From assembly GCF_006345805.1 (NCBI RefSeq), contig NW_021836140.1, forward strand, positions 1 through 64,000: a stretch of DNA of 64,000 nucleotides, written 5' to 3'. Positions 1 to 64,000 of the stretch are shown one piece after another. The stretch's first letter is position 1. Every line of letters starts with the position of its first letter. The notes below the pieces were generated by a model. That model was not told where the DNA came from, searched no databases, and saw nothing but the letters and a program-made list of their open reading frames with translations. Origin of the DNA: Octopus sinensis (lineage: Eukaryota). Position numbers and translations under genes: made by a program.

Positions 1-753
1 AAACGTTAAAGACTTGTTTTATTTATATTTCCTGAGCGCCATACTAATACAATTGTTCGTTTGTTTTCCACCTGCCTTCGTCTTTTGTTTATTTTCATAA
101 AGCTTCCCGTTATATATTATGCGCTCACGTGGTCTCACTTTCATCCTATATTCTACCAATACCACTATCAACACTTACCTCTACCTTGGATTTTCTTTAC
201 CTCTTGGATACTTACCATTGGCTGCACCTCTCTTTCGCGGATCAAAGTGACTTTGCATTGATGTGAAATCCTTAAAAAATATACCACAACGTCTACACAT
301 TTCTCACCTTGAACTTTCAACCTTGAACTTGTTCGCATAAACTGTCCCGTTTGTTGTATTTTTATTTTCTCTTATATTACCACTTTTTTTACATTCATTT
401 CATGCTTTCCACATTTTCCTGCATTTTTGTTCTCCTTTCCGTCTTTCTTCCCTCTCTGGATGTCCATACTCCGTTTCCTCTGCCTGCACCCCCCTTTTTT
501 GCCTCCCCCTCTCTCTGCTTCCCTTCTTTCTTTCCCTTTTCCGTTTGCCCCGTCTTTTCTGCCCCTATCGCTTACTTATCTAGTTTTTTCATACGATTAT
601 TATTTTTTTGTTTTTTTGAACGTTTGTTTTTCCCCTTTTTTCGCTATCCCTTTTTTTCTATTTTTTTCATACGATAATTTTTGTTTTTTGTTTTTTTTTG
701 TTTTTCGAACGTTTTTTTTTGTTTTTTCGAACGTTTTTTTCCGCTATCCCATC

Positions 754-3650
754 ATGCCGGATCCTAGGTCCTACCTCCTCACCCTCCATCACCGTTTGAA
801 GGATCATCTCCGTTCTCTTCCTGTATATTGCCTTCAGCCGTCCGTTAATCTCTCTCTACTTCTTTTAAAAAAAAACCGCTTCTCTAGCCATGTCTCTTTC
901 CTAAGCCGCTGCCTACATCACCGACTCATCCCTAAAGGTTTCCGCCTCCACTTCCACCCTGCTCTCCACTCGGATTCTTCCATCTTACCCATACTCCGCA
1001 CCACATCTTACCGCCTTATGCGGGCCACCATTCGCTCCAATCTCTCCAAACTACATGCCATCAACCGCCTTCTTCCTCCTGCTTTCTCCACCTTCTCTCC
1101 TCTCTGCCGCCTCTCTATGCTCCAAACACGCTACGCTTCATTATCCATTTGAATCACCTCTTCCATCAATTTCTTTCTGATACCAAACTTCGTAAACTCC
1201 AATCACTCTTCCATTCCACTCTACCCGACGCCACTACCCCACTCCTCCACCACCACTTCTCCCCTCCCGATAGGCTCCATCCACCCACACCTAACCCCAC
1301 TGCCCCTCCCTACAACCCCTTCTCCCCTCCCGATAGGCTCCATCCACCTACACCTAACCCTACTGCCCCGCCCCACCACCCCCCACACCTCCCCAATCCT
1401 CCCCCTCAGACCTCCACGATACCTACCACCCCTCCTACTTCTATTCCACCCACCCCTTCTCCACTTCCGTCTGTTGTTACCATTCCCCCCGATCTTCCCC
1501 TCTCTGCGGCTGAACGCTCCGTCCTTGGTAGGGGTCTGCATTTCATCCCCCTCACTCCATCCTGTAAGGAATTCCAGACGCGAGTTGATGTCCACAGCTT
1601 TGTGCGCCGTGTCCGGTTGGGTGCGCATTACCACGACTCCACCCACCCACACCCAACGAAGAGGACTGCTTCACTGGCCTGGGTCGCCGACCATCCCGTG
1701 GACGCCTGCCCCTGGCCAGATCCTAGCAGTGGATCTTTTCGCGGGCGCTTGTCAGCGTGCATTGGAGCGGTTCAACTTCTCCAGGCGCCAACGCCGCCTC
1801 AACATCTCCCCGGCTGAGCTCTTGGCTCTTCGTTCCCTCCAACGGCGCGCTGACATTATCATCAAACCGGCTGACAAGGGTGGAGCTGTAGTGGTGTGGC
1901 GCGCGGACCTCTATAGGGCCGAGGCTTTCCGCCAACTCAATGACACCTCCTTCTATTCCCCTCTGCCCTCTAACCCCACACGTAGCTACCAACAGACGGT
2001 ATCCTCTACTGTCCACGACCTCATCTCGTCCTCCCGTCTCCCCCGCACCGCATCCAACCTAATTGTGCGAACCCCACGTACCCCCACCATTTACTTCCTC
2101 CCAAAAATCCACAACCCAACAACCCTGGCCGCCCCATCGTCTCCGCCTGTAACTGCCCCACGGAGCTCATCTCTAAATACCTCGACCGTGTCCTTGCCCC
2201 CCTAGTGGCATCTCTTCCCTCCCACATCCACGATACCAACCATGCTCTCCGGCTTTTCAACTCTTTCTCCTTCCTCCCGGCTCCTCCAAATCCTTTTTAC
2301 TATGGACATCCAAAGCCTCTATACTGTTATCCCTCACCACGAAGGACTGCAGGCCCTTCGACACTTTCTTGACCTCCGCTCTAACCCTGTACCTGACACC
2401 TCCTCCACACTCATTCGTCTGGCCGAACTTGTCCTTACTCTGAACTGCTTCTCGTTCACGGGCGAGTTCTACCATCAGGTCTCGGGAGTGGCCATGGGAA
2501 CGCGAATGGGCCCCAACTATGCGAACCTGTTCGTTGGCTATGTTGAGGCCAAATATTCTCTAATTTCACTGGTCCCACTCCTGAACTATATGGTCGTTAC
2601 ATTGACGACATTATCGGTGCCACCTCACTCTCCCGCGAACATCTAGATTCCTTCCTCTCTTTCGTCCAATCTTCCATCCAGCCCTCCACTTCACTTCCAC
2701 TATCTCCAACACCTCTGTCTCCTTCCTCGACATTTCGGTTAGCATTCTTCTTCACTCCACTCTTACCACCTCCATTCACTACAAATACACAGACTCACAC
2801 TCATACCTCAACTTCTCTTCCTCCCACCCAGAACACACCAAGCTTTCCATCCCCTATTCCCAATTCCTCCGTCTACGTAGGCTCTGTAGTGACGACCATG
2901 ACTTTGAGACTCAGTCTCAACGTATGGCTCACCACTTCAGCCTACGTGGATACCCCCTCACCACTATCCACACCGCCCTTGCCAGAGCACGGTCCGTGGA
3001 CTGTGTATCTGCTCTCTCTCCCCGAACCCGCCCTGTAGTCTCCCGCCTCCCTTTCCCCCTCACTTACCACCCCACGACCCTACGTCTCCAACGCACCATT
3101 CTTCGAGCTTTCCGTCATCTCCAGTCCGACCCGTCCACTTCACACCTCTTCCCTAACCGACCCCTCCCCTCTTTCAAACGAGCCCACACACCTTCGAGAC
3201 CTTTTGGTCCATAGCTCCTTCCCTGACCCTACCTCCCAACCCGGCTCGTTCCCCTGCTCCCGCCCGCCCACGTTGCCGCACTTGCCCCTACCTCTCCAAC
3301 ACACCACCGCCTCACTCACTAGCACCCACCATCGACCCTATCCCATCATCCACTCCTTCACCTACACCTCCAGCAATATTATCTATTGCATCTCTTGCTC
3401 TCTCTGCAATTCCTTGTACATCGGACAAACGGGACGCCGCTTGGCTGACCGGTTCGCGGAACACCTTCGTGACATCCACCTTGCGAACGACACCACCGGT
3501 CTCACGCCATTTCCGCTCCACCGGTCACTCCTTGCAACACCTATCTGTGTTCAGTTTGTCCTTACACAGAGGCCATCCGGATTCCCGTTTGCGCCGTGAA
3601 CAGGAATTAATCTTCTCTCTTCGCTCTTATACGCCATTTGGTCTCAACTC
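754..3650 (+). pseudogene. Frameshifted PLE polyprotein (reverse transcriptase + Cys-rich linker + GIY-YIG endonuclease)
   Basis: ATG at 754. Motifs across frames: FLSRCLHHRLIPKGFRL, IIKPADKGGAVVVW (~1855-1900), YFLPKIH, LFTMDIQSLYTVIPH, QVSGVAMGTRMGP (~2476-2514), RYIDD (2595-2609), C-S-R-P..R-C-R-T-C (~3256-3285), NIIYCISCSLCNSLYIGQTGRRLADRFAEH (~3376-3465), PFGLN (~3633-3648). Several frameshifts. Confidence 0.92.
1257..1375 (+). repeat. 63-bp in-frame tandem duplication in a Pro-rich linker of the PLE ORF
   Basis: FSPPDRLHPPTPNPTAPP occurs twice (ttctcccctcccgataggctccatccacc at ~1257 and ~1320). Confidence 0.9.
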
Positions 3651-4340
3651 TCCCCCCTCCTCATCTAACCCCCCTCTCCCCCCTCCTCACCTATCCTTTC
3701 CCCCCGACCCCTACTTCTTCAGTCCTTCATCCTTTCACCCCTACTCCCCTTCCCTTCTTCCCTCTTTCTCCCTCCCTCCTTCCCTCTTCCCCTTCCCTCT
3801 GCTCCCTCACTCCCTCACTCCCCTTCTCTCTCCCCCCTATCCCTCTTTCATCCTTCCTCCCCCTCCTCCCCTTCCTTCTCCCCCTCCCCCTCTTCTCCCC
3901 CTCCCCCTCTTCTCCCCCTCCCCCTCTTCTCCCCCTCCCCCTCTTCTCCCCCTCCCCCTCTTCTCCCCCTCCCCCTCTTCTCCCCCTCCCCCTCTTCTCC
4001 TCACTACACTACACGACTTTACACATCACATCATATATGATGTGCCATACTAATACATACACCAACTATACATACTAATACATACGCCATACACACGTCC
4101 AGACCCCTCATACGCACTTATACTCTCTCATACACACACACACACACTTATACATACTAATACGTACTAATACATACTAATACATACTAATACATACACC
4201 AACCCCATACTTACGCACGTCCAGACCAATCCTACGCACTAATACTCTCTCATACACACACACACACACACACCCTTATACATACTAATACATATACCAA
4301 CCCTATACATACACACGTCCAGACCCCTCCTACGCACTAT
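3650..4340 (+). repeat. PLE 3' region: polypyrimidine tract followed by ~120-bp imperfect tandem units containing (CA)n
   Basis: C/T-only tract ~3750-4000; cacgtccagacc recurs at ~4093, ~4216 and ~4314. Confidence 0.85.
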
Positions 4341-4521
4341 TAGCTGGTCCTTCAACCCTATTATCAACCCTATTATCAACCCTATTATCTCCCCTTATTT
4401 CGCTCTCGCGTCTCATGTTTGATCTTTGACCTCTGGCCGAAATCAGATCGCCATGTTGATTCGTTAGCTACTGCACGCATTTTTTCCTCTCCTTCTTTCT
4501 GTGTTTTTTTCTCTCTGTGTA

Positions 4522-4559
4522 TCTTTCTGTTGAAGAGCGTAGGCTCGAAACGTTAAAGA
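4522..4559 (+). ncRNA. Minimal type I hammerhead-like motif in the PLE terminal repeat (core variant)
   Basis: TCTTT-CTGTTGAA-GAGC(GTAG)GCTC-GAAAC-GTT-AAAGA: stem I TCTTT/AAAGA, stem II GAGC/GCTC, palindromic ACGT stem III; position 6 is U instead of A. Confidence 0.7.
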
Positions 4560-4929
4560 CTTGTTTTATTTATATTTCCTGAGCGCCATACTAATACAAT
4601 TGTTCGTTTGTTTTCCACCTGCCTTCGTCTTTTGTCTATTTTCATAAAGCTTCCCGTTATATATATATATATACATATATATATATTTTATTCTTTTACT
4701 TGGTTCAATTATTTGACTGCGGCCATGCTGGAGTACCGCCTTGAAGGATGTTAGTCGAAAAATCGACCCCAGAACTTATTCTTGTAAGCCTAGTACTTAT
4801 TCTATCATTCTATCGGTCTTTTTTGCCGGGCCGCTAATTTACAGGGACATAAACACACCAGCATCGTTTGTCAACTGATGCAACGGGGGGAGGAACAAAC
4901 ATACGCACACACAAGTATATACATATATG

Positions 4930-4968
<39 letters not shown>

Positions 4969-4971
<3 letters not shown>

Positions 4972-5168
4972 GTTAATCCAAACAAGAAAGCACAAAAAAA
5001 ACACAACAACGCGAGGACGTGGAACAAATATAGTATTATTGGACGCTCAGGAAGGAAGGGAAGAAGGAGGGTTTAACGTTTCGAGCGGAGCTCTTCGTCG
5101 GAAACATAGGAGAAGGAAAGGTCCAGAGAAGGGAAGACAGAGGGAAAAAAATCGCCAACGGTACACAC
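4969..5168 (-). mobile_element. Short pLTR-like element with hammerhead motif, nested in the SINE (TA)n tract
   Basis: Non-SINE 200 bp abutting (TA)n; shares the cgctcagga and gtatta motifs and hammerhead spacing with the PLE terminal repeat. Confidence 0.7.
5071..5105 (-). ncRNA. Minimal type I hammerhead-like motif (U4C variant)
   Basis: Minus strand GTTT-CCGACGAA-GAGC(TCC)GCTC-GAAAC-GTT-AAAC. Confidence 0.7.
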
Positions 5169-5379
5169 GACGGGCTTCTTCCAGTTTCTGTCTACCAAAT
5201 CCGCTCACAAGGTTTTGGTTGGAACTGAATCCGGAACCATGTGGTTGATAAGCAAGCTTCTTACCATACAGCCACGCCTGCACCTAAATATATATATACA
5301 CTTTCGGTATGTAAATTAGGGACTCCTTCATAGAGTAAATGCTGCATTTATTGAGTATATAAACAGTTTGGCTGCGTGT

Positions 5380-5430
5380 GAACGCCTCTGCTGAGAACCC
5401 AATGAGGTTCGCGAAATCGATTAAGGTTTT
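5380..5430 (+). ncRNA. Degenerate hammerhead-like motif in a ~190-bp (TA)n-flanked element (5300-5485)
   Basis: GCCT-CTGCTGA-GAACC(CAATGA)GGTTC-GC-GAAATCGATTA-AGGT; A6C change, extra GC, palindromic AATCGATT. Confidence 0.4.
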
Positions 5431-5607
5431 TCATCACATGGCGGAGAAATGACTAAAAATTACCCTGTTTATAATTATACCATATGATATATATATACAT
5501 GCATATATGGGTACAGAATGACACCAACTGTGCAAATAACATGAAATGCGTAAACGAACGAGGAAAAAACGAATGAAATATGTAAACAACAAGAAATGGA
5601 ATATATA

Positions 5608-6306
<699 letters not shown>

Positions 6307-7087
6307 CCATGATTTTTCCAGGCATTGCTGTTATAAGATAATTAATAATGTGTCAACTAATAATTTAAGATTTTAACTTATAAACAACTGAAAGATATTT
6401 CAATTTTTCCATGTAAGTGATGATACTATTTCAATTTTTTTCATGCTTAATTTAAATATATGTGACTGAATTATTTGATAGTACTCATCCACACCAAATT
6501 AATGGCAGGGAATTTTACCATCTTGTACTATGGCCCACCAAAAGTTACAAACAACAAGACCCAAAAACCATCAGTTACTAGGCTCCCTTAAGTAACCTAG
6601 ATTTTGAGTTGGGGATAATAGCACTGACTGCTGGTAATCTAGATCTATCAATAATTATTGAATACAACACAGTAATTATAAAAGAATATCAGATATACAC
6701 AAGTTAAAATTACCTACATCCCGTTAATGTAAATGTGATTTATGAAAAATCCCTTTTAATTAATTTGGAAATTTAAAAAGTAAATTTAGAATATAAGCTC
6801 TTTTAACCAATGCCTTTTCTGGACAGCCTTACTACATGCCTTCAGGACTGCTCATAGAGACACAGCCAAAAATGACTATACTCCTACCTCAGTAAATTTA
6901 GATGCACATATCTGAAGCATATAACTAAAAAGAAAAGGAAAGCAACTAAAAAGGAAAAGCAAAAACAGCAGAAAGCAAGTTAATTAAAGCTGGATGAGAA
7001 AATTAATAATAAAAGTTAAACTTAACCAAATTTAACAGCATATTAAAAATAACTTTATTAAATACTTGAAAAATAAAATATACGTAA

Positions 7088-7192
7088 CGTAAAGTCGACC
7101 TCGGTGGAATTTAAACTCTGAGCGAAAAGACAGACGAAATAGCGATAAGTATTTAGCACGGTGCGTTAACGTTTCTACAAACTCGCCGCGTT
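7088..7192 (-). mobile_element. SINE family A, 5' fragment
   Basis: aaagtcgacctcggtggaattt...ctcgccgc matches the family A head in reverse. Confidence 0.75.
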
Positions 7193-7889
7193 AGAATATG
7201 AGCATTTGTTTCAGAAATACATTCTTATCTTAACATTATAGCTTGGGGCGTTACTTCTTACTTCTTCACTTCCTGACAATAAATTTCATTACATTTCACC
7301 TCATAACTATTTTCTAATTTTTGTTTAATACGACTAACGATTCTGAATTCCTCATGCATTTTTCTATTATTTAAGCATAAGAAAATTATGCTTTTATTTT
7401 AAAATAAAAATATTTATGTTAATTGAAGATGAATAGGTGTCTTACTGCTCCCGTTGAGGTCGCAGATATTTTGATGTAACTTTTTTTCTACTGAAACAAA
7501 TCTCATACTATTTATGCCAAAGTGTAGCTGAGGAGGTGTCTTCGTTACAACGGTTGACAGTTTGCAATTTAGTTGAGAACTGAATTAGTAGTGAAGTTTG
7601 GAAGCTACTGCGATTGACGAAATGGTGAACTTAAGAATAAGTTCAACCACTACTGTGGTTAAATGATATATGAGAAATTACAAAAAACAAGAGTTTATAC
7701 TATTAGTCCTTACGTACGTTTGAAATTGTGATCACTTGGAACCCTGCATTGGATGTTCCAAGAACATTTGAATTCTTAACCAGAACGGTTAACCAGAGAA
7801 CACTTAAATGCATTAATGTAAAGGGATCTAATATGCGTGGAGCTCTAAACTTAGCAGTAGCAATCCTGTATCTATTTGTACACATACGA

Positions 7890-7926
<37 letters not shown>

Positions 7927-8155
7927 AGAAGAAAATAAAACGAAATAAATTTCTTTTACAGAACAAAAGTTAGCACTCATTAAATAGAGGTAAAATAATA
8001 TAAAGTATTATAGGTTTCCATGAAAAGGCAACTTCCGAGATAATGACAATCGAAACACATTATTTTCCTCAACAGATTTTTCGAAAGGCATAACCCTTGA
8101 TGGAATACAATATATAATATATAGATACTAAAAATTTATATAAAATATATAAATA

Positions 8156-8192
<37 letters not shown>

Positions 8193-8269
8193 CAAAAATA
8201 CATTCGCATGAGATCGTTTGATCTATATATTCATATAAATTGATAGATATACTTACACACACACACACA

Positions 8270-8302
<33 letters not shown>

Positions 8303-9100
8303 TTGGTATCAACAAAATTTATCTATCTATAGATAGATATCCATATATACATATTATATATATATATATTATTTATATATATATGCATATGCACGCGCAC
8401 ACAGGCACACGCACACTCACATACACACACACACACATTTATCAGCCAGTAAAAACAATTCACCGAAATAAAATTATCTTATCTGAAACTAGAATTTCAA
8501 AGCAATATTTTTTTTAATGGCGTCAAACTGTTTTATAAGCGTCTGGTTATATAAATTTGTCACAAACCGTTAGAGAGGATTGTTATACTTCCTATCATAG
8601 ATTGTTTGCCAAGCCTTTCCCTGACAACCCTTTTCGAAGAACTGCGTTAATAATGTAAATAATTTTTTCCCTCCTATCTAGTTTTTCTTTAGATTCTATA
8701 GAAAGTCATTTGCTAGCGGGCTCTATCATCTTGCATCAAAGTCATATTAGCGACTCTTGGTGATAGAGAAATTGACCTTTATATCGCTATCTGTTTACAT
8801 TCTTAGACAAAGCGAAACGTGCCAATACAAAGAGGGAGAATGTGAGATACAATACTAATGTAAGATTTCTTTCTCATAGTCCCACTTTTTGCCTATGCAC
8901 GTTTCGTTTTATTTTTTAAACATGTTTTCACTATCAACAATAAATTTAATTTGATTCCACTCATTATTTTACTAACAGTTTCTTCAGTTTCTGAAATTTT
9001 TACACGGTGCTTTGATTTGTTTGCCTTATACATCTTCGCTTAAATATTTTAATCTTTGCTTTTGGAAATCTTCATGAATATGCGTATTATTCTTCCTGCA

Positions 9101-9516
9101 GGCGACGAGCTGGCAGAATCATTAGCACGCTGGGCGAAATGCTTAGCGGTATTTCGTCTGTCTCTACGTTCTGAGTTCAAATTCCGCCGTGGTCGACTTT
9201 GCCTTTCATCCTTCCGGGGTCGATTAAATAAGTACCAGTTACGCACTGGAGTCGATGTAATCGACTTAATACCTATGTCTGTCCTTGTTTGTCCCCTCTT
9301 TGCTTAGCCCCTTGTGGGTAATAAAGAAATAGGTATTTCGCCTGTCTCTACGTTCTGAGTTCAAATTCCGCCGTGGTCGACTTTGCCTTTCATCCTTCTG
9401 GGGTCGATTAAATAAGTACCAGTTACGCACTGGAGTCGATGTAATCGACTTAATACCTATGTCTGTCCTTGTTTGTCCCCTCTATGTTTAGCCCCTTGTG
9501 GGTAATAAAGAAATAA
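9101..9516 (+). mobile_element. SINE family A with a tandemly duplicated 184-bp body and 17-bp TSD
   Basis: Head ggcgacgagctggcagaa, B-box-like gagttcaaattcc, core gcctttcatccttccggggtcga twice; TSD gtattRttcttcctgca at 9084-9100 and 9517-9533. Confidence 0.92.
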
Positions 9517-9728
9517 GTATTGTTCTTCCTGCAAGACAAGGAAGGAAATTCTTTGTTGTCGCTCGATTCATTAGAAATAGCAGAAACGTATCCCTCCTTT
9601 AATGTCTTACTGGTTTCTTTTGGAATCCAGAGATGCAATGAATTATGTAGATCGAGATGCACAAATCCCATTAGAAGAACGGGACTGCTAAACAGCAACA
9701 ACGACGACGACAAATGAAGGTACTCATA

Positions 9729-10137
9729 GAGGCGCAGGAGTGGCTGTGTGGTAAGTAGCTTGCTAACCAACCACATGGTTCCGGGTTCAGTCCCACTGCG
9801 TGGCATCTTGGGCAAGTGTCTTCTACTATAGCCCCGGGTCGACCAATGCCTTGTGAGTGGATTTGGTAGACGAAAACTGAAAGAAGCCTGTCGTATATAT
9901 GTATATATATATAAGTGTGTATATGTTTGTGTGTCTGTGTTTGTCCCCCTAGCATTGCTTGACAACCGATGATGCTGGTGTGTTTACGTCCCCGTCACTT
10001 AGAGATTCGGCAAAACAGACCGATAGAATAAGTACTGGGCTTACAAAGAATAAGTCCCGGGGTCGATTTGCTCGACTAAAGGCGGTGCTCCAGCATGGCC
10101 GCAGTCAAATGACTGAAACAAGTAAATGAGTAAAAGA
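9729..10137 (+). mobile_element. tRNA-derived SINE family B, full length
   Basis: A-box-like tggctgtgtggt, B-box-like ggttcagtccc, CORE-like cttgggcaagt, internal (TA)/(TG) tract; multiple copies in the window. Confidence 0.9.
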
Positions 10138-10849
10138 GTAATATCTGTAATGATGAATTTTTTTTCTTTGTAAATAAGAGGAGGCAATATCGTTGGAATT
10201 ATTGAATTTGAACAACTTGACCTTGTGAGAGAAATGCATGTAGAAGTCAAACATGGCAACTATACTTAAACCGAATACATTTATGTTTTTGATCCCCAAA
10301 AATAAACTTGCTTAAAAGACTTACTTGAGAATTTATTGACTGTTCAACTATTTGGTATATAAGATCATTCAATGACTAATCTCCCACATTTGTGGGAAAA
10401 TGTTTTGTAGATCTGTTGGTGATGGCATTTTTATTATTAATCAAATGAGCACTAAACATACATATTCTCGGGAGAAAGAAATTTTAATTAATTAATATTA
10501 TACTCTTAGTGATGAAAAGAAATTCTTATTGTAATCATTAACTTTGATCAAGAAATTCTGGGTAAACAACCTGAGAATTTAATGATTTATTAATTAAAAA
10601 TAGACTGGGGGTGGGGGAAGTAACCATATCTTTAAGATGCTGCATTTTTTTTATTTACATTTGCTAAACAGTTACTCAAACATTACGCTTATTGACAGCC
10701 TTTTAAAATTCTTATCACCAATGTGTTGTTAAACAACTCAAGTCCCATCCATCCCGTTTTTTGAAGTGATATTGGAAAATCACAAGGCATCACTTAAGTA
10801 ATCTCTGCCAACGTAATTTCTACTCTGATTTGCTATTAAATATTGGCTT

Positions 10850-11056
10850 CAAATTTTGGCACAAGGCCAGTGACTTCGGGTGAGTGAGTAAGTCGATTAC
10901 ATCGACCCCAATGTTCAACGAGTACTTATTTTATCGACCCCGAAGGATGAAAGGCCTAGTCGACTCCACTGGTGCTTGAACTCAGAACGTAAAGATGAAT
11001 GAAATGCCGCTAAGCATTTTACCCGGCGTGCTAACGATTCTACTTCCTCTCCGCCT
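10850..11056 (-). mobile_element. SINE family A (diverged)
   Basis: atcgaccccgaaggatgaaaggc...ctcagaacgt...cggcgtgctaacg. Confidence 0.8.
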
Positions 11057-13283
11057 AATTTTTGATACTATAAAATATTACAATTATTTTTTATCAAATG
11101 CTAACATTCGTGATATTTCAGTCTCCATAATACGAAGAGAAATATAATAAAGAGATTATAACTTCAATGTATAATATCGGTGTATGATCGTGGGAATTAG
11201 AATATTCTTTTCTTCATAGTGAAAAAAGCTTATAAGTACCAATACGATCAATATATAAATATAAGTCAATATTTTTGAAGGCAGAGATGACATCAAGAAA
11301 TACCACTAAGATATTCTACACCAGCGTAAGTTTGGTTCATTCTTCCACAAAATTAAAGCGTTCTTTGAATGTCAGTATATACATTAAAAATAAGTAATTA
11401 TTTGACTAATAATGAAAAATACTTTATATTGATATCATATTCGCGTTTATACTTTATAGAAATTAAGTACAAGCTATTTTAAACTCTTAAATGCAATGCT
11501 ATTCACACACTTGAATAACACAATGTATTTGAAAGCCAATCGTAGCCTATGAAGCAGTGTCTGAAAGAGTTCTACACACTGTAGGGCTTGTAATTATGCA
11601 TGCTAATTTTCATACTTTTCGTAATATAATACCTTTCAATTTGCTTCGGTTACGCATCTTAATGCAAACTATGAAATTTCACAGTGGAAACAGTTGAACA
11701 AAATATTTAATTAAAGAATGAAAAAGAAAGACGAAAAAAATCTTGGATGATCGGAGAGAAATAGGTGTTGCATATTTGGATTTCTTAATTTATAAACTTG
11801 TAATTTGATGTGATTTTAGGATAACAATGATTTACTATATGGTAAACGATTTCTCAAAATCATGTAAATTTATATTATTTATCATGCTACTGGTGAGCAT
11901 AATACAGCAATGGTTAACTATGTAATGGCTCAGTGTCTCGGTATTTAGTTCTGAAGCAATTTTCTCTCCTTATTCTTCTTCTTTCGGAAGATGAATGAAA
12001 AATCTTTTACAGTTCCAATCTTCTTGCTATAGATCATATAGGTGAAATGTTCAATACTATGTCGCCACAAATCGTATGCTAAAATTGAAAGGGCTCATAA
12101 GATATGATTCGTCTATTTCATTTTCGGTTATATTTATTCCATAGTTTTCCGATTTTTCTTTTAGTTTGTAATTTTAACAACAATTTATTATTTCACCTTT
12201 CTTCACCGAGCCTATGAATCTTATTGGAAATAAATTCTTATTTGAATCATGATGAAATTTATGTAAACTAACACATATACTTGGAGTCCTTAGAATTAAG
12301 GACACCAAATATTTTGTCAAATATTTTGTGAACACAAATTTTCTAGAGATCAAATTTTATAAAATGTGTTTTAGAAGAAACGAGATATCGTAAAAATAAA
12401 TATGAAACATTCATTTATTTCTCATTTTTCACTGCAAGTAATCAAATCAATTTAATTTTCAGTTTTGTTATTGTGACAAGAAAAAATTGGGGAATACGAT
12501 CTGTCGTAATATCTCCATCTTGTTTCTTATACTTTTATACTTTACTTCCTTTCTAATCATACTTTTTATGTCACTTATGTGCAGTAAATTTCAGAAGACA
12601 TTCACATACAAAGTGCTTTATGCAAACTACAGAGCTTATGCAGTTGCGTTAAGCATACTTTGAAATTGGATTTCTTTTCTTGTCTTTTCTATAATGACCT
12701 GTCTTATTAAAGAGAGCTAAAACCCCAGAAATATTGATGTACAAATGTGTTTTACTATACTGCTTATTCTGATTTCCTTTCTTAAAGAATTATCAAAAAT
12801 TTATACGATAAGAAAAACAAATTACACAAATACTTTACTTTCAATAAAAGAGATTCCATGAAAGATATAGACAGAAATGTTACTTTCAAATAATACTGAA
12901 CTGCATTTAGCATGTAAAAAAAAAACGAAAGGAGAGAGGATCATATCCATGGACGACTACTGCATAAAGAATTAAAAGTTGACTTGATGCTAACACGCTC
13001 AATCATTCTTTTAAGTTGTTACACATGAGTATATTTGCTGAAAATGTTTGTATATCTCAGTTATGCAACTGAGAAGATACATAACAAAAGGAATTTGGTC
13101 AAAAATTAAAATATGTCATTGAGAAAATGTTGAAAGTGCTATGAACTTCTGAGCCTTAAAATTGATACTTAGCCATTAAAGATTACCGACCGTTTCTTAA
13201 ACTTGAACTTAAACACTCGTTTTTCCTGATTAAAAGAATGAAATTACGGTATGAACACATTGCACGGACATTCTTTTGAAATT

Positions 13284-13317
<34 letters not shown>

Positions 13318-13470
13318 TGTTTGTGTGTGTGTGTATGTGCGTGTGTGTGTATGTGTGTGTGTGTTGTGTGTGTGTGTGTGTGCGTGCGTGCGTGCATGTG
13401 TAATTTGTAGAGGTAGCAGATATAACCTTTACTTCTCCGAGAAGTTAAATATATTAACTTTCTCATTGAA

Positions 13471-13696
13471 GGCGGCGAGCTGGCAGAAACGTTAGCACGC
13501 CGGGCGAAATGCTTAGCAGTATTTCGTCTGTCTTTATGTTCTGAGGTCAAATTCCGCCGAGGTCGACTTTGCCTTTCATCCTTTCGGGGTCGATAAATGA
13601 AGTACCAGTTGCGCAGTGGGGTCGATGTAATCGACTTAATCCGTTTGTCTGTCCTTGTTTGTCCCCTCTGTATGTAGCCCCTTGTGTGCAGTAAAG
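13471..13696 (+). mobile_element. SINE family A, full length, with TSD
   Basis: Canonical head and core; aaatatattaactttctca at 13447-13465 and 13697-13715. Confidence 0.92.
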
Positions 13697-14079
13697 AAAT
13701 ATATTAACTTTCTCAGCACATTTACTCATTATGAACAAAGAAACATTCTGTCTTCCTGAAAACTCGGTTTCAGGCTCCAACAACTCTCTCATACTCTGCA
13801 ATCCCAATCCCAACACTCATTTAGTTTATAACATTTAAAGCATGTACAACCCCATAACCTAAATATAACAACACAACAGTAACGAAAACAAAAAAGAAAC
13901 CAACACACCAAATCCGCCACAATAGACACCCAAATCTCCTTCTCCTTCACCCAATCTACCACGCATAACGAAACCACCGGCCACTCGCCCTTATAGCTAC
14001 GTAACACAACCTGCAAATACAACATAAATGCTCTACAATATACAAAGCTATAATAATGCTATAATAATGACTCCTATAA

Positions 14080-14760
14080 AGAACTGATGGACTGCTTTCT
14101 TTGACGTATACTCCATCAATTCTGGCACTCCGCAGGTTTCGGTTTTGTCTCCGCAGTATTCTTTCTACACATTACGCTAAAACGGCACAGTTTTAACTTA
14201 TAGAAATTTATCAATGATCCTCCAACTGAACCATACCTGTTGTATCTCTTTCAGCAGCCCAAAGGTACTTTTACTACACTTAGCCATTAAACATTATCGA
14301 CTGTTTCTTAAACTTGAACTTAAACAAACCTCCTTAATGTCGCTAAAAATACCAGGCCTTTCCATCACTAATGTTCTATCTTGGCAAATGCACAACCTCA
14401 AAAAAGCCAAAAATGCATTAAAAGACCCACTTTACTTTTCTTGAGTCAGAATACAATTTAGTCTCCAGCAACTACTAAATCTCTCTATAAAGCTAACGAG
14501 ACCCATCACGAAGTATAGCATGCACATCTGGGATAGTGCTGCTGTTATACACAGAGTTATCCTAGACTACATTAAGAAAGGTCATTTCATCGATTGGCGT
14601 GAAGCTGTTCACAATCACGCCCCTATCTCTTACATATATAAATGTTATCTCCTCTTTTGTGTCGTTACAATTGTGGCCACTGCTCTTCAGAGCTAGCTCG
14701 TCTTGCTATTTCACTACTTAGGTAATCCCAACTCACTCGCCTATTCTCGTATCGTTATCC
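14080..14760 (+). mobile_element. Decayed CR1/Jockey-group LINE reverse transcriptase remnant
   Basis: INSGTPQVSVLSP at ~14116-14155 resembles GVPQGSVLSP; LYKA...YSMHIWDS at ~14484-14540. Confidence 0.6.
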
Positions 14761-14762
14761 AT

Positions 14763-14988
14763 TTCTTTACTACCCACAAGGGGCGAAACACAGAGATGAC
14801 AAATACAGACAGACAAACGGATTAAGCCGATTATATCGACCCCAGTGCGTAACTGGTACTTATTTAATCGACCCCGAAAGGATGAAAGGCAAAGTCGACC
14901 TCGGTGGAGTTTGAACTCAAAACGTAGCGGCTGACGAAATACCGCTAAGCAATTCGCCCGGCGTGCTAACGTTTCTGCCAGCTCGCCG
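14763..14988 (-). mobile_element. SINE family A, full length
   Basis: Reverse complement of the 13471 copy. Confidence 0.9.
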
Positions 14989-16474
14989 TATCGTTACCTA
15001 TATTGTATCTGCACAAACTAATAAATCCAGTTCTTTCTCCTTAGAACTTTGGCATTCTGGAATTCTTCCCCTGTACGGATTGTTCCCCCACAGCTCTCTC
15101 CTTGTAATAGTTCAAGAGGAACGTAAACTGCATCTGTCTGCGTCTATCTGGTTTGGAAAGCCTGCGAAACATTGGCTATTGCTCTTACATTAAGATAAAA
15201 TGCTCTATAAATACTTGTAATACAATCTTTGTTGAGGAGGTTTAATCATACAGTTTTGCCCATCGTGGAAGATACCTTTCTTATCGTCTAAATATTGTCG
15301 GATATGAAACTATCAGTTACGATGAATTAATCTATACATTGTAAATTCCTTTACAATATGTATGTGTGGTTTATTCTCTTTTATATATCTATATGTAAAC
15401 ACACACAAAAAACATACACACATTTTCAAACCCATTATTCACTTTTACACACAAGTACACAGAAATGCATCATTATCTTCGTTTTCAATTTAATCTTATT
15501 TTGGCTAAGTTTCCTTATTTATTCAGAACATGGTTATGAAAAATATATAATTTAATGAACAAGCATCAAAATTAACCATTCCTACTATATTACATTATCT
15601 ACGTATAATAAAATTATTACTTCATCAAACTGGCCAATTCCAATTAGATTTCTATTCAGAAGGTCAGAGAAAGAGACAATAGAGTGTAAAAGGGCTTATA
15701 TCTAAATTAAAACATTTGACAGTGTCAAGACTGAGTACTATTGATCACATTGTGTCAGATCAGTAACAGTATCGCCATCCTTCCACAACACAATCTTATC
15801 TACTTACCGAGCAGATACACAAACTCTAAGTCAGCTCTATCTCTTAATCATTTCAATTTATTCCATTATTAATTTCCTTTTCAGCCAAACTGGCTGCTCT
15901 GAAGACAAGTCTTTCGCATAAGAATATTCCCATTAAGTTGTTTCAATGACAACACAGCAGTTTGTTAATTCTACTCGTACTATCTTTCGATTGTATTGTT
16001 GTCATGTCAAAATTATGGTAGCTTACCGTGTTATGATAAACTTTCAATATGAATTAAAAAAAAAAGAGACGACAAAGAATGAATAAATAAATATACTGTT
16101 TTATAATGTCATTGTACTCTAATCAGTAAGGTATTGGCCTCGTGGGAATAGAATATTTCCCCTTGTTGAGAGGAGAATTGAATGACGCCTATCTTACTGC
16201 TACCAGAATATGTAGTCATTATTTTTGAAATTATATTGGATGAGTTGGTCGAATGCGTGATGATATTGTCTGTAATATGAATGACCAAAACACTTTCAGC
16301 AGAAAAGAGCAGTGGGTTGTTAGCAGAAGGAAGCCAGAGTAGAGATAGTGATAGGTAGACGTAAGTAGAGATGATTAGATCTGTCGTTTGGGAATTGCTG
16401 GAAAGCAGTGGCCGGTGATATACTGTTGACTAAATTGGTGAAGCTATGGCAGCATGACGTAAATGCGTTTTAAA

Positions 16475-16601
16475 CTACTACTACTACTACTACTAGTGAT
16501 GATGATGATGATGAGGATGATGATGATGGTGGTGGTGGTGGTGGTGGTAATGGTGGTAATGATAGTGGTGGTGGTGGTGGTGGTGATGATGATGATGATA
16601 T

Positions 16602-16650
<49 letters not shown>

Positions 16651-16895
16651 AATGATGAGGATGATGATGATGGTGGTGGTGGTGGTGGTGGTGGTGGTGT
16701 GGTGATGATGATGATGATATTGATGATGATGATGATGATGATGATGATATGATGATGATGATGATGATGATAATGATGAGGATGATGATGATGGTGGTGG
16801 TGGTGGTGTGGTGGTGGTGGTGGTAATGGTAGAAATGGTAGTGGTGGTGGTGGTGTGGTGGTGGTGGTGATGATGATGATGATGATGATGATGAT
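16475..16895. repeat. Compound (CTA)n/(GAT)n/(GGT)n microsatellite with block-level duplication
   Basis: Visible directly; gatgaggatgatgatgatggtggt block occurs three times. Confidence 0.95.
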
Positions 16896-18042
16896 AAGTG
16901 CTGTGTTTACGAAGTGAATCTAATCCATAATCCAACCAAGCTTCTGAAATGGAATAAGTCAGTGTGTAGTGAAGAGAAGAAAATTACTGATGTTTCAAAC
17001 AGAACTGTACTTCTCTCTATGAAAAGAAGCATATATTTTACTTAGGGGAACCATCCAACTTATCTATCTATGAAAGCATGAAAAAAATATATGATCCTTG
17101 TGATTTCTTTTCTTTTTTGCACTTTTGCTTAATCTTTTCAGCTTAATGTCTTATTAATAGCATGCTGTGAGCAAATCTGACATTGGCTTTGCTCCTCAGA
17201 TTTAAAGGAAAAGATAAATGCGAGGATGAGATACTTATAAAGTAATATTAACATTTATAGAATTCAGAGAGAGATGGATTTTCGGAAATTGCAAACTACT
17301 TTACTTATACCTCTTAACAAATACTATTTAAGCTAATTTTGTCTTTCGTTATCAAAGCTCTGATTAAATGTGTACCAGTCAAGTACTGCGACTAATTAAA
17401 TTGATTATAATCATTTCTCACCGTCATAGAATTGCTTAAAATAATTATTATGGGGTTCTAACTACTATTCAAAAATATCGCATGTTTATGCGTTAATAAA
17501 AATTAACTTATACAATGCAATGTTTGAAATAACTTAATTTGTAAGTTCTGTTGTTAAGAAAAAGAATACATGTTCAATTTCAGTTGGAAGAAAAGGATTA
17601 TTATTACTGGATTTGAATTCCAAAACTAATATTTAGAACTTTAGCATTTTAAATGTAAAATATTGGAGGCTTTACCACAGTAATGCAGTTTGTGATAAAA
17701 ATGCAACAACCAGCTTCATAGAACACTTACGTACTGACTTCACCAGCATAATCATAGTTGTTAGTTGTACGTATATGCCCTTCCTAAGAATTCCATCTTT
17801 TGTACTGGAAACTTTGTGTTAGACCGTGCATTGCAGAGTATGTGCTCGAATCGAAGCTCTCTCTGAACTACACTTTACTTGGATACCCTCAAGTTTGGTT
17901 TTCTCCACGATGTTCCATGTTGCATGTTGATAACCTTCTAGCAGTAACATTTTAAAATATATATTCTAATAACACCCGCACACACCATCTGAATGCAGTC
18001 GAGGCACAGTATTGAATTTAAACTGATTCTATGAAGTAATAA

Positions 18043-18491
18043 TAATTATTCGCAGCACTTGACTGGTACACATTTAATCAGAGCTTTGATAATGAAAGAC
18101 AAAATTATGGATTTGTAAGTTCTGTTGTTAATTCTGAATGTTGTGTTGATTATCATATGTTCATTTATCGCTTTGTAAGCAGGAGATATCACAGACAGAC
18201 GTCATGCAAACCTAAGCAGATAAAACAGGATTATTTAGCTTTATTATTTATTATTTATCTAAAGCCTAAAATAGTACCGGGGTATGTAAAGAGGAATTAC
18301 GAATGTGAGCGACAATGGTAACTAGCAACTTAGATGAAATGATGCTTATCGTGCAACGAACGAGACTTAGAAAAGAGTAATATCCAGTTAAGCGACAAAG
18401 TATATTTGGATATTGTTCAGAGAATCTTTCATATGAATAGGTGATGTAAACTTACCTTGTGGGTAGAAATTAAGAGAATGGTATATTTTAA
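18043..18491. repeat. Mosaic of four segments duplicated from neighbouring unique sequence
   Basis: 18043-18107 = rc(17334-17398); 18111-18131 = 17537-17557; 18132-18243 = 20086-20199; ~18254-18491 = rc(19011-19289) minus ~40 bp. Confidence 0.85.
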
Positions 18492-19593
18492 ATAAAAGCT
18501 TGTCAAACTAGTTTCTTTTCATAACACCAAGGCAGGACTGAACCAATGCAGATATCAAAGAAAGTGCTCAGGATTTCATTCTCCTTATTGTTGCTCGACT
18601 TCAGCAGCCTTTAAAATCACTGGTCCTCTACCAAAGATAAAGTCAAATCTACATCAGAGTATTGATCACGAGAGTCGGTGCTGCTTCTAAACACATATAT
18701 ATACGCACACACACATTCTAGAGGGCACCCAAATGTCATCATATCTCGGAAGCGTATCTTTTGCAAACAATTCAGGAAAATTCTGAGATTTTTAAACGGC
18801 GCCCAAAATCAGTCAATTCACTTCTTTGAATATCCTTCACTACATTCTCACTTGTCATGATCAATTAAAAATCAACGCTCTGCATATATAAAGATTTTAT
18901 ACTAATGTTGAGTTGTGTAGGATCACAATATCTTTATATAACGAACGTTACATTGCTTTCAATGAGCTAGGAAATGCCTTAGTCCAAATAAATGTTGATG
19001 AAAATAAAACTTAAAATATACCATTTTCTTAATTTCTACCCACAAGGTAAGTTTAGATCACCTATTCATATGACAGATACTCTGAACAATATCCAGATAT
19101 ACTTTGTCGCTTAACTGGATATTATTCAATGGCCAACACCCTAAAGTCACTCATTGACCTTCAATCTCTTTTCTAAGTCTCGTTCGTTGCACTATAAGCG
19201 TCATCTCATCTAAGTTGCTAGTTACCATTGTCGCTTACATTCGTAATTTCTCTTTATATACCCCCATGCTATTTTAGGCGTTAGATAAAAAAATCTTTGC
19301 TAAATCCTTATTCTCTGGCAGCACAGTCCTAGAAATTTTTTTCTGTCTTTTGGCTAATGTTTTCCATTCAGTCATTAAAATGAAAGAAATCAAACCGATT
19401 ACTTTTTTTAAGAAACGGTATTTAGAAACATACTTGCATGCGCATGTACATACACACACGCACATACATACATGCATACATACATACACACACACACACA
19501 CACATACACACACACATACATACATACATACATACACACATACATACATACATACATACATACATACATACATACATACATACATACATACAT

Positions 19594-19826
19594 ACAGTTT
19601 GCTGGACATTGTTGTAGAGCTAAAAAAGAAGTAATTTCTACTCTTCTCCTCTGGAAGCCATCTACTCGCAATACCAGAGGGCGCTCACTCTCCTACCCTG
19701 ATGTAATCTCCAGGGATACAGGCATCCAGCAACAGGACCTCCGTAATGCTATGATGGACCGTGAAGTCTGGCGTAACATAGTAAATTCCATTGTCTCCAC
19801 CACGGTCGAACAATGATGATGATGAT
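19594..19826 (+). mobile_element. 3' end of an RTE-clade LINE with (TGA)n tail, inserted in (TACA)n
   Basis: QFAGHCCRAKKEVISTLLLWKP...RGR...DREVWRNIV, then stop and tgatgatgatga. Confidence 0.8.
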
Positions 19827-20369
19827 TTTGTACCACACAACACAATAAGAACATAAACTAAGCAGCACTGAATAACCAATATGTATTCTGTGTTGAACAG
19901 ATTTGGAAAACATCTTTACTTCTTACATTTAACTGTCGGCATCAGATTTCAGTTACTTATGACGGTATCAGCCAGCAATGACATTGTTTATTTTATAGAT
20001 ACAGCTCAAGCAACATTGATACTTACAGTATCGAAGTGTGTAATGTTTTACAAGTAATGAACTTCTTACTCAATTACGTTTATACTTCTGAATGTTGTGT
20101 TGATTATTATGTGTTCATTTATCGCTTTGTAAGCAGGAGATATCACACAGACAGACGTCATGCAAACCTAAGCAGATAAAACAGGATTATTTAGCTTTAA
20201 CGTAATTCAATAAACATTTCCTTATATTTTCCCTATCGACCATTCAGTCCTGAAGTTTTCGAATTAAAGCTTAATACCTTCTTGGTTATTAAACTTCGTT
20301 GTTTGTAGGGGTTTTTTTTCTCCTATTTTTGTAATTAACTCCAGGCCAACTCAATGAATCAAAGCTATT

Positions 20370-20796
20370 GGATCTTTTCGGTTTGAACAGCAGTTTTTTA
20401 AAATAATTTCCACGTAACTAAACACTTTTAAACTTCGTATACTGGTAGAATGTGTTTATAAAACATCTTTTTCTCTTGGCTTTATTGAGAAAATTCTATA
20501 GTTTGTAAGATATTTGTTATTTTTTTGTCTTCAATTTCTGCAATTTCAACCAATCAATGACGTCTATTGAGGTGAAAACATTCTGTGCCGTATGAATATG
20601 TCCCTCGTTTAAGAAACAGATTGGGTTTATTTACATTTCTGAAGAAAAAAGATACCTTTCACCCACCCCAAACCCTAACTAACCATAATCCTAAAACAGA
20701 TTGAAATGCAATAGATCGATACTAAGGTCATAATTATGGGTAACAATTTCATATGACACCGCTACAAAAAAACTGCTGTTCAAACCGAAAAGATCC
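20370..20796. mobile_element. MITE with ~30-bp perfect TIRs, GG..CC termini and 8-bp TSD (Merlin- or hAT-like)
   Basis: TIR ggatcttttcggtttgaacagcagtttttt and its reverse complement; TSD aagctatt at 20362-20369 and 20797-20804. Confidence 0.93.
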
Positions 20797-21490
20797 AAGC
20801 TATTCAAGCCATTATCCTTCCGTCAATTTTTAAGCATAATATACGAGAGACTACAATATTCTGATTGCGCATGGGTTGCAAGTTATTCATCTGCTATTTC
20901 CATCAAGTCGATTGAAAGAGTTGTGTTTCGTTCCTTCATTGACTTGATATAATTTTGGTAGTAGACAGTATGTGTGAGTGAGTGTGAAGGAAAAAGCAGA
21001 AATGCAAGAAAAGGAGTTCTTCATCCATCAGGCGACGACTTAGGGAATTGGTGAATTGGTAGAATACTTAGGGAGTCACGTGCTTTATGGCACTTCTTCC
21101 GGAAATTTGCATTCTTAGTTCAAATCTCGCACAGATCAACTTTGCGTTTCATTCCTCCGAGATTAATAAAATAAAGTATCATTCAAGAAATGGAGTTGGT
21201 ATAATCCGCTGTTCTTCACTTCTACAAAACGTTTCGAGCTTTGTTTCTAATTTAGAAACATTTGAGTTCCATCGGTTTGGTGAACAGTAGAGCACCGGAG
21301 AAAATGCTTTGCGGTGTATCTTCTGGCTGTCTATATGCTGAGTTTAATTGTTTAATTTTGCCTTTCACCTTTCTAGGGTCGATTAAGTATCGACCAGAGC
21401 CGGTGTATTTGTCAATTTACTTCATACATATATGAAGTCATTTCCTTCATACATGTATATGCCTACATTCATTATATATATATATATATA

Positions 21491-21807
21491 TTTCAACAAT
21501 TGAGGGTAAAATTAATTAATTATTAATCAATTTCACCAAGTATTCAGTATGTAAAGGGACCATTATAGGCGAATTCAAAATATTACATTATATATAAGGG
21601 CTTAGTAAAATAAATTACTTTGCCACATACTGAACTCATTAGAAATAGCAGCTAAAGAAATTTCTTCAGCTATTTCTAATACTTAAAGAAGATCTCTCTC
21701 AGATAGAGAGATCTTCTTTAAGTATTAGAAATAGCTGAAGAAATTTCTTTAGCTGCTATTTCTAATGAGTTCAGTATGTGGCAAAGTAATTTATTTTACT
21801 AAGCCCT

Positions 21808-21817
<10 letters not shown>
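21491..21817. mobile_element. Fold-back insertion of a relative of the 593-bp family (perfect 113-bp arms, 5-nt loop) in (TA)n
   Basis: 21587-21699 is the reverse complement of 21705-21817 around cagat; shares ccacatac, agaaatagc..gctatttct and aattaattaatt blocks with the 593-bp unit. Confidence 0.9.
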
Positions 21818-21851
<34 letters not shown>

Positions 21852-22366
21852 GTAAATGTAGTATGTGCGTGTATGCAGGTATGTGCATATATAGACATGC
21901 GGATTTGCGCGCATACGGGTATGTGCGTATATAGCCGTGTTTTACTCTTATTGCTTATTTTTTATACTTCTTTACACTTTTCTCTGTATTGTTGTCCTTA
22001 GCCCTGTTTTTACTTGTGCATGTGCGTATATAGACGTGTGTATGAACCTTTTTGGTGCGCGCGTGTATGTGAGATTGTATATATATATTTGGGGAGGGCA
22101 AATTGTGTGGGTGAGTATGTGTACGTTTCAAGTGAGGGTGGATGAGTGTATACTTATAGGCGCATGCACGTAGGTGTGCGGGCGTACATGTGTAGGTATG
22201 GACATGCGCACTTACGCGAATACTATGAACAATTTTTACCCCGCCTTACTTTTACTCCCTCTCCTCACTTAGCGGCCATTCAAATAGCTCTTTTGTCTTA
22301 ATAACAGTAAATCACACAGTAATTTCCGTTTGTTTAACGGTTATTTTCATACCATTTTTTCTAATG

Positions 22367-22435
22367 GCCGGATAACTGATGAGATGGCGGCGTGGTTTTC
22401 CACCCCGACATCCGAAACTCGGAGTTTATCATGGC
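22367..22435 (+). ncRNA. Type I hammerhead motif in a pLTR-like element (~21850-22535) ending at (TA)n
   Basis: GATAA-CTGATGA-GATG..(TGG TTTT CCA)..CATC-C-GAAA-CTC(G)GAG-TT-TATC; core canonical; one T short in stem I compared with the 56-kb relatives. Confidence 0.72.
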
Positions 22436-22540
22436 TACCGAATAATTGTCACATATTACATTTACAAATAAATTCTTCTATTTGCATAATATCGAGGTCT
22501 CTTTCTTTTGTTGTCTTACCATTTCTATCAATAATGTATG

Positions 22541-22599
<59 letters not shown>

Positions 22600-22784
22600 T
22601 AAGCAATAAAGGGTTTAGCAACGAATTGCCTTACCACATACCGAATTTAGAAATAGCAGTCAAAGAGTTATAGCTATTTCTTCTACTAAAAAGGGAGATC
22701 TCAGTAAAAACAGCAATTGGAAGGCAGACACAAACAGGTAAGAGAGAATGAATTGACGGCAATCTATCATACAATTTTAAGTTA

Positions 22785-22884
22785 TCTACGGACGTACGTT
22801 TCGAAATCAAGTTTTTAGGAAAGCATAAGAATTAAATATTAAATAATTCTATCTCACCAAAACTTCTTTTCTCTTCAGCGTAGA
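22785..22884 (-). ncRNA. Canonical type I hammerhead ribozyme (GUC site)
   Basis: Minus strand TCTACG-CTGAAGA-GAAA(AG)AAGTTTT...AAAACTT(GA)TTTC-GAAAC-GTAC-GTC-CGTAGA: 6-bp stem I, long stem II, palindromic stem III ACGTACGT; predicted cut between + coordinates 22791 and 22790. Confidence 0.9.
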
Positions 22885-23377
22885 ATACTATAATCATAAA
22901 TGATTATATATTGAATTTTGAGATACTAGAAGGCACCAACTCAACTCAGTATCAGAGCGAGCTAGAATCCGCAACTAGTATCACCAAATTCAATGTGTGA
23001 ATGAAAAGATTGTGTCACCAGCCCCTTCCCACCCGCGTGTAGCCAAAACAAGATGCTGTGGTCATCTACTGAGATAAAATATGGTTATCCGTAATAATGA
23101 AGGGTGAAATTAATTAATTTGGAATAATTATCAATTACACCAAGTAGTCTTCGGCATGTAAAAGCCTCATTCGAGGAAAATTTAAGTAATACTAAGCAAT
23201 AAAGGGTTTAGCAACGAATTGCCTTACCACATACCGAATTTAGAAATAGCAGTCAAAGAGTTATAGCTATTTCTTCTACTAAAAAGGGAGATCTCAGTAA
23301 AAACAGCAATTGGAAGGCAGACACAAACAGGTAAGAGAGAATGAATTGACGGCAATCTATCATACAATTTTAAGTTA

Positions 23378-23477
23378 TCTACGGACGTACGTTTCGAAAT
23401 CAAGTTTTTAGGAAAGCATAAGAATTAAATATTAAATAATTCTATCTCACCAAAACTTCTTTTCTCTTCAGCGTAGA
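23378..23477 (-). ncRNA. Canonical type I hammerhead ribozyme, second copy
   Basis: Same sequence as 22785-22884, shifted 593 bp. Confidence 0.9.
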
Positions 23478-23969
23478 ATACTATAATCATAAATGATTAT
23501 ATATTGAATTTTGAGATACTAGAAGGCACCAACTCAACTCAGTATCAGAGCGAGCTAGAATCCGCAACTAGTATCACCAAATTCAATGTGTGAATGAAAA
23601 GATTGTGTCACCAGCCCCTCCCACCCGCGTGTAGCCAAAACAAGATGCTGTGGTCATCTACTGCGATAAAATATGGTTATCCGTAATAATGAAGGGTGAA
23701 ATTAATTAATTTGGAATAATTATCAATTACACCAAGTAGTCTTCGGCATGTAAAAGCCTCATTCGAGGAAAATTTAAGTAATACTAAGCAATAAAGGGTT
23801 TAGCAACGAATTGCCTTACCACATACCGAATTTAGAAATAGCAGTCAAAGAGTTATAGCTATTTCTTCTACTAAAAAGGGAGATCTCAGTAAAAACAGCA
23901 ATTGGAAGGCAGACACAAACAGGTAAGAGAGAATGAATTGACGGCAATCTATCATACAATTTTAAGTTA

Positions 23970-24050
<81 letters not shown>

Positions 24051-24454
24051 TATATTGTTGTACTTCTACTCTCTGATTTCACATTATCTCGAGGACAACA
24101 CTGCCGTTTCGTATTTCGATTAAATAAATAATGTACGGTCCCTGGAGGTACATTATCAGAATTGTTAGAGCCTTCGAACGAGATGCCTTGTAGTTTCTTC
24201 TGGTTAGTATTAAGAGTTCTAAGGTAGTAAGATTGGTCCGCCACTGTTTAACAGTCATGTGATCCCTATGCGCCTGTAGATAATTTACTCTGTTGCAAGC
24301 ATTCGGGCCAGGTCTCGCGTTGTCAGTAATTCCTTCTCACTAGCCCTCCGAGGCCCTGTAACTAAACAGCAAAAAAAGATTACAAATAAATGGTAAATAA
24401 CTTAATACTACATACACACGTATGAGTGTATACACATGTACAAGGCAAGCAATT

Positions 24455-24610
24455 TTATCGACCCCAGTGCTCAAATAGTACCTATTTTACCGACTTCGAA
24501 AGGATAAAAGGCAATGTCGACCTCAGGGGATTTGAACTTAGAACATAAAGACGGGCAAAATGTCGCTAAAGCATTCTGCCCGGCGTGCTAACGATCGATT
24601 CTGCCAGCTT
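24455..24610 (-). mobile_element. SINE family A (diverged)
   Basis: atcgaccccagtg...aaggataaaaggcaatgtcgacctc...cccggcgtgctaacg. Confidence 0.78.
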
Positions 24611-24627
24611 ACTTTTATGGGGGGGGG

Positions 24628-24678
24628 CAGATTGATTGATTGATTGATTGATAGACAGATAGATAAGCAGACGGACAA

Positions 24679-24736
<58 letters not shown>

Positions 24737-24737
24737 G

Positions 24738-24769
<32 letters not shown>

Positions 24770-24772
24770 TAA

Positions 24773-24807
<35 letters not shown>

Positions 24808-24830
24808 TAAATAGATAGATAGATAGATAT

Positions 24831-24876
<46 letters not shown>

Positions 24877-24885
24877 GGATGGATG

Positions 24886-24965
<80 letters not shown>
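24628..24965. repeat. (GATT)n/(GATA)n microsatellite
   Basis: Visible directly. Confidence 0.97.
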
Positions 24966-25399
24966 CGCATAGATGTATGTTGATAGATAGGTAGGTGGGT
25001 GCACATGTACTTACGTATATCTATATATTGTAGAAGTGCTATCACATTCGCTTAATGTAAGATTGACCGGGTGATATTCGTAGACGGAAAATTCCGAAGG
25101 TATCGCCAGCATACCGTAAATGGGCTGTAAGTAAGTGTTGCGAAGGCTGAGACATTGGTTCTCTCTCAGAAATCTCCCCACTGCAATATGCATTTTAGTG
25201 GAACATCGCTGAGGCAAGTGAAGATGTTGAAGTACCCAGGAAACATATTGGCGAGTGATAGAAAGTAAAAGGCTGATTTGGATAAAAGAATTCCTGTAAT
25301 GTGCCAGCTGCAGTATTCGACTCTCAGAAAAGATTGGTAGAAAATCCAAACATGCCATCTTGAATTTGGTTTCCGTGGCTACTTTCACTTATGGTCATG

Positions 25400-25800
25400 A
25401 ATATTGAGCGATAACCGAAAGTGTGCGGTCGTGAATACACGTAACCGAAATAGGGTTCCTTGGAAAGATCTCCGGAGTAATGTTACAGAACAAGAAGTGT
25501 AACTCGGAGATCAAGGAATCTCTTCAGATCGAGCCGATACTTTTCTGCATCGAGAGGTGACAGTTCCGATACCAGGGACAGTTGATAAGAATGTCGCAGG
25601 AAAGAATTACTAGACAGATTCATCAAGCCGAACCAACCGACAGAAGACCTAAAAGTAGACCAAGAACGAGATGGTTGGATAACATCCATAATCTCGCGTG
25701 GGAACCCAGCCAGAAAACATAATAACGGTTACTTCTGATAATACACTATGGAAGAGGTATCTGAGGACTCTACCCCACGATTATCCCAGGAATAGTAGGT
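25400..25800 (+). mobile_element. RTE-clade LINE 3' remnant
   Basis: LQIEPILFCIER (~25522-25557) and RPRTRWLDNI (~25657-25686) resemble RTE ORF C-termini. Confidence 0.65.
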
Positions 25801-25813
25801 GTGGAATGATGGA

Positions 25814-26197
25814 TGGAAGCACTCCGTCGGTTACGACGACGAGGGTTCCGGTTGATCCGAATCAACGGAACAGCCTGCTCGTGAAATTAACGTGTAAGTG
25901 GCTGAGCACTCCACAGACACGTGTACCCTTAACGTAGTTCTCGGGGATATTCAGCGTGACACAGAGAGTGACAAGGCCGCCCTTTGAAATACAGGTACGA
26001 CAGAAACAGGAAGTAAGAGTGAGAGAAAGTTGTGGTGAAAGAGTACAGCAGGGATCACCACCATCCCCTGCCGTAGCCTCGTGGAACTTTTAGGTGTTTT
26101 CGCTCAATAAACACTCACAATGACCGGTCTGGGAATCGAAACCGCGATCCTATGACCGCGAGTCCGCTGCCCTAACCACTAGGCCATTGCGCCTTCA
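25814..26197 (-). mobile_element. tRNA-derived SINE family C with TSD
   Basis: Reverse complement of 55129-55512; TSD aggtgtggaat at 25797-25807 and 26200-26210. Confidence 0.92.
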
Positions 26198-26650
26198 CAA
26201 GGTGTGGAATATGAATAGATGTACAGTGTTCGGGTTAAATACGACATGATTTATCTTTCCTTTTTTTTTTCGAGAACAGTTTGATGTATTATATGATAGT
26301 CAGCATCGTTGGAGTGCATAAAGGTTAAAGTTGTAGTTGAGAATAAGTAAGCTGATATGGAGGACTGGAAATTCCTGTTACTCTGGAATTTCTATGACTT
26401 GCCGCTGCTTCTTCGGCTAAACAAGTGTTTGTTAAATTACTAGAATCCAAGTTTGTATTGAGTACACACTCTCTAGATCGTTAACTAACAACGGGTAGGT
26501 GTATGTATGTATGTTCACACACACACAAACACATTTATATATCCATTCATATATACATATATACATACATACATGTATATATATTTAAAAAAATTTTTAC
26601 TACCAGTGGCCTAGCGTATAGAAAAATTAGTCAATAGACTATATACTATT

Positions 26651-26745
26651 CATATAAAATACAGTGTACATTTAAACACCTTGAGCTAGCGTAAGGGAGT
26701 CCTATGATGGAAACCTCTTAATGTGTTTAAATGTACACTGCATTT

Positions 26746-26751
<6 letters not shown>
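26651..26751. repeat. Hairpin with 29-bp arms (2 mismatches) and a 43-nt spacer between (TA)-rich tracts
   Basis: catataaaatacagtgtacatttaaacac ... gtgtttaaatgtacactgcattttacatg. Confidence 0.85.
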
Positions 26752-26828
<77 letters not shown>

Positions 26829-27018
26829 TTATACACTCATATGCACATATATATATATATACATATGTATGTGTGCATGTAAGTATGTATATATATATAT
26901 ATATATCACGGTGACCGAGCAGGCTATCAGATGTTGCTTGCTACACATCGCTGGTCACAATGCGCTTCGCATTGTATTAGCCTTCAAATGACGCCATCCC
27001 GCTGGCTAAGCGAGCAGG

Positions 27019-27075
<57 letters not shown>

Positions 27076-27175
27076 ATACCTACATTTATGCACTCATATG
27101 CACATATATATATGTACATATGGATGTACGTATGCATGCATGTATGTATATATATATAAGCATATATATGCATAC

Positions 27176-27225
<50 letters not shown>

Positions 27226-27906
27226 ACATACATACACACGCATATATATATATGTCCGTTAAATCACTCGACGCAAGACAACATAATTATCACATTTTAA
27301 GCTAAAATTATATAATTTTCCCTGAACAGTGTATTTGCAGCCGGGCATCTGTATTTTTATCCACTCTATATCATTAATTATATTCCTGGTTTGCTTAGAT
27401 TGACCTTCTTGGTTGGCAATTTACCATTGAAATATTTCGGTACCTTGAATATATATCTACTCCGGGAACTCTTCATACATTTCATTAGACCCATCAACAA
27501 TATCATTAGTTTCCCTACCAATAGGTTTACTTGGTATAATTGCTTATAACTAAATAGAAAATCTATGTGAACTGTTTCATTTCATTCGTCAGTAAGTTCT
27601 TAATTTTCTCTTTCTTCGGTCATTCTCTTCGTTTTCTTTTTGTTTTTCCCCCCTCTTCTTTGTTTTTGGCATCTATTTCAAAAAAAATAAAATCTTTAAT
27701 GGTTTTATTTTCAACTTGTTTTAAACAAACAACCTCATAACTGTGCCCCTCCCCCCCGCAACTCATCCCGGATCTGATGCACCTGTTTGTCTGTGAAAAT
27801 GGCTGAGTTCACTTGTTTGTGTTTAGACTTTAGGACGCCATAGCTTGTATCTTGTGTCTGTGCTGATGTAGTGAGTTCTTTGTACTCGCAATCCTCTTCT
27901 TACTTT

Positions 27907-27907
<1 letters not shown>

Positions 27908-27940
<33 letters not shown>

Positions 27941-27986
27941 GCATCATCATCATCATCATCATCGTTGTCCGTTTTCGTCGTCATCG

Positions 27987-28019
<33 letters not shown>

Positions 28020-28046
28020 ACATCATCATCATCCTCATCATCATCG

Positions 28047-28078
<32 letters not shown>

Positions 28079-28101
28079 GTTGTCCGTTTTCGTCGTCATC
28101 G

Positions 28102-28139
<38 letters not shown>

Positions 28140-28149
28140 GTCATCATCG

Positions 28150-28181
<32 letters not shown>

Positions 28182-28748
28182 GTTGTCCATTTCGTCACCA
28201 TTGTCATCATCATCATCATCATCATCATCATCGTTGTCCGCTGTCCGTTGTCGTCGTCATCATCATCGTCATCGTCACCATCGTCATCAACATTGTCGTC
28301 ATCATTGCAATATTTATCGCCACCTATAACGTCATCATCAACACGGTCGTCATCATCATCTCTGTTACCACTTCTACATCACTACCACCACTACCACCAC
28401 CACCACCACCACCTCCACCAGCCACATCATTACCACCGTGGCTATCATCATAATCGTCATCATCATCATCATCATCATCATCATCTATTTCTTTTTCTCT
28501 ACCACCACCACCATCATCACCATGACCACCACCTTTTTCATCATCTTTCATCCACTTCACTACCGCATTCTTCATCACCACCTCTGCCGACATGATCACC
28601 ACAATGCCAACCATCATCATCACTTATATCACCAATACCTATCACCACCACTTCCTCCATCCTATTACTACCACCGTGTCCATCATCGGAATATCAACGT
28701 CGTCGTCGTCCTCCTCCTCCTTATTATCTTCATCATCTCTTCATCATG
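27908..28748. repeat. (CAT)n/(CAC)n low-complexity array with ~100-115-bp higher-order units
   Basis: tcgttgtcc interruption recurs at ~27962, ~28077, ~28180 and ~28231. Confidence 0.95.
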
Positions 28749-28850
28749 AATGAATGAAACCTTAATTACTAAGGAAATTCCTAATTCTATTTCTGAGGTT
28801 TTTGCGAAATTTGACGAAATAAAAAAACCAATTGTCAATAATGTAAACTA

Positions 28851-29721
28851 TTAGGTCATCCCATAAGTTCTGTCCGAATTTTGAATAAAGAAAACAAGTG
28901 ATCAAATGTTATATTTAATTGAAATTTAATCCCCAATGTACTTTCCCTGATTATCTATGACTTCCTTCCATCTATTTACAAGCTTTTTAATCCCATCAAT
29001 GTAAAACTCTTTTGGTTTCAAAGCGAAGAACTCAGAAATGTCAGTTTCGACCTCCTCCTGGCTTGCGAAAGTTATGTCCCCCAAATAATTTTGTAAACTC
29101 TGAAGGAGCAAGGTCGGAAGAATAAGGTGAATGAGGAATTTTTTCCCAACCAAGCTCTTCGATCTTCTGTGATGTGATCTTTGCACTGTGGGGTCTCGCA
29201 TTGTCCTGATGAAACATCACTCCTTTTCGATTCACTAAACCGAGTCTTTTTTACTTCAAAGCTTTGAACTAAGCTTTATTGCCAATTCTTCAACTGATAA
29301 TGCAGGATTTTCTTCAAGTAATGCCTCAAGAAGCTTATCACTAAACTCAACTGGGCGTCCTGTTTGAACTTCATCTTCAAGGCTGAAATCTCCACTTCTG
29401 AATTTTGCAAACCATCTTTTGCAAGTTCTTTCATTCAAGCATTCTTTCCAATAAACTGAGTGTATATTTTGAGTCGCTTCGGCTGCAGGGTTTCCTTTTT
29501 TGTACTCATAGAGCATTATGTGCCTTAAATGCTCTTTGGATACTTCCATGTTGGAAAATCAAAGAAATTCTAATTCTATTATTCTGTAAAATAATACTTA
29601 ATTTAAATGTACCCAAATGCATAAAAATAATTTTTAGTTCCATTAGACATTCTATAATGCTATTAAATTTCATTCAATTTTAAAAAAGGTAAAATCGGAC
29701 AGAACTTATGGGATGATCTGA
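28851..29721 (-). mobile_element. Internally deleted mariner transposon with TIRs and TA TSD
   Basis: TIR ttaggtcatcccataagttctgtccg and its near-perfect reverse complement; TA on both sides. Confidence 0.95.
28926..29549 (-). pseudogene. Mariner transposase pseudogene (HTH joined to C-terminal catalytic part; middle deleted)
   Basis: MEVSKEHLRHIMLYEYKKG...WFAKFRSGDFSLED..GRP; FHQDNARPH; PHSPYSSDLAPS; GIKKLVNRWKEVIDNQGKY. WVPH region and first catalytic Asp absent. Confidence 0.93.
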
Positions 29722-31861
29722 TATACGGTAATTTAGTCTTCTAAATCATTATCTTTAAAAGACAATATATTGGACAAGTTATAGCAAACAGAACGGCGCT
29801 TGACATTGTTTCTATAGTATGAAAGGCCCTTCTTATAATTTCAAGCAAAATACCTGCGTATTTATCTGAGTTAGATGGAAATTGATAAAGAGCATGTTCT
29901 AATTCAGAAAAGTTTGCTTTAATCAAAATCTGGCAGAATTTAACTTATTTCATTTGTCCTCTTCCTTCTGTTATATTAGAGTAAGCCTTTTTTTATTTTA
30001 TTAAAATCTAAAGCTTAATAAGTATAAAATATTGGTGAACAATTTCGGCAAAAAGTATATATTGACAAATATGATGCTATAAGGATTCATACCTACGCAT
30101 ATATCGCCATCAATTCAGTAACTGTTATCATATTCGTATGGCTTGAACAACACAGAACAATAGCGGTATAGATAGAGGCAAACTATCCATCCTCCTTAAC
30201 ATAATCCTCCACAGAGTTGTTTTGTGCTGTCACTATCACCAGCATCACTAACAACAACAACAATAACAAAGCAACAAAGGCAAGGATAACAACTGTTTAG
30301 AAAATATCTTTGTAATTCTTTATTGTTTTTTTTTTACGTTTTTGGGGATATGGCTTACATGTCTGTAAAGAAGTATTCAACAGATAATGGCAGTTTTGCT
30401 ATTCATTGTGAATAGGTAGGACATATCTTTGTAAGTGCTCACATTGCTTTATTCCTAAATATAGTAGGCCACAAGTGCTTACTGCTGCAGCAAAATCGGA
30501 AGCTCTCTTGTCTATATAGATCTGAGATAATTTTCATATTGCCTGATTTCAGTTTCACAAAGGCAGATGGCAATGTCTCTCGATTGACATCATTTAACAT
30601 ATAATGGTGCATAACAAACAATCAAGCAAGGAAACAAAAATAACAATCTAAATAATGATAAAGATATTGGAATTGATTGAATCAATATGGCTTACTGTCA
30701 AAAAATGTCATTAAGGAAATATTTAATGTTAGAAAGGTTTTTTATTACGCTCCCAAAATTCAACAAAGAAGACAAGTATTTCAGTTTGCTACTGGTAGTA
30801 TGGAATGAAGCTTTTAAGTAAATCGTTACGCATTACGAATTAAAAAATATTGTGTGTAGTTAATTCTAAAACTGTATTTAAAAGGGTGTTGCTGCTCTGC
30901 GACAGCAAACACTTATCTTTAAATTATATATTCGCACACTTGCATACAAGCATGTAGTTTGTGTAGGATGAGTTACTGCTATTAGAGTGTAGAAGATATA
31001 TTAGCAATTCAGATACACGCAAAAGCTATTAACGTCATTTAATAATTTATTTAGTTCGTCGTATTATCTGCCACCTTGTCACTGACAGTTTCACAGCAAC
31101 TGGTCTGAAACAAGTTTGTTGGCCAGTATATATAGGCCTCAAAGTTTAAAAAATACCGTTTTTCTCACCTGTATAGGTCTGTCATTCTGTTTGTCATTGC
31201 CTAATGTTCATTGCAGGTAGTTCATTTGAATTTTTGGTTGAAGTTTAAGTTTGTGGTATGTATACTCTCTTCTTTTCTTCTCCCAGTGCGGCACTTATTT
31301 CAGTGTGCTGTTGTATAGCTGAATCATAACTTAATGACTTTAAAGAGAATTTATCAGCCCATCACGGAAGAGAATAACTGTAGGAATGGTAGTAGTATTA
31401 GCAATACGTGTCAAAGTAACTTTGTGGCATGTATCATAAACTCACATATCAGCTACAAAGTCTGAAATATTGTATTCTGGATACGATGCCTGGAAGAAAC
31501 ATATACAGACTTCTCAAGATGCTACGTAGATGAAGTTTCCCGGAGGATTAACGAAAGAGTCAGCAGGTACTGGAACGGCAAAGACGAAGAAAGATCTAAT
31601 TCCGTTTTCTCCCAACTCGTATTAGATTGTCATAATGGCTCCATAAGAAACTTAATTTAGATATTTTAACTATTCGTACGTCTGATACTTTATTAAGGCA
31701 GGTCACAGAGTCCGTCTACATACCAGTGTGTAAGTCTAACTTCTTCCACCAGTCCGAATGTGGTGACATCAGTACACTTCACGTAAGCGGTCTTCAGTTC
31801 TCATCCGTTATAAAAGATATGTTGCCAGAGACTCTCAATGGTTTACTGTTATACTGTTATA

Positions 31862-32230
31862 TGACGCAGACATGGTGGTAAGAAGTTTGCTTCCTCAAGA
31901 AAATGATTGGGTTCAGTTCCATACATGGCACCTTGGGCAAGTATCTTCTACAACAGCCTTGAACTGACTAAAGCCTTAATGAAACTAAACGAAGCTCGTC
32001 GTACATATATATGCGTATGTGTGTGTTTGTATCTGTATTCGACCCTTGCCACCGCTAGACAACCGGTGTTGCTGTGTTTATGTAGCCGTAACTTAGCGGC
32101 TCGGCAAAAGTGACCGACAGAATAAGAATTAGGCTTAAAAAATAAGTACTGGGGTTGATTCAGTCGACTAAAAATGCTTCAAGGCGGTGCCCCAGCATGG
32201 CCACAGCCTAATGACTGAAACATGTAAAAG
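31862..32230 (+). mobile_element. SINE family B (diverged)
   Basis: gggttcagttcc...ccttgggcaagt...aataagtactggggttgat...ccagcatggcc. Confidence 0.8.
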
Positions 32231-34019
32231 ATAATATTTGTATATGCACAAACACGGGCACACACACACACACACATACACGCATATGTACAAATATACA
32301 TATATACATATGCATACATATGAAATAATGTGTGCCCTAGTAATTAATGTGAAGTATTCATTATCGTAAGGTCGTGAGTTTCCATTCATGGACCAGGCGG
32401 TGCGTGTGTCCTTGAGCAAAGAATATAATTTATTTGTATGTGTATATATATATGTGTGTGTGTGTGTGTATGTGTGTGCGTGTGTGTCTGTGTGCGTGTG
32501 TGTCTGTGTGTGTGTGTATGGCGGGGAGCCAATACACTTTTCTCAAATGACCGAATCCACCTAGGTACTTCAGGGTTGTAAACTGTGTAAGTTTGCATGT
32601 ATAAATAGGCTTATGGGTACATATACACGTGTGTGATTAGCCTTATAGATTGAACATTCGAATACTGTTCACCGATCATATATTTCTTATCAATTGTACA
32701 TTGATCTTAGTTTAGCAATATAGATTATTATGTTCAGGAGGAGTACTACGTTCAATTTTTAAATGAGTGAAAGTTTTGAATTGAGTGTAAAATTTAAAAC
32801 CATTTCAACATTTTGTTTTTGGTTGAAGTAATCATTTATCTTTTTTATGTTCTCGTGCATAAGAAGCTCGTCTTACAACCACGATTCCTTGCGTTACACC
32901 TTGTGCAAGAGTTTTCTAACCTCGGGTTGACCCGTGCCCTGAGAATGGAATTTGATAAGTGCAATTTGAAAGTCAGCATAAAATTAACTCATACTGAATT
33001 TCATGATTCAATACATAATAAATAGCTGATTAACTTAAATCAATTATTCATATTAAATTATTCATACATGCAATTTTTATCACAATTTTTTTCCTGATTT
33101 AATGATGAAAATGATAAAGATGAGGAGACGAAGAATAATATTCTACAACTATTACTACTTCCGCTATTTACATTTAAGTGCAGAATTTTTTCAGCTGTTA
33201 GCCATAACGCATAAGTGTGAAAATTTATTTTTTCAGTGCCATTACTAACTTTCATGAGAGTTCTGCTGCCGTTTCAACTTATAAGAATTTATTTAACTAA
33301 TGATAATTTGAATAAGAGCTAACGCTATTTCCAGTCCGCAGCTGCAACTGACCGTGTTAAAGGAAACTCATCACTTTATATAAGTCATCCTATTTGCACC
33401 TTCTATTAAAAATGTTTGAGCAGCTTTACCAATCTATAGCCCGTTCTTTGTCACTGTTTCTATGATTGACAGGTACACTTTTCTGGAGGTCAGACTGTCA
33501 TAAGAAATAACCAGTGATGAAATGCTTTAGACGGCACCACTGTTCCCTTGCTGGTATCTTTAGAAACTCCATATTTCAGATTCGAATATATTCAACGAAG
33601 ACAAAAACGCCAACGAATTATAAAGGATATATTATCTGGATAATTTAATCTGTCCTAATCCAATTATCGGTAACTATGAAAAATTACTTGACACTTGTGA
33701 AATGGTTAGTTATTCTAAAGGAAGTAAATGTTTCAATTCAAAATTCATAGGAGTTTCGGATAAGTTTAATTATTGGGAGACACGTAGAACCTAATGTTTT
33801 GTGTTTGGCCCTTCATCTGCAAGTGAGCACCAGAATGGAGTAAGGAGTAAGGCTTAGAGAGAGAGAGGTCATGTGAGAGAATCAGTTATGTTAGGGACGA
33901 TGTGAATTAAATGAGTTGGAGAGCAAAAGATTAGAGAGGGTAAGTAGAAAGAACCAGAGCCACGAATACGACAAAATGAAAGGTGAGAAGTTCAAATAAA
34001 CGGCGAAGTCGCGAAAAAT

Positions 34020-34023
<4 letters not shown>

Positions 34024-34093
<70 letters not shown>
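34024..34093. repeat. (AG)n microsatellite
   Basis: Visible directly. Confidence 0.97.
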
Positions 34094-34098
<5 letters not shown>

Positions 34099-34323
34099 AA
34101 GGTTTCTTTTCATCCAGCGACTATGTACAAGATCCTTCATCATCTCGTTTATCATACTTACTATACTGCTTCCAGGAATAGCTTTGTTATTCAATAAATT
34201 TTCGGGATGAAATTAGCGAATAAGTAAACTACCAGCATGGAAGACACATTAAAGTTTATACTGCATGCCAAATAAAACCTAGGTGTGTATACATTATGCA
34301 TGCATATGTGCCTAATTATGCAC

Positions 34324-34420
<97 letters not shown>

Positions 34421-34421
<1 letters not shown>

Positions 34422-34988
34422 TAATACTTCAAATATACCGTAAATGGTCCTTTTACATACCGAATACTGCTTGGTCGAATTGATTAACAATTAATTAATT
34501 CTACCCTTTTTTACTGACAATATAATGATTTCTCTCCAAGAATTTGAACTACAGTTTTCGCCTCTGTAGAAATGCACTACTCTATGACTCACGTGGGTGG
34601 ACAGGGAGAATAATAGATCTCATTTGTATTTTTGGATTCGCTAGTACTGGGTGTCCAGCATAGTTTGTCCGATGTTACAGATATCGGATGGGTATGTTTG
34701 GTTCTTAGTATTTTCAAATCCAAATCAGAAGAAATCTCTGAGCTGATGAAGGAAAAGTGGCGTTTAACCCACGAATCCAGAAACAGGCTGTTCTCGGGTA
34801 TCTTATATGGATGTGATCTTTCATTGTTTTTCCCTTATACCTATGTGAGTTATTTTCTGAGTATGCATTGTCTGGAGACTTTTACTTGCAGTTGAAGAAA
34901 TAGCCAAATTTTTGGCTGCTATTTCTGAAAAGTTCGGTGTGCGGTAAAGTGATTTTTTTTACTTTACCATATTTTTATAAATTAATAC
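34421..34988 (+). mobile_element. Single ~568-bp unit related to the 593-bp family, with hammerhead, between (TA)n tracts
   Basis: Start block cttttacataccgaatactgcttgg...aattaattaatt and end block agaaatagc..gctatttct..ttcggtgtg are homologous to the minus strand of the 593-bp unit; begins and ends with ttaatac. Confidence 0.8.
34737..34798 (+). ncRNA. Type I hammerhead ribozyme motif (GUU site)
   Basis: TCTGAG-CTGATGA-A-GGA(AAA)GTGG..CCAC(GAA)TCC-A-GAAA-CAG(G)CTG-TT-CTCGGG. Confidence 0.82.
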
Positions 34989-34997
34989 TATATATAT

Positions 34998-34998
<1 letters not shown>

Positions 34999-35082
<84 letters not shown>
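34999..35082. repeat. (GATA)n microsatellite
   Basis: Visible directly. Confidence 0.97.
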
Positions 35083-35084
<2 letters not shown>

Positions 35085-35240
35085 TACGGGTGTGTGTGAT
35101 TGTGTATAGAAGAATATATTAATAAAAGGAATTCGAACCTTGTCTGATTTTCACGTTTTATTTACAATCTTATAATGATATAATATAAGATAATATAATA
35201 TAATAAAATAAAATATAGAATGCTAAATGTTCATTCTGAT

Positions 35241-35285
35241 TGAACTAGTACTTTCATGCATTAAATTCTGCAATCTTCAGGTTCA
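35241..35285 (-). ncRNA. Minimal type I hammerhead motif (CUA site)
   Basis: Minus strand TGAAC-CTGAAGA-T-TGCA(GAATTTAA)TGCA-T-GAAA-GTAC-TA-GTTCA; 5-bp stem I, palindromic AGTACT stem III. Confidence 0.8.
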
Positions 35286-35347
35286 TGTAGTAGTGGTGAC
35301 AGTCATGCTTCACAATTTTTGACTGTATATATATGACTATATATATA

Positions 35348-35428
35348 TGAGGAGCAGAAGTGTAGTCTATAAATGCTTATCAATATAGGATTCCATTATA
35401 GGGACAACACTTCTGCGAAACGATCGTG
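35348..35428 (+). ncRNA. 5'-truncated hammerhead remnant
   Basis: (TA)n, then TGAGGA-GCAGAAGTGT...ACACTTCTGC-GAAA-CGATCG-TG; perfect 10-bp stem II and palindromic stem III, but C3 and the stem I 5' arm are lost and position 17 is G. Confidence 0.6.
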
Positions 35429-37245
35429 AGATGCTTTAAAAATTTAATTCGAAACTTTTAAATTGCCATATGTATTATTATATATTATATATTCATACTT
35501 ATACATATTTACATATAATTTTATATATATTTATATTTTTAATACAACAATTATTCTACACACGTATATATCTGTCGGAAGAATTCTCTGATATTGATTT
35601 CCTGATATTAAGAATATATTATATGGTATATATATATATATATAATGTACATACGCAATACACATATATATAACACATGTATGCCTTTACGAATAATAAG
35701 AGAGCACCTACAGTTGACCTGACAGAAATAGAAGAAAAGAAGGACACAAAGAATGTTTTCCGAAATGCATTCTTGGAAAAATACGAAATGGTTATAGATG
35801 GGACGCTTTAATCATAAGTCATCTGGATCAGGTCTGACCAGCAACTAAACAATACAATAACGATGCATATTCTGTAAGGCGTGTGTCATTTTCTAGTAAT
35901 ATGGGCTTCAAAACAGAATTACTTTCAATTACTAATTGTAATATACAAAAAAACGTAAGTGACGTAGTCGAATACTCCAAAATTATTGGCATGATTCTTC
36001 TTTAACTTATCACGTTTCTAACTCAAAACCTATTACACTAGTACAGTCAGACTTTGTTATTATCATTGTTGAAACTGATGAATATTTGTCTTACCTGAGA
36101 GTAACTGAGATCTCTGCAGATTCATGATCAACTGAAACTTCAGTTTATACAATAGATCCTCAACGCTTCTTTATTTTTCAACAGTATCTTAACTTTAATT
36201 ATTTTCTGTTTGCTCTGGTTTCATAATGCCTGAATACTTCCCTTTCTAGTTTACATAATACTCTATTTGATACGACTAAGATATATCACTTCAATGTTCA
36301 TTGTATTTATTTTTGTTTTCAACAATAAAACTTCAAAGAATTGTTACAGAGCTAATCATCAGTCATTTAATCCCTGGTTTACTTTAATGATATCTTTTCG
36401 TTTTTAAACACTATTATTCGCTGAATCTCTCATCAGATTTTATTTTATCTAAGATATGTTTCCTGCAGCTTGTGTGAACTTTAAAGGACATGTATAGATT
36501 CTGGAAGCCAGAAACTTCCTTATTAACTTACCTTTGTTTGATATAATGTGTACAATTTTCTTGTCAGAATTATCTAGTAATCCATATTATATAATTTCTA
36601 TAATACTCTTAACTGCAAGATTTATTCAAAATCTAATTCAGGAGAAAACAAACAGTTTTACAAATTTTAATCCGTCGTTGCTTAGACTCCAAATTACTTT
36701 ACTACTAAATTAATAACGCGATACGAAACTGAAAAGTGAGATAATTCTATACTTTAATTTTAAATATTTCACTTTCTTCAAGTTAAATTTCAAATTTCAT
36801 GTCGGAGTAGGTGACGGATGGAAGCTCTTTTTCTAGCGTTAATTCTATTCCACAAAGTCTTCGATTTACGCCTTTCGTTTGGTGAATCTTAAAAACAATT
36901 CCACACCAGCAGACCTTTTTTTATATTTATCATTCTTATATTTATTCCTCAATCCTTTCCTGTATGCAGTCGTGGAAGCTTTTTTCATAGAATTTATGGA
37001 ATTGAAGATGAGCGATACTTTTACTTACAGTAAGGAGTTTTTAGGAAGTGATTCTGCTGCTCCTTTTTTGATCTCTTCCAGGATGTTACTCTGTAGTATT
37101 TGTAAGTGAATCATATATCTCCATCTTTAGTTTCGTTTTGGATCTGTGCTTGTGGTGGCTCAATCTTGGCACGTACTTTTTCAGCAGCATAATCTCATTG
37201 AACTTGATGTTTTTCATCTTCTGTTCTTAAAATTATTATTATTAA

Positions 37246-37289
<44 letters not shown>

Positions 37290-37307
37290 TATTATTATTA
37301 TTATTAT

Positions 37308-37800
37308 TGAGTGAGAGAGCAGTGCATGCCATCAAAGTGACACTGGGGTAAAATATACGAAGCCCAGTATACCCATCATGACTACCCGTCTGATAAGGGT
37401 ACTCTAGGCACATGCATCACAACCATATGTGCACGACATGGTGATCTCATATCAAGATAAACAGCACATGACCTTGCAGGTGGGGCCCAGTTAGAATTTT
37501 CTTCTGGTCGAGTAACTCATCCCGCTCAAAACGTCCCTGAATAAGGGTTGTTTAAGTATGTTGAACGAAAAACCCATTTTTCGAGAGGCGAATTATTCAA
37601 ACCCCAAAGCATCCCTCTCAATACATGGCTGTGATGCTCCCCCACTATTTCTGATCGTGATCAGAGATGCACATATCGCCAGCCACTAAGGAACATGCAA
37701 ATCTGTAGTATTGAGCAGAATATTTGCTCTAGCCCATCTTTTATACCAAGACAAAACAATGTACATGATAACACTTCCAATCAGTTAAGATCAGAAGCCA
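37308..37800 (-). mobile_element. Unclassified retroposon-like repeat with (AAT)n tail
   Basis: GC-richer 490-bp block bounded by (ATT)n tracts; no coding motif recognised. Confidence 0.4.
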
Positions 37801-38022
<222 letters not shown>

Positions 38023-38454
38023 GTGGCACTGGGCAAAATACATAGCTGCATTTCAGCCGTCTTTACATTCTGAGTTCAAATTCCACCAAAGTTGACTTGC
38101 CTTTCATCTTTTGGGGTTGATAAAATTAGCACCATTGAAGACTGGGATCGACTAACTCCCTTCCTCAACATTTCAGGCCTTATACCTTATAGTAGATAAT
38201 ATTATTACTAATACTTATAACAATGATGCATAGTCACAAATTTTAAGGGAAGAGTGCAGTCAACTGACCGAACCAGTATTTCGCTTCTACTTGATCATAT
38301 TGAGAGATGATTGGTAAATCCACTTCCAGTGAGATTTCAATTTAGAAGATAATGAACATGTCTACTGCACAATATTTTATCTAGTGCTCTATCAATTCTC
38401 CATTCTACCTTCCTTGTGATAATAATATTTATTTCTTATAAGAACATTATATCT

Positions 38455-38637
38455 CTTTTACTTGTTTCAGTCACGTGACTATGGCCATGCTGGAGTACCG
38501 CCTTTAGTCAAGCAAATCGACCCCAGGACTTGTTCTTTGTAAGCCTATTGGTTTATTTTGCCAAACCGCTAAGTTACGGAGACGTAAACACATCAGCATC
38601 GGTTGTCAAGCAATGTTGGGTAGACAAACACAGATAT

Positions 38638-38696
<59 letters not shown>

Positions 38697-39192
38697 CGCA
38701 GGAGTGGCTGTGTGGTAAGTATCTTGCTAACCAACCACATGGTTCCGGGTTCAGTCCCACTGCGTGGCATCTTGGGCAAGTGTCTTCTGCTATAGCCCCG
38801 GGCCGACCAATGCCTTGTGAGTGGATTTGGTAGACGGAAATTGAAAGAAGCCTGTCGTATATAAGTATATATATGTGTGTATGTGTGTGTGTTTGTCCCC
38901 CTAGCATTGCTTGACAACCGGTGCTGGGGTGTTTACGTCCCCGTCACTTAGCGGTTCGGCAAAAGAGACCGATAAAATAAGTACTGGGCTTACAAAGAAT
39001 AAGTCCCGGGGTCGATTTGCTCGACTAAAGGCCGCAGTCAAATGACTGAAACAAGTAAAAGAGAGTAAAGAGTTTATACATGTATACGACGGACCTCTTT
39101 CAGTTTCCGTCTACCAAATCCACTCACGAGGCTTTGGTCGACCCGAGGCTTTGGTAAGCAAGCTACTTACCACACAGTCACTCCTACGCCTA
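38455..39192 (-). mobile_element. SINE family B (minus) with an opposite-orientation family B copy nested in its (TA)n
   Basis: Host 3' half at 38455-38640 and 5' part at ~39085-39192; nested plus-strand copy at 38693-39062. Confidence 0.88.
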
Positions 39193-39214
39193 TGTGCAAT
39201 TATTCTTTTTTTTC

Positions 39215-40077
39215 TACTCTAGGCACAAGGCCCGAAATTTGGGGGAGGGGGCCAGTCGATTAGATCGACCCCAGTACGCACCTGGTATTTAATTTATCGA
39301 CCCGTAAGGATGAAAGGCAAAGTCGATCTCGGTGGAATTTGAACTCAGAACATAAAGACAGACGAAATAATTCTAAGCATTTTGCTCGGTGTGCTAACGA
39401 TTCTTATTTCTTTGTTGCCCACAAGGGGCTAAACATAGAAGGGACAAACAAGGACAGACAAAGGGATTAAGTCGATTACATCTCGACTCCAGTGCGTAAC
39501 TGGTACTTAATTTATCGACCCCCAAAAGAATGAAAGGCAAAGTAAGACCTCAGCGGAATTTGAACTCAGAACATAAAGACTGACGAAATACTGCTAAGCA
39601 TTTCGCCTAGTGTGCTAACATTTATTTCTTAATTGCCCATAAGGGGCTAAACACAGAGGGGACAAACAAGGACAGAGAAAGCGATTAAGTCGATTACATC
39701 TCGACCCCAGTGCGTAACTGGTACTTAATTTATCGACGCCAAAAGGATGAAAGGCAAAGTAGGACCTCAGCGGAATTTGAACTCAGAACATAAAGACTGA
39801 CGAAATACTGCTAAGCATTTCGCCTAGTGTGCTAACATTTATTTCTTAATTGCCCATAAGGGGCTAAACACAGAGGGGACAAACAAGGACAGACAAAGCG
39901 ATTAAGTCGATTACATCTCGACCCCAGTGCGTAACTGGTACTTAATTTATCGACCCCAAAAAGATGAAAGGCAAAGTAGGACCTCAGCGGAATTTGAACT
40001 CAGAACGTAACGGCAGACGAAATACTGCTAAGCATTTCGCCCGGCGTGCTAACGTTTTCTGCCAGCCAGCTCGCTGC
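39215..40077 (-). mobile_element. Tandem array of four SINE family A units
   Basis: gaactcagaac at 39341, 39562, 39779 and 39996 (periods 221, 217, 217); only the last unit keeps the full head. Confidence 0.92.
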
Positions 40078-41439
40078 CTCAATGTGTGCACTTATTACAA
40101 TACAATACAATACTCTCTGTGCAAGACATAACATATATTTAGTTAAAGCTGATTTGTTATTTATGCTTACAATTGAAATCCACTGGCAACCAAATTTAAA
40201 TCCCATCCCATCCTCAGTCTTTCTCTTCCTGTCTCCCTCTCCCTCCCTCTCTCTCCCTCCCTCTCTCTCTCTCTCTGTTACTAACCAGCATTAATATACA
40301 AGTATTGAATTGAAGTATGTCTTCAAATGGCTTTATAAATACATTGATGTACAAGATTTATTTGATGGTTGATAATAATCGAAGGTGTAATTACCTTCCA
40401 TTCCATTGAAGACAAAATCTTGCTACTTTATATATATATTTTTTTTTTGCTTGTTTTTGTTTTCGTTGTTAGATTGTTTTATTTCCTTGCTATTAATATG
40501 TATATAATGTTTCATGACAACAATAAACAGCAAGGTACTACCGCTATAGAAAATGAAATATATATAAATGGTTACAAATTACACAGATAGATTATCCAAA
40601 TTGAAATGATATTATAATTGGCAGCTTCTGGACAGAATAATGATTAACATTATTAGAACTACAGTAATCACTGCTTCCAACACTCTTTTACCCAACTCTG
40701 CAATCTATAGTTTCTATCTCTGGTGTTTTCAGATCTTTATCAATTTTCATCATATTCATTAATATTTATTGCTATTCCTTTTTAATGCCCTATTTAAAGC
40801 ACATAAGGACGGAGAACCAAAGTGAATAAAAATTATCTGGTTTTCAATTGCATCCTTCAGTGAACAATTAACTTATCAAAGAAAGAAAATCTGTTTTAAG
40901 AATGGCTTATCAAATATTAGGAGTTAAAATGACATAATGTATCAAAGAAATTTCTAGCATTTATTGTAAAAAGTAAAAACCAAAATAAATATTTGCTTTA
41001 CTTAATGGTAAATCTCAAGGTATTTGCTTTTTGACAGAAACCAGAATGCTGTTTGCTAAACCTGAAATTCAGAATGCAATTTTCTAGACTTAAACTATTT
41101 ACTTTTTCTACCTAATGTTGCTTGCTAGCCAATAATTTAAAATTAATTTGAAAGATGACAGAAATTAGTTGCTTTCTCATCTTCTATGCCATCATCACCA
41201 AACATCAGATGCCACAACTGATTTACTGGCATTAGTTAGAACATCTATTTTCAAATGATTTCATCAGTGTGTTTATCAAATGTCTTTGTCAATAAATGTA
41301 CTTTAATGAAGTACAGACAAATATGGTAATCATTTTTAAGGAAATTGTAAATGGGAATTTTGCTTTAATGGTATCATTTTCCTTAGTCCTCAATAGCCTT
41401 TTTGATCATCCTTATGATAGTTTACTTAAGAAAGATGAG

Positions 41440-41780
41440 CTGCATCATGGAATAAGATACATCATAGAATAATGATTCATCATAAAATAAGATACATCAT
41501 AGAATAACGATGAATCATAGAATAATGATGCATCATGGGATAAGACATCATAGAATAATGAGGCATTATTGGATAAGGTACATCATAGAATAATGTTGCA
41601 TCATGAAATAAGATACATCATGGAATAAGTATGAATCATAGAATAAGCTACATCGTAGAATAATGATGCATCATGGGATAGGAAATCATAGAATAATGAT
41701 GCATCATTGGATAAGGTACATCATAGAATAATGTTGCATCATGAAATAAGATACATCATGGAATAATGAGACATCTTAGG
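41440..41780. repeat. 17-18-bp minisatellite (catcatagaataatgatg-like) with ~138-bp higher-order repeat
   Basis: aatgatgcatcatgggata at 41524 and 41662, each followed by the same succession of unit variants. Confidence 0.9.
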
Positions 41781-42929
41781 TGAGTGATGCACCATGTGTC
41801 AAGAACTTAGATTCACTGCTAAACTGTCATTTGATTTTCAGGTGGAGTACTTTATTCTGGATTGCTTTAGTTTTTAAGGATTGATAGCAGATCAAAATGA
41901 AAACTTTCGGTCTTAGACTTGAGGCTATCATTCAGTTTTAGACCATCATACTTTGTTTGATTTGGATTGCTGATTACATACAACCATGAAGAGCATAGCA
42001 GCTTGTTTATTATTAAATTCCTCATGCAAAGATCTCTACTACTAAATGCAAATCTTCTACAGTCAATAGCAATTCCAGCCACCTCTATTACAAACATTTT
42101 AGTATATTCCTGTTCATATCGGCTAAAATTTTGTTTGATCACAACTGATTGCACAATCTGCATCAATTGAATAGACTTCTGGAACAGAGTAAATCAATCC
42201 TTCACACATATTAAACAGAATATGAGGAATTTATTTGAATACAAGTTGTTTTATCATACTTACTAAAAGCTTTATATTCAACCTGGCTTCACATCAATGC
42301 ACAATTTGTTAGAATCATCAAATAATTAACATCCTTGCCATCATTTCCCCACCCTCATTCCTATCAGTAGAAGCACCATTGTTAGTATTTTCCAGATATT
42401 GTGAAAGGCATTGCCATCATCGTTCCCAACACATATTGTCATCATAATTGTCTCACTAATTCTAACCTGTGCTTCTATTATGTTAGCTCAGCCTTTGTTT
42501 ATTTCATCCACTTCTATTAGTCACAATTGATCCCAATGTTCTATACATTACTTGCGTATTTTCTAAACCATTATCTGAATGACAACCCCAATCTACTGAA
42601 ATTGTATGGTATTTCTTCATATGGCTCTCACTAAATTTCTGTATTTGTTCATTTTTCCAGAATCGAAGTGAGCCAATAAGCAAGATTCTATGTGCTTGCA
42701 CAACCTGCTAGAAATAGCAGTAAATCTCCTTAAATCACATTTTACTGATTTAACAAAAAGTCATTTGTGATGTTGTCTTACATGCACAAAAGACTGGGGT
42801 GGTTATATCTGCAATATTTTTGATCGTGAATCTACTTGCTCAAGGACCTGGGACAAACAGCTGCACTAACTAGACTCCCTCATAATAATGCCAAAACCCC
42901 CCAATTTTCTAAATGTCTTATTCCTATTT

Positions 42930-43156
42930 GTTTACTACCCATAAGGTGCTAAACACAGAGAGGACAAACAAGGGCAGACTAACGGATTAAATCGATTATA
43001 TCGCCCCCAGTGTGTAACTGGTACTTAATTTATCGACCCTGAAAGGATGAAAGGCTAAGTCGGCCTCGGCGGAATTTGAACTCAGAACGTAATGGCAGAC
43101 GAAATACCACTAAACATTTCGCCCGGCATACTAACGTTTCTGCCAGCTCGCCGCCT
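42930..43156 (-). mobile_element. SINE family A with TSD
   Basis: Full reverse-complement copy; taaatgtcttattcct flanks both ends (~42910 and ~43158). Confidence 0.92.
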
Positions 43157-44100
43157 TTAAATGTCTTATTCCTGTAAAGGCTTATAACTTCGTTCATACC
43201 ATCTATTCTTTTAAATATGAAAGAAACATTTGTAAAAGCTGACAGTATTTTCTGGAAAATCTTTTGTTCCAATAGATTGATCAAATTTATCATTAAATAT
43301 AGAAAACAAGAAATATGACGAATGGCAACTTCAGCATTTTGCAAAGGAAATAATTACCACTTTGCTTTTTACCTCAAATAAATGTTCTGTTCAAAGAATA
43401 TTTTACACAAGGGAGTTTTTATAAATAAACTTTCAGTATTTTAACTGAAAATTCATGTGGTTGAATTCACAATTTAATCAAATTTACATGTAGAACAAAA
43501 CAGTGTTAAGAAATGAACAAAGAAAGAGAATGAAATGTTTCCTTCTTTGCTGTAAGAAACGTTGCAATTTACATTGCAAGCAAACAAATATTGAGTTAAT
43601 ATTTTCATAAGAAAGTTTGTGTCACTATTTCAGTAAGTTATGATAAATATTACAGTATATATTGTAAAGAATAAGAAAACTATTGCCATATTGGTATTGG
43701 AATACTATTGTCAAGAGACAAGTGGACATTTATGCATGAATTAATTTGATATGGTGTATAAATATAACTACACAGTTCTTGACAAGGGCAGGTCATTTAC
43801 TTCATTCTTGTCATTGATATACTGGTGCTTGTAGATAAGAGTTAATCTGTCATTACAACAATATTGTAAGCTACATAACAGACTATCATTTATTCTTTTA
43901 GATTAACACTTAGCTGTAATATTTCCATTTTAGCTTGCTTTCTATTTTCTTTCTCAGTATCTCAATGTAGTTCTGGAAGTAAGATTTGAACTCCTAAATA
44001 AACAAGAAAGCATATATTACCCATTTAATAATACCTTTATATTTCGTTTTGGGGATTTGGTTTGCAAGATTCTTTATATGAGTTCGTGTGTTGAAGCATA

Positions 44101-44447
44101 GTCTGTTGTGTCTGGGGAGAGTCATTTTCTTTTTGTGCCTTATAATGTAAAATTTCCACTTTTTTGGTGCTCTCCTTTCTGAGCGGCTTGATTGGTATTA
44201 AATCAACACATGTGACCGCCTGGCCCAGAGAGCCTTGGTTGTAGCAGAAACGACTGGCAGACGACATGGCAAACAGACATGGTAAAATTTCCACTTTTTT
44301 CTTATTTTTATTTTCCTAAAATTTTCGTTGCATCTTACAACGAAAAGTTTAGGAAAATAAAAATAACAAAAAAGTGGAAATTTTACTGGTGAGTGTGTTA
44401 AATTATAAGGCACAAAAAGAAAATGACTCTCCCCAGACACAACAGAA
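44101..44447. mobile_element. MITE with 44-bp perfect TIRs and probable TA TSD
   Basis: ctgttgtgtctggggagagtcattttctttttgtgccttataat (44103-44146) and its reverse complement (44402-44445); internal gtaaaatttccactttttt repeats. Confidence 0.88.
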
Positions 44448-45509
44448 TACCTTTATAGTTATTCAGAAACTGTAGATTCTAACATAACAAGACACACAAT
44501 AACCACAAGATGATGATTTAATAGGCACAGTCATGCCCATGTGGTTGAGAAGCTCACCTTGAACCCATATAGTTTTGTGTTCAGTTCTACTGCTCTGCAC
44601 CTTGAACAAGTGACTTCTACTACAGTTCCAGGCCAGCCAATAGCTTGTGAGCGAATTTTATTGACAAACATTGTATAGAAGCCTATCATACCCACATACA
44701 TATCATATCAAGGTTCTGTGAATAAAGACAGTGACCCGAGAATATAATGCCAGATTTAGAAAAATATGGCAGTCGAAACTCTTTTCTTACAAGACAATAT
44801 CTCACAATGCATCTGCAGCACCAGTGTTAATTCCAATAATTGGGGTACTTTATCGGTCTGTAGAAGAGATCCACTTCATAGACGTTAAAACCAGCATGAT
44901 ACTGACATCAACCAGAAATTTCCACAGAAATAGTGATATCAACGGGCTCTACTGAAGAGGGGATAAAGGAAATAGAGTCTTGATATTAGTGCAGACATCC
45001 TTCAAATAAGCAACAACAGCAAAAATAAATACATTAACTTAGTGCTGAAAAATGAAGGGAACTATATCTTACTTGTTGGCAGTGAGCTGATATAAAATAT
45101 TTAACGAAAGAAACTAATGTGGCTGGTAGATGTTGGCTACTATTGTTAGTTGAGCTAATTTGCTAACTGCTAGAAGCTGTATCTGATTACTGAAGTTAAG
45201 AGCTGACTGTTATTTCTAGCGTCGGAGGTCAACAGTTGTGCATAGAAGAAAGCGACGAAATCTGGTGAGATTTACACAAACTTTATCTCTGGTTGAGAGA
45301 GGCTGAATGTGATTGTGTTTGGTTTAACGGATAGAAATAGTACTACGACAAATGTTTAGAGACTAAATGTTATTGAAATAGTATTAAGATAAAAGTTGAG
45401 AGAGTTTGAGTGATATTATAACTGAAATAGTATCAGAAAAGTTACTGCTAGTCATTGTATTACCGGGGATAGTTTGTCATGGTGATATCAGCTAGGTTCA
45501 GCCGCTGCT

Positions 45510-45620
45510 CATGTCTGTTCGCCATGTCGTCTGCCAGTCGTCTCTGCTACAACCAAGGCTCTCTGAGTCGGGTGGTCACATGTGTTGATTTAATAGCGAT
45601 CGAGAGGCTCAGAAGGGTGA
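45510..45620 (-). repeat. Diverged inverted copy of the internal segment of the 44101 MITE
   Basis: catgtctgttcgccatgtcgtctgccagtcg...cacatgtgttgatttaata = rc(~44195-44281). Confidence 0.8.
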
Positions 45621-46097
45621 GCACCAAAAATTGATATCAGTCGCTGGAGCCATTTTCCACATGAAGTCGCAATTGGCCAGATACCTGTTGATCAAGTGGG
45701 CAATATTCCAGTGAATCTCAACATTCTGGTGAATGATGAATATTCTCACTACTTTAATAAGCAAGGATTGTAAAAGAAGATGGGTATTCGCATATGTAGA
45801 ATATCCTTCTAATTTAGTGACAAAAATAAGACAAGTCTTTTCGGACATGAGAAAAACGTATAAAAATTTATTTTCTAAAGTTTCAAAAATCAGACAAACT
45901 AGAAACTGGAACTAAATTTTAAATTTTTGGCAAATCAGCCGATGGAAAAAGTGACTGACCAGTACGTGATCAATTCATGAAAAGAATGGGTAGCTTGAGA
46001 AAGAGGAAGAAGGTACTTTGATGCCTTGTGAAGTAGGAGAGAATGTAAGTTGGGAAAGCACTGGTGTGTTCAGAGAAAGATAGAAAGTGTGAAAGAG

Positions 46098-46101
46098 ATA
46101 A

Positions 46102-46166
<65 letters not shown>

Positions 46167-46171
46167 CGGAC

Positions 46172-46223
<52 letters not shown>

Positions 46224-46224
46224 T

Positions 46225-46298
<74 letters not shown>

Positions 46299-46320
46299 AT
46301 AGAATAGAATAGATAGATAT
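46098..46320. repeat. (GATA)n microsatellite
   Basis: Visible directly. Confidence 0.97.
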
Positions 46321-47075
46321 AGAGCGAGGGAAGTGTGTATGAGTTAGTGTCTGACTGACAGAGCTGTTTCAGAAGAATAAAAAACAGAGTTGGGAATGAT
46401 GAAACGAAAAGAGGAATAGATAAAATGTTAGAGATAAATAGGTATAAAGTAGGAAGCAAAGTAGAAAAATGCAATGATAGAAAGATAAATGGATGCAAGC
46501 ATTGAAAGAAAAGTACGTATAAGGAGAGAAAAAATGACAAAGATAATTATCTAGTGAAAATGCTCGATAGAGAAAGCTATAGAAAAGTAAGTGTAAAGAA
46601 ATAAGAATAAATAGGTTGGTAGATGTGTAGAGACAGAAAGATAGATAGGGAGCGATAGAGAAACGATAGATAGGAAGATAGATTGATATAGAGAATGAGG
46701 GGGAAAATAGAAAGATTAACAGAGATCGTACGAACGGAGGAAGGATAATGCGCGTTTTGACCTCGCGAAAAGGACTGATTTTAACGAACCAGGAAATGAG
46801 AAATAACCGGACTGATCGATTCAGAAAAAAGAATAGGTAGTTGGGAAAACAGGAAGGTTACATGGTGCCTTTTGAGAGGAGAGAGAAAAAGGGTATCAGT
46901 GGGTTGAGAGAAAGATAACGAGTGAGAGAGAGAGGAAGGATTATTGCAGAGATAAAACAGAGTAGGGAGTGGAGTGAAACGAAAAGCGTCATGGAAGGAT
47001 GAGTAGATGGGTAAATAGAGAGAAGACTAAATGGATGTAACTGTAGAGTGAAAGGCATAAAACGATAGAGATTAA

Positions 47076-47111
<36 letters not shown>

Positions 47112-47114
<3 letters not shown>

Positions 47115-47397
47115 AGAAATATTGAATTTCTAAATCTCTCGTAGAGACATGTACGGTGGTGGGGCGATAGAATGGTTGTATACTGTCAATCTAACAAGAA
47201 CGTGAGAGTAGGAGGTACACCACCGTTGTATAGCCCTAGGAGGCATCGAACGCCTCCTGACAGCTTCGACACATGTATATAAGGACACAGGAAAAAAATG
47301 TGTCGAAGCTGTCAGGAGGCGTTCGATGCCTCCTAGGGCTATACAACGGTGGTGTACCCCCTACTGTCACGTTCTTGTTAGATTGACAGTATACAAC

Positions 47398-47401
<4 letters not shown>
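47112..47401. mobile_element. Fold-back insertion in (TA)n (104-bp arms, 2 mismatches, 23-nt spacer)
   Basis: 47171-47274 = rc(47298-47401); same family occurs un-inverted at 54213-54490. Confidence 0.9.
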
Positions 47402-47428
<27 letters not shown>

Positions 47429-47544
47429 GTAATCACTTGACTATCGTAGGTGTTACGTTCCAAACCACCCCATGATTGGTAAAAATCTGCAAAGTAGAAT
47501 CAGTACTGTACTGTATATTTTTCATTATTTTTTATAATTTGTAC

Positions 47545-47790
47545 ATCATCATCATCATCGTTTAACGTCCATTTTCCATGCTAGCATGGGTTGGACGGTT
47601 CGACCGGGGTCTGGGAAGCCAGGAGGCTGCACCAGGCTCCAGTCTGATCTGGCAGTGTTTCTACAGCTCGATGCCCTTCCTAACACCTTGAGTGTAGTGG
47701 GTGCTTTTTCGTGCCACCGGCACAGGGGCCAGAGGAGGCAGGCAACGGTCACGATTGGTTGGTGCTTTTTACGTGCCACCGGCACGTATA
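47545..47790 (-). mobile_element. Retroposon 3' end with (TGA)n tail (RTE-type LINE or SINE tail)
   Basis: Minus strand ends ...catggaaaatggacgttaaacgatgatgatgatg. Confidence 0.6.
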
Positions 47791-47979
47791 TATTAATTTT
47801 ATTTTTATAATTCGTATATATTTATTTTATTATTTTATTATATTCAAGCTTTTATAAACTCTCCGCACGCGCTAACTTGAACGCTAAGTTCACGAGCAGG
47901 CTGTTCCTTTGATCAGATCAAGTGGAACCCTCATCGTGGTAACCGTCGGAGTGCCAGTTCAGTTACAAGCAAATTATCA

Positions 47980-48335
47980 TCTTCTCTCTATATATAAACG
48001 GCAGTTTGCCTGTGTGTCTGTTAGGTTGTACCCTCACCCTGACCACGGCTTTTAACCGATTCTGATGAAACTTGACACACACATAGCCCGATGTCATAAT
48101 TCAAAACTAACGTTCCCCCAGTTCTGAAAAAAATCGATAAATTCGACATGGGGTCGAGAATCAGGAACACAAACCACAGACTGTCTAGGGGACGCAACTC
48201 GACCTTTTTTACTCTCAAAAAAAATTTAGCATAATTTTTTTTCCATTTTTTTGCTATTTTTTGGCTATAACTCTCTAAAAATGCTTTATAGTTATTTCCC
48301 TTACAAACCCGAGCAACGCCGGGCGATACTGCTAG
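47980..48335 (+). mobile_element. Non-autonomous Helitron-like element
   Basis: 5' TC..ctatatataaacggca, subterminal hairpin cccg..cggg, 3' CTAG, inserted between A and T. Confidence 0.8.
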
Positions 48336-49676
48336 TTAACGATAAAACTAGCACAGTTTAAAAACAAAAACAAAACAAAAATATTTTAATAACAAAAACA
48401 AAAACGGGGAAAAAATAGATTTAGTATCTAAGCTGGTGAGGGCGTCTTAGGTCTAATGCAGTGAGATGAACAGCATGGTCACTCAGCAGGTGATAGATAC
48501 TGTATTTTTCAGTACACAAGTCGAGTCTTTCAGACCTATATTTACAGCCGAAAGAGTTGGATCGACTTATATGCCAGAACGACTTTGGAGGACGAAAGAT
48601 TCGTTAAATGCAATAGGATTCGGAAAAGCAGTGACAATGTTTGAATGTTTGCACTACATTTTTACACTATATACATAACTATGTAGGAAAATATGGTATG
48701 TAATTTGAGACTTGACTGTGGGATTGTTATTTTTTAGTCATTTATTAATGTACGGAAAGGCAGCAACTATGATTCATAATTTTTTTCAGAGCCTTTCAGA
48801 TGAAGAAAGAAGGATGAAATTGTTTACAAATGCCGCGAAATGAACACCAGTAAAACTTCACTCCGTTTTAGTCCCGGTGGTGGTCTAAAAGTAGGTGAAA
48901 GATTAACATTGCCACAAAGAAACTTAGAATACAAAGAGCCTGAACATATGTCGTAAGATATCATTGGAGATTGTAGATTGGTTTGTTATTTTACCACCCG
49001 AGAAAGAATAATAATCATAATTTTGCAAACATGAACACATACACACACATAAATATAAGTCATGCGTGTGTATATAAATGTGTGTGTGTGTGTGTGTGTT
49101 TGTGTGTGTATGTATATAAATTAGAGAAGAACCACCATGTAGCAATTCATGAATGATATAATTAAATCATACCATATAGAAAAAAATTAAATATACGATA
49201 AAACATTTACCTAGAACTAAATAAAGTACAAAATAATAAATAAATAGTATATAATTATATACGGTTATCAATTTGTGCTGCAAAATTCCTGATGTGAAAT
49301 CGTGTGTTGAATCCGATAGTGTCGTATTTTGGGATGGTCATGTTTTTTTTGGGTTTTTTTAAATAAACACAGGCACTATAGATCTTTTCATCACTCGTTT
49401 ATTACTGTTCTTATTTTATTATTTTAACACATGTCCATACATACATACACACACGCACACACCATTTGTCGAGTAAATATACTACAGCGAAATAGCCTTC
49501 CTGTCACCAACCTTCAACTGTTTCCAAAGTAATATTCTTCAATGGCACGACGTGTCTTTCATGGAATAATAAACACAGATAACATCACTTGTGTGTCGAT
49601 TTAGCTCGTTTATAACCTCCACGTTATATCAAAGCAAGGCTGCATGCAAACACACACACACGCACATCTCTCTATC

Positions 49677-49740
<64 letters not shown>

Positions 49741-49743
<3 letters not shown>

Positions 49744-49940
49744 AGAGTTTACGAAAATAAACAAAAGACGAAGGCAGGTGGTGTACAAAACAAACAGATG
49801 TATTAGTATAACGCTCAGGAATAGAAAAAGTCTTTTACGTTTCGAGCCTACGCTCTTCTACAGAAAGGGACACAGAGAAAAACAAGGAGAGAAACAAGGA
49901 GACAAAAAATGTGTGTAGTGGCTAACGATCTATCATGGTG
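49741..49940 (-). mobile_element. Solo, diverged copy of the PLE terminal repeat inserted in (TA)n
   Basis: Reverse complement aligns with 4448-4657 (aaaagacgaaggcaggtgg, cgctcagga, gctaacga). Confidence 0.9.
49832..49867 (-). ncRNA. Minimal hammerhead-like motif in the solo pLTR
   Basis: Minus strand CTTT-CTGTAGAA-GAGC(GTAG)GCTC-GAAAC-GTA-AAAG; same U at position 6 as the 4522 copy. Confidence 0.7.
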
Positions 49941-50231
49941 ACTCATATATATATATATAAAGGTAAGCAGAGTAAGTGGTTGGAATAACTGTCTAAGGGA
50001 TAAGAATATCCGTTCTTACTACCGGTATCACCTACCTATGCTATCCCTGGGCATAGGTATGCAAGCACTCTATGCTCATAGGGTACAGGTAATAACTGAA
50101 TAAACAAAAGTTTATCAGGAATAACAGAAAATGGAGTAAACTTTTGATCAACAAATTGACCAACGTCGGTTAATTAATTTTTAATCCAAAACATGACATA
50201 ATATATATGGGTGTGTGTGTAATTTGTTTTT

Positions 50232-50445
50232 TCTTTTACATGCTTTAGCCATTTGACTGCGGGCATGCTGGAGCACCGCCTTTAGTCGAGCAAATCGACC
50301 CCAGAGCTTATTCTGTGTATGCATAGTACTTATTCTATCGATCTCTTGTGCCGAACCGCTAGTTTACGGGGACGTAAACACACCAGCATCAGTTGTCAAG
50401 TTATGTTGGAGGGGGACAAACACGGACACACAAACAAACACACAC

Positions 50446-50482
<37 letters not shown>

Positions 50483-50738
50483 CATATGCGACGGGCTTCT
50501 TCCAGTTTCCGTCTACCAAATTCACTCACAAGGCTTTGGTTGGCCCGAGGCTATAAGAGAAGACACATATATATAGGCGCAGGAGTGGCTGTATGGTAAG
50601 TAGCTTACTTACCAACCACATGGTTCAGGGTTCAGTCCCACTGCGTGGCACCTTGAGCAAGTGTCTTCTACTATAGCCTCGGGCCGACCAAAGCCTTGTG
50701 AATGGATTTGGTAGATGGAAACTGAAAGAAGTCCGTCG

Positions 50739-50772
<34 letters not shown>

Positions 50773-51014
50773 TGTATGTATGTATGTATGTGTATGTATG
50801 TATGTATGTGTATATATGTTTGTGTGTCTGTATTTGTCCCCGCAGCATCGCTTGACAACCGATTCTGATGTGTTTACGTCCCCGTAACCTAGCGGTTCGG
50901 CAAAAAAGACTGATAGAATACGTACAAGGCTTACAAAGAATAAGTTCTGGGGTTGATTTGCTCGATTAAAGGCGGCGCGCTCCAGCATGGCCGCAGTCAA
51001 ATGACTGAAACAAG
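50232..51014. mobile_element. Head-to-head pair of family B SINEs (minus 50232-50565, plus 50575-51014)
   Basis: Both match family B in opposite orientations, about 10 bp apart. Confidence 0.9.
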
Positions 51015-51057
<43 letters not shown>

Positions 51058-51859
51058 CACACATACACACGCACCCGTGTGTTTGTGTCTGTGTGTTAGT
51101 GCAAAGCAAAGTTTATCCCAGAAGGATTCAAACTCGAGGTGCTGAAAGCTGGAACACGTGCCACAAGCCATTTCAGATATCACTCTAACTCAGATAATTA
51201 CCTACACACGACCAAGTCGCTGTTCTTATTGCTATTTTATAACTCAAGTTGATGTTTATAGTATTTAATATCTTTTCTCATTTATTTTTCTGTAATATCA
51301 TGCATTATATTGATCCAAAAATTCATGATTTATAGATTTTATTTCAATAAGGGCATTTACTGCCTGTTAAATACTTTATAGCAAGTAACTTGACAGGTTA
51401 TTGTGCGTTATATCATATTTCATAGAATTTGCGTAAGATGAACAAAAGGTCTTTCTTAATGACCCTATACAATGTCAGCTGAAGGTATTCAATGATCAAT
51501 AGGTGGACAGACATTAAATACTGTAGAGGTACCAGTGGGGACTAATTACTATCTGAAGTTTTAATTATAATTAGTTTTGTCATTGATATATGTGTGTGTT
51601 TGTGCATACGCGTGCGTGTGTGTATGCATACATATATAAATAAATATGTATGTATGTATATATATATATATGTCTGATTATGTGTGTGTGTGTGTGTGTG
51701 TGTGTGTATTCGAGCGCGTGTGTCTGTGTGCGTGCTCACGCATGTTTAGATAAATATAGTGAAGATTGTTGAAGATAGGTTTAATGATACCCCCTTTTTC
51801 TTTTAAATTTGTTATGAAGTACAGCAGTTCCCTCCTCATTCTCTCATTTACATCTGATG

Positions 51860-52132
51860 GCCACTTTGAAAGGAGCTGTAACTAGGAAGATGAGAACGAT
51901 AGTGCAAGTGATATACCAGGTATGCCAAAATGCCTGGTGTGAAGGAGGGAAAAATCCATCAAAGAACTTGCTACAAGTCAGTGATAGACTGCAGCAGAAC
52001 TGGAAAGAGAGCTAAAGCACCCGAAGGAAAGAGGGAAGAAGATGACGAAGGGAAAGTTGCCTTAAAGCAACTAAGCTCAGGGTTACGGAAAAATCAGCTC
52101 CAACTTCGTAGGGCCGATTCACTTTGGAAAAA

Positions 52133-52172
<40 letters not shown>

Positions 52173-53330
52173 CGAGGCGAAAACAGAAAACACCTTTTTC
52201 AACAACTCCTTCCTATTCGTACCTGACCTTACAGGAAAATCTAAAAGTATATCTTTTGATATCTTTTTAGGAAGTCGTGGCGAGAAGAGTAGTAGCAGTG
52301 TTAGATGGTCCCAGAAAAATTATTCCATTGGGAGACTGTTGCTTCCTATTGCCAACATTCAAACGTCACCCCACTTTCAATATGGCAGGCTTTACTTTCA
52401 ACGAAGTGAGGGCATTAGTGGCAAAATGTCTGACAGGATCTGCCTCAGGACTATTTGATGTTTGGCCACCGAGTAAGGACATCGTCACGAGTACTCAGTA
52501 CGGGAGTGGGCTCACAATCTACTGTGGATGCCTTGAACATAGATCGGCAATCAGTCACCTTATCAAGAAGGCAAAGACGAATAACACCACATTCTCAGTT
52601 GTAACATTAGATTTCGCTAAAGCCAACTCGAATGTGCCCCACCAGTTAATTTATAATATATTGCAGCACCATCAAGTACTAACAGCAGTAGATCAAGCAC
52701 GCAATGTTGCACATGGAGCCACTGAAAATGGGATTCACAGCAGGAAATTTCACTACCAGATGGCAGAGTTTGATAAATGGCATTAGGGCGGGGTAAGCAT
52801 TATCCGTGAACTTATTAGTAGTGGCCATGAACCTACTGCTAGACACAGGAAGAAAACATTCGATAGAACCAGAAATTGGCGTCAACAGAATGTATCCGGT
52901 CTCAAAGATCTTCATAGATTACAGATCTCTCATAACACAATCTGTCTAAAGGACGCTGTGGATTCTGAGCTCGATGGAAAAGGTAGCCGTACGGCCATGT
53001 ATCAATTTCTGTTGAAAAGAAAGACGAATGGAAGTGATACTATTAAAGACTATTAAGTGAGAAGAATGCTCGGGAGAAAGAGGTTTTTACCAACGTGGAG
53101 CAGAGGAACCCGCTATTCCAGTTGACCGCAGTATAACAAGTAAAGAAATTAAACTTATGAAAAGTACAGGAAACCACTGGACTATCATGTATTTCTACTG
53201 AAATGCTTAAGGTATCTGGTGGCGTAGGATACGGTCTAGCTATCTGTATGGTCATGCAAGTTTTACCGGAAAATGTTTTACCCAATGACTTTCGTAGCAA
53301 CACTGTAGCCAACTGAAGGGTAAAGAAAAA
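51860..53330 (+). mobile_element. Decayed restriction-like-endonuclease LINE (HERO/R2-group) RT remnant
   Basis: GCLEHRSAISHLIKKAKTNNTTFSVVTLDFAKANSNVPHQLI (~52526-52651) matches the GCLEH...LDLANAYGSIPH RT segment of this group; many deletions and stops. Confidence 0.72.
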
Positions 53331-53733
53331 GGCTTAGGGAAAAGTAATTCCAAAGGTATAACATTACTAGTCTAGGTCATAAAAGTTACTGATAAATTCA
53401 ATACTCAATTATGATAAGAATTAGTGTAGATGATATGTAGTTCAGTTTAATGCCAAGAAGTACAAGTGAAGTTCAGTTCTTGTTGTGACAACTTCAGACG
53501 TATTTTGCTAAAGGTAAACCACTATACTTGATAAGTTAGTTTATATTTTAAATCAAATTTACTGATAGAGAAACTTAATGCTAAATTAGTGTCAAATTTA
53601 TTAGGAATTTCTTCTTAACTCAGTCACCATATTTCCCCCAACGGCTTACTCAATCAGAAAGATAAGCATTTCACTTTAAATAAGAAAGCAGGTGAAAAGA
53701 TTCTTTAAATCAGAAGTTGTACTCAAATAGTGA

Positions 53734-54069
53734 TGGAAGCACTCCGTCGGTTACGACGACGAGGGTTCCGGTTGATCCGATCAACGGAACAGCCTGCTCG
53801 TGAAATTAACGTAGTTCTCGGGGATATTCAGCGTGATACAGAGAGTGACAAGGCCGGCCCTTTGAAATACAGGTACAACAGAAACAGGAAGTAAGAGTAA
53901 GTTGTGGTGAAAGAGTACAGCAGGAATCACCACCATCCCCTGCCGGAGCCTCGTGGAACTTTTAGGTGTTTTCGCTCAATAAACACTCACAACGCCCGGT
54001 CTGGGAATCGAAACCGCGATCCTATGACCGCGAGTCCGCTGCCCTAACCACTGGGCCATTGCGCCTCCA
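53734..54069 (-). mobile_element. SINE family C with TSD
   Basis: Reverse complement of the 55129 copy with a small deletion; TSD actcaaatagt at 53721-53731 and 54071-54081. Confidence 0.92.
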
Positions 54070-54212
54070 CACTCAAATAGTAAGCTATCATTGTTAAATT
54101 CTTGGTAACAGCAACTTTATATATACGCCCAAAGGTCAGAAAACAAATTCAAAATATTTGGTACAGGAGTGGAAATGCACAGAGTTTGAAAGGAAAAGGA
54201 AAACAGAAAAAT

Positions 54213-54490
54213 ATATAAGAAATATTGAATTTCTAAATCTCTCGTAGAGACATGTACGGTGGTGGGGCGATAGAATGGTTGTATACTGTCAATCTAACAA
54301 GAACGTGACAGTAGGGGGTACACCACCGCTGTATAGCCCTAGGAGGCATCGAACGCCTCCTGATAGCTTTGACACAGTTTTTCCCTTACGAAGGGGAGAC
54401 AAACACCCCCGGCTGCCGGAACTGCAAAATATATTAAAAACTAAAACGATTAAAAAACAATCAATTAGTGAATTAAAACAGTGTGATTAA
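54213..54490. mobile_element. Un-inverted copy of the 47112 element family
   Basis: Near-identical to 47112-47273 from the same start (ataagaaatattgaatttc); right boundary uncertain. Confidence 0.8.
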
Positions 54491-54740
54491 ACCAAAGCTA
54501 AAAATAAAGGAATAAAATCAGTAATCAGTCCAATGGGAAAAAATCAAGGAAATTAGCTTGGAAGGTTTTAACTCCACTTGTTAAATTAACTAAAATAAAA
54601 CACTGGAAAATTTTATTTTTTCATTAGTCTACGTGCTAAATTATTTATGCGTGTATGTGTGTCTACACATACATACAGACACATATATGTTTGGAATTTA
54701 AATGCATGATTTTACGTGGTTGTTTGTTTTTAGAAATATA

Positions 54741-54992
54741 ATAAATAAAATAAATGCGCCCTTTTAAAGCCTAGCCAGGCTCATGGGCCCGGTTTCCCGG
54801 TTTCAATGGTGTATGTGTGTCCCCAGCTGGACAGGACGCCACTCCATCGCATTTTTGCCAGCTGAGTGGACTGGAGTAACGTGAAATGAAGTGTTTTGCT
54901 CAAGAACACAACACGTCACCTTGTCCAGGAATCGAAACCACAATGTTACGATCATGATGTTGACACCCTAACCACTAAGCCACGTGTCTCCA
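54741..54992 (-). mobile_element. tRNA-derived SINE family D with TSD
   Basis: Minus head tggagacacgtggcttagtggttaggg...ggtttcgattcc; ttttagaaatata flanks both ends; A-rich tail. Confidence 0.85.
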
Positions 54993-55128
54993 CTTTTAGA
55001 AATATAGCTAGCATTAAAAGCTTGATCAAAAATCATTTTAATTTATAACTTCCTCAAAAAAAAAAAATTTAAGTACAATTTATGCATATTGCTTAAAGTA
55101 AGTTTACAATCTAATATGCATAGCGTAT

Positions 55129-55512
55129 TGGAGGCGCAATGGCCCAGTGGTTAGGGCAGCGGACTCGCGGTCATAGGATCGCGGTTTCGATTCCCAGACT
55201 GGGCGTTGTGAGTGTTTATTGAGTGAAAACACCTAAAGCTCCACGAGGCTCCCGCAGGGGATGATGGTGATCCCTGCTGTACTCTTTCACCACAACTTTC
55301 TCTCACTCTTACTTCCTGTTTCTGTTGTACCTGAATTTCAAAGGGCCGGCCTTGTCACTCTCTGTGTCACGCTGAATATCCCCGAGAACTACGTTAAGGG
55401 TGCACGTGTCTGTGGAGTGCTCAGCCACTTACACGTTAATTTCACGAGCAGGCTGTTCCGTTGATTCGGATCAACCGGAACCCTCGTCGTCGTAACCGAC
55501 GGAGTGCTTCCA
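55129..55512 (+). mobile_element. tRNA-derived SINE family C, full length
   Basis: A box tggcccagtggt, B box ggtttcgattccc; three full copies in the window; atagYgtattg flanks. Confidence 0.92.
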
Positions 55513-55604
55513 ATATAAAATAGTGTATTGAACGGAATCTCCGAGAAAAAGGAATTACTGTGACCAGCTTAGCTACAATGCAGTGCCTGCTAGCAATCTG
55601 CAAC

Positions 55605-56011
55605 CAGCAATTCGTACCAAATGCTGACGTAAGTGTTATTGCTGCACTACAATGCACGACCCTTCCGATTCACGACCCAGCAATTCGTGCCAAATGCTGA
55701 CGCAAGTGTTACTGTTGCACGACAATGCACGACCCTTCTGACTATCACCTCTTTGGATCGCTCAAACATACTTTACGAGGTCGCCGATTTGCTACGGATG
55801 AAGAAGCGTAGGAAGCAGTGCATAAATTGGCTGCGTGATCAGTCGAAAGTCCTTCTTCTTCGATGGAATAAGCAAAGTTGTAGACCTGTGGAAGAAGTGC
55901 ATCGAAAATAAAAAGAGACTATGTGGAAAATGATGTAATTGTTCAACCCCTGCTTTTGTTTTGATAAATTACGGAAAGAAGTGTGCGTATATCTTCTGAT
56001 TTATGCTCGTA
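55605..56011 (+). mobile_element. Mariner 3' remnant with a ~72-bp internal tandem duplication
   Basis: VLLLHYNARP / LHDNARP, LRGRRFATDEE, DGISKVVDLWKKCIEN; terminal ...ctcgta TIR-like end. Confidence 0.8.
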
Positions 56012-56081
56012 TATAAGTTCAAACATATATAAGTACATACATATATACATATACACGCATATATATACATACGTATATATA

Positions 56082-56113
<32 letters not shown>

Positions 56114-56117
<4 letters not shown>

Positions 56118-56422
56118 AATTAATATGTGACAACTATTCAATAGCCAAGATAAAACTCTGAGTTCCGGATGTCGAAGTGGAAATCCGCAACACCATCTCA
56201 TCGGTTATCTGGCCATCTGAAAAATGCCATCTGAAAATAGCGTTTTCAGATGGCCAGATAACCGAAGAGATAGTGTTGTGGATTTCCACTTTGGCATCCG
56301 GAACTCAGAGTTTTATCTTGGCTATTGAATAATTGTCACATATTAATTTACAGATAAATTTCCTCTATTTACATAATATTGAGGTATCTTTCTTTCTTTT
56401 GTTATCTTACCGTTTTTACCAA
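56114..56422. mobile_element. Fold-back pLTR-like element in (TA)n (~110-bp arms); each arm has a variant hammerhead
   Basis: 56114-56224 ~ rc(56243-56352); right part homologous to 22366-22535; motif GATAA-CCGAWGA-GAT..ATC-C-GGAA-CTC(A)GAG-TT-TTATC. Confidence 0.85.
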
Positions 56423-57079
56423 TATATATATACATATATATGTATGTATAAAGAATACAAACTGGGACAAGAAGGCAAAACATTTAGAAGACGATACAAA
56501 AAACACGGACGGGACATTTGAAGCCTTCAATCTTCAGTCAAGAACCGGATCATCCTCGCAATTTCGGCTGATTAATCTTGAGATTGCTCCAATCTGGCCA
56601 GCCCCAAGGAAAAACTAAGCTAAGCGCTTTAGATTCCTTGGAAGAAAGCTTCGAATGTATACAAAACAAGGACAGAAAAGCGGACGATGTTACACGAATA
56701 TGAATACAAAAATAATACGTAAAAACAATAATAATAATACATAAAAACAATAATAATAATAACAACAATAACAGGACATCACAAACAGGCGTCTTTCGAC
56801 TAGGACGAATTAAACTCAGCTGACGTGTTAGGAATGTGCCTTACAAGCAGAAAATACACGTTTTCAAACAATTTGCACCGGCAAGTGCTATCTGTCTAAA
56901 GATTCCGCATACCAGAAGTCAACTAGTGTATGTGGCCATCAGGAGAGAATGCGCGCCGTTTCGGGGCCTACCTCTTGACGGCATCATTGCGCACCACCCC
57001 CACCTCACTTACATGAGTCTCCGCTTGCTATATTAACTGGTGTCAATGAGGGGGTATTAAAAACAATCTAATTATATTT

Positions 57080-57200
57080 ATTGCCCACAAGAGGCTAAAC
57101 GCAGAGGGGACAAACAAGGACAAAGGGATTAAGTCGATTACATCAACCCCAGTGCGTAACTGGTACTTAATTTATCGACCCCGAAAGGATGGAAGGCAAA
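57080..57200 (-). mobile_element. SINE family A, 3' fragment
   Basis: ggggacaaacaaggaca...atcgaccccgaaaggatg. Confidence 0.85.
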
Positions 57201-57280
57201 TTAAATATATATGTATGTCTATGTGCATGTATGTATGTTTGTGTGTATGTATGTATGTGTGTATGTATGTATCTATGTCA

Positions 57281-57358
57281 GATCACTTTCGAATGCTACT
57301 GGTAACATGTAACCCAGTACAACCTGTTGCATGGTCGGGTCGTTGGCGACTAAACCGG
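57281..57358 (+). ncRNA. HDV-like self-cleaving ribozyme fold (decayed)
   Basis: P1 GATCAC/ATGGTC, P2 CCAGT/ACCGG, P3 ACA/TGC, L3 ACCTGT, P1.1 CC/GG, P4 TCG(TTGG)CGA, J4/2 CTAA in the correct nested order; one mismatch each in P1, P2 and P3. Confidence 0.6.
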
Positions 57359-57826
57359 CAACCCCACCAAGCTTGCTTGGTGAGGAGGGTGTTTATTGGT
57401 CACCCTGCGGGATGAAAACAAAACCCGTCTAAGGGCGGAGGAACTCTTGAGAGTCAACGGCCATCCAATAAATGCCTTAAGGCTGTATCATGCGCGGGAC
57501 ATAGAAATGATCGGACTGAATACCCGATCTCGCGGTTAAACCATTGGGAGTGAAGGACTCCTAGCCTTTGTTAGGGCATCCTTCTAGCAGAAGGTAACTC
57601 AGGTAACTGGGATAACTCCGACATAAAACCTGCGGCTCAGTGGTCACCGATGATGTTGACTTGTTCTTCTTTTCGGATTATGGCTGCTGTTGCTTAGTGA
57701 GTGGGATTGACTCAGTGCACAGCCTTTCCTCACTTTAAAAACATCTTCTTGCACAGGCATTGCACGATAACAACATTGATTAAGCTTCGTGCAATGGCCA
57801 TACTCGATAACGAGGGGGCAGCCACC
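57281..57826 (+). mobile_element. RTE-like LINE 5' UTR segment inserted in (TATG)n
   Basis: GC-richer block beginning with an HDV-like fold; gggcatccttctagcagaaggtaactc resembles an RTE 5' UTR motif (from memory); atgtatctatgt on both sides. Confidence 0.6.
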
Positions 57827-58099
57827 ATGTATCTATGTATGTATGCATGTAGAAGGTTGTTTGTTAAGGCAGGCCAGAGAGTGACCATTAGTTTCATACC
57901 AATTAGGGGCTAAGCTCTATATGCGACTTGTCAGATTCAAATGGTTGGAAGCACGTAACCTCTCTACAGCTGTACGTATGTGTGTGTAGTGTGTGCGCGT
58001 GCAAGTATGCGTGTTTGTGCGCGCGTGTGCGTGCGTGTTCATATAGATATTTTTACAGTGATAAGAGCTACCAAAGGAGATCCCTACATTTTCCCCACA

Positions 58100-58990
58100 T
58101 CTAAGAATTCATCCCGTCTCATATAAATTTTACCGTAAATATATACAAACAAAACAACCGTCTCCGACTCAAAACATTTTAAATAAACATCAAAAAGAAA
58201 ATAAATTACATTATTAATACACACCAGTGAATTACTATATCAAGTTATCAGAATAATTTCCAGATATTTTAGAAGAAACAAACGAAATAATTACTATTGC
58301 CACCCTAAATGTAGAAAGCCTTTTCGCCATTGGTCATTCGGTAGAAGCAGTCGAAACTATATTAGATGACGTATATACTAACCCAGATATAAACGCACCC
58401 ATGATACCAGCGAAGTTATTAAAAAGATACTAATAACCTGTACAACTGAATTATTGTATCGCTGCCCATAAACAAATAAATGGAGTAGCTATGGGTTCTC
58501 CTCTAGGACCTATGTTCACTACATTCTACTTAGCTAAAATAGAAAAGGGAATAGCATTAGGCACAAACGTAATATATATTATGTAAGTAGGTGATATAAT
58601 GAAATCGTAAAAAAAAACGTTGAGATGTATAATGTGAGAACAACTCAGCACTGAAATTTAGCATCTGAAACAATGCTAATAAAACTCTATTTCTAGACAT
58701 TAAAATTAAGATTAGAAACGATAGATAGATACATTTTTCCAGTTTACACAAAGCAGAAACCACAAGGTGTGAGATATGCATATACCTACATGAAGATAGT
58801 AACTGTCCACATAATTACAAAATCTCTGTGGAAAAAAACCATTACTTACAAAGTACTTAGACTCTGTTTCACAATGCAACACTACATGATGAAATCAAGA
58901 AAATTAAAGACCATCAGATATTCAAGCTGGAATATCTACTTATACAAAAGTGTAATGCGTCAAATACATCCATTGGTCAACACCCCTACT
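58100..58990 (+). mobile_element. Highly decayed second Penelope-like RT remnant
   Basis: IATLNVESLF (~58296-58325) and KQINGVAMGSPLGPMFTTFYLAKIE (~58470-58545). Confidence 0.8.
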
Positions 58991-58994
58991 AATA

Positions 58995-59371
58995 TCTCTA
59001 TATATATAAACGGCAAAATGTCTGTCTCTGTGTGTGTGTATCCTTTATACAAATCCACATTTTTTTCAGTTAGAGGGCTCGCACTTTCTATGGTCATTCA
59101 AAACCGTCCACGGGTGGTCGTGCACATCTTTACATTTCCCAAGTCGCCCCGCAAAGTCATTAAAAAGTCAGTAGAAGTGACTTTTTTGTGAATTTTCTAT
59201 CCATCCAAAACCCAATCAAAATGCCCGAAACCTGATACGCCAATTGAATGCCAGCTAGCTGTATGTGATTGGCCGGAGATTTGGACAGTACTCGCGTGTA
59301 TGTGCGCACGCGCGCAGCTGAATATGCATGCACTAGCACTATGACTGGGCATTGCCGTGTAATAGTGCTAG
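58995..59371 (+). mobile_element. Non-autonomous Helitron-like element
   Basis: 5' TCtctatatatataaacggca (shared with 47980), 3' CTAG, A|T insertion site. Confidence 0.75.
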
Positions 59372-59392
59372 TATATATTAAACAACAATATT

Positions 59393-59623
59393 GGGCGGCG
59401 AGCTGGCTGAAACGTTAGCGCGCCGGGCGAAATGCTTAGCGATATTTCGTCTGTCGTTACGTTCTGAGTTCAAATTCCGTCGAGGTCGACTTTGCCTTTC
59501 ATCCTCTCGGGGTCGATAAATAAAGTACCAGTTTCACACTGGGTCGATGTAAACGACTTAATCCCTTTGTCTGTCCTTGTTTGTCCCCTCTATGTTTAGC
59601 CCCTTGTGGGTAGTAAACAAATA
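59393..59623 (+). mobile_element. SINE family A with TSD
   Basis: Full copy; tatatattaaacaacaa at 59372-59388 and 59624-59640. Confidence 0.92.
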
Positions 59624-60034
59624 TATATATTAAACAACAAAATGAATCATGTGAAATGCATAGTAGGTACAAAACACAAGATAGTAAATGTCATAAAACG
59701 AAATACAAAATGCGTAAGACAAGGGCATTAGCTTACACTAGTAATGTATTACAAAAGCATTGGAATCATAAACATTCTTATTGATAACAGCGCATGCATG
59801 TAAACCTGAGATAAGACTGAATATTCAATGTAATTTACAGATTTGACTGTTAAGGTGTAAGCTTCAAACTTCAAACTTTCCACGTTAGTCAAACAAGTAC
59901 AGTTCACTCTCGTAGTCTCACTACGAATATAAAACAATGAGCAATTGCAAACACTATGCCATACACTATAAGACACACCTATGTGGGAAAAAAAAACATT
60001 TATCGTAAATACTTCTATATATTGGTTTCAAATT

Positions 60035-60235
60035 TTTTAACAAGGCCAGCAATTTTGGGGGAGGGGTGGTCGATTATATCGACCCCAGTGTTCAGCTAGT
60101 GCTTATTTTATTGATTCCGAAAGGATGAAAGGCAAAGTCGTCCTCGGCAAAATTTGAACTCAGCACGTAAAGCCGAACGAAATGCCGCTAAGCACTTTGC
60201 CTGCCTTGATAACGATTCTACCAGTTCGCATCCTT
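60035..60235 (-). mobile_element. SINE family A (diverged)
   Basis: atcgaccccagtg...aaggatgaaaggcaaagtcg...gaactcag. Confidence 0.8.
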
Positions 60236-60659
60236 AATATTTCCATATATTACAGAATTCAACATAGAAAAATAATACTGATTGTGGAAGCAATGCTGAT
60301 ATTGCAACACAAGGGGACAGTTAACAGACAACATACATCACGATAGTGATTCCAATGACACATAATCCTAAAAAAGTAACGGTCAAGTTCTGATGGGAAA
60401 ATCTATATAAATATAAGCACCGACTATAAAAGAGTAGTAAAGAAGCCAGAACCACTTTACATCCTGAAGATGAGGATAAGATAAGTTGGAAAAATTGATG
60501 GTAAACTTGATAACATGCGAGGAAATCATAGAAAGAGCATCCATTTAGACCAGTGGTTCTCAGTCGAGGTACATGTGACCCTTCGGGGTTCAAATAAAAG
60601 TTTGTTAAAGTTTATGTACAATAAGCTAGCTATACTTGTACAATATACAAAATAGTGAT

Positions 60660-60860
60660 TTCAAATTTTGGTACAAGTCCAGTAAATTCGGGGAAGGAGT
60701 AAGTCGATTATATTGACCCCAGGACTCAACTGGTACTTACTTTATCGGCCCCGAAACGATAAAAGACAAAGTCGACCTTGGCGGAGTTTGAACTAAGAAC
60801 GTAAAAATGGACGAAATGCTATAAAGAATTTTGCCCGTCGTGCTATCGATTCTGCCATCT
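60660..60860 (-). mobile_element. SINE family A (diverged)
   Basis: gtcgattatattgacccc...aaagtcgaccttggcggagtttgaact. Confidence 0.78.
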
Positions 60861-60904
60861 CACAGACTTACGATATACAAAATATTAAAAACATTTTTAT
60901 ACCA

Positions 60905-61395
60905 TTCGTAACTTGGCAGACACGCGTCTCATACCCAAATCTTTAATGATAATGGACTGAACTGAACCGTATCTGCACATCCTCTGATAACTCACATATG
61001 GTGATTTGACGATTTCCCCTCACAGCTGCATGTATATCTGCGATGTTTTTCTCAGTTCTGGTGGTTGCGGGTCTCCCAGAACGTTCGTCACTATCGATAT
61101 TTTTTCGGCCATCTTGGAAACGTCTGAACCACTCGTACACTTGTGTGCAACTCATACTCTCCTGCAACTTTGCTTAGACTTCTGAGCAGGTATCGCCATT
61201 ACAACTTTTTCTGTCATGGTCAATGCGACGATCGTATGTTACGCACATTACTTTCAAGTATAGCTGTAAACAACGGAGGTGAGCCAGAACGTTAAAATTT
61301 AGGGTGCGTGCACAGCAGAGGTTAAGCAGCTTCACTCTGCGTATTTTGGCTTCGTTACTATGGCAACAGTCCGGATACGTATTTATGAAACCTCA
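60905..61395 (-). mobile_element. Mariner 5' remnant (HTH region)
   Basis: MSCTQVYEWFRRFQDGRKNIDSDERSGRP...VRGNRQITICELSED; TIR-like end near 61370-61394. Confidence 0.82.
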
Positions 61396-61859
61396 AACAC
61401 TGTCTCCATTCATCTGACAACCACTTAACGGCGTACTGGCTCAATTTATTGTAACACCGGCACTGGAGAGTTTCACTTACCCCAGTAATTCTAAAAAGGT
61501 TTTTATACTGTACATTTTCTTCATTTTTCTTCTAAGCAAACACAATCATGATGTGAATAGAAGCGAGGGGGATAGCAGAGAGAGAACTTAGTAAGAGGGT
61601 GAAAGAAGAGAGAATATTAATGAAGATAGACTAATGGATGTGAAGGTGGTTGTCTAAGAGAAAGTTAGAAGGACTGAAGTGTGGCAACAAAGATAGGCGA
61701 TGATCAATGATAGCAACAGAATTGTGATATTAGGGGAGAATGGTGAATGTCAACGATGAGTGACACAAGAGAGAGGGGATAGCAGTATAGGTGCTTGGTT
61801 GCAAGTGGTGATATGAATAAAGATCCAACGTCGGTCTCCATTTACATACACATTTTGTT

Positions 61860-62460
61860 TTACTTTACAATGTTGCAAGTTCATTGTCTCCTTCTTTGCA
61901 AGTTTCAGCTTCTTGAGATCATGCTTCACCATTTCATTTCATGTTTACCTGGTCTTCTTTTTCTGCAGGTTTCATAAGATATGTATGGAGGTTATCAATA
62001 ATGATAAGTATGGAGGCTATCAATAATATAAAGAAGTGTTCAACACTTCTGTATACTGTTAATGCACCCTCCATCCATATCAATTGCCCCAAACAATATC
62101 GTTTTCTCTCTTTCATTCTGTATCTTATATTGATTTCCTCTCAAATCATTTGTGCTCCTACATTTATACGTACTAAGATTATATATTCCGTGGAGCATGC
62201 TCACGTTATTTCTTTCTGACCTTTTCAAATTTTCTGCATTTAAAACCCACATGTTACTACCATGCAAAATTGCATATTGTACACAGGCCTCACAGAGTGC
62301 CCCCTTATACTTAGAGTTGAATCTTTCGTTACCAGCAGAGGAAGTAGCTCCCTGAACTTTCCCTCTCCTTCTTCCTCTAGTTACTTTGCTTTCATAAGGT
62401 CTGAGCTGAGAAGTAGTCCATATTTACTCACTAAGTCTTGTAAGCTATTAGCATGACAGA
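61860..62460 (-). mobile_element. RTE-clade LINE remnant
   Basis: EACVQYAILHGSNMW (~62247-62291) and KPG*HE..MVKHDLKKL segments resemble RTE ORF C-termini. Confidence 0.65.
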
Positions 62461-64000
62461 TGTAAAATAGTTTTTCACTTACAATCTAAGCACACAGTTC
62501 TTTTAAACCATATCTGGCAGGCATATATATATATATTGTGAGCTTCCAGGTCCTGTTGCAAAATTATTGTACCTGTAATTTCATTGACTTGCAATTGCAA
62601 ACATATGAGATTTCTAATCATTGAGGTATAATTGATAGCATTGAATATGCTCTCAAGGAAAGAAGATTGCTCCGAGCAACATGTGCTGTAATTCCCATTC
62701 ATCCCATAACAGATGGTTGAAAGGAGATTAATTACCAATAAATTCTTTATTCTTAAGAAATATATTACAAATGATTCTGTTTTTAGGATATCTTATTCTA
62801 AAAATAGCAACTAATAATTCTCTTCTCTTATTTTTCCCTCTTAGAGATCTAAAAAGGGATATAAACTGATAGTTGGATTGTCATTTACATTTAAACACAA
62901 CGAACCACCAAGATATCTTACCACTGTCTTGGTGAAAGTTTTACTCATAATATTTACTATTTATCATCTATTTTCTTTTTAAGAAAACAGTTTTCTCCCT
63001 CAAGTCATTCCCTAAAATAAATTCACTTTTTATAGATTTCGAAAATTCAATGCTTAATATTTTGAATGTTTCTTTATATCATCATTTCTTTGTGAAATTA
63101 TTCCACTTGAAATTAAAAATAAATGGTAGATAAAAATAAAATACATCAAATAAACAAACAAGCAGAGAATTGCTTAAAAACAATTTATATTAGATTGCAA
63201 TTCAGAAATTAAATTAAATCATTGTATATAAAAAGAAAAACAAAAAGTGCTTTTTGTATGGTAATCACTCACAAATGCTAATGCAACAACCCCCGTTTCC
63301 ACACACTTACATATACATATATTCACATTTAAACACAAATACACATTTATTAGCACAAACACACTTATGCATTTACATTTATAGACATTTATATATGCAC
63401 AATGCCTAAAAAAGAGACACAGCAAAAGAAATCGATAAAATAGTAAACAAAATACTATATACCTACAATAAACACAAAAACTTAGACAGGAAAGAAAAAA
63501 TAAGCAGCACCCTCACTCCCGACATTCATCCAGTAAAAGCTAAGAAAATTAAAATACTAAAAATATCTTTGATGACCATGAAATAGAAAACTGTAAATAC
63601 TAAACTTAGGAAGACACATTTTTTTTTAGTTAAAATAAGGAAGAATATGAGGGGAAATCAAAAGAAAAGGAAAATAACTTTTATCTAAAATACCATTGGA
63701 AGCTATCTGAATGTTTGCAAAGCTTAAAAGGTTGTGAAGCAAAATGAAAGGAGAGTTACATAAAAAAAGAAAGACGGATAATTTCCAAGAAAAGCAACTA
63801 GATGAATAAGCTGAATAAGAAACAAATTCAGCAAATTTAAAAACCAATATAAGAGAATATTCAAGAATATGAGAAATTCAAACACTTGCATGGAATTTCA
63901 AATGCAAGTTATGTAAATACAGGAGGTTGCTCCCTCGCCGAAATTGAATGGTTGGTTTTGTTGTTTATTGTCTTGTAAATGTTTTTTTTTTTCTTTTAGT

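What the first reader, a model, noticed from the sequence alone, without database searches (positions are those of the whole stretch)
34421..34988. Exact unit-length relative of the 593-bp repeat carrying a different hammerhead at the same distance from its 3' end
Seen: the element starts with the block that follows the 3' end in the 593-bp tandem and finishes at the homologous 3' end, with ttaatac at both termini, so it spans one full period (~568 bp). Its hammerhead (34737-34798) has unrelated stems, yet its cut site lies about 195 nt from the 3' end, versus about 193 nt in the 593-bp family. Inference: a circularly permuted monomer (one round around a circular or multimeric template), with architecture conserved and ribozyme sequence replaced or diverged.
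Basis: partly seen in the sequence, partly recalled or inferred. Interest (0 to 1): 0.75.

Follow-up and report, generated by a model that had tools for sequence, protein, structure and literature searches.

The report
One-turn copy of hammerhead retrozyme
This is one copy of a known kind of small, protein-free jumping repeat with a predicted self-cutting RNA motif; it is a distant relative of the 593-base repeat, and the ends of its many genomic copies suggest that a borrowed Penelope-type enzyme likely copies a single RNA, probably a circle, from two fixed start points.

Summary
Observation largely confirmed. 34421-34988 is one 561-bp period (not 568) plus a short terminal repeat, set in (TA)n. 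It is homologous to the 593-bp repeat (score 130 vs shuffles -24±15), with the predicted cut 194 vs 193 nt from the 3' end.
It belongs to a radiation of non-coding hammerhead repeats (5,474 motif hits), i.e. non-LTR retrozymes or non-autonomous Penelope-like elements. The hammerhead diverged rather than being replaced: a third family bridges the two.
Exact monomers are a minority: 0 of 116 unselected insertions, 3 of 38 length-selected loci; 5' ends pile up only mildly at whole periods.
Copies are 5'-truncated tandems. In 80 of 81 scorable head-to-head insertions, one arm ends at site a and the other about 100 nt further at site b. Both arms and all units share variants, pointing to one template.
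Cleavage, circles and the partner enzyme were not shown. The scan reported this anatomy before on other DNA of this genome. New member of a known kind; useful for testing how Penelope-type elements integrate.

The parts
34421..34988 (+). Family A retrozyme copy: one 561-bp period plus 7-9-nt terminal repeat; both ends at start site a
34326..34420 (.). (AT)n target, left flank; matches the AT-rich unit junction at 14 of 15 nt (likely microhomology for the 5' joint)
34989..35084 (.). TA/(ATAG)n right flank
34426..34524 (+). 'Tail' block between the two 3'-end sites; other copies end at about 34524 (site b)
34456..34464 (+). CATACCGAA, predicted to pair with 34933-34941 across the unit junction (9-bp helix, 100% of cells paired in 9 copies from several subfamilies)
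34658..34673 (+). Position where an APE-type LINE inserts in older family-A copies (16-bp duplication); this copy's subfamily differs at 3 nt around it
34737..34798 (+). Minimal type I hammerhead motif: stem I TCTGAG/CTCGGG, core CTGATGA, A-A at base of stem II, near-palindromic stem III, predicted cut after 34792 (GUU); folds as a double hammerhead in a dimer
34896..34926 (+). Conserved hairpin AGAAATAGC...GCTATTTCT shared by all subfamilies
34943..34968 (+). Hairpin just upstream of site a, with 3 pairs changed on both sides across subfamilies
22598..23973 (-). Family B array (191+592+593 bp), two hammerheads (cores start at 23471 and 22878), 5' end 2 nt past a cut site, 3' end at site a, in (TA)n
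21485..21817 (.). Family C head-to-head insertion: minus arm ends at site b, plus arm at site a

Best explanation
This is a dispersed copy of a 561-bp non-coding tandem-unit element carrying a predicted type I hammerhead, homologous to the 593-bp repeat, which is likely pasted into (TA)n by a borrowed Penelope-type reverse transcriptase/endonuclease that likely primes at two fixed internal sites about 100 nt apart on one RNA, probably a circle. Shown: homology, periodic arrays, random 5' truncation, (TA)n targets, two 3'-end sites, one arm per site in head-to-head insertions, shared variants within an insertion, conserved predicted structure. Inferred: arrays are transcribed and cut by the hammerhead (probably as a double hammerhead) into cut-to-cut monomers that are ligated into circles. 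A protein dimer then nicks both strands of (TA)n, one end priming at site a and the other at site b; the reverse transcriptase runs through the cut junction for up to several turns; and the two cDNA ends are joined to each other (head-to-head) or to the target. This copy is a one-armed product whose 5' end fell at site a after one turn, a mild hot spot probably helped by AT microhomology or by the enzyme meeting the first primer. With one hammerhead and its cross-junction helix split between its ends, it would be a dead end unless read through.
For: Homology. Family size: 427 exact hits of an A 24-mer, 1,197 of a B 41-mer, 5,474 of the shared motif, controls 0. Ends: a+b in 19 of 20 (A), 41 of 41 (B), 20 of 20 (C) two-armed insertions with both ends at a or b. 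5' ends of the two arms within 15 nt in 20 of 38 B pairs (4.3 expected) and 6 of 18 C pairs (1.5 expected). Discordance at common polymorphic sites within an insertion is 0-5% (same arm or opposite arms) vs 29-45% between loci; locus-private variants are shared by opposite arms in 11 of 26 A, 5 of 34 B and 4 of 22 C loci. 61% of A arms and 34% of B arms run past the hammerhead cut. Units fold at z -6.7 to -8.0 as circles vs -0.3 to -1.2 for four control stretches. Stem I keeps 4 or more pairs in 172 of 177 hammerheads with five different sequences. Published: two internal start sites and cutting of both strands by a Penelope-like protein (PMC11167929); retrozymes as circles and as Penelope derivatives (PMC7229834; bioRxiv 10.64898/2026.07.22.740005).
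Against: No autonomous element with a homologous end was found among 66 GIY-YIG loci or next to the units in other loci. No cleavage, circle or transcript was shown. A-A at the base of stem II and a GUU triplet may weaken this copy's ribozyme, and the minimum-energy fold does not form the hammerhead. Arm 5' ends are not significantly matched in family A (2 of 14, p=0.26). One A insertion (L222) has both arms at site a, and 16 two-armed A/B insertions have one end at neither site. Shared variants could also come from a homogeneous linear multimer or later gene conversion. In PMC11167929 the start site did not differ between strands and uncut RNA was the main template.
Confidence: 0.8

Rival explanations
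1. Same element and enzyme, but the template is an uncut linear multimeric transcript (or one RNA reused by template jumps); no circle is involved and the hammerhead is dispensable for copying.
For: In vitro, hammerhead mutants did not affect insertion by a Penelope-like protein (PMC11167929, main text read). 8 of 9 Xenopus dimer elements did not cleave (bioRxiv 10.64898/2026.07.22.740005). A weak excess of B 5' ends just inside the cut site (6 vs 2.8, p=0.06), including the window's B array, fits linear cut RNA for some events.
Against: Units within an arm are as alike as opposite arms (6.0 vs 5.8 differences/kb in A). Long arrays (about 10 units at L321) need a length-restoring step. Stem I is conserved by compensatory change. 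The unit is strongly self-paired with a helix closing across the junction.
Confidence: 0.3
2. One reading: the normal product is a whole monomer (one round of the template), so lengths cluster at whole multiples.
For: 3 of 38 length-selected A loci are exact solo monomers; pooled excess of 5' ends at whole periods, 7 vs 1.7, p=0.002.
Against: 0 of 116 unselected insertions are solo exact monomers; median arm is 311 nt (A) and 133 nt (B) with a continuous spread.
Confidence: 0.07
3. The unit is the solo terminal repeat (pLTR) or 3' fragment of a longer autonomous Penelope-like element.
For: Same insertion anatomy as autonomous elements (PMC8557442, PMC3846280 passages); retrozymes are reported to derive from pLTRs.
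Against: Units join head-to-tail with no ORF between them in all arrays seen; none of the 22 non-GIY-YIG-selected or other loci with Penelope-type protein hits had the ORF joined in sense directly to a unit by my reading; no homology in 66 GIY-YIG loci. Only 150 of 5,029 endonuclease candidates were scored.
Confidence: 0.06
4. The hammerhead was swapped as a module between unrelated ribozymes.
For: Stem II of A and B is 9 of 30 identical, and stem III differs.
Against: Family C has A's stem I and A-A stem II base with B's GUAC stem III; other subfamilies fill further steps; flanking segments are about 50% identical too. No tree was built.
Confidence: 0.05

Closest known systems
Metazoan non-LTR retrozymes (Cervera and de la Pena 2020, PMC7229834; parts 2-4 of 6 read: end of methods, results, discussion)
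   Same: Non-coding AT-rich tandem units, one type I hammerhead each, highly self-paired, dispersed copies, proposed circle plus borrowed RT.
   Different: Units are 557-600 bp (150-450 bp there). The hammerhead is predicted to be blocked in the minimum-energy fold of A, whereas most metazoan circles there leave it free. No cephalopod hit in my searches (supplement not read). Expression was not shown here.
Vertebrate non-LTR retrozymes as non-autonomous Penelope-like elements (Li, Clavereau, Pollet, bioRxiv 10.64898/2026.07.22.740005; parts 1-3 of 5 read)
   Same: Monomers, dimers and multimers of one unit; length within their 51-972 bp range; Penelope-like elements co-occur in the genome.
   Different: They found pLTR homology for 24 of 57 families; none was found here. 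The text I read does not analyse insertion ends, and favours local amplification for tandems.
Penelope-like elements, Poseidon PAc mechanism (Frangieh et al. 2024, PMC11167929, parts 1-3 of 4 read; Craig et al. 2021, PMC8557442 and Arkhipova et al. 2013, PMC3846280, passages only)
   Same: Partial tandems, 5' truncation, inverted 5' copy, optional tail at one end, AT-rich or (TA)n targets, two internal start sites, both strands cut and extended.
   Different: No protein; the tail is about 100 nt, not 30-40; and the pairing of one arm per site is near-strict (80 of 81), while PAc in vitro showed no strand difference in start site.

Membership tests
Non-LTR retrozyme | Type I hammerhead motif in each unit | tested here: met
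   Pattern scan and covariation of stem I; Rfam did not score it
Non-LTR retrozyme | Head-to-tail tandem units of a few hundred bp, dispersed in many copies | tested here: met
   Periods 561, 593, 557, 582, 585; arrays of many units
Non-LTR retrozyme | No protein-coding capacity | tested here: met
   No stop-to-stop frame of 120 aa or more overlaps 34421-34988
Non-LTR retrozyme | Highly self-paired monomer RNA | tested here: met
   z -8.5 linear; -6.7 to -8.0 circular vs controls near -1; prediction only
Non-LTR retrozyme | Self-cleavage | not testable with these tools
   Needs a transcription assay
Non-LTR retrozyme | Expressed as linear and circular RNA | not testable with these tools
   Only contigs of runs not on record as RNA were available
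Non-LTR retrozyme | No LTR, primer-binding site or polypurine tract | tested here: inconclusive
   No fixed LTR-bounded structure (variable 5' ends); primer-binding site not searched
Non-autonomous Penelope-like element | 5'-truncated partial tandems with fixed 3' end | tested here: met
Non-autonomous Penelope-like element | Inverted 5'-truncated copy (head-to-head) | tested here: met
   33 of 54 A and 45 of 62 B insertions are two-armed
Non-autonomous Penelope-like element | Tail at one end, i.e. two start sites | tested here: met
   80 of 81 scorable two-armed insertions are a+b; tail about 100 nt
Non-autonomous Penelope-like element | AT-rich or (TA)n target | tested here: met
   Flanks printed
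Non-autonomous Penelope-like element | 3' end or pLTR homologous to an autonomous partner | tested here: inconclusive
   None in 66 GIY-YIG loci; only 150 of 5,029 candidates were scored
Plant-type LTR retrozyme | Type III hammerhead in paired LTRs | tested here: not met
   Type I topology, tandem units

The most novel reading that the evidence does not exclude
A Penelope-type protein dimer copies one circular RNA from two structurally marked sites at once, one site strictly assigned to each target strand. Exact monomers like this one arise when the enzyme meets the first primer after one turn. The circle is itself parasitised by an APE-type LINE inserting at one base of the unit, and the youngest subfamily (this copy's) has changed that target, possibly as an escape.
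Probability: 0.4. Interest if true: 0.72.

Novelty: new member of a known kind. Interest (0 to 1): 0.48.

Why it matters
How Penelope-like elements make their tandem, inverted and tailed insertions is still open in the papers read, and rolling-circle reverse transcription of retrozymes is proposed but not shown. Hundreds of young, near-identical insertions here give hard rules to test: one arm per start site, matched 5' ends, one template per insertion, and read-through of the ribozyme junction. The single copy in the finding is an ordinary, probably dead-end member; its exact length is a minor hot spot, not a new principle.

Tried and rejected
Rfam scan: no hammerhead family hit among 91 matches, nearly all microsatellite-driven miRNA models.
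Expression: no RNA holder listed. Contigs of four runs guessed to be RNA cover both units, and three cross the B unit junction, but genomic tandems give the same joint and the runs may hold DNA, so this is not used.
Partner search: GIY-YIG scan gave mainly two RT+GIY-YIG families; none of 66 loci has an end homologous to the unit, the strong hits being separate neighbouring insertions by position and strand. A weak likeness of one family's last 30 nt to the unit's hairpin 3' side was seen by eye and not pursued. The Penelope-like element at window 740-4657 has no profile hit to the unit; its 20 fetched copies were not analysed.
Pile-up of 5' ends at the hammerhead cut: not significant (9 vs 6.2, p=0.17 pooled).
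The first alignment had a mis-cut family C row and was replaced; one cluster was family B read backwards and was ignored.
The 50-bp end pieces were search-window clipping, not real ends.
Target-site duplications could not be read inside (TA)n.
Literature searches. None returned a cephalopod retrozyme, a statement of strict one-site-per-arm pairing, or a LINE targeting a retrozyme, judged mostly from listings. Supplements were not read and could bear on this.

Full report
Setting. The window is contig C12611 of a 2.7-Gb animal genome; earlier scan notes call it a cephalopod (not tested here). Scaffold C12618 repeats the same stretch at a near-constant offset, so its copies are not independent. 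I call the finding's repeat family A, the 593-bp repeat family B, and a third relative at 21485-21817 family C.

Observation. TTAATAC lies at 34421 and 34982, giving a 561-bp period plus a short terminal repeat between (AT)n and TA/(ATAG)n. The global alignment to B scores 130.5 against -24.4±14.5 in 200 shuffles. Identity is 69/100 in the first block, 58/81 in the last and about 50% between. My scan of both strands of the window found four hammerhead-like motifs: one in A, two in B, and one at 35280 in a neighbouring element. Cut to 3' site is 194, 193 and 194 nt in A, B and C. Stem II explains the length difference (30 vs 69 nt).

A radiation, with the ribozyme diverged. The shared hairpin motif occurs 5,474 times, control 0. 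Units of 557, 561, 582, 585 and 593-600 bp were recovered and align end to end. Family C has A's stem I and A-A stem II base with B's palindromic stem III. Of 177 distinct hammerheads, 172 keep 4 or more stem I pairs, using GAG/CUC, ACG/CGU, GCG/CGU, AUG/CAU or GUG/CAC. Two copies of A's hammerhead co-fold as a double hammerhead. This supports divergence under selection, not replacement; no tree was built.

Insertion anatomy. For unselected samples I took loci from the first 100 listed matches of a 3' pattern: 54 of 59 loci for A (427 matches in all) and all 62 for B (1,197 matches). Family C used 29 best-scoring loci selected for the tail. 3' ends fall at site a (unit end) or site b (about 100 nt further), in (TA)n; 5' ends vary continuously. 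Among two-armed insertions with both ends at a or b, one of each occurs in 19 of 20 (A), 41 of 41 (B) and 20 of 20 (C); independence would give at most half. Set aside were 12 A and 4 B with one end elsewhere and 3 cut by the locus edge; arms were assigned by hand for L184 and L222. The two 5' ends lie within 15 nt in 20 of 38 B pairs (4.3 by permutation) and 6 of 18 C pairs (1.5), but only 2 of 14 A pairs (1.0).

Is unit length special? No solo exact monomer is among the 116 unselected insertions. Among 38 distinct loci chosen for full-length match there are three: this one, L003 and L404, each joined as (AT)n to TAATAC or TATTAC (27 distinct loci inspected, the rest read from the hit table). 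Arms ending within 5 nt of a whole period number 3 of 155 in A+B (1.1 expected, p=0.10) and 7 of 202 with C (1.7, p=0.002); seven complex loci were left out (L175, L176, L188, L190, L194, L235, L243). So site a is a mild hot spot for 5' ends. The junction matches (AT)n at 14 of 15 nt, which alone could explain it; a stall where the enzyme meets the first primer is the alternative. There is no significant pile-up at the hammerhead cut (9 vs 6.2; B alone 6 vs 2.8, p=0.06).

One template per insertion. At common polymorphic sites, units of one arm disagree at 4.6, 2.5 and 0% (A, B, C), opposite arms at 4.4, 4.0 and 1.7%, and different loci at 29, 32 and 45%. Variants private to a locus are shared by opposite arms in 11 of 26, 5 of 34 and 4 of 22 loci (seven duplicated or complex loci left out). 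This fits one RNA read repeatedly, but a homogeneous multimer or later conversion is not excluded.

RNA structure (predicted). The A unit folds at -174 kcal/mol, z -8.5. As circles, four units give z -6.7 to -8.0 against -0.3 to -1.2 for four control stretches (20 shuffles each). Across nine copies from several subfamilies, the region around sites a and b has six helices, 96.6% of cells paired, six pairs changed on both sides (6 of 500 shuffles as high; the structure was derived from the same alignment). One 9-bp helix joins sequence before site a to the tail after it, so it needs RNA continuous across the unit end.

Partner. The genome holds young RT+GIY-YIG elements with long open frames that also end in (TA)n; their linker looks Neptune-like (label from PMC8557442 passages and recall). 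None of 66 loci shares an end with the unit, and only 150 of 5,029 candidates were scored. The partner is unidentified.

A second parasite. An APE-endonuclease LINE interrupts 3 of the 54 A loci. Of 30 loci carrying its 3' end (50 matches), 7 continue directly into family A at the same base and 2 more into the same 16-bp target duplicate; 6 of these 9 were not among those that led me to it. The window's subfamily reads CCAGCATAG there against CTGGCATGG in the older one (9 vs 39 of 58 units). Escape is speculation. This lead came from earlier scan notes.

Comparison. It works like, and on every testable feature is, a non-LTR retrozyme (PMC7229834) with the insertion signature of Penelope-like elements (PMC8557442, PMC3846280, PMC11167929); a 2026 preprint already links the two (10.64898/2026.07.22.740005). 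A tail at one end is known. Near-strict one-site-per-arm pairing, a 100-nt tail and shared variants across arms were not in the texts I read (searches; no supplements read). The scan has reported the same anatomy on other DNA of this genome; my a/b counts were made before I saw those notes, the variant and LINE tests after.

Verdict. Real feature, new member of a known kind. The exact length is a minority outcome and the hammerhead is diverged. Interest 0.48, for the testable integration rules rather than for this copy.

Noticed in passing
window 35085-35327 (-): 3' untranslated fragment of an autonomous RT+GIY-YIG element (88% to the 3' end of L293) with its own hammerhead-like motif at 35280, tail-to-tail with the finding across the microsatellite.
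   Followed up: partly
window 740-4657 (+): Frameshifted Penelope-like element (RVT_1 and GIY-YIG pieces), high-copy family at 97-98% (3,314 candidates), ending in (TA)n with a hammerhead-like motif near 4490-4520.
   Followed up: partly
L222:1833-7331; L374-L403: APE-type two-ORF LINE inserting at one base of family A in 9 of 30 loci, with a 16-bp duplication; many other copies lie in tandem with themselves.
   Followed up: partly
L291, L296 3' ends: The commonest GIY-YIG family has a hammerhead-like motif with a UUGAUAA core (U3-A8 swap; numbering recalled) about 65 nt from its 3' end.
   Followed up: no
window 34574-34603: Internal motif CACGYGGGTGGRMAGGG conserved in all subfamilies; possible promoter element, and also paired in the predicted fold.
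   Followed up: no
window 9148-9521 and 39254-40057: Tandem dimers and tetramers (184 and 217 bp) of a SINE-like repeat (family likeness recalled).
   Followed up: no
G000:C12618: Scaffold duplicating this window's sequence at about +12 kb offset; possibly a redundant haplotig.
   Followed up: no
L241:1744, L242:3932, L222:1610: Three family-A arms start at unit position 29, and B arms at 30, 31 and 34, just at the cross-junction helix; a possible second 5'-end hot spot.
   Followed up: no
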